Below, in pieces: positions 1-64,000 of a stretch of DNA of 64,000 nt. The notes beneath the pieces are model-generated. The model was not told the origin of the DNA. It saw nothing but the letters and a program-made list of their open reading frames with translations, and did not search any database. This DNA comes from Macrostomum lignano. Lineage: Eukaryota. Position 1 is the stretch's first letter; every line of letters starts with the position of its first letter. The DNA lies in assembly GCA_002269645.1 (NCBI GenBank), contig NIVC01002177.1, positions 1 to 64,000 of the forward strand. Direction: 5' to 3'. A program made the position numbers and the translations under genes.

Positions 1-1238
1 CATTGTGCCGTCGCTATCACCAATGATCCTTCACATTGTGCCGTCGCTATCACTCACTGGTCCTTCACATGATCCATCGATCACCGCTGACCTATCCTGC
101 CTTAATTCACCGTTGATAATAGTGACGAGTTGCTGCCTTAACACAGCGCTTATGTATTAGTTTTTTCCATGGTTAATTTTTATTTTCCTAGATTCAGCAG
201 CACAAAGAATGATGGTCGCTAAGCCAATCTTGTTATTGAAATTCTGCTAGTTACTGATCCCCTCCTGGAAAGTAAAGTACATTGATTGTCGCCATTAAAC
301 CGAATTCTCAAGGCCAGTCTTTCCTTGCATGGAGTGTCTTGTGTGTTTATTCTTATTTTCCATAGCGACGAGTTTTTTTGTCCGTTGGGAGTTCTGGTTT
401 TCTTTTTCAATTTTTTACTCCCCCCTATGGTTCATTGTCTGTGCAAGCATTGCCTAATAGCAGCGATTTCATACTAACTATAAACAGTTTTGTTGACCAT
501 AATTGAATTCAAGGCCCGTATCATCTTTTACACCCAGCTTAAATCACGAGGCTTCCCTAAGAAATGAATTATTATTCTAACACGCATAAAAATTATTACT
601 TCTAATTGCAATTCACAGATGCTTTTCTCTCCGACTTGTCTATACTATAGGCTTATGCTGATCAATGCGCGTAGAAAATAAACGTATGTTCGTTAGTGCT
701 CACCCTCTGTCTCTAGGAGAGCAGCTTAATCTCACGGACCGGTTAAAGTAAATAAGCTTGTACTAGTTTATGTTGATGTCAAATATGATTTATGAAACTA
801 TAATGAGCCGCCATAGATATATATATTCCTTGTTACACCCCTTAACGCACTTCATATTTCTGATCATAGCCCTGTGGCGTGTTCTCTGCATTGATTCTAT
901 ATTTCTATATCTCTATTTAAACGCGTGTTTTGATATGCAAAAAAGTACAAACTGCACTCTAGCTACACTCGGTACTGTGTGAAATTAATTCGCTTTTCTT
1001 CTTTATTTGAATATTCTTTTAAGCATCGCATAGATATGCAATTAACAGCGCGTGACACAGATGTTATTTTTTTATTGCCTTGCTTATTTGCACCGAGTAA
1101 TGTGCATGTATGGGTTGGACACCATAGATTTGATTTGAATCTGTGACTACAATTCATAATTCATAGTTGGCATCTTTTCAGAGTTTTGACCATATACTTT
1201 GCAGACAAGCCAGTGAGGGGGCGTTTCTCGAAACTCAC

Positions 1239-4200
1239 TTTAACTTGGGTGTACTCGTAGACCTAAGTTGGAGAAGGCCTTGTAACAAGCCCAGAATATC
1301 GCACCGTGGCCTAGACATTTAAGCACTCAAGACCGACTATTGAACCCCTCAATATAAAAACTTAGTCAATAACCTGCAGTGACTTTAAAGTTGTTGAACT
1401 TCTACTTACATGTACTCGTATAGGCTGCTGGAAAGGCTCGCAAGCCGACTCTTCCGTCGGAACTCTGCTGCAGCATCGTAAAAGTACACAGAAAGTTGTT
1501 TCTCTAACGCTTCGTAAGTCTATGGCCAATAGTACAGACAATTGATATTCTCTATTCTAAAGTCAATTAGCACGGATATTAGCCAGAGTGCTTGCTCGCT
1601 TGAGGTTCTCACGTCACGTATGACCGGATTTTTTAAGCAACTAAAAAACATGAGCAACAAACTGTATGCTCATGTAAATGATTTATGCATCGAGGCCGAC
1701 AGGATATCTAAAGAGTTACTCCACAGGTATAGTCTCCCAAATGGCTTAGTAGTCAGGCGAAAAAAATCATTTAAAAGTCATCAAAATATTTTATTGTTAT
1801 AATATACGCTCCGTATAACTTGCAAGCGAGCATAAAAAACAATGATGAAATAGTTAGGTAATAAATACCAGGAAAAAGCCTTCAAAATTTAATTTTAAGG
1901 TAGTTATGTTGACCTCTGTCGAAAATAGACATGCATATAGTAAAATCAGGAGTACAAGCAAACACACCTTTACAAACACTAATAATGCTAGTATTAAGTA
2001 CAACACGCGATAGCAATTTTAATAAAAGTAAATAATATCGAGATTCAAACACAGCAAAGTATAGGCAATCAAAAACTGTATATGGAATGCAATCGAATTG
2101 AAGCTAAAACACGGGAGTTAATTTTCGTTGCTGAAACAATTATTAAAAGTCAGAAGAGAAAATTAGTTGACTGCACGATGGGTCGGGCAAGTTTCTGGAT
2201 TGTGAACTTTAGCCACAGCTGTTCTGTTGAATTGAATCGGTTTTTTGAAATTTAAAATGTTCAATAAAGAAAGCTGTGCAAGGAGTTGTGACTAAAAATA
2301 GGAAATTCCTGTCGTACAGAATCCGGCAACATTTGCAACACCCCTGGTATATAAAGTAGTAGTATAGTAGAAAGCAAGCAGGTCTTGGTGAAGTGAAATT
2401 GTGCGCATGCATGCATTGGAATGCAAAGGCTTAGAAATGGCTCAGCAATGGCAATGAGTCTGATAGTAACTAGATTATGTGCCACTGACTAAGATTTAAA
2501 ATTCGTTTCTCCCTCGTCTCTCCCTCATGGCCTTTTAGTTAAGCTATATTGAGGCTTAGGTTTTATTTGGTTTTAGAACGGAAAAATGCCGTTATATCAT
2601 CTACGACACATACTACTAATTCAACAGGATATTATCTAGCCCAATGGAGGGGACGTAGCCTATGATCTAGCGCGACGCTCTGATGTGCCAGCGGCCCAGG
2701 CTCGATTCCAAATACAGTCACATTAATTTGCAATCATTGCCCTCGAGGGCCAACCGCAGGGCACAGTAAAAAAAGTTAGGGCCGCTGCACACTCCTGTGT
2801 GAGTGTGTGCCTGTGCGTATGACTGCGTACGTATCCGCGCGCTTGTGTGCCTGCTCAGGGGAGTCGGTGGAATGGGTGGGGGACAATGTCGCTTAAAGTG
2901 CGCCAGGGTGCACACAGCCACCAGCCTCGAATAAAAATAATAAAATCTTACCCACTTTATTCTACTTATATATATTCTTTACTTGCTACTGAATAGTAAA
3001 TAGGATGCGAAGCTGGCAATTTTAAAGTATTTTTATCCTGACTAATATTTCAACTCGATTCGCCGGTCGCTTGACTCGATTCGGCCGACTGTCCAGACGC
3101 CTGCAGCGACTGCAGCTCAAGCGCTAGGCGCTCCACCGCCGCCTCCAGATGGACATTTTTTAGCGCCATCTCTTCGGTCACATCGCGAAGATTTCGATTG
3201 GCGCCGCCTGTTGCTGGTAAGCATCGGTCAACCAGCACCGATTTCTGCGCCAGCTCGTCTGACATGGCCGAATTGGCCGCCTCAAGCAGCTGCACCCGCT
3301 CTCTGAGGTTGGCGTTGGCTTCGGTCAGCCGCTGCTGCTCCGAGGCCGCCTGTCGAAGCTGCTGCCGCTCGGATTTCAGCTCGTTTAGCTCCGACTTGAG
3401 TTCGGAAATTGAAATGCAGATAGGAAGGCGGTTAAGTTAGTGAGCTCAGACATTTTATTAGCACTAGAACTCATAACTTGCTGGTAACAACAGTTAGCCA
3501 GTCTTTGAGGGCTGTGTACACAGTGCGGGAGTCGCAATGCAAACCCCAGAACCTGTATTTCTAATGCAGCTTAATTTGCTATTTGGTCGCGCTACAGGTG
3601 CTATTTAACCGCAATTGACTCTGCTTAACTTGCAGCGCCACTGACGGCAATGCGCTAGCCCAATAAATTGGCGACCTATTCTAAAAAACAGAGATTTCCC
3701 CCTTTGGCGATGATCATAGCGAGCACTTTTGCTCTTTTCTGGTAAAAGCACACCATTCTGGACTGCTCAATGCACACTATTCTGGACTGCTCAATGCACA
3801 CTATTCAGGACTGCTCAATGCACACTATTCAGGACTGCTCAATGCACACTATTCAGGACTGCTCAATGCACACTATTCAGGACTGTTCAATGCACACTAT
3901 TCTGGACTGCTCAATGCACACTATTCAGGACTGTTCAATGCACACCATTCTGGACTGCTCAATGCACACTATTCTGGACTGCTCAATGCACACTATTCAG
4001 GACTGTTCATTGTTCAATGCACACCATTCTGGACTGCTCAATGCACACTATTCTGGACTGCTCAATGCACACTATTCAGGACTGCTCAATGCACACTATT
4101 CTGGACTGCTCAATGCACACTATTCTGGACTGCTCAATGCACACTATTCTGGACTGCTCAATCAATGCACATCATTCTGGACTGCTCAATGCACACTATT

Positions 4201-4800
4201 CGGGACTGCTCAATGCACACTATTCGGGACTGCTCAATACACACCCTTCTGGACTGCTCAATCAATGCACGTCATTCTGGACTACTCAATGCACACTATT
4301 CGGGACTGCTCAATGCACACTATTCGGGACTGCTCAATACACACCACCGATCTGCCCACCTGTAGCGACTCGGCCCGCTGCTGCCAGAACTCCCTCTCGG
4401 AATCTTCGCCAGCCTGGGTACCGCCAGATCTGTAGGCCTCAAGCTGAGCTTGCAGTCTCTCGTTCTCAGTCAGCAGAGCATCAAATTCCGTCATTAAAGC
4501 GTCGTATTGATCGCGAAAATCATCCTCAGCATTGACGGCTCGACAGCGCAGGCGTTCATTGTCAGCTAGCAGGCTGTCCAGCTGGCCGGCCCGTTGGCTG
4601 CGCGCCAGTACGGCTGTAACGCGGCTCAGTTCGCGTTCCATCTCGCCAGCCCGCTGACGCTGATCGAATAGTTCACCGCTAGCTCTGGCCAGGGCGGCGC
4701 GAGTGTCGGCTAATTGGCGCCGGAGCTGGCTGACTGATGCGGCACTGGCGGTGGTATCCAAGCCAGAGGCTGGGGAGGCCGGACTGCCACTACTGCCCAT
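1239..4800 (-). CDS. Uncharacterised coiled-coil protein (multi-exon; ends uncertain)
   Basis: Exon 4800-4360 (MGSSGS...VSQLRRQLADTRAALARASGELFDQRQRAGEMERELSRV...ESLQ) ends at CAG|GTGGGC. Exon 3394-3055 (SELNELKSERQQLRQAASEQQRLTEANANLRERVQLLEAAN...) continues in phase 0 and is heptad-rich. Tentative further exons 1467-1410 and 1310-1239 have GTAAGT/GTGAGT donors and compatible phases. No family recognised; the first two exons are much more secure than the rest. Confidence 0.55.
2650..2945 (+). mobile_element. tRNA-derived SINE, copy 1
   Basis: Degenerate A box (GTAGCCTATGA) and B-box-like GGCTCGATTCC, a body nearly identical to 27917-28275 (GAGGGCCAACC...CACTCCTGTGTGAGTGTGTGCCTGTGCGTATG...TTAAAGTGCGCCAGGGTGCACAC) and an A-rich tail (AATAAAAATAATAAAA). 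Confidence 0.75.
3749..4344. repeat. 24-bp minisatellite (CTGGACTGCTCAATGCACACTATT), about 25 copies, intronic
   Basis: Direct tandem periodicity; it produces the spurious MHTILDCS-type ORFs. Confidence 0.95.
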
Positions 4801-5785
4801 ATTGTAGTGCGACAGGACTGCGTCTGATGTCTGGGCAAGGAGTGGCCTCTGGCTGGCAATAGCGAGGGAGAATGCAGAGTCATGTAGCTATTCAACTGAA
4901 CTGAACCTTTGAACTGAAGACTTTTAGTGCCATTTTCAATAAGTACAGCCAGTACATGATGATTCAGGCAATAGAGTTAAAAGCATAATGATAAATCGAT
5001 AATTGATTGCCAGATTAATTTTCATAGACCCAATAGTATCTAGTAGAGTGGCTTAACCCAAAGGCCTAGAACAAGTGATGAGATAGTTCTTAGCTGTTTT
5101 TAAAATGTTTTCCTAAAATTCTATCTAATTATTACTATTAAACAAATAATAAGTTGCTAGTTTTTAGTAAGCCTAGGCCTATATAAGGCTTACTTTTTTA
5201 ACATTTATAGTTATAATTACAACAAAAAACTTCTAATAGCATTTACAAATTTGCAATAGCATTTTTAAATTTATTTTATTATTATTTAAGTATCTGTAAT
5301 TATAAATTTATGAACATTAATTTTCTATCCCAAAACCAGTGGCTAATAAATAACAGCTTTGATCCAACTCGTCATAACTTTTACTCTTTGCTTACTAGCC
5401 CTCACAAAGCTAAGCCCAAGCTACAGCTTTGCAACAAATTGTATTAACTAAGAAAAATTGACTGCTAGTTTTAAGATCCCTTAATTAACTAATTTTAAAG
5501 TAAATTTGTTTAAATACAATATATTTAATCTTGACTTACATTATATTAATTATTATACTTTCACTATGCTTTTACTTAATGTATTAAAAATAATGGCATT
5601 CCTTTGGTTTACGATCATTTTTCCACCCACATTTCAGTTCACGATCCCCATGTAATTTTTCATATAAATGATCATAGCTTGCTTGAAATAAACAAAAATT
5701 GTTAAACTGAGCTTATTCGTTACATTAGAAAAAACTGAACGGAATAGCCGACAAATGGTTTCTTTAATGGCATTGCAATGACGAG

Positions 5786-6339
5786 GATCCTATATATCCA
5801 CTTTGGTTTACGATCATTTAAATGGAAGCAATACATGTAAATGATCGTGAACCGAAGCTAGCGTATGTGTGTAAGGGGGTTTTGGTGTTTTACAAGCTCT
5901 ATCTAAAATCAATCACTATCTCAATACATGGCTAGCTTTGGTTCACGATCATTTACATGTATTTCTTCAATTTAAATGATTGTGAACTGAAGCTGAGGGG
6001 GGTGTCGAAGACATATGTAGTCATATATTTATTTGTTGGCTTGTTGGCGATTGAAATGTTATCTTGAGTTAACGTGCGCTCCCAAGTAACTTGATGCTTT
6101 ATTATTCTCTGCACACTGCCACCCCCCCTCAGCTTTGGTTTATGATCATTTAGATGTAAGCAATACATGTAAATGATCGTGAACTGAAGCTAGCCATGTA
6201 TTGAGATAGTGATCGATTTCAGATAGAGCTTGTAAAACACTAAAACCCCTTTACACACATACGCTAGCTTCGGTTCACAATCATTTACATGTATCTCTTC
6301 CATTTAAATGATCGCAAACCAAAGTGGATATATAGGATC
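5786..6339. repeat. Foldback / long inverted repeat: about 218-bp arms and 115-bp spacer, each arm built from internal palindromes
   Basis: 5786-6004 is the near-perfect reverse complement of 6120-6339 (GATCCTATATATCCACTTTGGTTT... / ...AAACCAAAGTGGATATATAGGATC; GCTGAGGGGGGTG / CACCCCCCCTCAGC). Confidence 0.9.
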
Positions 6340-6859
6340 ATCTTTGAATTCTTGGAACTGTGAAATGGATCACTATAACCCCTTTACCTTCTTTTTTCAT
6401 TTGAACATGCAGCTAGTGTTATGATGGATAAATAAAAAGGATTGGAGTGCTTGTCTACTGATTTTTTTGCATTTTGATGAAATAGACAACAATTTTGTAT
6501 CTTCCCTATCTCTCCAATGGGGATCGTCACTAATTTCAATGATTGTAAAACGAAGGAATGCCAAAATAATTAAATCTATCAAAAAATCTCTACTATTAAA
6601 TACTGATATCAATGTAACTGACAAAATTTGAAATTATATTTGACATATCTTTAAGATTGAGAAACATTATTTTAGGGCCAAAATATTAAAAAAACCTAGT
6701 TTAATTGTGCTAGAAAGTAGAAATTTTTTTAAGGTTATTTTTAGGTTTGTTTAAAGATAATAAAATAATAATTTGAACTATTATAATCAAAATAGCTAAT
6801 AAAACTGGTAAGATTTCTTATTCTAGAAGAAAATTTACTACAATTCTAGCTTATTTAGT

Positions 6860-7052
6860 TGTAAGACCATGGGTTGAATTGCAGTGACGAACAAAACGTG
6901 AGGAGACTTCTCTGGCTAACGCCAATATATTTAATGCCAAAGTTGGGGTGGGTGTAACCACCCTAAGCACGCACACGCTGCAGCGCTAAACCCCAACCCC
7001 CAAAACCAGACGTGCACATCTAAGTGCACGCGCACCAACAAGCCAGACTACA
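6860..7052 (-). repeat. 3' LTR
   Basis: TGTAAGACC...CAGACTACA, matches 11606-11798 at 189/193 by eye. Confidence 0.96.
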
Positions 7053-7065
7053 CTACTTTCCCCCT
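7053..7065 (-). promoter_or_regulatory. Polypurine tract (AGGGGGAAAGTAG)
   Basis: Purine run immediately 5' of the 3' LTR on the element strand. Confidence 0.85.
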
Positions 7066-7088
7066 AGAAGCAAAAGACAGTTCCAGAG

Positions 7089-10000
7089 TCAAGCAAAGCC
7101 CGCCATGTATAAGTCAGGTGGCCGCCGCTCTCTCGCCGACCGCCGGGGAACCGTGACCGGCTCGGCCGGTGCCGCCGGCTGCTCCTCGGGTGCATCGTCT
7201 GCCTGCAGCTCGGGCCAGAAGGTCACCGCGTCGCCGTCAGGATCGGCCGCCTGCCCGGGCGGCTCAGCGACGGTGCCGTCGTTGTCGGAGTCGGCGGCCG
7301 GCGGCTGGTGGTCTGCTGCGGCCGGAAGCTCCAGTGACGCCCGCCGCTGCACGAAGCGCTTGAGGCGGTCGTGGTGCACCACCAGCCGGCGCCTGCGGCC
7401 GGTCTCGTCCTGGATGCGGTAATTGACCTCGCCCAGGCGCCTCAGGACTCGGTACGGCCCCTTCCACTTGGCGCTCAGGCACCGCGTCTGGCCGCGCTTG
7501 ATGACGGAGTTGCGCAGCATCACGAGCTGGCCCTCTTCGAACGGCACGAACCGAGAGTCCTGGTTGGCCAGCCGGTTGCGCTCGACCTGGGCGCTCCGCA
7601 GTCGGCCGTGCACTGTGTCGAAAGCGCTCTGCAGGTTCTCCTGAGTCCGCCGCAGGAAGCCGTGATGTCCACCGTCGGCTGCCGGCCGGTCGCCGCTTAT
7701 CAGCCAGCTTTCGAGAGCCAGCCTCGGTGGCCAGCCGTGGAGGACCTGGTACGGACTGAGGCCGGTGGTGCTGTGCACGGAGGTGTTGTAGGCCCAGGTC
7801 ACATATGGCAGCTTGCTGTCCCAATCCTGCTGGTTCTCGGCCACCGTCGTCGCCAGCATATCGCCGAGCGTCCGGTTGCCTCGCTCGACGATTCCGTTGC
7901 CGCTCGGATGAAACGGCGACGTGCGCGTCTTTTCAACGCCCAGCTGCTCGCAGAGCCGGCCGAACACCTCGCTCTCGAATTGCCGTCCCTGGTCACTGTG
8001 CAGCACCTGAGGAGCGCCGTGACGCAGAACCACCGACTTGAGCAGCGCCTCCGCCACCGTCACCGCGTCGATCGCCGCCAGGGCTGCCGTCTCCATCCAC
8101 TTGGAAAAGGCGTCGCACATGCTCAGGATGTACGCCTTGCCATCAGTCGTACGCGGAAGCGGCCCTTTGATGTCAATCTGCACCAGCTGCCACGGAGCCG
8201 TCGGCTGGCACGTCGACTGTAGCGGCGCCTTCTGCGGCTTGGTTGGACTCTTCTTGGCCAGGCAGACCGCGCAGCTGGCCACCCAGTTCTCGACGTCCCG
8301 TCGCAGACCAGGCCACCAGCAGCGCTCAGACAATCTCGCTCCGGTCCTGTCGACGCCGAGGTGTCCGCTCTGGTCGCACGAGTGCGCCTGCTGCAGAAAA
8401 TGCGGCCGCAGGTGACCGGGAATGACTGGCCGGCCACCCACCAGCAGGACACCCGCCGAGCTCACCGAGGCCTCGTCCAGCAGCTCGCGAACCTGCGCCG
8501 CCCATGAATCGGACAGGCTGTCAATCCCGTCGGTCAGCGCCTGGAACACCTTGCTCAGCAGCGGGTCTTGCAGTTGCTCCTCGTGCAGGCGGCTGTCGTC
8601 CCACCGAGGCTGCAGGCGCGTGCCGGCCACCCGGCTCAGCGCATCCGGCACGACGTTGTCCCTGCCAGGCCGGTACAGCAGCTCGAACGAAAACTGCTGC
8701 AGCGTAGAAAGCCATCGCGCCAGCCGACCTTCGGGGTCCTTCGTTGTCAGCAGACCTTGCAGTGGCCGGTAGTCCGAGTAGACTCTGAAGCTCGGGACAC
8801 TCAGCAGGTACGTCCTGAAGTGCTTCAGACTCCAGACCAGCGCCAGCAGCTCGCGGTCGGTCGCCGAGTAGTTGCGCTCGGCCTTGTTGAGGGTGCGAGA
8901 GGCGAACGCCACAGGCAGCTCGGCGTCACCGTGCAGCTGGCTGAGCACCGCGCCGACGGCGAACTGACTGCTGTCGCAGCTGAGCACGAACTGCTTGGTA
9001 AAATCCGGCAGCCTCAGCACCGGAGCCGTCGTCAGTCGGTCCTTCAACTCGTGGAACGCTCGCTCGCAGTCGCTGCTCCACGCGAAGTCCCTCGATTTCA
9101 CGCTGACGTCGTGCAGGACCCTCGCCGTCTGGCTGAAGCCTGGGATGAACCGACGGTAGAACCCCAGCATTCCAAGAAACCGCTTCACCTCCTCGGTCGT
9201 CGTTGGGCTGGGCATGCTGCGAATGGCCTCGACCTTGCCGGGATCCGGTGCGATGCCCTGCTCGCTGATCAGGTGTCCCAGGTACAGCACCCGGCGATGG
9301 CCGAACGCGCTCTTGGCCTTATGCAGCTTGAGTCCCGCGTCTCGCAACCGCTTAAAAACTTCCGCCAGCCTCTCTAAGTGCTCGTCGAACGTCCTGCTGA
9401 AGACAATGATGTCGTCGATATAAGTCAGCACGGACTCCCAGGACAGGCCGGACATCACCAGTTCCATGAGCCGCTGGAACGTCGCCGGGGCATTGCACAT
9501 CCCGAAGCCCATCTTGCAGAACTGCATCAGGCCGCGCGTCGAATAGAAAGCCGTCTTGTACCGGTCCTCCTCCGCCACCTCCACCTGGTGGTAGCCCTGC
9601 CGGCAGTCGATGGTGGAGAACCAGGAGCATCCGACAAGCGCATCCATGGCCTGCTGCAGGTGCGGCAGCGGGTACGCATCCTTGACCGTGCAGGCGTTGA
9701 GCTGCCGCCAGTCCGTGCACAGTCTGATGTCGCCGTTCTTCTTGCGGACCACCAGCAGGTTGCTGGCCCATGGCGATGTCGACGGCTCGATGATGCCGCT
9801 TTCCAGCATCTGGCCGATCTTCTTGTCCACCTGGTCTCGCACAGACAGCGGCAGCCGGCGCTGGACCTGCCGGTGTGGCCGCGCTCCCGGCTCCAGCTCG
9901 ATCTGGTGCTGCAGCAACGCCGTCGTGCCCAGGTCGTACTCGTGCCTGGCGAACAGGTCCTCGTTGCTCTCCAGCAGCTGTCGCAGCCTCGCAGCATCCG

Positions 10001-11585
10001 GTTCGGGCAGCTCCGCGTTCATGTTCCAACCGATGGGGTTCTCCTGGGCCGCCTCCTGGCGACCGTCCCCGTCTGTCATCGCGCCTTCGAACGTGCCGAC
10101 CGCCTTGTTGGCGTACAGCAGCACGGGCTCCTCTTCCAGGTTGCACATTTTCACCGGGATGCGGCAGTCGTCCGAGACCGCCAGCACGCGGGCCGGCAGG
10201 ACGGCAGTGGACTTCACGAAGTCCTCAGACGGCTCAAAGACTCCCTGCTCGCCGCTGGAATCCACCTTGAGCCACACCAGCTTCTCGCTGCGGGCGGGCA
10301 ACTCCGTAGTTGCCGCCACACGCGCCACCAGGACACTCGGCACCAGGCGACAGTCTGCTCGAGCCGGCTCGCTGCTGAAAGGCACGGCTGTGCTGTCGAA
10401 CCTGACGACGCCTTCTTTAATGTCAATGGTCATCGCCTGCGACACCTCGCCGATGAAGTCCATGCCGATGATCAGGTTGGGCTGGATGCCGTCCACGACT
10501 GTGAAGCGATGGCGCACGCGGATGGTCTGGCCGATCGAAACATCCGCTGCTGACAGGCCAAGGCAGCGCAGCCGGGATCCGTCGACGGCCGTCGGCAGCG
10601 CACCGATGTCGGTGGAGTCGATCTTGCACTGCAGTCTGTCGAACAGCGACTTGTCCATCAACGAAACTTGCGCGCCGGTGTCGAGCAGAGCAGGCGCTGA
10701 CACGCTGCCAAAGTGCACCTTCACGAAGACTGAAGGCGCTGATCTGAGGGCCCCTTTTGAGCGGGTCGGTGCTGGCCCAGGCTGCCGACCCTCAGAAGTT
10801 TCCCTGCGGCTGACCAGTTGGTGTCGGGCACACCGCGGCGGAGTGACCCTTGCCTGAGCACCGGCTGCAGCGGCTGCCGATCGCCTTTGGGCACCGCCTA
10901 GCAATGTGACCCGGCTCGCCGCAGCTGAAGCACTTAATGGTCCCTTCTGACGCCTGTCTCTTCCGAGTGGTCCCGTTCGCACGCTGGCTGTCAGCTGCTG
11001 CATCTGCTGCTCCAGCTGGCTCAGCCGTCTGTCTTCTACCGACACCGCGGCTGATGAGGCTGTAGTTGCGTGGCTCACCAGCTCAAGCTGCGCAGCTCTG
11101 TCGACGATAGCGGTCAGCGAACACGAGTCCGCGTCCTGGTCCTTCAACAGTGCATCTCTCACGGCAGATGGCAGGAGGCGCATCAGGCGAAACTTCACGT
11201 CCTTTTCCCGAGCCGCCACGGAGTCGTCCAGGCGGGCCCGAAGGTGGAGAAGCTTCAGGCTGTAGGCGAGCTCCCTCAGCGACTCGTTGGGCTGTCGCTT
11301 TCGCTCTACAAAATCCTCCATTGCTCTGTAGCAGCTCAGACTGTTGCCGAAGCACTCGATCAGCTTCTCCTTCAGCCTTTCATAGCTGGCTGACACGTCT
11401 GCCGGCTGCTCCCAAACGAAGATTTGCGCTTCTCCTGTCACCAGCAGTCTCAGCTTCTTTGCCTTCTTCTTGTCGTCCCATTCACAGTCGTCGGCGAAGT
11501 CTTCAAACGTGCTTAGCCACATTCTTACATTGGAGTCGCTGCTGAACTTTGGAGGCAATAAACTGGCTTGCTCTGATTTGGCCAT
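7089..11585 (-). CDS. Gag-Pol polyprotein (1498 aa from the first ATG after the LTR)
   Basis: Gag capsid (PPKFSSDSNVRMWLSTFE; RQPNESLRELAYSL), aspartic protease LLDTGA, RT LTYIDDII, RNase H CDSSQFAVGAVL / NYSATDRELLAL, integrase HHCC plus D-D-E (QIDIKGP, SDQGRQF, GIVERGN) and GPY motif (WKGPYRV). The track ORF starts 81 nt earlier, inside the LTR. Confidence 0.95.
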   Translation of the reverse strand: MAKSEQASLLPPKFSSDSNVRMWLSTFEDFADDCEWDDKKKAKKLRLLVTGEAQIFVWEQPADVSASYERLKEKLIECFGNSLSCYRAMEDFVERKRQPNESLRELAYSLKLLHLRARLDDSVAAREKDVKFRLMRLLPSAVRDALLKDQDADSCSLTAIVDRAAQLELVSHATTASSAAVSVEDRRLSQLEQQMQQLTASVRTGPLGRDRRQKGPLSASAAASRVTLLGGAQRRSAAAAAGAQARVTPPRCARHQLVSRRETSEGRQPGPAPTRSKGALRSAPSVFVKVHFGSVSAPALLDTGAQVSLMDKSLFDRLQCKIDSTDIGALPTAVDGSRLRCLGLSAADVSIGQTIRVRHRFTVVDGIQPNLIIGMDFIGEVSQAMTIDIKEGVVRFDSTAVPFSSEPARADCRLVPSVLVARVAATTELPARSEKLVWLKVDSSGEQGVFEPSEDFVKSTAVLPARVLAVSDDCRIPVKMCNLEEEPVLLYANKAVGTFEGAMTDGDGRQEAAQENPIGWNMNAELPEPDAARLRQLLESNEDLFARHEYDLGTTALLQHQIELEPGARPHRQVQRRLPLSVRDQVDKKIGQMLESGIIEPSTSPWASNLLVVRKKNGDIRLCTDWRQLNACTVKDAYPLPHLQQAMDALVGCSWFSTIDCRQGYHQVEVAEEDRYKTAFYSTRGLMQFCKMGFGMCNAPATFQRLMELVMSGLSWESVLTYIDDIIVFSRTFDEHLERLAEVFKRLRDAGLKLHKAKSAFGHRRVLYLGHLISEQGIAPDPGKVEAIRSMPSPTTTEEVKRFLGMLGFYRRFIPGFSQTARVLHDVSVKSRDFAWSSDCERAFHELKDRLTTAPVLRLPDFTKQFVLSCDSSQFAVGAVLSQLHGDAELPVAFASRTLNKAERNYSATDRELLALVWSLKHFRTYLLSVPSFRVYSDYRPLQGLLTTKDPEGRLARWLSTLQQFSFELLYRPGRDNVVPDALSRVAGTRLQPRWDDSRLHEEQLQDPLLSKVFQALTDGIDSLSDSWAAQVRELLDEASVSSAGVLLVGGRPVIPGHLRPHFLQQAHSCDQSGHLGVDRTGARLSERCWWPGLRRDVENWVASCAVCLAKKSPTKPQKAPLQSTCQPTAPWQLVQIDIKGPLPRTTDGKAYILSMCDAFSKWMETAALAAIDAVTVAEALLKSVVLRHGAPQVLHSDQGRQFESEVFGRLCEQLGVEKTRTSPFHPSGNGIVERGNRTLGDMLATTVAENQQDWDSKLPYVTWAYNTSVHSTTGLSPYQVLHGWPPRLALESWLISGDRPAADGGHHGFLRRTQENLQSAFDTVHGRLRSAQVERNRLANQDSRFVPFEEGQLVMLRNSVIKRGQTRCLSAKWKGPYRVLRRLGEVNYRIQDETGRRRRLVVHHDRLKRFVQRRASLELPAAADHQPPAADSDNDGTVAEPPGQAADPDGDAVTFWPELQADDAPEEQPAAPAEPVTVPRRSARERRPPDLYMAGFA
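10748..10804 (-). promoter_or_regulatory. -1 programmed ribosomal frameshift signal (G GGA AAC, 6-nt spacer, stem/pseudoknot)
   Basis: Element strand reads CAG GGA AAC TTC TGA GGGTCGG cagcct GGGCC agca CCGACCC gctcaaaagg GGCCC. Slippery heptamer 10804-10798, 7-bp stem 10791-10785 / 10769-10763, possible second stem 10778-10774 / 10752-10748. Confidence 0.7.
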
Positions 11586-11591
11586 ATTGAG

Positions 11592-11604
11592 ACCGCTGCC
11601 ACCA
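11592..11604 (-). promoter_or_regulatory. Primer-binding site, tRNA-Leu type (TGGTGGCAGCGGT)
   Basis: Starts 1 nt inside the 5' LTR boundary and is complementary to ...ACCGCTGCCACCA, the 3' end of eukaryotic tRNA-Leu as I recall it. Confidence 0.8.
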
Positions 11605-11605
11605 G

Positions 11606-11798
11606 TGTAAGACCGTGGGTTGAATTGCAGTGACGAACAAAACGTGAGAAGACTTCTCTGGCTCACGCCAATATATTTAATGCCAAAGTTGGGGTGGGTG
11701 TAACCACCCTAAGCACGCACACGCTGCAGCGCTAAACCCCAACCCCCAAAACCAGACGTGCACATCTAAGTGCACACGCACCAACAAGCCAGACTACA
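11606..11798 (-). repeat. 5' LTR
   Basis: See 3' LTR. Confidence 0.96.
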
Positions 11799-13387
11799 TA
11801 GTCATAATGCTTTAAAACTTGTTAAATTAGTAGCTAATCATATAGTTAAAACTTTTTTTGAGAATAAAAAACTATCTTTTTAAAAATGATATGTCAAAGG
11901 ACTTGGAAATTAATATTAGCCTATATTAGTTAGTCTATATAGGCCTATGCTATAGTTTAGAAGGTGACAATGCTAGGATTTCCCAGCATATAACAATGGT
12001 CTTACTATTTTTCAATGTATATCAAGATATATCCTGGCATACATAACAGAGTAGATACATTATGTCAAATTACATTTTTTTATATTGGTGCACAAACCCA
12101 ATATACAAATAAAGTCTCATTATTTTTTTAGCATTAAAGCTAGCGTACACTAGTATATAATCCAAACTATGGGGCCTATGGTATTGTTTGGCTAAAAATC
12201 TAAGTAGCTAAAATGGCTATAAAAAAGAAAAAGTCAAAAGAATCTTTCAAATAAGATAAAATATATTGCCAAAGCCCAACAAAGGGTTTGCCAAATAAAA
12301 GAGAATAAAGGAGATAATTAAAAAGGGTATAAGCCTAGGCACCTTGAATTTCAAAATTACAATAAAAATTATTTAATATAATTATTACCTATTTTGCCCT
12401 ATCTACTTTTATATCTATTATCTAGCTAGAATAGAAGTATATAACAAAATAATAAAAATTGCTAAATTGTAAATATAAAAAAGTAAAAATATAATATTAG
12501 TAGGCCTACTACTACTAGTACTAGTACTAGTAGTGTAAATTAAAATTCTAATATCTGCTTCAGTGTTTAATAGGCCTAGCCCATATCCATAAATTATTTA
12601 AAAAAATAATATGTAGGCCTTATTATGAGGACATTCATGATTCATTGGCCTAGCTAGATCTTAACCTAGGCCTAATTAAAACAAATATAGCTATTTAATC
12701 TTTTAAATTTACATTTAGAATAAAAAACAACATTTTCAACTATTTTATTTATATCTCAAGACAAAGAAAACAAATTTTATACAAAAAATAGACAAAATTT
12801 AGTTTTAATTTGACATAAAAAATATTTTGACTTAATTTGACATGAAAAAGAAAGTATCATAAAATATCCTCTTGAATTAGTTAGACCTTAGCAGTGTAGT
12901 GGTTGTTCACAAATAATGCATAATTGAACAGTTGAATGGTTAATTTAAAACTAGGCTAATGAATGCTTAAGCTTAACTGAGGTTAGACTTAGACAGTGTT
13001 AAAATAGCATTACAGCCTACGGGCTATGGCCTACTACACTAGCCCCCCAGGCAATAACAAGGCATGAAAAGCAAATATTTACAACCAGTCACAGCATTGC
13101 ATAAGCGCAATGCCAAACATTTTAAATTTGGATAGAGTTAAGCCAGGCTAAGGTTCCAGAGCCGAAAATTGTGTAAAGCTACCGCGAAAATGCATATGCT
13201 TCGTTTAAAACGACTCGGACTCAAACGAGCCTTTAATAAGACTTCTAGCGACTCTTTGTTCCTTACTTCTTACTAAAATTACGCTGACAAGTGATCTAGT
13301 GCCTTAGGGAATATTTTTTCAAGAAACTATTTTATTCAGGGACCAGACCCTGACCCTGTGCCATATGTTTAAGAAGCCGTAATTTTA

Positions 13388-13821
13388 GGTCACCGGTCAG
13401 ATCGTCATTCCATTTTCCATTTCGTCATATCGATGACGAAGTGACCAGAAGCAAAGTAGCTTGAAAAAATAATATGACGAAGTGACCAAATATTTAGCTA
13501 TGCTGGATACTTCGTCATTAATCAATCAATCTGTGTGGGACTTAAGTTAGTGTAAACTATTTTTTGTTTAATAACTATAAGCTGCGGCAAGCAGAACCGA
13601 TCGATCGACAGGTTTTATCGATCGAGATGACAAAATGACTAGGATTAGGATTCCAAGTAAATATGTTTGATAGCCACATTAATTCACTTGAAGTTGGAAC
13701 TAATATGATTCGTGGATGACGAAATGACTCTCTTCAGGTAGTGCATGCTAATTAAGATGACGAAGTGACCATCGTCGAGGTGAGCACCCCAGACACCCAG
13801 ATGACGAAATGACTAGGAACC
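13388..13821. mobile_element. MITE-like non-autonomous DNA transposon (GG...CC termini, 8-bp TSD; Merlin- or hAT-like)
   Basis: TAATTTTA flanks both ends (13380-13387 and 13822-13829). Imperfect 21-bp TIRs (15/21) and at least 6 internal GATGACGAA(A/G)TGAC motifs, plus inverted copies near the left end. Confidence 0.65.
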
Positions 13822-14549
13822 TAATTTTAAATGTGATTTTCTTAGAAACAAGACGAAGGACATGCATGCTATTACTATTCTTTTCCGTCATCAATCAATC
13901 TCGTGTATAATCCAGGAGGCAATTTCAAGTACTGATATTTTATGTATAGATTGCGTTGAAAAGGCCTGCTTTAAATTCGGTTAACGTTCCCAACAGTTTC
14001 TATTCACATTTCATTGCTGTTAGGGTCTTAATATTTAGTACTACTGTACTAGTCCTGAACCGAGTTTTGGCTGTTTGTGCTACTAGCAGCTACTATACCA
14101 GGCCTTAATAGATTAAGAACTGATAATTAGGCCCCCTAGTGACTAGTCGTTAAACTAGCCACTATTAAATATTAATAGTAGACCTACTACTACTTACAAG
14201 TTCCTTAAATACTAGTATTAGAATTATTTAAACTCTAATTTAATTTAATAAAACAAATAGGCCCTAGTAGGCTTAGTAGCCAATAGCCCAAGTTATAGAC
14301 TTACTACTTAGACTTACTACTGCTTTTTAGATTAGGGGGCCTAATTGCTTTGTTACTTTATTTACATTATTAATAATTATATATAAACTAGATATTCCTA
14401 AAATAGGATGTCATATTTTAAAGGTAAGTTTTTCACATTTCATTTTATATTATATATATTTTAAAACTAAGAAAAAGTATATATGCTACTTATATTACAT
14501 GTTTAGCTATGCTTGGACCTATCCTATCTAAGTCTATCATATATAGGAA

Positions 14550-16276
14550 CTAGTTAATTCGGCGACAGGTTGACTTGGTGACAACCAATTTGGCAATAGT
14601 CAGTTTGGCAACATATGAGGAGGCAGTTAAAACAGGGCAGTAATTTGTCATCCATTGCATTGAGTTTGTATATTTACTTAAATTCCAAAATAAAACAAAA
14701 TGGTACACTTTATATACCAACATATATAGCTTTTCCCAATATAAGTCACACTTGCTAATAGTAAAACAAAATGTAAGACACTAAGAACGATTGTTGAAGA
14801 GACTAAAAATTAAGAATCCTAGTTGAATTGTATTTTATACTCCATACTTGGATCATGTAGTATATGCCCAAAATTTGGTTGTGCATTGGTATTGCATGCC
14901 AAAATTAGGTGTTCACAGTTGGTGGGCATTACTCCTGAGAAAATAGTATGCGTGCACACCTGGGGTGCAATTTATAGAATCACATATAAAAGTTATTGTG
15001 AAGTAGAAAAAAGATGAAAAAAAGTTTATTTTTAAGCGCAAATTTCAAGCTTTCCAGTTTTTCAAGCTTGTAAAAGAGCATTTAAACAAATCTTTGTATG
15101 TATAAATTTTCTGCTATAAATAGTATCGCCAAAGAAGCGTAAAAAGCAACCAAATTATCTGGTAATAAGGGTATATTGCACAATTAAAAAAGGTCATTTG
15201 TTGTCACAATGTAAAAAAGGTCATTTATTTTCTCAACACCAGTGTATTTTTGAGAATGGGATGTGCACTATATTTTTTTGGCATGCATTTGTATTTATTC
15301 AAATTTTTGTTTAGGTATGCACTTAGCATGATCCGGACTATAGTTTATATTGAGTCTTTTACACTTTGCACTTTTTGCTGCAAAAGTATAGGATATGCTA
15401 TATACATTACATCATATGTACATGTATACATGCATAATGAACTGTGTTCCACTCAAAGGCTCATTCACAGTGCAGCTATCAAATAAAGCTATAAAGTCAT
15501 ATGACTGCTATACAAAGCATAATGAATAAGGGAATATAATGTTGAGTTAGCTTTATAAAATATACTGTAAATATACAAAGTGAATATAAAAATTAAAATT
15601 GTATAGTGATACATATTAGCTCAATGCACGCAGAATGGTAAAGTAGAAATTGAAGTTGCATTCAGTTAATTTTTCAATGCTCAATTTTAATTGTGACAAT
15701 TTAGACCACTGCATTGTGTGCAAGAAGAGTCACTAATGATGCGACACTGCCGCCATTTACTGTGATGTATGCCACAAGCAACATATAAAATGTAATTCCA
15801 GTAAGTATTTGTACATGTACCAATCAAATACCAAAGTTTGGTGCTAATAGAATTCATAAAATACAATTAACATATGGTATACATAATGTACAGTGATGTA
15901 AGTGTGTAAATTCAATTCTGTATGTAGGCATCTCCAAAAATGGTATACCCATCTTAAGTCTGTTGCTTCATTTCACTGGAAGTGCAAGCAGTGCAATCAA
16001 CAAATACAAGTAGCAAAGAGAAGTAGAAAAATGTACTTACTCTAAGTCCAAGACTCCAAGGGGGTGTACATGCACCTCTTTGAAAATGTGTTATTCGGAA
16101 TGATTAAAACAAAATTACCTTACCTGAATGGCAAGGACTATAATGGAAATATTTTAAATTTTAACAAGTGTCATATATAGCTTTCTTAACCTTTAGCATT
16201 TGCCAAATTAGCTGTTGCCAAACTGACTTGTCACTGAATTGGTTGTTGCCAAATTAGCTTGTTGCCAATAAACTAG
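14550..16276. mobile_element. About 1.7-kb non-coding element with degenerate 60-bp terminal inverted repeats
   Basis: CTAGTTAATTCGGCGACAGG...AGTCAGTTTGGCAAC (14550-14611) aligns to the reverse complement of about 16216-16276. The TIRs are built of TTGGCAAC-type subrepeats. No TSD resolved and no ORF inside. Confidence 0.55.
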
Positions 16277-17265
16277 AAGCCTCATATACTAGGCCTATAA
16301 AGTTATCTTAGGCTATAAAGCTCCTTTAAAGTTTCTCTACATCTAGATCTAGGCCTAAAGTGTTTCTATAGACTACTATTTTCCTATTCTTTTGCCCTAC
16401 TATACTACTATAGTAACTATAGCCTTAATAGGGGTCTATTTGAAGTATAACAATGGGCTAATTCTAATTGCAAAAAATATATTTTCCAATAGGGTTTTCT
16501 AAATCTCTTTGAAATCTAATTTCTTTTAAGAATTTTCTTTAATATTACAATAAGTCAAAAATCTTTATAATTCCCTAGGAAACTTTTTGCTACTATTCAA
16601 AACCATTTGTAGATTATTCCTTATAATTTTTTATTAAATGTATTTGGCATAGCAATAAGTATTTTATTTTATTCTAAAAGTGTATATATATATATATAAG
16701 CTAAATATTAAAAACTTTATATATGATATTGCAATTGTACTTGTATCTTAGCTTTAAGCCCTTTAAGTTATCCTTAATTATTCTTTTTCAATATTCTTCA
16801 TTTTCTTATAGTTTTGAAAGCTTACTTTTATTTGATTAGCTCAAAATATAAAAGCAACTTTGATTTTTTCTGCTTAAAAAAACTATAGTGGCCCTATTAT
16901 AAATAGTATAGAAAAGTTACCTGGTTTTAATATTTTAATTGAATTCTAAGCACTAAATATTCTAATTCTTTAATGTTATCAATGCTAAGAGGTAGAATCC
17001 TAATATAAATGTAACTTGTTTCTTGAAAGAATTTTGTATGAAATTGTATTGTATAGGCCTCTTAAGATATGTATAGTAGATCATACTAGATCATAAATTG
17101 TGTTAAAACTACTAGAAATAACCATATAAAATATTTATACTGATCCTACTTAATCCCAACAAAAACTCTTGCCTCTAAAAACCTACAAGGCAACTAACTT
17201 ATGATTATTGACTAAATACAATATTGACTTAATATTCTGATCCCTCTAACCCATCACTACTAGGC

Positions 17266-19636
17266 ATGTTCATCATGTCTGACGATGACTACAGCCAGAC
17301 CTACTGGCCCAAGCTGTCCCAGCTGATTGACCTGCTGTTCACCCAATCTGAGGATGCTGAGCGCAGCGCCATCAGCTACGAAGAGATGTACTCTTGCGTC
17401 TACAAATGCGTTTGCTCGGCGCGCGGACCCCAGCTAAAAGAGGACCTGATGTCCGCTGTGCAGGCTCACGTGTGCTCCATGGGCCAGCGAGCTCTGGAGA
17501 AGGTGAATCCCATGCGCTTTCGCACTACTGATATTTGAATGTTAATTAGTAGTATGCGATAGGATTTCTTCTGCCGAAAATATTAAGTATTTTCTACTTA
17601 ATCGATCCGTTTCCTGTCTGAAATATCTGCCTTAGGGTCGCCCCTTTGGGCCTTAATGCCTCATCTGTCTCAAAAAGTACAACATTGGTATTATTATTTG
17701 TGTTATAATTGCACATTGCAGCAACACTCGCCAAAGGACTACATTGAAGTCTGTCTGCGCGCGTTTCTCACATTCAATCAGGCTGCATCGACACTGTTCG
17801 CCGTATTCCAATACATGAATAGGGTTATGCTAGCTACTAGCGGAGAGGACTCTCTAATGGCCATGTTTAAATCTATCTTTGTTCATCAGTTTGTTTCGCC
17901 GCATTTGCATAAGCTAATTGGTGAGATTTCTGTTCGAGTAACTGCTTGAGGGTCTGGAGAAGGGGAAAGGGGATTCACTGAAACCATCTGTTTGGTGGAA
18001 TAAGTATCTGAAGACAGTTGTTTAACCGGGGCATCTGATGGTGATACGGATACGGTCGTAACAGGATCTGTAGGAGAGGCTATCAGTCCCACCTGAGGAT
18101 CTAGAAGAGATGGCTTCGGTTTAATCTTAGGATCTAGAAGGGATGATAGCAATCCCACCTGAGGATCCGGAAGGGATGATAGCAATCCCACCTGAGGATC
18201 CGGAAGGGATATTAGCAATCCCACCTGAGGATCCGGAAGGGATATTAGCAATCCCACCTGTGGATCCAGAAGTGATATTAGAAACCCTACCTGAGGATCC
18301 AGAAGGGATATTAGCAATCCCAACTGAGGATCCAGAAGGGATATTAGCAATCCCAACTGAGGACCCAGAAGGGATATTAGCAATCCCAACTGAGGATCCA
18401 GAAGGGATATTAGCAATCCCACCTGAGGATCCAGAAGGGATATTAGCAATCCCAACTGAGGATCCGGAAGGGATATTAGCAATCCCACCTGAGGATCCAG
18501 AAGTGATATTAGAAACCCTACCTGAGGATCCAGAAGTGATATTAGCAATCCCACCTGAGGACCCAGAAGGGATATTAACGGTCCCACACGTGAGGACCCA
18601 GAAGGGATATTAACGGTCCCACACCTGAGGACCCAGAAGGGATATTAACGGTCCCATACCTGAGGACCCAGAAGGGATATTAACGGTCCCACACCTGAGG
18701 ACCCAGAAGGGATATTAACGGTCCCACACCTGAGGACCCAGAAGGGATATTAACGGTCCCACACCTGAGGACCCAGTAGGGATATTAACGGTCCCACACC
18801 TGAGGACCCAGTAGGGATATTAACGGTCCCACACCTGAGGACCCAGTAGGGATATTAACGGTCCCACACCTGAGGACCCAGTAGGGATATTAACGGTCCC
18901 ACACCTGAGGACCCAGAAGGGATATTAACGGTCCCACACCTGAGGACCCAGAAGGGATATTAACGGTCCCACACCTGAGGACCCAGAAGGGATATTAACG
19001 GTCCCACACCTGAGGACCCAGAAGGGATATTAACGATCCCCCACCTGAGGACCTAGAAGGGATATTAACGGTCCCACACCTGAGGACCCAGAAGGAATAT
19101 TAACGGTCCCACACCTGAGGACCCAGAAGGAATATTAACGGTCCCACACCTGAGGACCCAGAAGGGATATTAACGGTCCCATCTGAGGATCTGGAGGAGA
19201 CCTTTACTGGCACCCTCATATCCCCACTCCAGGCCACCTAACAGAGGCTGTCCAGAAGCCGTTCCTGGTCCACCCCGACCGGCTTCGCGCCTGCGTCCAG
19301 CAGCTGCACTCTGCCTGTCCGGAATGCGCCTCGGCCAGTCCGCAGCTGTTTGCCAGATTCGTGCCCGGCGTACTGCCGCCAGCCGAGCTGGAGTCGCTGC
19401 CAGCCTACGCCGCCGAGGAGAGCCAGCTGCAGCGGGACCTGCGCCGGCACCCGGGGTTCATTGTCGGCGATCGGGGCAGGAAGCGGCAGGGCTCGCCTGG
19501 CGGCCTGGACAATGTCGGCAACACCGAGGACGACGACAGTATCGGCGGCCCGACGCCGCGTGTCCAACAGCGACTCGTGCAAGCCGTTGAAGATATCGAA
19601 GCCCTTGAGGACGGCTTCCAGCAGCCCATGGTTTGA
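17266..19636 (+). CDS. CACUL1: CDK2-associated and cullin domain-containing protein 1 homolog (about 279 aa)
   Basis: Exons 17266-17502, 17722-17920 and 19233-19636, all GT-AG and in frame. Motifs YSQTYWPKL, AISYEEMYSCVYKCVC, FQYMNR, KPFLVHP, LFARFVPGVLPP, AYAAEESQLQRDL, GDRGRKR match CACUL1/C10orf46 as I recall it. An AG at 17262-3 means an upstream exon is possible. Confidence 0.88.
18140..19193. repeat. Compound minisatellite, 33-bp then 35-bp units (CCTGAGGATCCAGAAGGGATATTA...), in CACUL1 intron 2
   Basis: Tandem periodicity; the unit length changes near 18570-18600. Confidence 0.93.
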
Positions 19637-20707
19637 TTTTGGGCTTTATGTGCTTTTATATATAGTCTAAGATTACACAGTCAGTATGATGTTTAGGCTC
19701 TCTTGTATTATAGAATATTTTGTTTCCTAAAAATATCCGATGCTGAGACTTTTTAATTTTTACTTCTTGAGCTTGCTTCACCCTGCACACCTGTTTCCTT
19801 TGGTTTAACGCCTGCTTAAGTAGCTCAATAGCTAGTCTTTTACAAAAAGGTCCTTGTCAAACTTTGAAATCTTACTCAAAATCTCCCTAATTCCAAATCT
19901 TCCCAATCCTTGAACTTCTCAGTCTCAGTCTTAGCCAAATATAATGTTAGAAAATATTCTATTTAGGCGTTACAATCCTACAATACAACCTCCCAATCCC
20001 ACTGTGAACTCTAACTTCACCGGCATAATCGAACGTTGATAGGAAACCTTTAACTTGGCTGGCTATTTTTTCCTGTAAATTCATATACATGTATATGTAG
20101 TGTTTAGGCTAATGGGAAATTTTCCGTTAAATTTCCAGGCAAAGCCTTTAATTAATTATCCACATTTATGCATGCAAATTGTACATAGCTATCTCAGCCA
20201 AACCAGCTAGAGCCCGCTTGAGAAATTTAGTTCAGAAATTATTTGCTTTTTTTGTAAAAAATTGTTTGCTACAACTTACAATAAGTTGTTCTTTCTCTCA
20301 ATGTGCTCATTCTGAAAACATTTTCTCTGCTGTGCTACTTAAAGTAGCCGCATTCGGTCTTGTCCATGTCGATCCATTATTTATTATTATAAGAACACAC
20401 TTGCAGTTCTTGGCACGATTGGGCGCAACAAGTATCAGTGGAATGTCTTCATTTTTGCGCCCGATTGTCTTGGAAACCGAACGTGTTATTTTTTCTAAAT
20501 TTGTGTTTTGCCTTTTCTTTTCTCCTGCTGCTGTTGTGCTGTATCGATAAGCTGATAATATAATATTTATTTTGTTGGTACTTACTGGCCAACAGTTCAA
20601 CAAACTGACGAAAATCATTTAGTTAAATAGTGAGCTTTTTTTACCTTTGCACGAGAGTGCGAGACTAATAATTCTAGAGGCAGGCAAAAATTGGGGGAGC
20701 GAAGGAG

Positions 20708-21392
20708 CGTGGATTCACCAGGAGAGACAGCAGAGGCGTGGATTCACTAGAAGAGAGCAGAGGCGTGGATTCACCAGGAGAGAAGCAGAGGCGTGGATTC
20801 ACCAGGAGAGACAGTGAAGAGACGTGGATTCACCAGGAGAGACAGCAGAGGCGTGGATTCACTAGGAGAGACGTGGATTCACCAGGAGAGACAGCAGAGA
20901 GGCGTGGATTCACCAGGAGAGACAGTGGAGAGGCGTGGATTCACCAGGAGAGACAGTGAAGAGACGTGGATTCATCAGGAGAGACAGCAGAGAGGCGTGG
21001 ATTCACCAGGAGAGACAGTGAAGAGACGTGGATTCATCAGGAGAGACAGCAGAGAGGCGTGGATTCACCAGGAGAGACAGTGAAGAGACGTGGATTCATC
21101 AGAAGAGACAGCAGAGAGGCGTGGATTCACCAGGAGAGACAGTGAAGAGACGTGGATTCATCAGGAGAGACAGCAGAGAGGCGTGGATTCACCAGGAGAG
21201 AGTGGAGAGACGTGGATTCATCAGGAGAGACAGTGAAGAGACGTGGATTCATCAGAAGAGACAGCAGAGAGGCGTGGATTCACCAGGAGAGACAGTGAAG
21301 AGACGTGGATTCATCAGGAGAGACAGCAGAGAGGCGTGGATTCACCAAGAGAGAGTGGAGAGACGTGGATTCATCAGGAGAGACAGCAGAGA
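20708..21392. repeat. 29-31-bp minisatellite (CGTGGATTCACCAGGAGAGACAG...), intergenic
   Basis: Tandem periodicity with alternating CAGCAGAGAGG / CAGTGAAGAGA variants. Confidence 0.93.
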
Positions 21393-22579
21393 GGCAGATG
21401 CTGCCGCTAATCAAGAGAATAAGCGAACTACCAGCCGAGTGAAACCACATGGAACTGCTGTAGGGCTCGACTACACTAATGGGACAAGCGCATGTAGATC
21501 GTAATCGCCAATCGCATATTGGCCTGCAGTGGCCTGCTGCCAGCTCCCGGTTTTCAAGTTGTCACTGCGAAATCCCCTCTAATGATTGGCCCCCAACAAG
21601 CGGAAATGCCGCCCACAGCTCACAGCTATAATAGCTATAACAATTAGCAACGCGTCTGCCACGGAACTTAGATATCCAATATCCATCCGCATACGGATAT
21701 GAAGTTTTTGGCAGTCCGTAACTACCGCCAATCAGCTCTTCATCTCAGTTTCCTAATCCTCACCACATCTTTCTCTCCTGTGTGCTGAAATTTAGCGGCA
21801 ACAGCAAGACGATGGAGTGTTGTAGTAATTACCGGGTTTTGTGTCAGCCGACAACATCCGGTGACTGTGCGACTACTAGCTGGGCGTTAAATGGAAGATG
21901 TCTGTCCATACTGTACGTTGGAAGTACGTACAGACTTCCGATGGAGATGGAGGAACGTCTGCAGTGGAAACCGAATTTTATAAGGCTTTTTTCCTTCAAT
22001 GCGCTAAAGAGGTGCAAGATTTTAGGAATTGATTGTTCAGTTCGGTGTTCTAATTAGTTTCTCGCTGACAGGAGCTTTGGGCAGCGAGCGCAGTTGTGCC
22101 CATTTTGCTGACTCCTGAGCATACACACGGACACACAGGGTGTACACAACTTCATGGGTTTCATTGTTAAACCTTGTGATTTAAAATTTACTTTGTTTGA
22201 AAGATCCCCACTCGCACTCCTTGAATAATCTTAGGAATTCAACTCCAGATTCTTAATTCTAGCACTCCACGGTCCAACGAATGAGGGGATTAACGATGGG
22301 AATATACACCAGCAGACCTGGGATAACGCATGCATGCGGGATTATTATTCGCCGGCGGGAGGAGATGGGGCTGCGGGAAACTGGAGCTGGAATTTCATTG
22401 GCCGCGCGGTCCCCCAACTGTAATGAAGCGATTACGCGGGGATGAGGAGCGGCGAGAATACGAATTATAACGGCTAGTGCTAGGTATGTGGAGACAAGAA
22501 CGGATCCTGTAAAAATCAGTCCAAGAAACAATTCTATTCATAATTGATAAACAAAGATCGCAAATTACAAAACAGCATC

Positions 22580-25500
22580 ATGGTGTTGGACTCGGAAATA
22601 TGCCCCGAGAAGCAGCAGCAGCAGAAAGAGGTAGAAGAGAAGGCGATGGAGCAGCAGCAGAAACGACAGGCAACTTACACTCGATTTCTAATTGAAGAGA
22701 TACTCAAGCCAGAGTTCGGTAGGCCGCCGCCTGCTCATCTGCATCATCAGCTGCCGACTGTAGTGGGGAAGCTGCAACAGCAGGCTGCAGCCGAGGACAA
22801 GGCCAGTCTGTGGCCTGCTTGGATCTACTGCACCCGCTACTCGGACAGGCCGTCATCTGGTGAGCATGGGGGGACACTGAGGGACATGTTGGAGATAGCG
22901 GTGACACTGAGGGACATGTTGGAGATAGCGGTGACACTGAGGGACATGTTGGAGATAGCGGTGACACTGAGGGACCTGTTGGAGATATAGCGGTGACACT
23001 GAGGGACCTGTTGGAGATATAGCGGTGACACTGAGGGACATGTTGGAGATATAACGGTGACACTGAGGGACCTGTTGGAGATATAACGGTGACACTGAGG
23101 GACCTGTTGGAGATATAACGGTGACACTGAGGGACCTGTTGGAGATATAGCGGTGACACTGAGGGACCTGTTGGAGATAGATATAACGGTGACACTCAGG
23201 GACCAGTTGGAGATATAACGGTGACACTGAGGGACCTGTTGGAGATAGAACGGTGACACTGAGGGACCTGTTGGAGATATAACGGTGACACTGAGGGACC
23301 TGTTGGAGATATAGCGGTGACACTGAGGGACCTGTTGGAGATATAGCGGTGACACTGAGGGACCTGTTGGAGATATAACGGTGACACTGAGGGACCTGTT
23401 GGAGATATAGCGGTGACACTGAGGGACCTGTTGGAGATATAGCGGTGACACTGAGGGACCTGTTGGAGATATAGCGGTGACACTGAGGGACCTGTTGGGA
23501 TATAGCGGTGACACTGAGGGACCTGTTGGAGATATAGCGGTGACACTGAGGGACCTGTTGGAGATATAGCGGTGACACTGAGGGACCTGTTGGAGATATA
23601 GCGGTGACACTGAGGGACCTGTTGGAGATATAGCGGTGACACTGAGGGACCTGTTGGGGATATAGCGGTGACACTGAGGGACCTGTTGGAGATATAGCGG
23701 TGACACTGAGGGACCTGTTGGAGATATAGCGGTGACACTGAGGGACCTGTTGGAGATATAACGGTGACACTGAGGGACCTGTTGGAGAACGGTGACACTG
23801 AGGGACCTGTTGGAGATAGAACGGTGACACTGAGGGACCTGTTGGAGATATAACGGTGACACTGAGGGACCTGTTGGAGATATAGCGGTGACTCTGAGGG
23901 ACCTGTTGGAGATATAACGGTGACACTGAGGGACCTGTTGGAGATATAGCGGTGACACTGAGGGACCTGTTGGAGATATAACGGTGACACTGAGGGACCT
24001 GTTGGAGAACGGTGACACTGAGGGACCTGTTGGAGATATAGCGGTGACACTGAGGGACCTGTTGGAGATATAGCGGTGACACTGAGGGACCTGTTGGAGA
24101 ACGGTGACACTGAGGGACCTGTTGGAGATATAACGGTGACACTGAGGGACCTGTTGGAGATATAACGGTGACACTGAGGGACCTGTTGGAGATATAGCGG
24201 TGACACTGAGGGACCTGTTGGAGATATAACGGTGACACTGAGGGACCTGTTAGAGATATATCGGTGACACTGAGGGACCTGTTGGAGAACGGTGACACTG
24301 AGGGACCTGTTGGAGATAGAACGGTGACACTGAGGGACCTGTTGGAGATATAACGGTGACACTGAGAGACCTGTTGGAGATATAGCGGTGACTCTGAGGG
24401 ACCTGTTGGAGATATAACGGTGACACTGAGGGACCTGTTGGAGATATAGCGGTGACACTGAGGGACCTGTTGGAGATATAACGGTGACACTGAGGGACCT
24501 GTTGGAGAACGGTGACACTGAGGGACCTGTTGGAGATAGAACGGTGACACTGAGGGACATGTTGGAGATATAACGGTGACACTGAGGGACCTGTTGGAGA
24601 ACGGTGACACTGAGGGACCTGTTGGAGATATAGCGGTGACACTGAGGGACCTGTTGGAGATATAGCGGTGACACTGAGGGACCTGTTGGAGATATAGCGG
24701 TGACTCTGAGGGACCTGTTGGAGAACGGTGACACTGAGGGACCTGTTGGAGATATAACGGTGACACTGAGGGACCTGTTGGAGATATAGCGGTGACACTG
24801 AGGGACCTGTTGGAGATATAGCGGTGACACTGAGGGACCTGTTGGAGATATAACGGTGACACTGAGGGACCTGTTGGAGATATAGCGGTGACACTGAGGG
24901 ACCTGTTGGAGATATAACGGTGACACTGAGGGACCTGTTGGAGATATAACGGTGACACTGAGGGACCTGTTGGAGAACGGTGACACTGAGGGACCTGTTG
25001 GAGAACGGTGACACTGAGGGACCTGTTGGAGAACGGTGACACTGAGGGACCTGTTGGAGAATGGTGACACTGAGGGACCTGTTGGAGATATAACGGTGAC
25101 ACTGAGGGACCTGTTGGAGATATAACGGTGACACTGAGGGACCTGTTGGAGAACGGTGACACTGAGGGACCTGTTGGAGAACGGTGACACTGAGGGACCT
25201 GTTGGAGAACGGTGACACTGAGGGACCTGTTGGAGAATGGTGACACTGAACTGACACAAGGTGACGCAAAGAGTCTAATTGCCGATTAAAAAAGTAAATT
25301 GCTATTAATAGTAAAATGACAAAGAAAAATTTGCCTCAAATCAAAGCCGACTTCAATGATTCATTTTTTCCCGATAGTCTCTTTTTAATTTCTCGAAGCT
25401 ATAAAGACTATCTATAATGAGTTATTATCGCTTTAATCCGCGCCTCCCATGGCAGCAATTCATCATCATCAGTGCCAAGCCGATCATTATTATAGATCGA

Positions 25501-28500
25501 TCCCTCAATATATTTCCACACCCAAGACTCGTACAGAGGCTGAGCAGCCTTATCAGTGTTTCGATGATGATGCCAAGAGGGATGCTGCTGACTTCCTCAG
25601 CTCTTTTTTCTAATTCATTAACGCCTCACCAAACTTGATGCCATGAGGCGGTTAGAGGCTCTGTCTATCACCTCATTAAGGTCTCTCTGCATGCAGTGAT
25701 ACGAGGGCGGGGGAATTCTCAGAGGGTGAACGGCTTATCTGCCAAATCCCGATGATGGATGCTGATGGGATAAGTGAGTTAAAAAAAATCGCCTCAGCGA
25801 GAGCGCCTGGAAGAAACTCTTTGAAGTTGAGTGAGCGGCGACCTTCTCGAGTAGAGGCTCAAAAATGAGAGGAGGAGTGGGCGGGGTCGCCTGATTGAGT
25901 GGGGGTGGGTGCCCCGATCTTCTGGCTATAATATTTTTCTGTTCGAAATATCCCTTTTTATCTAAATTGAATCGGCCGAATGGGGATCCTGCACCATCGC
26001 ACACCTGTCTGCCCTCCAGCGCTGCTTTAATTATCCTCCTCCAAAAAAACCGCTGATTGCTAATAAGGAGAATCTCCCAAGGGTTTATCTTGATTTGCCA
26101 CTCGAATCTGCCGCGTCGATATTTTTCGAGCCATCAAACTCTTCATTGATGATGTTTTTTAATTAGCCATCAATTGCTGATTATAAATTCTTCCCAGCGA
26201 CTAAATTGTTCCCATGGGAACTCATCGGTTTAAACCACATGTTCTATATTATCTAGATGTTGTCACTCCTGCAGCATTCGCTAATGCATTTAGCGACCGT
26301 CTCCGAGGTCCCGAAAACCCCAGGGTTTGGGCCACAGACACCAGCTGCTGCTGCTAATGCTTGAGAGCAGCAGAAGCTACAGTCTATGGTCTGAACCCCC
26401 GGGGGTTTTCGCGCTGCGAGTGGCCCCATCCAGGAGTATATAGAATCTGTGGTTCGCCAGTGCCATGGACTTCTATACTTAGCTAAGCATTGAAGTCCAT
26501 GGCCAGTGCATTTAGTATGCTTTGCAGAACGCATGGCGCTGAATGGGGTTTCGCCATAGACAAATTCGGTCCAGAAAAATCTGATTTCCCTTTTAGAGAG
26601 CATACAAAATGCACTAAAGGGATAGGACAGATATCCGTGCCTTACCGGGCTCTAACTCATTTCTAAGAAAATTGAGTATAGAGCGTCCTTCTGCATCCAG
26701 CTCATTTCTAAGAAAATCGAGTGCAGAGCGTCCTTCTGCATCCAGCTCATTTCTAAGAAAATCGAGTGCAGAGCGTCCTTCTGCATCCAGCTCATTTCTA
26801 AGAAAATCGAGTGCAGAGCGTCCTTCTGCATCCAGCTCATTTCTAAGAAAATCGAGTGCAGAGCGTCCTTCTGCATCCAGCTCATTTCTAAGAAAATCGA
26901 GTGCAGAGCGTCCTTCTGCATCCAGCTCATTTCTAAGAAAATCGAGTGCAGAGCGTCCTTCTGCATCCAGCTCATTTCTAAGAAAATCGAGTGCAGAGCG
27001 TCATTCTGCATCTAGCTCATTTCTAAGAAAATCGAGTGCAGAGCTTCATTCTGCATCTAGCTCATTTCTAAGAAAATCGAGTGCAGAGCGTCCTTCTGCA
27101 TCCAGCTCATTTCTAAGAAAATCGAGTGCAGAGCGTCCTGCATCTAGCTCATTTCTAAGAAAATCGAGTGCAGAGCGTCCTTCTGCATCCAGCTCATTTC
27201 TAAGAAAATCGAGTGCAGATCGTCCTTCTGCATCTAGCTCATTTCTAAGAAAATCTATTGTATCGATTGCATCAATCAAAACTTCTAAAGAAAAAATTCC
27301 GAGAGTACTAGCTAGATAGAAATCAAACTAACTCAAATAGCAAGTTGATTAGGTGTGCTGCACTGTTACTGCATTCCAATCTGTATATCTGCTGCTACCA
27401 TATCACAGAAAGGGGAACTCCAGATCAGGCTGGACACTCCAGTGCGCATCAAACTTACAACAATATAAATTATCCCATTAAAACGTCATGCTGTCACACG
27501 CCCATCCGGCAGGTCCTCGAGTCCGTAAGTTCCGCCGACGTAGCCGCAAGGACAACGAAAAAAGGCCAAGGACGTCATTCTCTGGCGAGCAGCTCAAACG
27601 GCTCAAGCAGGAGTTCGAAGAGAATAGGTTGGTTGCTATGCAGATTCGCTGAGCTTGCAAATCGAGAAAAATTTTTTCTGGAATATGGTTTTCACCGTAT
27701 AAAATGCATTGGCGAGATGGGATTTTTTAGATTTTTTTCTGGGTTTTCGAATTCCAAATGAAGCAAGTGTGCGTTTTTGTGTATTTTTCCGGCGCGGATT
27801 AGTCTATGGCAAAACCCCAGTCAGCGCCACGCAAAAAAAGCAAATCTTTGCCAGAAGCAGAGCTTGCGAAAGCTATTCATAACTTAACCACTTTTATTGT
27901 ATCCTATATAGGCGTAGGGCAGTAGCCTAGTGGTCAAGCGCGGCGTTCTTATGTTTCAGCGGCCCAGGCTCGATTCCAAGTGCAGTCACATTTGAATCTC
28001 GGCTAGGGTCTTGCCGTAAAATTAACGCCCTTGAGGGCCAACCCCCCTCACCCCCAAGGCACAGTGAAGTGTACATGCCTAACGATAAATACAGTTAGGG
28101 CCGCTGTACACTCCTGTGTGAGTGTGTGCCTGTGCGTATGATTGCGTACGTATCCGCGCGCTTGTGTGCCTGCTCAGGGGAGTCGGTGGAATGGACACCA
28201 ATGCCTCTCGCCGGTTGTGTGGCAATGTCGGTTAAAGTGCGCCAGGGTGCACACTGCCCCTGCCTCTGATAAAAATTGTACCCTATTTTGCAACTTGAGC
28301 CCTACTACGAGCACCCCATTGCCGACCATCCCACCCGCCTGCGCAGGTATCTCACAGAAGAGCGGCGACTCTCTCTGGCCAAGGAGCTGCAGCTGAACGA
28401 GTCGCAGGTGAAAATCTGGTTCCAAAATAAGCGAGCGAAGGCTAAAAAGGTGAGTTGTTTTAATGCGTGTCAGCTTTTTTGCAGATAAGCCAGGTTGCCC

Positions 28501-28675
28501 GCAGACCTCTTGCGAATATTTATAAGACTACCCTAGCTTATAGTGCCCACTGTACACCTGACCGCAGGGCCACGGCTTTAAGAATCCGCTCGCGCTGCAC
28601 CTGATGTCCCAGGGGTTGTACAATCACTCCGTGCGACTGCGGACAGACTCGGACAGCGACCGGGATGGCATCTGA
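22580..28675 (+). CDS. en: Engrailed homeobox transcription factor (201 aa, 4 exons)
   Basis: Exons 22580-22859, 27513-27627, 28347-28449 and 28568-28675 (606 nt, frame-consistent, GT-AG). EH1 [12 protein letters not shown]; EH2 [19 protein letters not shown]; homeodomain [58 protein letters not shown]; EH5 [17 protein letters not shown]. Confidence 0.96.
22870..25250. repeat. 28/30/32-bp minisatellite (CGGTGACACTGAGGGACCTGTTGGAGATATAG), about 2.4 kb, in engrailed intron 1
   Basis: Tandem periodicity starting about 10 nt after the exon-1 donor. Confidence 0.96.
26655..27256. repeat. 45-bp satellite (CTCATTTCTAAGAAAATCGAGTGCAGAGCGTCCTTCTGCATCCAG), about 13 copies, in engrailed intron 1
   Basis: Tandem periodicity; a single related monomer occurs at about 51240-51290. 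Confidence 0.95.
27917..28275 (+). mobile_element. tRNA-derived SINE, copy 2 (in engrailed intron 2)
   Basis: GGGCAGTAGCCTAGTGGTCAAGCGC (A box TAGCCTAGTGG) followed by GGCTCGATTCC (B-box-like); body shared with 2650-2945. Confidence 0.8.
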
Positions 28676-29718
28676 CTCAAAAGCTGGCCGGGACACTAAA
28701 CTTCTTATGACTACTTAGTGGTTTAGAATTTTTGTACTGTTTACTCACGTGTGTAACATGGTAGTAAAAGGATTGTGATTCAGCGCTCAGAGACCGCGGA
28801 ATAGAGGGGGGGGGCAGAGGGGGCAGCTGTCCCTCTCACCTAGCATTAAGATGACATGGGTGGGGCACAGATACAGCAGGCTAAAAATATAAATTGCAAG
28901 TTTGGCTAATACTCGTAGAATAGTCAGAGGATGCCGTTAAGCACTTGAGGATTTTTTACCATAGACACACTAATAGCAGTGCAGTAGACCATAGACCATA
29001 TACTTTCGACCATAGACTATTTTATTCTTGAATGAATCAAACTAACCGCTAAGTGTCTGAAAAAAAGGATTTTCGCTAGTTGTCTATGGCCAGATAAATA
29101 ATCCTGCTCATGGCTGCGGCCCAGGTGAGGGAGGAGAATTTAAAAGAGATGAGAGGGAGAGTGGTGTTAGAAGAGAGCTGAGAAGATACAAATGCTCACA
29201 GAAGATTCAAAGAACCCCCGAGGGCCGGATAGAGAGGGTTGGTGGTCGGAAAGCACAATCCTATTAAATACCTATAGATACTAATATAGATATCCACTTT
29301 CACGTTCGTGTTAACTAACAAGCGAAATAAATCAATTTTCAGTTTTTCTTCGAACTTAACAAGATTATATCGTCTTATGATTGATTGATCTGTAACCTAC
29401 AATAGAGTTAGTTTTTTTGAACGTACGGAATATACTTTTACATTCAAACCCCGCATCCTTGCCTCTTATATTAAGCATGACTAACTGTACATATATAATT
29501 GCAATTAAAATAATAATTCATATTTACTATTACTGTCTTGGCAATCTGTATAGTTGCAATCTTAAAAGCTTTGTCTATTAATAAATTTTGCTTTCTAAAG
29601 CAAGTTTTATAATGAATTGCACAGGGCCTGTACAGAAAGTTTGTTTTTTAAATCAAACCACGAATTGTCACAATGTGACACTTGGTCTACAAGTAGCAAA
29701 TTAAATTTATTTACAGAG

Positions 29719-30180
29719 AGAGGCTTCTTTGTGGGGGGGGGGAGCGGAGTTGTGGGGGGGAGGCAGCGGAGTTGTGGGGGGAGGTAGCGAAGTTATAGGG
29801 GGGAGACAGCGGAGTTGTGGGGGGAGGTAGCGAAGTTATAGGGGGGAGACAGCGGAGTTGTGGGGGAGGTAGCGAAGTTATAGGGGGGAGACAGCGGAGT
29901 TGTGGGGGAGGTAGCGAAGTTATAGGGGGAGACAGCGGAGTTGTGGGGGAGGCAGCGGAGTTGTGGGGGGAGGTAGCGAAGTTATAGGGGGAGGCAGCGG
30001 AGTTGTGGGGGGAGGCAGCGGAGTTGTGGGGGAGGCAGCGGAGTTGTGGGGGGAGGCAGCGGAGTTGTGGGGGGAGACAGCGGAGTTGTGGGGGAGGCAG
30101 CGGAGTTGTGGGGGAGGCAGCGGAGTTGTGGGGGGAGACAGCGGAGTTGTGGGGGAGGCAGCGGTGTTGTGGGGGGAGGC
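29719..30180. repeat. G-rich 20-21-bp minisatellite (GGGGGAGGCAGCGGAGTTGTG)
   Basis: Tandem periodicity with a G4-G9 run in every unit. Confidence 0.93.
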
Positions 30181-30663
30181 ACGGCAGACATAAAAAAGAT
30201 GGAAGAATACAATGATGATAGGAATTAGACATTTTCCACGGCAAAGTACGATCTAAAATGCGGTGCAAATCAGTATCGGGGATAGATTTGTATTTGCTGC
30301 AATGATTGATGCAGAGCTGTAGTTCCGTTTAGAAACAAAAAACTACACAAGGCTAGGGGGAGGTGAAGAGAGTTAGAAAATTGGCATGCGCTAGCGCAAC
30401 TCCAGCAGCGCAGCAGTGCGATTGTGACTTGCCAGCCATTCAGTCAGCTGTGTGCTAAGTGAGACTTCGACACGCCGGCAGGGGGTTGGCGGTGGCGCTG
30501 TCGGTTCGGTGGTGTAATAAATCATTCTCTCTGCACTGTTTCAGTCGCGTACCGCGAAACTAGGACGAGACTTGTTGTTCACTAGTGATTTTTGAAGCCG
30601 CTGGTGTTGAAAATTGGCAGCTTAGAACTTGTGTGGTGCCCCAGGCAGACTTATGATTATCAA

Positions 30664-31305
30664 AGGAGAGCAGATAGCTGAGGAGAGGAGATAGCTGAGG
30701 AGAGGAGATAGCTGAGGAGAGGAGATAGCTGAGGAGTGGAGATAGCTGAGGTGTGGAGATAGCTGAGGAGAGGAGATAGCTGAGGAGTTGAGATAGCTGA
30801 GGAGAGGAGATAGCTGAGGAGAGGAGATAGCTGAGGAGAGAAGATAGCTGAGGAGTGGAGATAGCTGAGGAGAGGAGATAGCTGAGGAGAGGAGATAGCT
30901 GAGGAGAGAAGATAGCTGAGGAGTGGAGATAGCTGAGGTGTGGAGATAGCTGAGAAGAGGAGATAGCTGAGGAGTTGAGATAGCTGAGGAGAGGAGATAG
31001 CTGAGGAGAGGAGATAGCTGAGGAGAGAAGATAGCTGAGGAGTGGAGATAGCTGAGGAGAGGAGATAGCTGAGGAGAGGAGATAGCTGAGGAGAGGAGAT
31101 AGCTGAGGAGAGGAGATAGCTGAGGAGAGAAGATAGCTGAGGAGAGGAGATAGCTGAGGAGAGGAGATAGCTGAGGAGAGGAGATAGCTGAGGAGAGGAG
31201 ATAGCTGAGGAGTGGAGATAGCTGAGGAGAGGAGATAGCTGAGGAGAGGAGATAGCTGAGGAGAGGAGATAGGTGAGTGGAGATAGCTGAAGAGTGGAGA
31301 TAGCA
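30664..31305. repeat. 17-bp minisatellite (CTGAGGAGAGGAGATAG), about 37 copies
   Basis: Tandem periodicity. Confidence 0.95.
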
Positions 31306-32434
31306 TAAAATGCAGATTTACTCGAACTTCGAATTCGAAGTTAGAACTTCATCTGCAGCTCTCATAATAACCACTTTTTTGTCTTAGATGTTCAGTTTAA
31401 CGTCGCCAGTTTAGCGGAGACTGAATAAATTTTAACGACACAACAGCCGAACACAAGCATGGAGACAGATTAGCATCGGCATCAGCCACCAAGATCTCCA
31501 CTTATTATCCCGTGTAGGGTTCCCATCTTAAATTAGCCTGGCTTAGCTCTCCATGTGCGTTGCCAAGCGACCAAGCAAATAGGCGAGGCGCAGCGCCAGC
31601 TGAAGCCTTTGCTGACGAATTATTTTGGCCTGCCCTCCATCCCACTATGACGGACGGGCGCCCTTGAAGTAACGTCAGCTGGCGCGGGGTGGGTCCGGGG
31701 GTGGCTCAAACTCATTAGTGACTGATTTACGCGGCGCCCAGCCAGGTAGACAGGGCCAACTGGAATCGCCGCCTCGCCCTACCCTTCTCTTTCTAATTTT
31801 TTAGTTCGGTCTTCCGAGCTTAAGCCCCGATTCTAATAATTATTCCGTCCAGTGTTTGTTTGATTGCGGGGGCCGCTCAAGGTCGAGAGGATGCGCCGTC
31901 CCTGTCACTATCAATTACAGGCGAGGCCGGGGGGGGCAACTGCAGCTGTCTCTCTCTCTGTGTGTCTGCAGATCGCCGCGTGAAAGTTAATTGCGCCACA
32001 TATTTGCATTTGTTAGAGCCCCCCCCCCAACAGTAGCGTACCAAAATTCAGGCTTGAAAAGGCAAATAATTAACTTTTCCAAGCGCTTGTCCGTCTTTGT
32101 TTTGCTCCGCTTGAAGCGTGTTTTTTGTCGCCTTTGTCAGGCTGTCGCTGCGGTGTGTGTGTTTCAATTTTTTGTTACCGCCAACGCCTCTCCCCGTGTG
32201 CCAGTTGTTCCAGTTGATGAAACTTGCACAAAAGCTGTCCCTATCCGCGTGTCAGACGCTGGCTTGACGCGCCCTAGTGACCATAAATATAATATTCATA
32301 GAGATGGCGGGTTGTTGCCTTTAGGGTAGTATATTATTATACAATTGCAATGATTGCCACATTAATAGAGTACAATACTGGGACATTCATTATTTGAAAT
32401 CCCAAGCTGAGGCAATTTAAACCATATAGCTCCC

Positions 32435-32765
32435 TATAGATGAGGCATCTAACATCTCTAAAGATGAGGCATCTGACATTCCTATAGATGAGGCATCTGA
32501 CATCCCTAAAGATGAGGCATCTGACATCCCTATAGACGAGGCATTTGACATCCCTATAGACGAGGCATTTGACATCCATATAGATGAGACATTTGACATC
32601 CCTATAGATGGGGAATCTAACATCTCTATAGATGAGGCATCTGACATCTCTATAGATGAGGCATCTGACATCCATTTAGATGAGGCATCTGACATCTCTA
32701 TAGATGAGGCATCTGACATCTCTATAGATGAGGCATCTGACATCCATATAGATGCGGAATCTGAA
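32435..32765. repeat. 24-bp minisatellite (TATAGATGAGGCATCTGACATCCC)
   Basis: Tandem periodicity, about 13 copies. Confidence 0.92.
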
Positions 32766-33411
32766 ATCCCTTAGATCTATTAGATCTGCATGGCTCGGAC
32801 TCCACAAGCTTAGAAGTTGTTAACCCTAACGGCCAGTATATGAATAGCAAATCAATGCAGTTTGAAAAAGCAACCGAAAATTTCTCGCAACTCTTCATTT
32901 CGTCAAACAGCTTCCTGAAAAATATGGGGAAAGCAGACGGGGGGATGCGTAGAATTATGTTATCCGCTTCCGACGTCCCGGCTGAGCTGGGAGAGCGGGA
33001 ATCAGGGACTCCGACCGCAAGCCCCGGAAGTGGGAGCTTGTGAAATTGTTTTCCCCCAGAATCCCAAATCAATGCTATCCAACATCGCCTCACACTCACA
33101 CCCCCTCTCCCTCACTCGGCTGTCCCAGATTTTGGACTCGAGTCTGAGCACTGCGGGATAATGGGGCCAATTATTGTGCCAAGTGCAGGAAGAGAGTTAA
33201 GCCTAGTATAGAATCCTCTCGGTTTTAGCGCTAATTTCGACTGCTAGTGAAATAATCAGCCGCGCAACCCGTGGGAGAGGAAATCTAAATGACTTTGTTC
33301 TGGCGATGGAGCTGAGTTGGCTCGCTTGCGGCTGACCAAACTAATAAGGGGCTCAGTGCATCCAAGGCAGTTTTAGTGAACTAATCACTAGACTAATGGA
33401 AGGGTGGATGG

Positions 33412-34035
33412 ATCTATAGACGGAATTAAAGCATCTATAGACAAAAATAAGTGACAGATCTGAGGATCTATAGACGAAAATAAGTGACAGATCTGAGGAT
33501 CTATAGACGAAAATAAGTGACAGATCTAAGTATCTGTAGACAAAAATGTGACGGATCTAAGTATCTGTAGACAAAAATGTGACAGATCTAAGGATCTATA
33601 GACGACAGATCTGAGGATCCATAGACGGAAATAAGTGAGATCTGAGGATCTATAAACAGAAATAAGGACAGATCTAAGTATCTGTAGACGAAAATAAGTG
33701 ACAGATCTAAGGATCTATAGACGAAAATAAGTGACAGACCTGAGGATCTGTAGACGGAAATAAGTGACAGATCTGAGGATCTATAAACGAAAATAAGTGA
33801 CAGATCTGAGGATCTATAGACAGAAATAAGTGACAGATCTAAGGATCTATAGACAGAAATAAGTGACAGATCTAAGGGTCTATAGACGAAAATAAGTGTG
33901 ACAGACCTGAGGATCTATAGACGAAAATAAGTGTGACAGACCTGAGGATCTATAGACGAAAATAAGTGACAGATCTGAGGAACTATAGACGGAAAGAAGT
34001 GACAGATCTAAAGATCTATAGACAGAAATAAGTAC
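33412..34035. repeat. About 33-bp degenerate minisatellite (AGATCTGAGGATCTATAGACGAAAATAAGTGAC)
   Basis: Tandem periodicity with indels. Confidence 0.9.
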
Positions 34036-35038
34036 CAGATAAAAAAAGAAAAGAAACAGGTTACTCATAAAACAGAATTTTAGCAGCTTTAGAAAAGCAT
34101 CAGCAACCAAGATTGAAGTGGACAAACAATTAAAAAATGAGCAGTCTTGCACAAATTTCAGATCAGTGTATATTTATTTAAAAGTTAATCAATATGTATA
34201 CATACGCCTTCTAAATCAGTAAAATGTTCAGCATCAACTACTGGGTGCAAAAGTAGGCACTTTCGTTTGTACGATGAGTATTTATAAATTCATACAGGGC
34301 TGTATAAGGGTGTTATAGCCAACAGGTCAATGAGTAAATACATATAATTATTGTTTTTAAAAGTCGAAAAAAACAAATGTAAGGCAAATTGAGAGTTCAG
34401 AACCAGATCAAACGGAGAGAGTGTGGCAGACACAAAATGCTCAAAAAACAAGTGTAACACACAAGATGTCGCAAAGTTTCTTTCTAAAGCTAATCTTTAA
34501 GAAAGCTTGAAAACTTAAACATTAGCACTTTAGGTGGCTAACGAAGAAAGTAGATTCAAAGAACTACATATTACTGTTAGTAGAGTATTGCTAAAAAGAG
34601 TCTTGAAGATCAGGTTGATGTCAGATTTTAAACGCTATATAGACCGAATCAATTACATTTTTGTTAATAAGTTTCTTTGTACAGAATTCATAATTAATGT
34701 TTGAAATTCAAATAAATAAACTGTACATGAGAATTTTCTTAGATATGGCGCAATCGCGAGTTCGCATGCATTAGATTAAATATATATTACATAAGGCAGC
34801 GTATTGCACGCCAAAATCGGGTGCCAGCAAATCCGATGCCTGCTGCTACTATGAGTAGAAAAGTTGAAAAAAACAACCAGGATGCAGGATAACTTTTTGT
34901 TGAACGTTTCTAATTTGAAAAAAGGACAAAAAATGACAAAAACAGACCTCAAATTTGATTGGAGGATAATTGAAAAAAAAGAATTCGCACCCAGTTAAAT
35001 TTATGACCCAATTGCACCATATCCACTAATAATTAACC

Positions 35039-38000
35039 TCAGTCATGGTACAGGTGATAATGGAAGTGATGATGGTGCCTGTGAATGCAGCGTTTCACTT
35101 CACCCTCGGTGGTTGCTGGGGCGGCGGAGGCGGCGGCGGCGGCAGCTGGAACGGCCGTATGATGAAGCGGTTCACTGTGCAGCCACTCGGCCACCAGCTG
35201 CATCGCCTCCAGATGCCGCCAGTGGCTTCCGCCGAGTGTTGAACGCGGCGGAGGCGGCGGCTGAGAACCGGATCGCCGAGCGAACGACGGATCAGACTGT
35301 TGCTGCTGCTGCTGCTGCTGCTTGGTGGCGTGCCGGCGCCTGCGGCTTCGACCAGACGGTGCTGGCAGCGGCGGATTTGTCGGCGGCTCCGGCTGCTCAG
35401 TCGGCGGCGGCGGCGGCGGAGGCGGAGTTGGCGAGGACAACCGTCGGCCAGATTGGCTGCGATGGCGCCTGCGAAGGAAAGCGGCAGAGCGCCGGCCAGG
35501 CAGCGGGAAACAGACGGTGGCGCTGGCCGGGCCGGCGGCTGTGTCGGCGGCGGCGGCAGCCGACGAGCCGCCTTCATTGCCAGCCGGTTCAGCCGGCGGC
35601 ACCGGGGAGAAAGTCAGCTTCAAGCAGAGCGACGAGGAGCCGCTGACGCCACCGCCGCCGCCGCTGCCACCGGAGCCGACTGAGCGCTGGATGATGTCAG
35701 ACAAGGAGCGCATCAGGGCGGTCAGGTCCTACGCGGCGGAGAGGGGGATTAAAGTTCAACAAAATTCACAGGACTAGTTTGCTTATTGTAACAGACCGGC
35801 ATTGCCTACTGACTTAGTAGTGAGAAAAGGACTTTAAAACGAATGCATACTACTAAGACATAACTAAGCTACACACTCTGTGCCGCTGCCTCATACTCAC
35901 TTCCTTAGTGAACTTGCCCCGGCCATCAAAATCGTATAGCGTGACGGACCATTCGGCTTCGGGTTCCTGCTGCTTCTGTTGCTTCTGCTGCTGCTGCTGC
36001 TGCTGCTCGATTGACGATTGCTGCTCCGAGTTTTCCTGTTGGAGAATCGAACTCGCGACGCCAGTTGCAGCCGCCGTCTCGTCATCTTCAACACGACGAT
36101 GATGCCGACGTCGATGCTGCAATCGACGCTTGCCGCTAAAGTAGGGCTAAGCAAGCATTGGGTGTTCGGATGTTTTGGAATTGTACTACTGATTTAGAAG
36201 AATAGTGTAAGTAGTATACAAGCAGGGAATTTTAAAGAATTTTCTGTTTTTGGGTGCTACAGAGGGCGATTCATGGGTGTTACAGAGGGCGATTCATGGG
36301 TGTTACAGAGGGCGATTCATGGGTGTTACAGAGGGCGATTCTTAGGTGTTACAGAGGGCGATTCTTAGGTGTTACAGAGAGCGATTTTTGGGTGTTATAG
36401 AGGGCGATTCTTGGGTGTTACAGAGGGTGATTCTTGGGTGTTACAGAAGGCGATTCTTGGGTGTTACAGAGGAATTTTGGTGAAGAGGGCTAATTGCCAG
36501 AAGGGTTTAACTCCTGTATTTAATGATACTTGACGGCACTCAACAGCAGTGCATATAATAAGTAAGCATAATTTAGAAGGCATTGGTCGCAGAGAGTTAC
36601 CTCCAGTGTTAGTTTAATGCTTCTGGGCACGCTACTATAAAAATTCTCGTGCGACTCCCTGCAGCCCAGTAAATCGTCCTGCGCAATTGAGTGTTGCAAA
36701 ATCTGCTGCTGCTGCTGCTGCTTGCGCAGCTTTTTCTTGTTTTTCTTCTCTTTCTGTTCCTGTTGCTTATTGCTGTTCTCTTCTGCTGCAGAAGATTCCG
36801 CCGCTGGCTGCTTACCGCCACTGCTGCTGTTCGGTTTCTTCGAGAAGAGCACTGCGTGGGATTGAAAAAAAATGGAATTGACCTGGGTCTAGTACTCGTA
36901 AAATTTGCAAGTGCATGAGACAGAGGATACGCTCAGTGATGATTGGCCACGGCCCAGCTCGATTCTTATTTGACAAGACATTTGAGCTCATCTGCACTTG
37001 TAAGGATTTCTCGGGATGCGGAGGAGTTGGGATCTTTGAGGATTTCTAAGAGTTGGGATCTTTGAGGATTTCTAAGAGTTGGGATCTTTGAGGATTTCTA
37101 AGAGTTGGGATCTTTGAGGATTTCTAAGAGTTGAGATCTTTGAGGATTTCTAAGAGTTGGGATCTTTGAGGATTTCTAAGAGTTGGGATCTTTGAGGATT
37201 TCTAAGAGTTGGGATCTTTGAGGATTTCTAAGAGTTGAGATCTTTGAGGATTTCTAAGAGTTGAGATCTTTGAGGATTTCTAAGAGTTGAGATCTTTGAG
37301 GATTTCTAAGAGTTGAGATCTTTGAGGATTTCTAAGAGTTGAGATCTTTGAGGATTTCTAAGAGTTGGGATCTTTGAGGATTTCTAAGAGTTGGGATCTT
37401 TGAGGATTTCTAAGAGTTGGGATCTTTGAGGATTTCTAAGAGTTGGGATCTTTGAGGATTTCTAAGAGTTGAGATCTTTGAGGATTTCTAAGAGTTGAGA
37501 TCTTTGAGGATTTCTAAGAGTTGAGATCTTTGAGGATTTCTAAGAGTTGGGATCTTTGAGGATTTCTAAGAGTTGGGATCTTTGAGGATTTCTAAGAGTT
37601 GGGATCTTTGAGGATTTCTATTGGGATGCAGAGGAATTAGAGAGACGTGTTTTCCAATGTCTAAACGTGATACGCAGGCCAGTTTAAGCAATTAAAAAAA
37701 GAATAAACAAGTACGCGAATATTCTGCGTGAGATCTGAAAGACAGGCGGCACAGACAGAGCAATAAAAGATACAATAGAAACTGCAGCAGAAAACTGTGC
37801 CAAAACACTGCTCAGCGCTGCACAATAAAGCAAGGAAATCCTCATTGTTGGATTATGATTTTGCAAAGATATCGGATTAAATAAAAAACGCATAGCCATA
37901 AAATCCCTATGGCGCTGGAGTCCATCGTCTCTCTCTCTCACAGCTAAAATGCAGAGCAAACAATGCTCCCCTCCCTGGCATAGGGAGATATCCCCATTTG

Positions 38001-38557
38001 TGGGAGAACAATTTTTTGAGGGGAAGAAGCGAGGAGGAATGCGGCTTATCAAAGCAAATGACTAGCTATACCAGATAGATTGAGAACAGAGGGTGCAGCG
38101 GTGCTCAGCATTAACAGAGATCAGACACTGAGCAAGGTTTTACCGAACACTAATACACTTGTACACACTTTGCTTTTCAGAGGGATTTGACCTTCATTGT
38201 CCTCACAGATAGAACTCACTGCAGATGATATACACTTATATACGTATACTCTTGCATACTACTTTTGGGACCTGCAAGCTGTGAGTAGTATAAAACTGCC
38301 AAAATTATTAATTACGCCTGACATGGACACCCGCCAGTCAGCTAGCGGTTTAACACAGATTCGAGCCCGGGTCCTCTGGCCCCAAAAGAGCAATACCCCT
38401 CCCTAAGCAATGTATAAATAGGCAAAAACTCACTGGACATGAACGGCAGCCGCCCTTGTCCGACATCCAATGCCGCGGCCGGCTGACTCATGTCCGATTC
38501 TCCGATGTCCGAATAGGACGAAGATCGCCGCCGCCAGACGCTGGTTTTGGTTGGCAT
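35039..38557 (-). CDS. nkd: Naked cuticle homolog (Dishevelled-binding Wnt antagonist, about 436 aa)
   Basis: Proposed exons 38557-38434, 36851-36601, 36146-35901 and 35728-35039 (phase-consistent, GT-AG). EFX/EF-hand EWSVTLYDFDGRGKFTKE|DLTALMRSLSDIIQRSV...LCLKLTFSP and C-terminal His-rich tail IHRHHHHFHYHLYHD* are diagnostic of Nkd. The last two exons are secure; the first two are inferred from splice and phase fit only. Confidence 0.85.
36257..36470. repeat. 23-bp minisatellite (TACAGAGGGCGATTCATGGGTGT), in nkd intron 2
   Basis: Tandem periodicity, about 9 copies. Confidence 0.92.
37024..37621. repeat. 26-bp minisatellite (GAGTTGGGATCTTTGAGGATTTCTAA), about 23 copies, in nkd intron 1
   Basis: Very homogeneous tandem periodicity. 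Confidence 0.95.
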
Positions 38558-39480
38558 GGCAACGCCTCGCGCTCTCGCTCTATCTCTCTCGCCTTAGTTC
38601 TCTTGCGCCAGAGTTAAGGAGAGGGGCCGGCTACCCCGTATTAGCAATCAGCTGGAAAAATGTAAGACCTTGCCTGTTAATATTTTGGTTAGAATTCTCC
38701 GAGTTCAAGCACGGCTTTAGTTTGAGTAATAATCCCTCTGCATCTCTGCTCATAAATATATGCAATTTAAAATATAACACGTATTATTTATAATTTCTAA
38801 TCGTTAGAGAAGCTAGAACTGCTAGATCTAAAAAACATTGTGTACAAGAAAACGTTTCAAAATTAACCAGATAAATAGTTGCTACTTTTTTCAATTTGAA
38901 TAACTCAAAGCAAACTTATTGGGTATTCCTTCATTTCTCGATAGTTAAACCGCACAGCACAACCTCGACAAGCTGGCGTGTACATAAACTATAGGAATTG
39001 AAACAGAAAAGCAGAACAATATTCAAACATTTTCTTAAAGCGTTACTAATAGTAAAACAATATGAAAATAATGCTGAAGCAAATATTTCTGTTTTTACAA
39101 TGCTACATGATAAGCGCGCTGAAATCGCAAGTTTTGGTTTGTTAAAAATAAATAAAACAATAATAATAATAATAATAGCAACAATAGAACTAAGGCTGCT
39201 CACTGATTATGTTGGGCAGCAGCGTCAACTTCTTCTGTACACAAGCAGCAAAGCAATCAACGGGAAGTGGAGGTGGCAAAGCAAAATTAAAGCAACTTCA
39301 TGTAGCAAACTGTTTTCATTAGTTGCCAGGTTGGGACACAAATTTATACAACAAAGGAAGATGAGCAAAAACTCAAAATAGGCCGCATCAGTTTTAGAAA
39401 CATAGCCTTTTGCGCTCATCAATTCGGTCTACTGACAAATTGGCGAAGGACCTCGCCTTCGCTTAACAGATTCAGCATCT

Positions 39481-40300
39481 GAGAGACTGGCCCAGCAGCT
39501 GAGGATCTGAGAGACTGGCCCAGCAACTGAGGATCTGGGAGACTGGCCCAGCAACTGAGGATCTGGGAGACTGGCCCAGCAACTGAGGATCTGGGAGACT
39601 GGCCCAGCAGCTGAGGATCTTGGAGACTGGCCCAGCAACTGAGGATCTGGGAGGCTGGCCCAGCAACTGAGGATCTGGGAGGCTGGCCCAGCAACTGAGG
39701 ATCTGGGAGACTGGCCCAGCAGCTGAGGATCTTGGAGACTGGCCCAGCAGCTGAGGATCTTGGAGACTGGCGCAGCAACTGGGGATCTGGGAGACTGGAC
39801 CAACAGCAGATGATCTGGGAGACTGGACCAACAGCAGATGATCTGGGAGACTGGACCAACAGCAGATGATCTGGGAGACTGGCCCAGCAGCTGAGGATCA
39901 GGGAGACTGGCCCAGCAGCTGAGGATCTGGGAGGCTGACCCAGCAGCTGAGGATCTGGGAGACTGGCCCAGCAACTGAGGATCTGGGAGACTGGCCCAGC
40001 AGCTGAGGATCTGGGAGAATGGCCCAGCAGCTGAGGATCTGGGAGACTGGCCCAGCAACTGAGGATCTGGGAGACTGGCCCAGCAGCTGAGGATCTGGGA
40101 GAATGGCCCAGCAGCTGAGGATCTGGGAGACTGGCCCAGCAGCTGAGGATCTGGGAGACTGGCCCAGCAGCTGAGGATCTGGGAGACTGGTCGAACAGCT
40201 GAGGATCTGGGAAACTGGTCGAACAGCTGAGGATCTGGGAGAATGGACAAACAACTGAGGAATGAGGACCTGAGAGTTGATCCAGCAACTGGGGATCTAG
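39481..40300. repeat. 28-bp minisatellite (GAGACTGGCCCAGCAGCTGAGGATCTGG), about 29 copies
   Basis: Tandem periodicity. Confidence 0.95.
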
Positions 40301-40822
40301 GTGATTGACCCCCAAAGTTCTTCAAGGCAATATAAAGACACAAATCTGCAATATTTGGCTGCACAATACTAAATAAACATTGCAATGCAGAAATTCAATC
40401 ACAGCGGGAAAAAACTAGTAAAGTAAATCAACTGACACAAAGTTCTGATAAATACGCTCGTAAGCAATATCTGAGAGTAGGCAGCAGGACAGAAATGATG
40501 TATTGTGTATGCAATAAGACTGCATTTGTTTTCAAAGCTAATAAATGAACAAACAATTTAAAAAAGCTACGGTATAAGAGCACAACTAGTACTCAATAAA
40601 CCAAAGTGTGCTGGGGATTTCTAACAGAGCAAAAAAGTTCTACAAAGTTAAACAAAGACACTTGAATATATAATATTAAGCAATTCGCAAAAAGAAGCTA
40701 AAGGCAAACTTTAAACAATCGGCAACGAATGAACAGTAATTCTAATACTTAATAACTGGATTGACAACTGGGTTGGCTGGCTTTGCTAAGATTGGGCTGC
40801 TACAGCTGCTAGATTTCTATCG

Positions 40823-43321
40823 TCATGGCGGTGACAAAACGTTGGGCAGAAATCTTCGCAATACGTCCTCTCTAAAATCGGTGGAGAAAAAGTGTTCAAA
40901 GTGTTTTTTTATAAATTATTTATAATGCTAGTACCATTGATGACTTAATGACTTTAATGACTGGGACCTGCTAGAGTGAGCGGACTGGGACCTGACAGAG
41001 CGAGCGGACTGGGACCTGTTAGAGTGAGCGGACTGGGACCTGACAGAGCAAGCGGACTGGGACCTGACAGTGTGAGCGGACTGGGACCTGTTAGAGTGAG
41101 TGGGCTGGGACCTGACAGAGTGAGCGGACTGGGACCTGACAGAGTGAGCGGACTGGGACCTGACAGAGTGAGTGGGCTGGGACCTGACAGAGTGAGTGGG
41201 CTGGGACCTGACAGAGTGAGTGGGCTGGGACCTGACAGAGTGAGTGGGCTGGGACCTGACAGAGTGAGTGGGCTGGGACCTGACAGAGTGAGCGGGCTGG
41301 GACCTGACAGAGTGAGTGGGCTGGGACCTGACAGAGTGAGTGGACTGGGACCTGACAGAGTGAGCGGACTGGGACCTGTTAGGCGATTTAATTAACAAAG
41401 CGAATGAGCAAACTCACTGAAGCAGCACAGGCAGCTGTCCTAGAGGCAGTCGCCAGCGGACCACTGCCAGTGCGCAGAGAGTCTGCAGACTGGGCAGGGC
41501 CTCCAGAACGAACATATCGGAGAGGTCTTTTAATCCCATAATGGAATCGTCAGGTTCCTCTTCCAGCTGTTCAAGAGGCTCAACATCGTCTGGCGGTTGC
41601 GGCCCAGACTCCTGACGCTCGACATCATCGGCCGGATCGGCCTCGCTATCGGAGTCGTCAACCGAGGCTCGCAGGGCCGGCAGCCTGGCCAGGAGCGGGG
41701 CGTACAGTCGCTGAAACTCGGCCGCCGGAAGCGCCGGCTGGAAGCTGTACCGAACGAAACGGCAGGTGCCGCCGAACAGGATCACCCGACTGTTGGACAC
41801 TGGCACGGCTACTAGCCGCCTTCTTGGGCACGGGCCGCGATAGAATGCGGAGCAGGGCTCAGCCCGAGTCACCGAGCCGCTGCACGGATCCAAGCACCAC
41901 AGATCGTTGAGATGCCCGTCCTCATGTCTGATTCGCAGGTCGTTAAAACCGAACCCAAAGTAGATTCGTTCGCCTAAGCGGAACATTGTACCAGACCGTC
42001 TGCCCTGAACATTGTCTAGTCTAGCTCGGAGACTCCACGATTGAGAGTCGGCGTCGAAATAATAAATGCTGGAATCGTAGCAGGACTCGCCTGAGAACAC
42101 GTGACCGGCTGCGTCACTGCGGCCGCCCCACAGAAAGAAGCCGCGCCTCCAGGCTACGCAGCAGCTGAAGTCGCGTGGCGACGGGGCCTCCGGTATTCCG
42201 CTCTGCGGGCATGAGGGTATGAGAATATGAGGGTATGAGAGCATGAGGACATGAGGGTATGAGAATATGAGGGTATGAGGGTATGAGGGCATGAGGGCAT
42301 GAGGGTATGAGAATATGAGGGCATGAGGGTATGAGAATATGAGAATATGAGGGTATGAGGGTATGAGAATATGAGGGCATGAGGGTATGAGAATATGAGA
42401 ATATGAGGGTATGAGGGCATGAGAATATGAGGGTATGAGGGCATGAGGGTATGAGGGCATGAGGGCATGAGAATATGAGGGTATGAGGGCATGAGGGCAT
42501 GGGCATGAAGGTATGAGAATATGAGGGCGAGGGTATGAGGATATGAGAGTATGAGGGAGAGTATGAGAGTATGAGAATATGAGGGTATGAGGGACGAGGG
42601 CATGATGGCATGAGGATATGAAGGCACGAGGGCATGAGGGTATGAAAATATGAGGGCATGAGGACATGAACCCCACCTTTAGATAACCAAAAAAGGCAAC
42701 ACTCACTAGCACGGCTCGAATCCTAGTCCACTGCAGATTAATCAAATCACAACAATAAACCTGGTTTTCGTATTCCTCCGCGGCAGTGAAGCCGCCAAAT
42801 ATGAACATCCGATTGTCAACCACGCAGGCGGAGTGGCCGTCCCGACTAGGCGGCACCTGGCCGGAGCCGCTGTGAATAGTCCAAGCCAGCGATATGGGGT
42901 CGAACTGGCACACCTGCGGCGGCGCCACCAGCCTGTCGTTGCGGCCGCCAAACATGTATGCGCAGCCATCGAATTGTACAACAGTGTGACCATAGCGCAG
43001 CAGCGGCTTGTCCGGCTGGTCAACCTCGGGTTGATCGGCAGCGTAGCAACGCGTCGAATGAGTGACATCTGTCCAGCGCAGGCTGCGCACATTCAGGCAC
43101 TGTACATCAATTCGACGCAATTGGCGAAGATAGTGCGCCCGATTGCCGGAGAAGCCGCCAAATGAATATACGAATGAGTTGATGAGGACGGCAGCGTGGT
43201 TCACTCGCTCCAGGCAGCCCTGCAGAGCGGCTGTCCAGTAGAGACTGTGGCCGGATTCTTTGGCGCCGGCCGCCGCCAATTTCCCCGACGGCGTTGCCAG
43301 TTCTTTCTGTTGGTCAAGAGT
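40823..43321 (-). CDS. KLHDC3: Kelch domain-containing protein 3 homolog (kelch propeller plus C-terminal BC/SOCS-like box); start exon not found
   Basis: Exons 43321-42707, 42202-41418 and probable last exon 40871-40823. Motifs YWTAALQG..RVNHAA..VYSFGG, RYGHTVV..YMFGGRND, RDGHSACV..MFIFGGF, RDFSCC, GRRSG, GPCPRRR..ILFGGT, DLSDMFVLEALPSLQTLC follow KLHDC3 as I recall it. The long track ORF 41414-43378 reads through a repeat-filled intron. Confidence 0.88.
40958..41380. repeat. 24-bp minisatellite (CTGGGACCTGACAGAGTGAGTGGG), in the last KLHDC3 intron
   Basis: Tandem periodicity, about 17 copies. Confidence 0.94.
42209..42665. repeat. 8-bp variant microsatellite (ATGAGGGT / ATGAGGGC / ATGAGAAT) filling a KLHDC3 intron
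   Basis: Tandem 8-mers inside intron 42203-42706. Confidence 0.93.
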
Positions 43322-46300
43322 CTGCAACAGACACAAAATGCCTTTTGTATTATGACAAGTTATTAAAAAACTAATCATTTTACTATTAGTAGCAGATAAA
43401 GAACGTGCACAGTGGTTTTATTATTCACTAGATCTTCCCTTTATAACCTTTTATTGCTAGTATAGCTGGTGTCAATTTAAAGTTTGTTTAGTATTAAATA
43501 ATATATATACTACTCTATTATTTTTACAGTAAAGCATAAAAATGTTTATATGCTAAGTAATAATATTCTATATTTTTATCAGTTTAACTATCAGTTGTAT
43601 AGTTTTTAAAATATTTATGGTGGTCTAGTCCAACATCTATAAATAATATAGTTCCACTGTTGCTATGGATATGACTATAGGAAGTTATAGATTATTAGGT
43701 TTTTAAACAGAACATATGCATATATTGTATTGTAGGGTATGGGATATTATAGGGACTCAAACAACATTTTTGACACCACATGCATTTGTGATTGGGATGG
43801 AGGGTTAACCCAGTTCTAGTTGAACCCAGTTGGGTGAATAAAGTACACTGAGTGAGTGGATAATAATGCTAATAATGCTAGGAAGCTGCCTAGCATTTGT
43901 CACTATCAAAGGAGGCTAGGTTGCAAATGAGGCTTCTTGCAAACCAACTAATAAGCAGGCCATCATTATTAGAAACAAAAGATCTTAGTAAGAATTGAAG
44001 ATTTTTTGCTTTAGTTACAACTTACATAAATATTATAAGAGGAGATATAAGAAGCAAGATGAGAGAGAAGGCAAAGAGAAGAGAGGAAAAAGAAGAGGAG
44101 AAAAGAGGGGAAAGAGGGGAGAGAGAAAAGAAAAGGGAGTAAAGAAGGGAGAAGAGAGGGAAGAGGATGGATAAGAAAAGAGAGAAGATAGGCTTCTAAG
44201 CATTTATACTGCTCTAAAGCAATTTTACTGCTTTGTAGCAATTTACTGTTTTAATCTAAGGTGGTTCTCACTTTTAAGGTTTTAATTCTCTCACTTTGGG
44301 GTCTCTTGTAAAATAAATAAAGTCTCTTGAATTGCCAAAGTGAATTCAATTAGTAGCCTTTTCAAATTAAAAGTTAATAGTTAAGATTGCTTCATAAACA
44401 AGTTTGCTCTTTCAGTTTTTGGTCTTCTATATATATGAAACTTTAAACTATTTAAAACAAAATATATTTGAAAAATATTACTTTGGAACACAACATTTAA
44501 ACAAACTTTTTGTCAGTAATTCAAGTATGGTATTTTTGTTAATGAAAAAGGCACATTATTAAATCATGACAAGAGTATAATAAAATGTATATTATAATAT
44601 AATGCACTACTTCATATAATCATTTTTGTTTTATGTGTTGACTATAAAAATGCTAATTGTAGGCCTAGTCACAAACTTAATAACAACTGTCTTTTTATTA
44701 ATAATATATTGATTGTTACAATTATATAATTATATATTATTATATGACTTTTTATTATTAAATAAACTATCCTAAAATTCCTAGCAGTCTTAACCCGATT
44801 AAACCCATTTTAGGAAACAATTATTAAAATATTAATTTTTAAACATGTTGCTTGCTATTTATCATATGTGTGCATTGCACTCTTTCCATTATTTTGTGTG
44901 ACTCCCTCTCATCAAAACTTTTTTTACTAATTACTATCTAACCTGATTGTCTTGAATATTATTTCACCCCATCTGCAATACTGACTTGCTCTAAGATATG
45001 TATGGAAAGTTTGACCAGACAATGAGACCAAGCCACATAATGGGCACTTTCCTAATCCTTGGCATGTATCTAAAACTTAAGAGTTAGGCTCTAGGCTTCA
45101 CATTCAGTACTCCTCGAATTTTGGCATCTCACTACTCCCTTCTCTTTACCATCTTATTAGGCTAGCCTAGCACTTCTCATTGAGCCTTGGCAACTTTTTA
45201 GCAATGAAATACTACCAGACAATCAAATCCAACACAGTCTTTGTGCCTATTTTTGGGCTTGATTGCTCATAACTTAACTTGGTCTTGAATATGTTATGTT
45301 TCACTTCATCTTCAGAACTTTGTAGGGGGTAGTCGACTTTAAGGGTGTAGTCGAATTCGTTATCTTATCTCAGGCAAGACGCCATCACTGATGATGACTG
45401 ATGAGGTCACTTTCACACGAGAAATAAATATACCGAATTTAGGAATTCAGTTAAAGTTAATTACGAAAATTTCTTGGAATTTTTTGTTTTTAAAGTTAAA
45501 AGCAGACTCTCACGAACTTTTTAAGGGGTAAAGGATGAACAAAAAAACTAAAAAATTAAACTGCCTCTAACAGATTATGTATAACGTAACAATATATTCA
45601 GCAAATTATGAAGGGTGCTTTCACTGACCACGACCTGCAGTTATGCACATTTTCTTATTCATAAAAGAATTTTAATTCAACATACACTGTATGCCATTCA
45701 TACATGATCGAATTCGAATTTCTCATCGCCAGTCCAAATCACCCACAAGCTACATAAAGTAATAATATTGTACATACTTCACAAGTATATAAGTGAAAGA
45801 AAGAAATTTAGTCCAAAGGGCCGGTGTTGGTACCGTTCGTGTACATGGTATGACAACAATTGTGAAGCTGTTCACAGAACTGCAAGTCTTTAGATGACTA
45901 ATAAAAACCAATGCTACATAGTCTTTTGCAGCTTAACATCATATGACGAATTCTGAGATGACGATCATTCGACTATACCTTTACATGTATGTAAAATCTC
46001 ACCTCAACCATGACTTCTCCGGTCCTCATGCAGTGTTGCTTTAGCTTTAACATGACAACCGATTTCCTAATTTGAAATCAAAATCCAAAAACAGGATTAC
46101 GTTCATGCAATAATATTTTTACATTTTTTAAGACACCTAAATTTCACAGTATATTTTGTACTACATTTTTTACACGGGCATGCATGTACATGTACATGCA
46201 CAAGGCCTAACGGAACGGCTGCACAAATACATGTACATGCAGTACTCATTATAGGAGAGATTCAACTAAGACTACCGAGAAAAGTAGACGAATGCAGATT

Positions 46301-46719
46301 TGAATCGTAAAATATTAACGCGTAAGCTTGAAAAAATATCCCTTGAAAAAAGGACGACGTAAAGATCGAGCGTAGCCGGTGAAAAAACAAACGGCAGCAT
46401 AAAAGAAACGACTCTGCACACTACGAGTGGTGGGAGCTACAGGGGGCTTGTGGCTACAGATACTTAAAAAATAACCATGTATATATGGGCCAGCTCAGCA
46501 TATTTGCATAGTTTTAAGTCTGGAAGCATGGCTTCTAAACTTCGCAGTCATATTCAGATTTCAGTGCATTTACTTCAATAAATAGCTTGTCTTTCGATCT
46601 TGCAATTGAACTGAGAGTAGAAAACTGTACGATTTTACTAAGCATTCTATGCATAAGTGACCCATCTACTTTTAATTATTTTACTAGTAGTAGTACACGT
46701 ATCGATCTGTGTGGCTCAC

Positions 46720-48599
46720 GAAAGCCTCACGATGGCCAGGACGAAAGCCGAGTGCGACAGGGCCTACCACGAGCTGCGCAACCTGCTCACCAGGCTTGGC
46801 TTCACCATCAACGAGAAAAAGTCGGTGCCGCCGACGACAAAGCTGCGATTCCTCGGCATTGACATCGACACCGTGCAAGCCAGTCTTTCCTTCCCAGCCG
46901 ACAAAGCCGAAAGCTTCAGCTTCTCCTTGACACCTGCCTCTCGCGGAGGAGCCTGTGCAAGGCGGAATTGCAGAAGCTGCTCGGACACCTCAGCCACCTG
47001 TGCACTGCCGCCCAGCACGGGCGAACTTTCCTGCGGCCGCTGATCGAGCTGGTCAACAGCCTGGCGCATCCGTCCGACAGGGTCGGCGTCACGGAGGAGC
47101 TCCAGCCGCAGCTGAGGTGGTGGATGACCGCGTTGAGCACGCTGCCGCCTAGAGCTGCCTGGCCCTCGCGTCGGCCGGCTGGAGCGATTGAGTCTGACGC
47201 CTGTGACATTGGAGGCGGTGCTGTGCTGCATTTCGTCGACAGAGAACCGGTTTGGCTCTACATCGACTGGCAGTCCGACTGTGATGGCGCGTTCAAGGAG
47301 CTGCACATCAACCTCAAGGAGTGCGCCGCCCCGCTGGTTGCGATTCTGCAGCACCAAGAAGCCTTCAGCGGCTGCTCGGTTGCAGTCTACACTGACAGCA
47401 CCGCCGCCTGCGGCATCATTAACTCGGGCACACTCGAGCACCAAGGTATTGCCGACCTGCAGAAGCGCGTCGCCCTGACCTGCATTCAACGCGACATCAT
47501 CGTCCGCGCGCACCATGTGCCTGGCCGCTTCCAGCTGCTCTCAGACCCGCTGTCCAGAGCGCATGACCCCAGCCAGCTTGCCAACTTTCTGTTTCGCTTC
47601 TATGGCACCTGCTATGTGCCAACCAGCTTACTTGCCTCCGCTTGCTTGAGCTCTGCCGCTGCCTCCCACCTTCTGTTTCAGGTCCGCCTCCTGTGGTCCC
47701 GGTTCCCGGCCTCTCCGCACCGGCACGTCGACTGCTCAGCCAAGGCTTCGCCAGCTCAACTCGCTCCGCCTACGCCAGCCAGTGCGCGTCCTGGATGCGA
47801 TTCTGCGCCGCCCACAAACTTCAACCGCTGTCAGCGCAGCCCGCCGACGTGTGCAACTACCTGGCGGAGCTGGCGAAGAACCGGCTGTTCTCAGTCAGCA
47901 GCCTATCCTGCCACCTCGCCGCCGTGTCCTGGCTCTACAAATCAAACAGCGTGGCTGACCCGACGAGGCAGCCACTGGTTCAGCTGGCCCTGCGCGGCGC
48001 CCGCCGGCTCCTCGGCGCCGCCCCAAGGAGCAAACGAGCGTTGCGGCCGGCCGACCTGCAGCGGCTGCACGGCGTGCTGCGACCTGAAGAGCCCAGGGAC
48101 TGCGCATTCTGGTGCGCCTGCATCGTGGGCTGGTGGGCCATGCTGCGGCGAGCCAACCTGTGCGTATCCGGCCGGTTCGATCCGCAGCGAGACCTCAGCG
48201 CGAGCTGCATCCGGCCGTCAAGGGCGGGCGTCATCCTCGTCATTCCGAGGTCGAAGACCAACCAGTTCGGGGCGCGCCAGCACCGAGTTTTCTTGCCGCA
48301 GCTCCCAGACGGACATCCACTCTGCCCGGTCACCGCGCTCCAGAAGCAGCTGCGCATTAACCGACCGCAGGACGCCCAGCATCACTTGTTCAGTACCCGA
48401 ACCAGACGGTCCACCGCACCGCTCACCGCGCGCACCTTCGCGAGGCGCCTGTCCGCGGCACTTCGACAGGCCGGGTTCGCCGAGCCAGCCAGGTTCTCTG
48501 GGCACTCGTTGCGTCGAGGTGGCCCTACATCCGCGGCGGAGGCCGGCATCCCCATCGATTCAATCATGCGAGTCGGTGACTGGGCAAGCAGCGCTGTAG
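46720..48599 (+). pseudogene. RT/RNase H ORF of the YR retroelement (truncated, one frameshift near 46915)
   Basis: LTRLGFTINEKKSVPPTTKLRFLGIDIDT (RT thumb) shifts frame into QLLLDTCLSRRSLCKAELQKLLGHLSH...LRWW...ESDACDIGGG...HINLKEC...VYTDS...HVPGRFQLLSDPLSR (DIRS-type RNase H). Confidence 0.85.
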
Positions 48600-48670
48600 A
48601 GCGGTACCTACCGCCTTCGGTTGAGCGCAGTGCGCCGCTGCGCCTGGCTTCGCTCCTCCCCTCTACGTGA
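47642..48670 (+). CDS. Tyrosine recombinase of the DIRS/Ngaro element (open 342-codon frame)
   Basis: N-terminal SAM-like region (STRSAY..WMRFC) and catalytic residues R (MLRRAN), K (RSKTNQ), H-x-x-R (GHSLRRGG), W (GDW), Y (ERYL). The frame starts at TTG, so the true start is uncertain. Confidence 0.9.
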   Translation: MLELCRCLPPSVSGPPPVVPVPGLSAPARRLLSQGFASSTRSAYASQCASWMRFCAAHKLQPLSAQPADVCNYLAELAKNRLFSVSSLSCHLAAVSWLYKSNSVADPTRQPLVQLALRGARRLLGAAPRSKRALRPADLQRLHGVLRPEEPRDCAFWCACIVGWWAMLRRANLCVSGRFDPQRDLSASCIRPSRAGVILVIPRSKTNQFGARQHRVFLPQLPDGHPLCPVTALQKQLRINRPQDAQHHLFSTRTRRSTAPLTARTFARRLSAALRQAGFAEPARFSGHSLRRGGPTSAAEAGIPIDSIMRVGDWASSAVERYLPPSVERSAPLRLASLLPST

Positions 48671-48694
48671 CCTCCTCCCTGGTTTGGGATTTTT

Positions 48695-49174
48695 GGACTC
48701 GTTTCGTCCGCTGCCTTTGTCGCCACGCCTGTGCCTTCCCTCTTGCTGCTTTTGGCCCTGTTGGCTAAGGTTGCGATTTCAGGGGCCGGTTTTAACCGGC
48801 TCTGTAATCATGTTTAGCCGACGGGGCCGCCCCCTCCGCCCGTCTGTGCGTGCGGCCCGCGCGTGTGCATCCCTGCCGCAAGGTGGGGTGCTGGGTGCCG
48901 GCCGGCAGGCGGGGGTGTTGGGTTGGGGGTGGGCGGCGTCGGCCCCCTTTTATTTGTGCGTTCACGCTCTCTCGTGCGCGCTGCGAGAGCGCTTTGGCTC
49001 GTAAAATTTTTTTTATTAATTTTCTTGTAGTGCTTTTATTCCGTTGCTTCGTGACTTCCCTTTTAATCGCCTCAAATCCTAAAATATATTCGCTATCGCA
49101 GGACTCGTTTCGTCCGCTGCCTTTGTCGCCACGCCTGTGCCTTCCCTCTTGCTGCTTTTGGCCCTGTTGGCTAA
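48695..49174 (+). repeat. Split direct repeat: 74-bp identical copies at 48695-48768 and 49101-49174
   Basis: GGACTCGTTTCGTCC...CCCTGTTGGCTAA occurs twice with no mismatch seen. Confidence 0.93.
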
Positions 49175-50169
49175 TAGTGCGTTACACTCGTTAAATATGC
49201 AGTTCTGAGTAATCTAAAAAAGAAGATATTGACTCCATTCGGGGCCACTTCTTTCTGCATCATCCAAAATGTTGGGTATATTTTTATGGTGAATTCCTTT
49301 CCGTTCGCTTTAGCTTCTGAGACTTATCAACCGCGCAGTGAAGTTGATTGCTGTGACATTTTTTGTAATATCCCACTATATGCCCTGCCTTGTGCGTCAG
49401 TCAGTATAGCGCAAGCCAACACCAACAAGAAGCATGGCCAGCTGACCGCGTGCAGAGGGCTTGGCATCTGGCATTTCCCCTCGGATTTAAATGCAGCAGT
49501 AGCTATCCTTTATAGATTCAGGGATTCGAAATTGAAATACCCCCATACTAGAAAGGAATTTTTTATAAAGCACTTCTAAAGATTTCGAATCCATCGTCAC
49601 ACCATCGAATTTTGTGCGCTCTGCGGGAAGCCGATCGACGATTCGAAAATGGCCCGGATGTACATCCTGCGATGCAGGTTAGGGGGGGGGTAAAAACGGT
49701 AATGCAGAGGTGTCGTGTTCAATACGGTTCGCTCGGGCCACACGCACCGCAATTTTAGCTTACACAGCTATACCTGCAGGCAGCCCTACAAACCTTTCAC
49801 TGCATGACGAGATGCGCACATGGTACGCATGGTACGTGCGGTGCGGCCAGATGGCAAGAAAGAAAGAAAGCAAGAAATGAAGAGCGAAAGTACGGGGCTG
49901 TCGCTTTTTTCTTACATTCGGGTTAATTTCGCGCTAGAAATGGAATAGAGGGAAGAGAGTAAAACAGGACCGCCCTGCCCAAATAGGCTAAAAAGCGCGT
50001 CAACGTACATCCAACGGGGCAGCTGCAGAGCGGACTGAACTTTCACTTATAGAAGTCTGGGAGTCACCTTGCTGTCACTTGGTTCTGCTGCAACAGATTC
50101 GGATTGAAAGTTTTTGCAATCTAATAATAAATAGTTGTTCCATCGCACGGCCTCGTCAGATTCAAACGC

Positions 50170-51048
50170 ATGAGCATCATCCTGGCCCCATCGAGCCTGT
50201 TCCCGGTTGACGAGGCCGAGAATAGCGACTGCGAGCAGTGCGAGAAATTCGACAAACAACTCGTTGAGCTGCGCAGCATGAAGTCCGGCCCGCCAGCCGA
50301 TGCTGTCACAACTCCGGGCACGTCGACGTCGAACGAAGCGGCTTCGGAGCCGGCGTTCGCTGCCGCGGCCGCTTCAAAATCGGCCACCTCCTCCAAAGTG
50401 AGCTGCGTGCCGGACATTGTGATCGATTGCACGTGCCTGGACCCGAGGCCGAAGCCCACCCAGCTGTACTACTGCTGCTGCTTGAACGTGCGCTGCTCTG
50501 TCTCGGCTTGCCGAGCCCTGCTGTTCGTTCTGGCGTTCGGCCTACTGGGCGGGGCCGTTCTCGCTGCGGCCGTAGTGGCCGTATGGGGCCTGGCCACCGA
50601 CTGGACTGAGGCGCGTAACTACGGCCTGCTGGCCTTGCTGATCGGCCTGCTGCTGTTTATCTACGTCTGCTGCGTGGCGTCGCACTGCCAGGCCGGCAGG
50701 AAGACTCGGGAACTGCGCGAACTGGCCGCGCAGCAACAGCAGCAGCAACTACAGCAGCAGCAGACTGCGACTGATCGACGCATCCAGCCAAATCGACTGT
50801 CAAATAACTGCCTCGCCTCCAGCCAGCTGAGCCTGCAATATCTACAAGAAGACGCTCTGCAACAACAGCAACAGTCGCAACAGAAAAAGAAGGCGCGACC
50901 AAAAGCGACTGGCGCTGCTAAAGGCAAAAAGTCGACGCCTACTGCAACGGCGGCTGGGAAAAAGTCGGTACGAGGCGGCGGGGAGGAGCGAGTCCTGCTG
51001 CCGACCCAGCTGTCTGGTTCGGTCTCGCTCGGCATGGACAAGTTCTGA
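50170..51048 (+). CDS. Uncharacterised two-transmembrane protein (292 aa, single open frame)
   Basis: GC-rich ATG-initiated ORF in non-repeat DNA. Two hydrophobic helices (ALLFVLAFGLLGGAVLAAAVVAVWGL; YGLLALLIGLLLFIYVCCVA) flanked by Cys clusters, then a polyQ and Lys-rich tail like other host genes here. No family recognised. Confidence 0.62.
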   Translation: MSIILAPSSLFPVDEAENSDCEQCEKFDKQLVELRSMKSGPPADAVTTPGTSTSNEAASEPAFAAAAASKSATSSKVSCVPDIVIDCTCLDPRPKPTQLYYCCCLNVRCSVSACRALLFVLAFGLLGGAVLAAAVVAVWGLATDWTEARNYGLLALLIGLLLFIYVCCVASHCQAGRKTRELRELAAQQQQQQLQQQQTATDRRIQPNRLSNNCLASSQLSLQYLQEDALQQQQQSQQKKKARPKATGAAKGKKSTPTATAAGKKSVRGGGEERVLLPTQLSGSVSLGMDKF

Positions 51049-51972
51049 TTCTCTCAATTGAAATAATAGCAATGTACTATTGGAGACATGGACAGCTGAA
51101 GTACGAGTACAAGGACAACTAAATTCGATTTTCTGAGAAATGGGCGGGAGAAAGGAACGTATATCAGTGCGTAAGCTCTCGAGAAATTGTCTATGGCGAA
51201 ACCCCATTCATCGCTATGCGTTCTATCGACAAATATGCGTTCCTTACCGCGGCCTCCAGCTCATTTCTAAGAAAACCGAGTGCCCAGGGTCCGTCTGCTT
51301 CAGTTGTCCGCATGATTGGAGGCCAGTTGTTGAAGTCTTTAAATTTACACTCGAATGCATTTTTGTTGATATATAGAGAAACGATACTACTCACGATAAA
51401 TAAGTAGTATCAGTATGGTACAGACAAGGACCAACTGCACTTGATTATCTTCATTGCTTAAACAAAGCTCTTAAAAATATACTGCGATACCAAACTTTAC
51501 CTGACTTTTTCGATTCTTTGTTATGCTAGATAAGTAGGCAGTCAAATTATCCATTGATTCAAGTTTAAATATACTCGAACAACAGCGTAAAACTTTGAAA
51601 ATAAGCAGTTTTGCTTTGTGCTTTGTGATTTTTTGTATTTTTGTCTCTAAAGCGAAGAAATCTCCACATAGGTTTAGGCCGGGAATTAAATTAGAGTAGG
51701 GAATCATTAAAATTCAGTTTTAGGGGATCAGGGGATGGGAGTAGAAAATCACATTTTTGTTTGAAAATTTCGAAGATATTATGATATACATGTAGTTTAA
51801 GTTGAGTCCAACGCTAAGTTAAGCGTCACAATATTCATAGAATTTCAGAAGGTTCTCGGAATCGCAAAACATATTCATTGAAGCAATTAAATAAGGGAGT
51901 CAAAACTGTCAAACAAACGGTTTAGTATTAATGAAATAAAACGGTTGTAATTCAACAGCACAGCGTCACGGG

Positions 51973-54900
51973 TTACAGCGGACCCTGCATCGGTGGCTGC
52001 ACGGGCGGCAGGATGTGACCGCCTTTTCGGGACAGCATTCCGATCTCCTCTTTGAGTGCGTTGAGCTCCTGAGCCTGGATCTGCACCAGCTGCATCAGTT
52101 TCTCAATCTCCTCGATGTCAGCTTCTCTGGCGCCTTGGTACTCGGAGCCCTGCAAGCGTTTGTACGGTTGCACATGTGAGTCAACAGTCTGCAGTACTGT
52201 CTTCAAATAGACTACTGTTTTGTAACTAGAAGTACAGAGCGGTTTAGGCAGGGATGGCCAATGTACTTTTAGCTGAAGGATCAGGGCGGGTGTACATGTA
52301 GGTGGCACCCAAACTGAAGGATCAGGGCGGGTGTACATGTAGGTGGCACCCAAACTGAAGAATCAGGGCGGGTGTACATGTAGGTGGCACCCAAACTGAA
52401 AGATCAGGGCGGGTGTACATGTAGGTGGCACCCAAACTGAAGGATCAGGGCGGGTGTACATGTAGGTGGCACCCAAACTGAAGGATCAGGGCGGGTGTAA
52501 ATGTAGGTGGCACCCAAACTGAAGGATCAGGGCGAGTGTACATGTAGGTGGCACCCAAACTGAAGGATCAGGGCGGGTGTACATGTAGGTGGCACCCAAA
52601 CTGAAGGATCAGGGCGGGTGTGCATGTAGGTGGCACCCAAACTGAAGGATCAGGGCGGGTGTACATGTAGGTGGCACCCAAACTGAAGGATCAGGGCGGG
52701 TGTACATGTAGGTGGCACCCAAACTGAAGGATCAGGGCGGGTGTACATGTAGGTGGCACCCAAACTGAAGGATCAGGGCGGGTGTACATGTAGGTGGCAC
52801 CCAAACTGAAGGATCAGGGCGGGTGTGCATGTAGGTGGCACCCAAACTGAAGGATCAGGGCGGGTGTACATGTAGGTGGCACCCAAACTGAAGGATCAGG
52901 GCGGGTGTACATGTAGGTGGCACCCAAACTGAAGGATCAGGGCGGGTGTACATGTAGGTGGCACCCAAACTGAAGGATCAGGGCGGGTGTACATGTAGGT
53001 GGCACCCAAACTGAAGGATCAGAGCGGGTGTGCATGTAGGTGGCACCCAAACTGAAGGATCAGGGCGGGTGTACATGCAGGTGGCACCCAAACTGAAGGA
53101 TCAGGGCGGGTGTAAATGTAGGTGGCACCCAAACTGAAGGATCAGGGCGAGTGTACATGTAGGTGGCACCCAAACTGAAGGATCAGGGCGGGTGTACATG
53201 TAGGTGGCACCCAAACTGAAGGATCAGGGCGGGTGTACATGTAGGTGGCACCCAAACTGAAGGATCAGGGCGGGTGTACATGTAGGTGGCACCCAAACTG
53301 AAGGATCAGGGCGGGTCTACATGTAGGTGGCACCCAAACTGAAGGATCAGGGCGAGTGTACATGTAGGTGGCACCCAAACTGAAGGATCAGGGCGAGTGT
53401 ACATGTAGGTGGCACCCAAACTGAAGGATCAGGGCGGGTGTGCATGTAGGTGGCACCCAAACTGAAGGATCAGGGCGGGTGTACATGTAGGTGGCACCCA
53501 AACTGAAGGATCAGGGCGGGTGTGCATGTAGGTGGCACCCAAACTGAAGGATCAGGGCGGGTGTACATGTAAGTGGCACCCAAACTGAAGGATCAGGGCG
53601 AGTGTACATGTAGGTGGCACCCAAACTGAAGGATCAGGGCGAGTGTACATGTAGGTGGCACCCAAACTGAAGGATCAGGGCGGGTGTACATGTAGGTGGC
53701 ACCCAAACTGAAGGATCAGGGCGGGTGTACATGTAGGTGGCACCCAAACTGAAGGATCAGGGAGGTTCAGGATGAAGGTAGCGCCGTGCCATCTCAAAGT
53801 CTAGATTTTTTACTTTTTAATAAATGAAATTCATTTCTAGTAAAATCGTGAAAGACAGAAAAAGTTCACAATCGAATTTCAGAGCAGTGATTTCAGTCTA
53901 ACTAAAATTTCAAAAGACAATCCTCTATCAAATGCAGATGCATGCAATTTCTTTGAAATTGACTTTCAGAGGAAGCTTGAAAAAATACTCAAAAGTTTTA
54001 TAAAAGGATTCTAAAATGAACCTCTGGTGAGCGTCTTAATAAACAGAAAGTTACAAAACAAAAAGTGACAAACTCCAGTTAAAAACTGAGATAGGAAAGA
54101 TTAAAACAAAATAGCTATCAGCCAAATCTGTAGAAGAAACCCACAGATGTCATTGGCAGAGTTGCCTGCAAATTATTCGGACATTATTAATAAATAATTC
54201 GGTAATTGGTATCGAACACAAAATTAGTTTGATAATTTGATATAAGCCATGGGAACGAAATTATTGAGCTACTAAAAACTAGCACTCTACTTCCGATATG
54301 GTTGGTGAATGAAGAAATGTTGGAATTTTTACTATAAGTAGCATGATACGCGCCAGCCAGTTCTCAGCTTACCAAATTCTTTTGCCTGGATTCGATCTGT
54401 TCCTCCAGCTCGAACTGGTCAGTGTACAGCATCAGCATCTGGCTGAGCTTCTTCGTATTGTCCCGCGTCTGGCTGATGAGCTGGTCCTTGGCCTCGCGGA
54501 TCTTGTCCTGCACAGTGTTTATAAGGTGATAGGGGCTAGTTTTCATGGTGACTAAATATTAGGAGCCTGAAAATGAGTTCATAAGAACCCTACAATAATG
54601 AGAACCCTATGATCATGAGAACCCTACAATCATGAGAACCCTACAATCATGAGAACCCTACAATCATGAGAACCCTACAATCAGTAGAACCTTATGATCA
54701 TGAGAAACCTACAATCATGAGAACCCAATGATTATGAGAACCCTATGATCATGAGGACCCAATGATCATGGGAACCCAATGATCATGAGAACCCTATGAT
54801 CATGAGAACCCTATGATTATGAGAGCCCTATGATCACGAGAACCCTATGGTCATGAGAACCCTACAATCATGAGAACCCAATGATCATGAGAACGCTATG

Positions 54901-57900
54901 ATCATGAGAACCCTATGATCATGAGAACCCTATGATCATGAGAACCCTATGATCATGAGAACCCTATGATCACGAGAACCCTATGGTCATGAGAACCCTA
55001 CAATCATGAGAACCCAATGATCATGAGAACGCTATGATCATGAGAACCCTATGATCATGAGAACCCTATGATCATGAGAAACCTACAATCATGAGAACCC
55101 AATGATTATGAGAACCCTATGATCATGAGGACCCAATGATCATGAGAACCCTATGATCATGAGAACCCTACAATCATGAGAACCCTATGATCATGAGAAC
55201 CCTATGATCATGAGGACCCAATGATCATGGGAACCCAATGATCATGAGAACGCTATGATCATGAGAACCCTATGATCATGAGAACCCTATGATCATGAGA
55301 ACCCTATGATCATGAGAACCCTATGATCATGAGAACCCTATGATCATGAGAACCCTATGATCATGAGAGCCCTATGATCATGAGAACCCTATGATCATTA
55401 GAACCTACGATTATGAGAACCCTATGATCATGAGAACCCTATGATCATGAGAACCCTATGATCATGAGAACCCTATGATCATGAGAACCCTATGATCATG
55501 AGAGCCCTATGATCATGAGAACCCTATGATCATGAGAACCCTATGATCATGAGAATCCTATGATCATTAGAACCTACGATTATGAGAAGCATGTAAAGAT
55601 GATAAGGGATAATTTTTTCTGCTCGATTCACTTACATCCCACTGGTTCATCTCGTCCAGCATTTTCTCCTGCTGCTCAAACATCTTCACTGTCAGCTCTT
55701 CGATCTTCGGATTAATGACAATCTGCTCCAGCTTCTCTATGTCCTCCACTTTGCCAAATTTGTCGACCATCATCTTGTCGCATTTGACCATCATGTCGTC
55801 GATGTGCGCCTGATAAAGTCTGCGGTCTTTGTTCAACTGGATATTCTTCCGCTTGGCATCTTTCTGCTCTTTGTTCTGCTGGTGCTTCTCCTCCTGCAGC
55901 TCGCTAATTCGTCGCTTCAGTTGCAGCAAAGCGGAACGTTCAAATACCAAACAATTGGAAATGTCTTGCGGCAGGTGACCGTTCTCGTGGTGCAGAATCT
56001 GGTGCAATCGCAGTACTACAACCTGCGAAGTGATGCAGAAATTTTATGGCTTATAGTTAGGTTAGAAATCAACAGGGAGTGAAGTGGGAGTCTTTTTGGG
56101 GTTTGGAATTGGAAGGGAGTGAGGTGGGTGTCTAGTTGGGGCTAGAGGCCGGCAGGGAGTGAGGTGGGTGTCTCGTTGGGGCTAGGAAGCGGCAGGGAGT
56201 GAGGTGGGTGCCTATTTGAGACTAGGAATTGGAAGGAAGTGAGGCGGATGTCTCGTTGGGGGGGGGTGCTTTCACAAGGTCGAAATTTCATAACGTCGAA
56301 AACTCTAGCAGAAGACTTAATAGTTGTAAGCCTTCGAGGCTTTTCTATATTCTATTGTTGTTTAGTAGGCCTATATATGTTGTAGGTGTTTTTCTGTTTG
56401 TCACTTAGTCTAATTTATCCTAAGCAGTCATTGCCAAAGTTTTTATAGGGCTATCTCTTTTCCCCTAAATTTATCCTACTTCTGATACCAAATTTTAGGT
56501 GCTTTTTACTGCTCTAATTCCAAAATGCTTTCCAACTATATAGCTAAACTTACAGCTTATGTAAACTAACCCATCGTCCCAGTAGTCATAAGACACTTAG
56601 CAGAGACACTTGACGTTGAACTACTTAAAGAAGAGGTGATTAAAAACTTCTCTGAACCAAAGCTATTAAAACAAATAATAATAATATAAACATTGACACA
56701 ATAAAGACTTTAGTTTTCTACATTGTAAAATTTTGATCTTTTCATACTTGAGGCTGCTAAATTCTCAGTTTTTACATTGTAAAATTTCGATCTTATGAAA
56801 GTGGCTGCTATTTGATTTTTCGACGTTGTGAAATTTCAAGTTTGTGAAACCCCCCTCGTTGGGGTTAGGAATTGGAAGGGAGTGAGGTGGGTGTCTAGTT
56901 GGGGCTAGGAAGCGGCAGTGAGTGAGGTTGAAAATCAATACTTTAAAGTAGAAATCTGCCTACCGTCTCCAACTCGTTCAGCTTGCTCTGCTTCTCCAGC
57001 TGGAAGGCCTCGAGCTCCTTCTCGGCCTGCGCCAGCGCCGTCTCCACCGCGCGCGCTTTCTTCTGCAATCCTTCGAGTTCTTTGCGCAGCGCCTCCATAG
57101 TTTTGCGCTCCTCGGCGAGTTCCTCTTCCAAGTCGAGTCGCTTCTCCCTCAGTGCACAGGTGTTGTCATACAGGTTCTGATCGCAGCCGGCCGGACAGAT
57201 GTCCAGGTCATACCGGACGCCCTCGCCGTCGGACTCCTCCTCCTCGGACTCAAAGTCGGAGTCGTCATCGGAGTCCGATTCGTCATCCTCGTCCGCGTCT
57301 GTGCAGTGCAGTTTCGATAGGAGAATATAAATTTATACGCTAATTTGCGCAATATGCCTACTAACAGTAGAGAGATCGCACGCGCAAATACGCAAATTTA
57401 GCAAAAATGACATATACAAAAAACACTAGATGGGCCGATCACTTAGCTAATGACACTACTATCACACTACTGTTCAGAGTTATTCTTGGAAATTTGCGCG
57501 TAATATCAATTTCATTGCAGAGTCGAGCCAACTCTGAGCTTTCATTGCATGATTTCTCTTTGCATTGCAAAAGTAGCGCTCGGCCCATCTAGTGTTTCAG
57601 AATCCGTGGACTAGAACCTAAAAGAAGAATATCTTCAGCGACAGAGCAGCGCCTGGCTGGCTGGCATCGAATCGGAACAGTTTTGACGGACGACACAAAA
57701 ATTGCGTGTTTTCTGCGAAACCTTTTATCTCTGATCCAGTTGTATCTCTAAGAAAGAAGTTCAAAGACGAAATAGTTACAGAAATAATCAAACCGTATAA
57801 AAACAGGCTTTGTAAGTGTTTTTAACGCTGGTAAACATTTTTTGCATAATGTGATATCATTTCAGTTGTACAATTTGGTGACGCACTTATATATCGGAAC

Positions 57901-60900
57901 TGTTAATTTCAGTGAGCATTTCTGGTTTTTATATATGTATTTTAAAGAACACACCCAAAGTGATACAATTGTTATAAAATAACATATAAAGATGCAAGCG
58001 CACATGAAGACAGTATTAAGTTTTTAATCTGAACTGTTTGAGACACACAGAACTGACGGACACTGACGACAGAGCACTGCATGTCGGATTTCTCTGGCAT
58101 CACATTCCAGAGAAAATAGTTGCAGTCACGTGACTGCCGATTACTTACTTTCGCGGCGAGCTAAAATTAACAAAAGCAGTTACTTAGATTTAAAAAACCT
58201 AATTCTTTATTAAATTATAATAAAGACACTTTTGAACGGTGTCGCAAGCAGCCTTAACTCGCTGCGTACTAACCGCGGCCAATTCAACTTAACCTGAGCA
58301 GTGCCGATTGTTTACTGCGCTGATCAACTGAACCCGGCGTCATGTCACAACATGATTTACAACATTTCATAATCCGGTTAGTGTTAGGCCAAACCGTGCC
58401 TAATTAACGGTGATTTCTAAGAATTTCTGAGATTATAACAAAAAACTCAAGCAAATTGCGAATCAAATGCGCGGGCATGCAAAACACAGTGAAACACCAA
58501 AAATTTACGCCTTCTAAAACTCTCATGGAATCAAAATAATGGAGTAATAATTTAATTTTGTTTCAAGCATTGACAATCGAAAATTGATTTTTTCATGCGG
58601 TGAAATTTCTATATACTACTATTGATCACGTGACCGACTTTGCACAGCTCGCAATTTACCCATAGCGAATATCTCGTCTCCATCGTGCCTGTCTGACTCT
58701 GCTGGAATATTTATACACTTTTCATATGTTTTGGGGCTGGGGTAAATGTTTTCTTTCATCATGCAATGTCCACAACTTCTCTATTATGTTGCGGGTAAAT
58801 GTTTTCTTTCATCATGCAATGTCCACAACTTCTCTATTATGTTGCGGGTAAATGTTTTCTTTCATCATGCAATGTCCACAACTTCTCTATTATGTTGCGG
58901 GTAAATGTTTTCTTTCATCATGCAATGTCCACAACTTCTCTATTATGTTGCGCGATTCAAGCCCATGAGGGCCAACCCACAGGGCACAGAGAGTGTACAT
59001 CACGACTGACGATTGGAAAGTCGGGACTGCTGAACACCCTGTGTGAGCGTGTGCTCAGGGATCCTCTTGTAGGCTCCCATCGACTAACTAATTAACTTGG
59101 TTTGAAGCTTCGATAGAAACTTGGTTAGAACCTCCAAATGCTCGTTTCTGGCGCCACCGATCCCCATTTCTGGCGCCACCGATCCCCATTTCTGGCATCA
59201 CCGATCCCCATTTCTGGCGCCACCGATCCCCATTTCTGGCGCCACCGATCCCCATTTCTGGCATCACCGATCCCCATTTCTGGCATCACCGATCCCCATT
59301 TCTGGCGCCACCGATCCCCATTTCTGGCATCACCGATCCCCATTTCTGGCATCACCGATCCCTATTTCTGGCGCCACCGATCCCTATTTCTGGCGCCACC
59401 GATCCCCATTTCTGGCGCCACCGATCACCATTTCTGACGCCACCGATCACCGTCTGGCGCCACTGATCCCCATTTCTATCGTAGCGCCACCGATCCCCAT
59501 TTTTTATCGTGGCGCCACCGATCCCCATTTCTGGCGCCACTGATCCCCATTTCTGGCGCCACCGATCCCCATTTCTGGCGCCACCAATCTCCATTCTGGC
59601 GCCACCGATCCTCATTTCTGGCGCCACCAATCTCCATTCTGGCGCCACCGATTCCCATTCTGGCGCCACCAATCTCCATTCTGGCGCCACCGATCACCGT
59701 CTGGCGCCACCGATCCCCATTCTGGCGCCACCGATCCCCATTCTGGCGCCACCGATCCCGGTTTAGCGCCACTCTCCTCTAACATCTAACTGACCCTTAA
59801 TGCCCCCATCGAAAACATGGCACAGACTCGGCAGGTAAAAAAATAAACTTGCCATTATCAAGAACTCTAAAAATCGATAGTACATTAATTTAGTTTTTTA
59901 ATTGTTGTCTGTAAAGCTAAAACAACAAAACGCTCACCTTCGCCCTCCTTTTCAACCTTCTTGCGCTTGATTCGCTTGCGATAGACTTTAGTCAAGTACT
60001 CAGTGAACTTGTTGCCTTCGCCAAGGCTTTCCTTGAAAGTGTCGAATAGCAGTCGATCTTTCTCTTGCACTCGCTCGATATCCTTCTTCTTTGATTCAAT
60101 CTTGGATGTGCATTCGACCACCTGTTCAAGGGGTTGTGTTAAGACATTAATAGTTACGCTCGTAGACGGAGACATCGCCAGTTAGACAACTATCACAAGT
60201 TATAGACATCGTTAGTACGTCAGAGATATCTCCAGTCAGACAGAGACATCTTCAGTCAGACAGAGACATCTCCAGTCAGACAGAGACATCTTCAGTCAGA
60301 CAGAGACATCTCCAGTCAGACAGAGACATCTCCAGTCAGACAGAGACATCTCCAGTCAGTCAGAGACATCTCCAGTCAGTCAGAGACATCTCCAGTCAGT
60401 CAGAGACATCGCCGGTCAGTCAGAGACATCTCCAGTCAGACAGAGACATCTCCAGTCAGACAGAGACATATGCAGTCAGACAGAGACATCTCCAGTCAGT
60501 CAGAGACATCTCCAGTCAGACAGAGACATCCCCGGTCAGTCAGAGACATCTCCAGTCAGTCAGAGACATTTCCAGTCAGTCAGAGACATCGCCGGTCAGT
60601 CAGAGACATCGCCGATTAGTCAGAGACATCACCAGTCAGTCAGAGACATCGCCGGTCAGTCAGAGACATCACCAGTCAGTCAGAGACATCTCCAGTCAGT
60701 CAGAGACATCGCCGGTCAGTCAGAGACATCTCCAGTCAGTCAGAGACATCGCCGATCAGTCAGAGACATCACCAGTCAGTCAGAGACATCGCCGGTCAGT
60801 CAGAGACATCTCCAGTCAGTCAGAGACATACCAATGGATAGCGCAGCGCAGCCTCACCTTATTCTGCACGTCGATCTTTTCCTCGCCCCTCTGCTCCACC

Positions 60901-63287
60901 CGGTTAGCCAGGGTGCTCTCTGAGATCTCGAACTGCTGCAGCAGCTGAAACTCCTCAAACAGGGTGATTTGGCGCAGTTCGGCCCGCTTTAGCTTGGCGT
61001 CCAAGTCGAACTTCTCGTGCCGAAGCAGGCGAACTTCGCAATCAAAGTTGCGCACCGCAGACTGAAATTCGCGCAACAGTAGATTTTGCGCATACAAATT
61101 GCGCAGATTTTCAGCTGCCAGGCGCTCCGATTGCAGTTCGGAGAGCGCCGAGGTCGACTTGTCGGCGCCAGCTACCGAGGCGGCGTCGGCGGCGTCCGTC
61201 AGCTGCGACGAGGAGGCGCCCGGAGCGCCACCTGGCGGCGCTAGGCTGCTGATTCCGGCTGCCTGATGACGGATAATTTAGGTCAACATTGGCTTTAAAG
61301 TGCAATTATGAGATGGATAATCTTCATTGGGTCTATGTTTTCAGCTTCAAGATTTGAGATTGACGATGTCGATTTGATCTCAATTGTTTATCAGGTTGCA
61401 AAGAGCACTCGTTGTAAAATGATTTGAGAAAAATAAACGTATAGTAAAATAGAAGGACAGTCAATAAACAATACAAATACGAAGAATATCCCCGTATTTT
61501 AAACTGGTGTGCATTTCAGACAGACAACAGAAAATCCAGTGCAACCCCATAGAAGATGCACAACAAGATAGACCAGAAAATATTTATCAACTCTCAGAAA
61601 AGTTTTGGAATAGTTCGAGTTTAAATGAAAGCTTTATTTCAAAACTGAAACACTAGCTCAAAACTTTAGCCCTCAGGTGCTTGGTGGTCAGAATCGCGAT
61701 GGTGCGCCACAAAGCTTTCATAGTTTTCACAACAGCACCGAGTTCGGTTTCAAATTAGCAGTACAAACCCGCTTCTTCCGAGCACGCGCAGCGGCGGCCT
61801 AAAAACGACAATATTTTTCGCTTTTTTAGGTTGAAATGCTTGTATAAAAAAGCATAGGCCAGGCAGTCCGGCAAGGTTAAAACAAGGCGAACACACAGGT
61901 AACAAGCAGCACAAGCCATACACAGGTTTACATGACGGTCATGACACAAATAATTGCAACGAACAATTTGCACATAGCGGGTCTCATGACATTCAAGAAT
62001 TAAAATAGTTTGTGCGAAAAACTTTGCGCACTTACGCTAGGTAGCTACATGTATTTTCAAAGCTAAAGCTCTATTTGCATTGCTGATGTTGTTAGTTTAA
62101 AAAATGCGATGGAATAAAAAACTAAGAGAAATATTAATAAAATCCGGCTACTGTGAGAAGCGAAAATACTTCTTCACAAAGTAAGTTTATATTAGGATCC
62201 GTAAATTAGGAAAATCCGGAAAATTTCCGGCTTTACTAAAACGTAAAGTGAATCAGCTTAAATATTTTTAGCCAGAAGCTCTGTTTTTTATAGCTAAATA
62301 GATAGAAGTAGAATTATTTACAAATTAGTATTTAATTTGTGCTATTTACTTTTTCTGAGCATTTCGTTATAATGTACTAATTCTTGAAACTAGATGTGTG
62401 CATGGTGATGTTATACTGTGACTTTACTAAACAGCACTAATTTCTTAACTTGCACATCACCTTTTCGTTATCCTGGAATTTAGAAACAAATAGTATTTGA
62501 AGTTAAAAAGGACTCCTCAGTATTTACTTACGGCAATTCAATGGTGTTAATAAAGGTTTGTCGGCAAAAAACAAAAGTTAAACTTAAAATCTGACGAGTG
62601 GCACAAAATTTAATAACCATCAAATTGTGAAAAAAAATTCTAACCTTTTTAAACGCCGAAAAGCCTTGATCGTCTTCGCCCGTGACCGCAACCGCCGCTT
62701 TGGCCTCCATCTCCGCCTTGAATTCCATCAGAGTCTCCTGTGTGTATTCGTATTTCCTGCGGGCGACGCCAGTTTAAAATATGGCTTCAGTCCGCTGTTC
62801 TCTACTCTTAGTAGCGAAATTGAGACGTTCTGATCAGAAAATGAACAATCATGCGGCGCTGTCATTGAGGGTGCTGTTTTTATGTGCTGCTACCCTTGGG
62901 ATACTGTTTTTTACGAGGTGCTGACTTTGGGATGTGCTGTTTTTATGCAGTGCTGTCTCTGGGGTGCTGTTTTTTTGAGGCGCCATTCCTTCAGAAGCGC
63001 CTCTGGATCCACCCCTGCTGGATGTGTTTACTTCATGCTACACAATGACAACGCCAGGCCCTAAACTCACTTCTCCGGAGTCTCTGTTGAGTGCATAGTC
63101 AGTTTTGGCGGCAGCGGCTTGCGGTCGTCAGGACGCAAGCGCAGCTGAATGGCTTCGAGCTGTTGCAGCTTGGCGTTGAGCTCCTGGACCAGCTGCTTCT
63201 TGCGATCGCGTAGGGCAACAAGACGCCGGTTGAAGTCGCACTTGTGCTGGTAAGCCTGAGTGATGTCAATGTTGGTTTGGTTATAAA
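51973..63287 (-). CDS. CFAP44: Cilia- and flagella-associated protein 44 (WDR52), C-terminal coiled-coil portion; gene continues beyond the window
   Basis: Eight phase-consistent GT-AG exons: 63287-63071, 62756-62645, 61262-60858, 60121-59938, 57298-56964, 56022-55636, 54507-54373, 52149-51973. Motifs DICPAGCDQNLY..LREKRLDLEE, VVLRLHQI, KFGKVEDIEKLE, YQGAREAD, LKEEIGMLSRKGGHILPP match the CFAP44 C-terminus as I recall it. Confidence 0.92.
52273..53762. repeat. 41-bp minisatellite (AAACTGAAGGATCAGGGCGGGTGTACATGTAGGTGGCACCC), about 36 copies, in the last CFAP44 intron
   Basis: Highly homogeneous tandem periodicity. Confidence 0.96.
54583..55585. repeat. 17-bp minisatellite (TGATCATGAGAACCCTA), in a CFAP44 intron
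   Basis: Tandem periodicity, roughly 58 copies. Confidence 0.95.
56076..56930. repeat. About 42-bp degenerate minisatellite (GGGAGTGAGGTGGGTGTCTCGTTGGGGCTAGG...) interrupted by a MITE
   Basis: Units at 56076-56261 and 56855-56930. Confidence 0.8.
56262..56854. mobile_element. 593-bp MITE with about 40-bp TIRs and 9-10-bp TSD (Mutator-like)
   Basis: GGGGGTGCTTTCACAAGGTCGAAATTTCATAACGTCGAAAA ... TTTTCGACGTTGTGAAATTTCAAGTTTGTGAAACCCCC; CTCGTTGGGG is duplicated at 56252-56261 and 56855-56864. Confidence 0.85.
57421..57597. mobile_element. 177-bp element with perfect 18-bp inverted termini (possible MITE)
   Basis: AAACACTAGATGGGCCGA (57421-57438) / TCGGCCCATCTAGTGTTT (57580-57597); no TSD resolved. 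Confidence 0.55.
58741..58952. repeat. 53-bp tandem repeat, 4 copies
   Basis: GGTAAATGTTTTCTTTCATCATGCAATGTCCACAACTTCTCTATTATGTTGCG repeated four times. Confidence 0.95.
58960..59065 (+). mobile_element. Diverged, headless member of the SINE family (central core only)
   Basis: CCCATGAGGGCCAACCCACAGGGCACAGAGAGTGTACAT...CTGCTGAACACCCTGTGTGAGCGTGTGCTCAGGG aligns to the core of both SINE copies. Confidence 0.6.
59147..59762. repeat. 22-bp minisatellite (TGGCGCCACCGATCCCCATTTC), in a CFAP44 intron
   Basis: Tandem periodicity. Confidence 0.94.
60225..60830. repeat. 20-bp minisatellite (CAGTCAGACAGAGACATCTC), in a CFAP44 intron
   Basis: Tandem periodicity, about 30 copies. Confidence 0.95.
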
Positions 63288-63685
63288 CTAATGTCAATTT
63301 TGATTAGAGACGTGTGCTCAATGCAGACGACATCGTGTGATCTTAATGTCGAAGAGGGTAGGAAAAAAGTGAATACGAAAAATATGCTTGCTAAAAATTC
63401 AATCATTTTTTGTCATGGTGAATTCTCTAAATCGAATGCCGAACCGCTGTGAAAGTTTTGTTTGGATGAAGTGCATTTACACGACGTAATTATAATTTAC
63501 CTGACCCTCAAGGTCGAGGGCTATTTTGTGTATCCGAAGAGCCGGAGTATGGAACTACATGTAAAGACATGTTATCTTGTTAGATACGTTTGTGTTAAGT
63601 TGCAACTGGATGGATGCAGTTTCTTTAGTACTTTCGTTACCCATTGCTTCTTCCAGGCCACACAGACAGTCAGCTATATGTACCT

Positions 63686-64000
63686 ACCCATCTAGGCCAC
63701 AGAGTCACCCACTCCCATCCAGGCCACAGAGCCACCCACCCTCATCCAGGCCACAGAGCCACCCACCCCTATCTAGGCCACAGAGCCACCCACCCCTATC
63801 TAGGCCACAGAGCCACCCACCCCTATCCAGGCCACAGAGCCACCCACCCCTATCTAGGCCACAGAGTCACCCACCCCTATCTAGGCCACAGAGCCACCCA
63901 CCCCTATCTAGGCCACAGAGTCACCCACCCCTATCTAGGCCACAGAGCCACCCACCCCTATCTAGGCCACAGAGCCACCCACCCCTATCTAGGCCATAGA
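63686..64000. repeat. 27-bp minisatellite (TCTAGGCCACAGAGCCACCCACCCCTA), running off the window
   Basis: Tandem periodicity. Confidence 0.94.

What the first reader, a model, noticed from the sequence alone, without database searches (positions are those of the whole stretch)
10748..10950. Hidden double zinc knuckle and -1 frameshift signal inside an apparently continuous gag-pol ORF
Seen: the long ORF has no nucleocapsid knuckle and reads low-complexity sequence here (KGPLSASAAASRVTLLGG...). One base over, 10932-10792 encodes KCFSCGEPGHIARRCPKAIGSRCSRCSGKGHSAAVCPTPTGQPQGNF*: two perfect CX2CX4HX4C knuckles ending at the slippery heptamer G GGA AAC, followed after 6 nt by a 7-bp GC stem and a possible pseudoknot. 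Known: this is the standard Gag end and -1 PRF layout. But the pol frame here is +1, not -1, relative to the knuckle frame, and equals the upstream gag frame. Inference: two 1-nt deletions, both placeable in G runs (10942-4 and 10751-4), converted a frameshifting element into a knuckle-less fused ORF, either as real compensatory mutations or as read errors. The more exotic alternative is an inverted scheme in which Gag-Pol is the default product and knuckle-bearing Gag needs recoding or splicing.
Basis: partly seen in the sequence, partly recalled or inferred. Interest (0 to 1): 0.75.

Follow-up and report, generated by a model that had tools for sequence, protein, structure and literature searches.

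The report
Ordinary retrotransposon, two bases missing
This is an ordinary jumping gene whose sister copies keep the usual zinc-knuckle end of Gag and a likely -1 ribosomal frameshift into pol; this one copy is a single base short at two nearby places, by sequencing error or private mutation, which only makes it look like one unbroken gene.

Summary
In detail: two perfect CCHC knuckles, G GGA AAC and a 7-bp stem lie one base off a 1498-aa open frame of a Ty3/gypsy-type LTR retrotransposon. The exotic reading fails. In 4 of 4 public runs laid (4 studies), the contig spanning the region is one base longer than the window at each of two places, about 10938-10940 and 10775-10778, and has no other gap. 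That puts the knuckles in the Gag frame and pol at -1. The five closest stand-alone Gag relatives carry both knuckles in frame, and two Pol relatives read through the heptamer in the -1 frame. No relative shows a hidden knuckle pair (0 of 131). Whether the losses are assembly errors or private mutations is open, about even: only contigs were available, and they drop rare variants. Frameshifting itself is inferred, not measured. My three answered look-ups in this scan's earlier notes found nothing similar. Ordinary; low interest.

The parts
11799..11802 (.). 4-bp target-site duplication, 5' side
   Evidence: same 4 bases flank both LTRs
11606..11798 (-). 5' LTR, 193 bp, TG...CA
   Evidence: direct repeat at offset 4746, 4 mismatches to the 3' LTR
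11592..11604 (-). primer binding site, likely tRNA-Leu
   Evidence: sequence 1 nt after the LTR; its first 12 bases match a primer at the start of the LTR-internal region of a tapeworm element whose PBS was assigned to tRNA-Leu (PMC4558846, passages)
10941..11585 (-). gag, capsid part, in the long frame
   Evidence: 36-44% identity to five stand-alone Gag proteins
10938..10940 (.). first place where this copy is one base shorter than the public contigs
   Evidence: 4 of 4 runs; one run differs from the other three in the letter it carries here (table 4)
10891..10932 (-). zinc knuckle 1 (CX2CX4HX4C), off-frame in this copy
10828..10869 (-). zinc knuckle 2 (CX2CX4HX4C), off-frame in this copy
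10798..10804 (-). slippery heptamer G GGA AAC, predicted -1 frameshift site
   Evidence: in phase with the knuckle frame; G-N at the end of 4 of 5 closest Gag proteins and G-K-L-L-R-x-G in two Pol relatives
10792..10794 (-). stop codon of the knuckle (Gag) frame
10748..10791 (-). predicted stimulator: 7-bp stem 10791-10785/10769-10763, possible second stem 10778-10774/10752-10748
   Evidence: helix enumeration; not unusual by folding energy
10775..10778 (.). second place where this copy is one base shorter than the public contigs; lies in the 5' arm of the possible second stem
   Evidence: 4 of 4 runs (table 4)
10449..10721 (-). aspartyl protease
   Evidence: PF13975, E 1.7e-07
9273..9749 (-). 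reverse transcriptase
   Evidence: PF00078, E 1.4e-28
8691..9080 (-). RNase H
   Evidence: PF17919, PF17917
7356..8423 (-). integrase (zinc-binding, core and C-terminal domains)
   Evidence: PF17921, PF00665, PF22938
7056..7065 (-). polypurine tract
   Evidence: 10 purines ending 3 nt before the 3' LTR
6860..7052 (-). 3' LTR, 193 bp
6856..6859 (.). 4-bp target-site duplication, 3' side

Best explanation
The window holds one copy of an ordinary Ty3/gypsy-type LTR retrotransposon that is one base shorter than its sister copies at two places 163 nt apart; in the sisters Gag ends in two zinc knuckles and pol lies in the -1 frame, likely reached by ribosomal frameshifting at G GGA AAC. Shown: the two length differences, and the frame relations that follow from them by counting. 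The first loss moves this copy's reading out of the knuckle frame; the second, past the Gag stop, moves it into pol, so about 54 codons of off-frame, low-complexity sequence join gag to pol. Inferred: in sisters most ribosomes stop after about 264 codons (Gag) and a minority slip at the heptamer, helped by the stem or pseudoknot, to make Gag-Pol. Open: whether the losses are errors of the window's assembly (about 0.5) or private mutations of this insertion (about 0.45).
For:: the single contig spanning the region in each of X1, X2, X3, X11 (4 studies) has exactly 2 gaps against the window, at these two places; the other long contigs listed on the element have none. P0006, P0007, P0009, P0010, P0013 (5 of 5 closest stand-alone Gags with a C-terminal part) carry two in-frame knuckles; each matches the window's long frame down to 10941-10980 and then the knuckle frame; 4 of 5 end G-N-x. 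P0163 and P0165 (63% and 62% in RT/RNase H) read GKLLRxG ahead of the protease, matching the window's -1 frame at the heptamer (0 of 500 shuffles reach the score) and neither other frame; 13 of 53 Pol relatives with enough upstream sequence have G-K-L there; codon-position GC favours the knuckle frame. [quoted passage not shown]
Against: No raw reads were laid; contigs keep the majority path, so a minority of copies like the window's cannot be excluded (tool caveat). Only 4 of the 18 runs holding half or more of the words were laid. The stimulator fold is not unusual by energy (z -0.49). No relative's DNA could be fetched (empty), so heptamer conservation is read from protein ends only; P0010 ends without G-N and P0166 starts too late to tell. 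After the second place, the match of the Pol relatives' linkers to the long frame is weak (shuffle fractions 0.074-0.44). 19 of 120 RT hits, all at 53% identity or less, have knuckle and protease fused in frame, so single-frame gag-pol exists further out, but with the knuckle kept.
Confidence: 0.93

Rival explanations
1. Sub-case A of the best explanation: both losses are errors of the window's assembly; the real insertion has the standard layout.
For:: in the unique flank, 3 of 3 covering runs are also one base longer than the window in the run of 7 at 11853-11859, so the three differences on which all covering runs agree are all losses in the window. Sister contigs differ among themselves at the first place (X11 against X1-X3), a spot where a consensus caller fed mixed copies could drop a base (inference). 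Two losses within 165 nt of 4.5 kb has a chance of 0.07 if placed at random.
Against: The two places are runs of only 2 and 3, while the 20 runs of 4 or more in the open frame show no gap among the 12 rows listed (6 rows not shown). The flank contig overlaps the LTR by 30 bases, one short of the tool's bridging rule, and the flank difference may be an allele.
Confidence: 0.5
2. Sub-case B: the losses are real private mutations of this one insertion, which would now encode a knuckle-less Gag-Pol fusion and no normal Gag; a decaying copy, noticed because the second loss happens to close the frame.
For: The copy differs from all four runs at 6 listed coding positions, 3 of them at first codon positions, and its LTRs differ at 4 of 193, so it carries private changes; against X1 it has 12 substitutions and 2 gaps over four contigs of about 4.5 kb, an unremarkable ratio for neutral change (recalled, no call).
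Against: The same-direction loss in the flank. Private substitutions could reflect line or haplotype differences and say nothing direct about the gaps.
Confidence: 0.43
3. Inverted scheme: Gag-Pol is the default product of the family, and knuckle-bearing Gag is made by a shift into the knuckle frame or by splicing.
For: The window alone is compatible: the knuckle frame is -1 to the long frame and open from 11082. RNA-like runs hold the element.
Against: 4 of 4 runs, three of them RNA-like, have the standard layout. No X XXY YYZ heptamer is in phase with the long frame anywhere in it (0 of 9 heptamers). None of 10 joints listed has ends that read GT..AG on the - strand (table 5). 0 of 131 protease-bearing proteins among 270 fetched show the paired signature that off-frame knuckles force on the read frame; the window itself scores positive.
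Confidence: 0.02
4. Tandem slippage: a -1 shift at G GGA AAC and a second -1 shift at A AAG GGG (10757-10751, followed by a 9-bp hairpin) lead from the knuckle frame to pol in the window as it stands.
For: The second heptamer is in phase with the -1 frame; hairpin 10739-10715, z -1.94.
Against: It does not explain how gag enters the knuckle frame; sister contigs need only one shift; heptamers with G in the second triplet are poor shift sites in eukaryotes (recalled, no call).
Confidence: 0.01

Closest known systems
Ty3/gypsy (Ty3/Mdg4) LTR retrotransposons of the flatworm Macrostomum lignano (P0152, 98% identity over 906 aa of Pol; P0019, P0163, P0165 at 62-72% in RT/RNase H)
   Same: Domain order protease-RT-RNase H-integrase, about 4.9 kb, short LTRs, Pol recorded apart from Gag, Gag with CCHC knuckles. 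PMC12801592 (passages and supplement 1) reports 129 Ty3/Mdg4 families in that species, 78 of them in the Mag clade.
   Different: This copy, as assembled, has gag and pol in one frame without knuckles. Its family name and clade were not found: the paper's supplement 5 gave no match to the motifs searched, and that file is read with long cells cut.
-1 frameshifting at G GGA AAC with a downstream pseudoknot (PEG10, simian retrovirus 1 gag-pro)
   Same: Same heptamer at the end of a knuckle-bearing Gag, 6-nt spacer, GC-rich stem, possible second stem. The heptamer's efficiency is stated in PMC5009743 (passages); PEG10 and SRV-1 papers came up in listings for the heptamer (listings only; that both use exactly this heptamer is otherwise recalled).
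   Different: Frameshifting here is untested; the pseudoknot is only a pairing possibility, and this copy differs from its sisters inside the second stem.
Yeast Ty3 (PDB 7q5b, 4ol8)
   Same: Best solved-structure match for the Pol part, E 2.9e-117.
   Different: Ty3 uses a mechanistically distinct shift (+1; direction recalled). Here sister copies have pol at -1.

Membership tests
Ty3/gypsy LTR retrotransposon | two LTRs with TG...CA ends and a short target-site duplication | tested here: met
   193-bp LTRs, 4 mismatches, 4-bp duplication
Ty3/gypsy LTR retrotransposon | primer binding site and polypurine tract | tested here: met
   11604-11592 and 7065-7056; tRNA-Leu assignment by likeness to PMC4558846
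Ty3/gypsy LTR retrotransposon | pol order protease, RT, RNase H, integrase; no env | tested here: met
   Pfam; the open frame ends 36 nt before the 3' LTR, leaving no room for env; best PDB match is Ty3
Mag clade | placement in an RT tree with named Mag references | not tested
   no named reference RT could be fetched; two knuckles, short LTRs and small size fit Mag as recalled, and Mag is the largest clade in the nearest named species, but that is a lead only
-1 programmed frameshift element | X XXY YYZ heptamer in phase with the upstream frame | tested here: met
   G GGA AAC in phase with the knuckle frame
-1 programmed frameshift element | downstream frame is -1 and open from the heptamer into pol | tested here: met
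   met for the sister contigs by frame counting and for relatives P0163, P0165; not met in the window copy, whose -1 frame stops at about 10721
-1 programmed frameshift element | stimulatory structure 5-9 nt downstream | tested here: inconclusive
   7-bp stem at 6 nt and a possible second stem, but folding energy is ordinary; no covariation test possible without relatives' DNA
-1 programmed frameshift element | measured frameshifting | not testable with these tools
   needs a reporter, ribosome profiling or proteomics
inverted scheme (Gag-Pol default) | layout shared by sister copies or relatives | tested here: not met
   0 of 4 runs; 0 of 131 proteins
inverted scheme (Gag-Pol default) | slippery site or splice joint leading into the knuckle frame | tested here: not met
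   0 of 9 heptamers in phase with the long frame; 0 of 10 joints with intron ends on the - strand (contigs only)

The most novel reading that the evidence does not exclude
The short form is real and shared by a minority sub-family that contigs hide: two compensating one-base losses turned a frameshifting element into a single-frame producer of knuckle-less Gag-Pol that spreads, or supplies Pol, by leaning on Gag from sister copies - a caught step in the switch between two-frame and one-frame gag-pol layouts.
Probability: 0.04. Interest if true: 0.5.

Novelty: new member of a known kind. Interest (0 to 1): 0.08.

Why it matters
As it stands it matters little: a known kind of element with a textbook frameshift layout, seen through a damaged or mis-assembled copy. 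The useful lesson is practical: a long stop-free gag-pol frame is no proof of an intact element, since two nearby one-base losses can hide the nucleocapsid and the frameshift signal; a dip in third-position GC and an off-frame knuckle give it away. A side result is a likely conserved G GGA AAC frameshift site in this flatworm group of elements, which I did not find in print. Only if the short form were real and propagating would it show how elements switch between two-frame and one-frame layouts.

Tried and rejected
No whole genome is held, so sister copies in the same assembly could not be counted. A word-index protein search with residues 1-400 found nothing among proteins of 823-2622 aa. 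Scans for relatives' DNA in metagenome contigs and viral contigs found no confirmed locus, so no DNA alignment or covariation test of the frameshift signal was possible. Folding of the stretch at the knuckle start gave no sign of a stimulator for entry into the knuckle frame (z 0.45 and 1.75). Tandem -1 slippage and splicing were considered and rejected (see rivals). Predicted proteins P0001-P0004 join Gag, one knuckle and protease in one chain, but they are long gene models with unrelated flanking sequence that skip from inside or just after the knuckles to the protease; I read them as predicted-intron joins and did not count them as fused elements. Contig depth (flank 113, gag region 360 in X1) was not used as a copy number, as the tool warns. 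A family name was sought in the supplements of PMC12801592 without a match; cut cells there may hide it. PMC3587641 (passages) gave no clade-defining features. One search was seen as a listing only and not used. ARAGORN found no tRNA gene in the window. Earlier scan notes: nothing by sequence or place; one unrelated note by words.

Full report
What is there. The stretch lies in a 4.94-kb LTR retrotransposon on the - strand: LTRs of 193 bp at 11798-11606 and 7052-6860 with TG...CA ends and 4 mismatches, a 4-bp target-site duplication, a primer binding site at 11604-11592 and a polypurine tract at 7065-7056. One frame is open from the ATG at 11585 to 7089 (1498 aa) and holds protease, reverse transcriptase, RNase H and integrase in that order, with no zinc knuckle; the best solved match is yeast Ty3 Gag-Pol. 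The nearest named protein is a Macrostomum lignano Pol at 98% identity, and 18 public runs of one organism, in 7 studies, hold 62-86% of the element's sampled words.

Two CX2CX4HX4C motifs start at 10932 and 10869 in the frame one base 5' of the long frame. They are the only two in six frames of 64 kb, where 0.15 are expected, and score E 5.2e-10 to zf-CCHC. That frame ends QPQGNF-stop at 10792, with G GGA AAC at 10804-10798 in phase, a 7-bp stem after 6 nt and a possible 5-bp second stem. The fold is ordinary by energy (z -0.49; 79 of 892 windows fold as well). Over these codons the long frame loses its third-position GC bias (0.54) while its second position rises to 0.72, as expected if the knuckle frame is the coding one.

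The decisive test. I laid 4 of the 24 listed runs, one each from studies P1, P2, P3 and P5 (one DNA-like, three RNA-like by the tool's guess; all contigs) on 6800-11900. In each run a single contig of 1.7-2.5 kb spans the region and has exactly two gaps against the window: it is one base longer at about 10938-10940 and at 10775-10778. The other long contigs listed on the element have no gap (12 gap rows shown, 6 not shown; the rest of those shown belong to diverged relatives near 9650-9730, one LTR variant in X11 and the flank). Counting frames: one more base at the first place carries gag into the knuckle frame, giving a Gag of about 264 aa; one more base at the second makes the -1 frame entered at the heptamer run on into protease. 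This is the standard layout. X11 carries a different letter from X1-X3 at the first place, so sisters vary there.

Relatives agree. A search of 1.84 billion representatives with residues 1-398 gave 373 hits at E 0.001 or better, 150 listed. The five closest stand-alone Gags that reach the C-terminal part (P0006, P0007, P0009, P0010, P0013; 215-370 aa, 36-44% identity) all carry two in-frame knuckles; 4 of 5 end G-N-x like the window's knuckle frame; P0014 and P0015 are short N-terminal fragments and were left out. By tblastn each follows the long frame down to 10941-10980 and then the knuckle frame. From the other side, the closest full Pol proteins (P0153, P0155, P0019, P0162, P0163, P0165; 62-87% in RT/RNase H) are recorded without Gag. 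P0163 and P0165 have enough sequence ahead of the protease to test: both read GKLLRxG, which matches the window's -1 frame at the heptamer (0 of 500 shuffles) and not the other two frames; beyond the second place their match to the long frame is weak (shuffle fractions 0.44 and 0.074); P0166 starts too late to tell. 13 of 53 RT hits with at least 35 residues before the protease motif have G-K-L there. An off-frame knuckle forces a pattern on the frame that is read; the window shows it twice, and 0 of 131 protease-bearing proteins among the 270 fetched do. Against a uniform picture, 19 of 120 RT hits, all at 53% identity or less, have knuckle and protease in one frame, so fused gag-pol exists further out, with the knuckle kept. 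Relatives' DNA could not be fetched.

Mechanism. Shown: the sequence features, the two length differences and the frame relations. Inferred: in sister copies most ribosomes end Gag after the knuckles, and some slip back one base at G GGA AAC, helped by the stem or pseudoknot, to make Gag-Pol. PMC5009743 (passages) lists this heptamer among the most shift-prone and reports pol at -1 in 28 of 51 animal retroelements surveyed. In the window's copy, if real, translation would leave the Gag frame just before the knuckles, read about 54 off-frame codons and enter protease: a knuckle-less fusion with no normal Gag.

The inverted scheme fails every test I could run: not in 4 of 4 runs, no heptamer in phase with the long frame (0 of 9), no joint with intron ends on the - strand (0 of 10), no relative with the signature. 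The limit is that contigs keep majority paths, so a minority sub-family is not excluded.

Error or mutation? Undecided. For error: in the unique flank the window is also one base shorter than 3 of 3 covering runs in the run of 7 at 11853-11859, though the listed flank contig overlaps the LTR by only 30 bases and the difference may be an allele. For mutation: the copy differs from all four runs at 6 listed coding positions, 3 silent and 3 at first codon positions (85 rows of that table not shown), its LTRs differ at 4 of 193, and the two places are short runs while 20 runs of 4 or more show no listed gap. Two losses falling within 165 nt has a chance of 0.07, and a scan of many windows will pick such cases.

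Comparison and novelty. It works like, and by LTRs, primer site and domain order is, a Ty3/gypsy LTR retrotransposon. Mag-clade membership is plausible (recalled features; 78 of 129 Ty3/Mdg4 families in the nearest named species, PMC12801592, passages and supplement 1) but untested; motif searches of that paper's supplements found no family match, and cut cells there may bear on this. The primer site resembles a tRNA-Leu site in a tapeworm element (PMC4558846, passages). I found no paper on frameshifting in these flatworm elements (as listings; the word 'frameshift' occurs 0 times in PMC12801592). The scan's earlier notes held nothing similar. Verdict: an ordinary element seen through a damaged or mis-assembled copy; interest 0.08.

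Noticed in passing
window 46730-49175, + strand: A 5'-truncated tyrosine-recombinase retrotransposon (DIRS/Ngaro-like by domain content): end of RT, RNase H-like domain, overlapping recombinase frame 47567-48667 (PF00589, E 1.7e-07), and a 74-bp direct repeat at 48695 and 49101. The RT-to-RNase H region changes frame near 46900-46930.
   Followed up: partly
window 11853-11859: Run of 7 in the unique flank is one base shorter than in 3 of 3 covering runs; a hint of residual single-base losses in the assembly, or an allele.
   Followed up: partly
window 11615 to 6870 (run X2): One contig runs from the 5' LTR straight back into the 3' LTR region ('goes back 4746'); most simply the two LTRs collapsed in the assembly graph, though a one-LTR circle would look the same.
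   Followed up: no
window 42700-43250, - strand: Kelch-repeat coding sequence (PF24681, E 3.1e-44) inside an open frame that runs on into an 8-bp tandem repeat at about 42200-42530; likely a host gene exon.
   Followed up: no
window 18000-61000: At least ten minisatellite arrays (periods 8, 17, 17, 20, 24, 26, 28, 32, 33, 35, 41 nt), most purine-skewed on the + strand; they create many of the long stop-free frames.
   Followed up: no
window 5783-6342: 220-bp inverted arms, 91% complementary, with nested 62-bp inverted repeats; looks like a miniature or foldback DNA transposon 500 bp from the 3' LTR.
   Followed up: no
window 10739-10715, - strand: A 9-bp hairpin (z -1.94) just ahead of the protease start, 11 nt after a second heptamer-like run; no role assigned.
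   Followed up: partly
proteins P0001-P0005, P0011: Public gene models that splice retrotransposon gag and pol pieces to each other and to unrelated sequence; such models can pass for fused gag-pol or domesticated genes.
   Followed up: no
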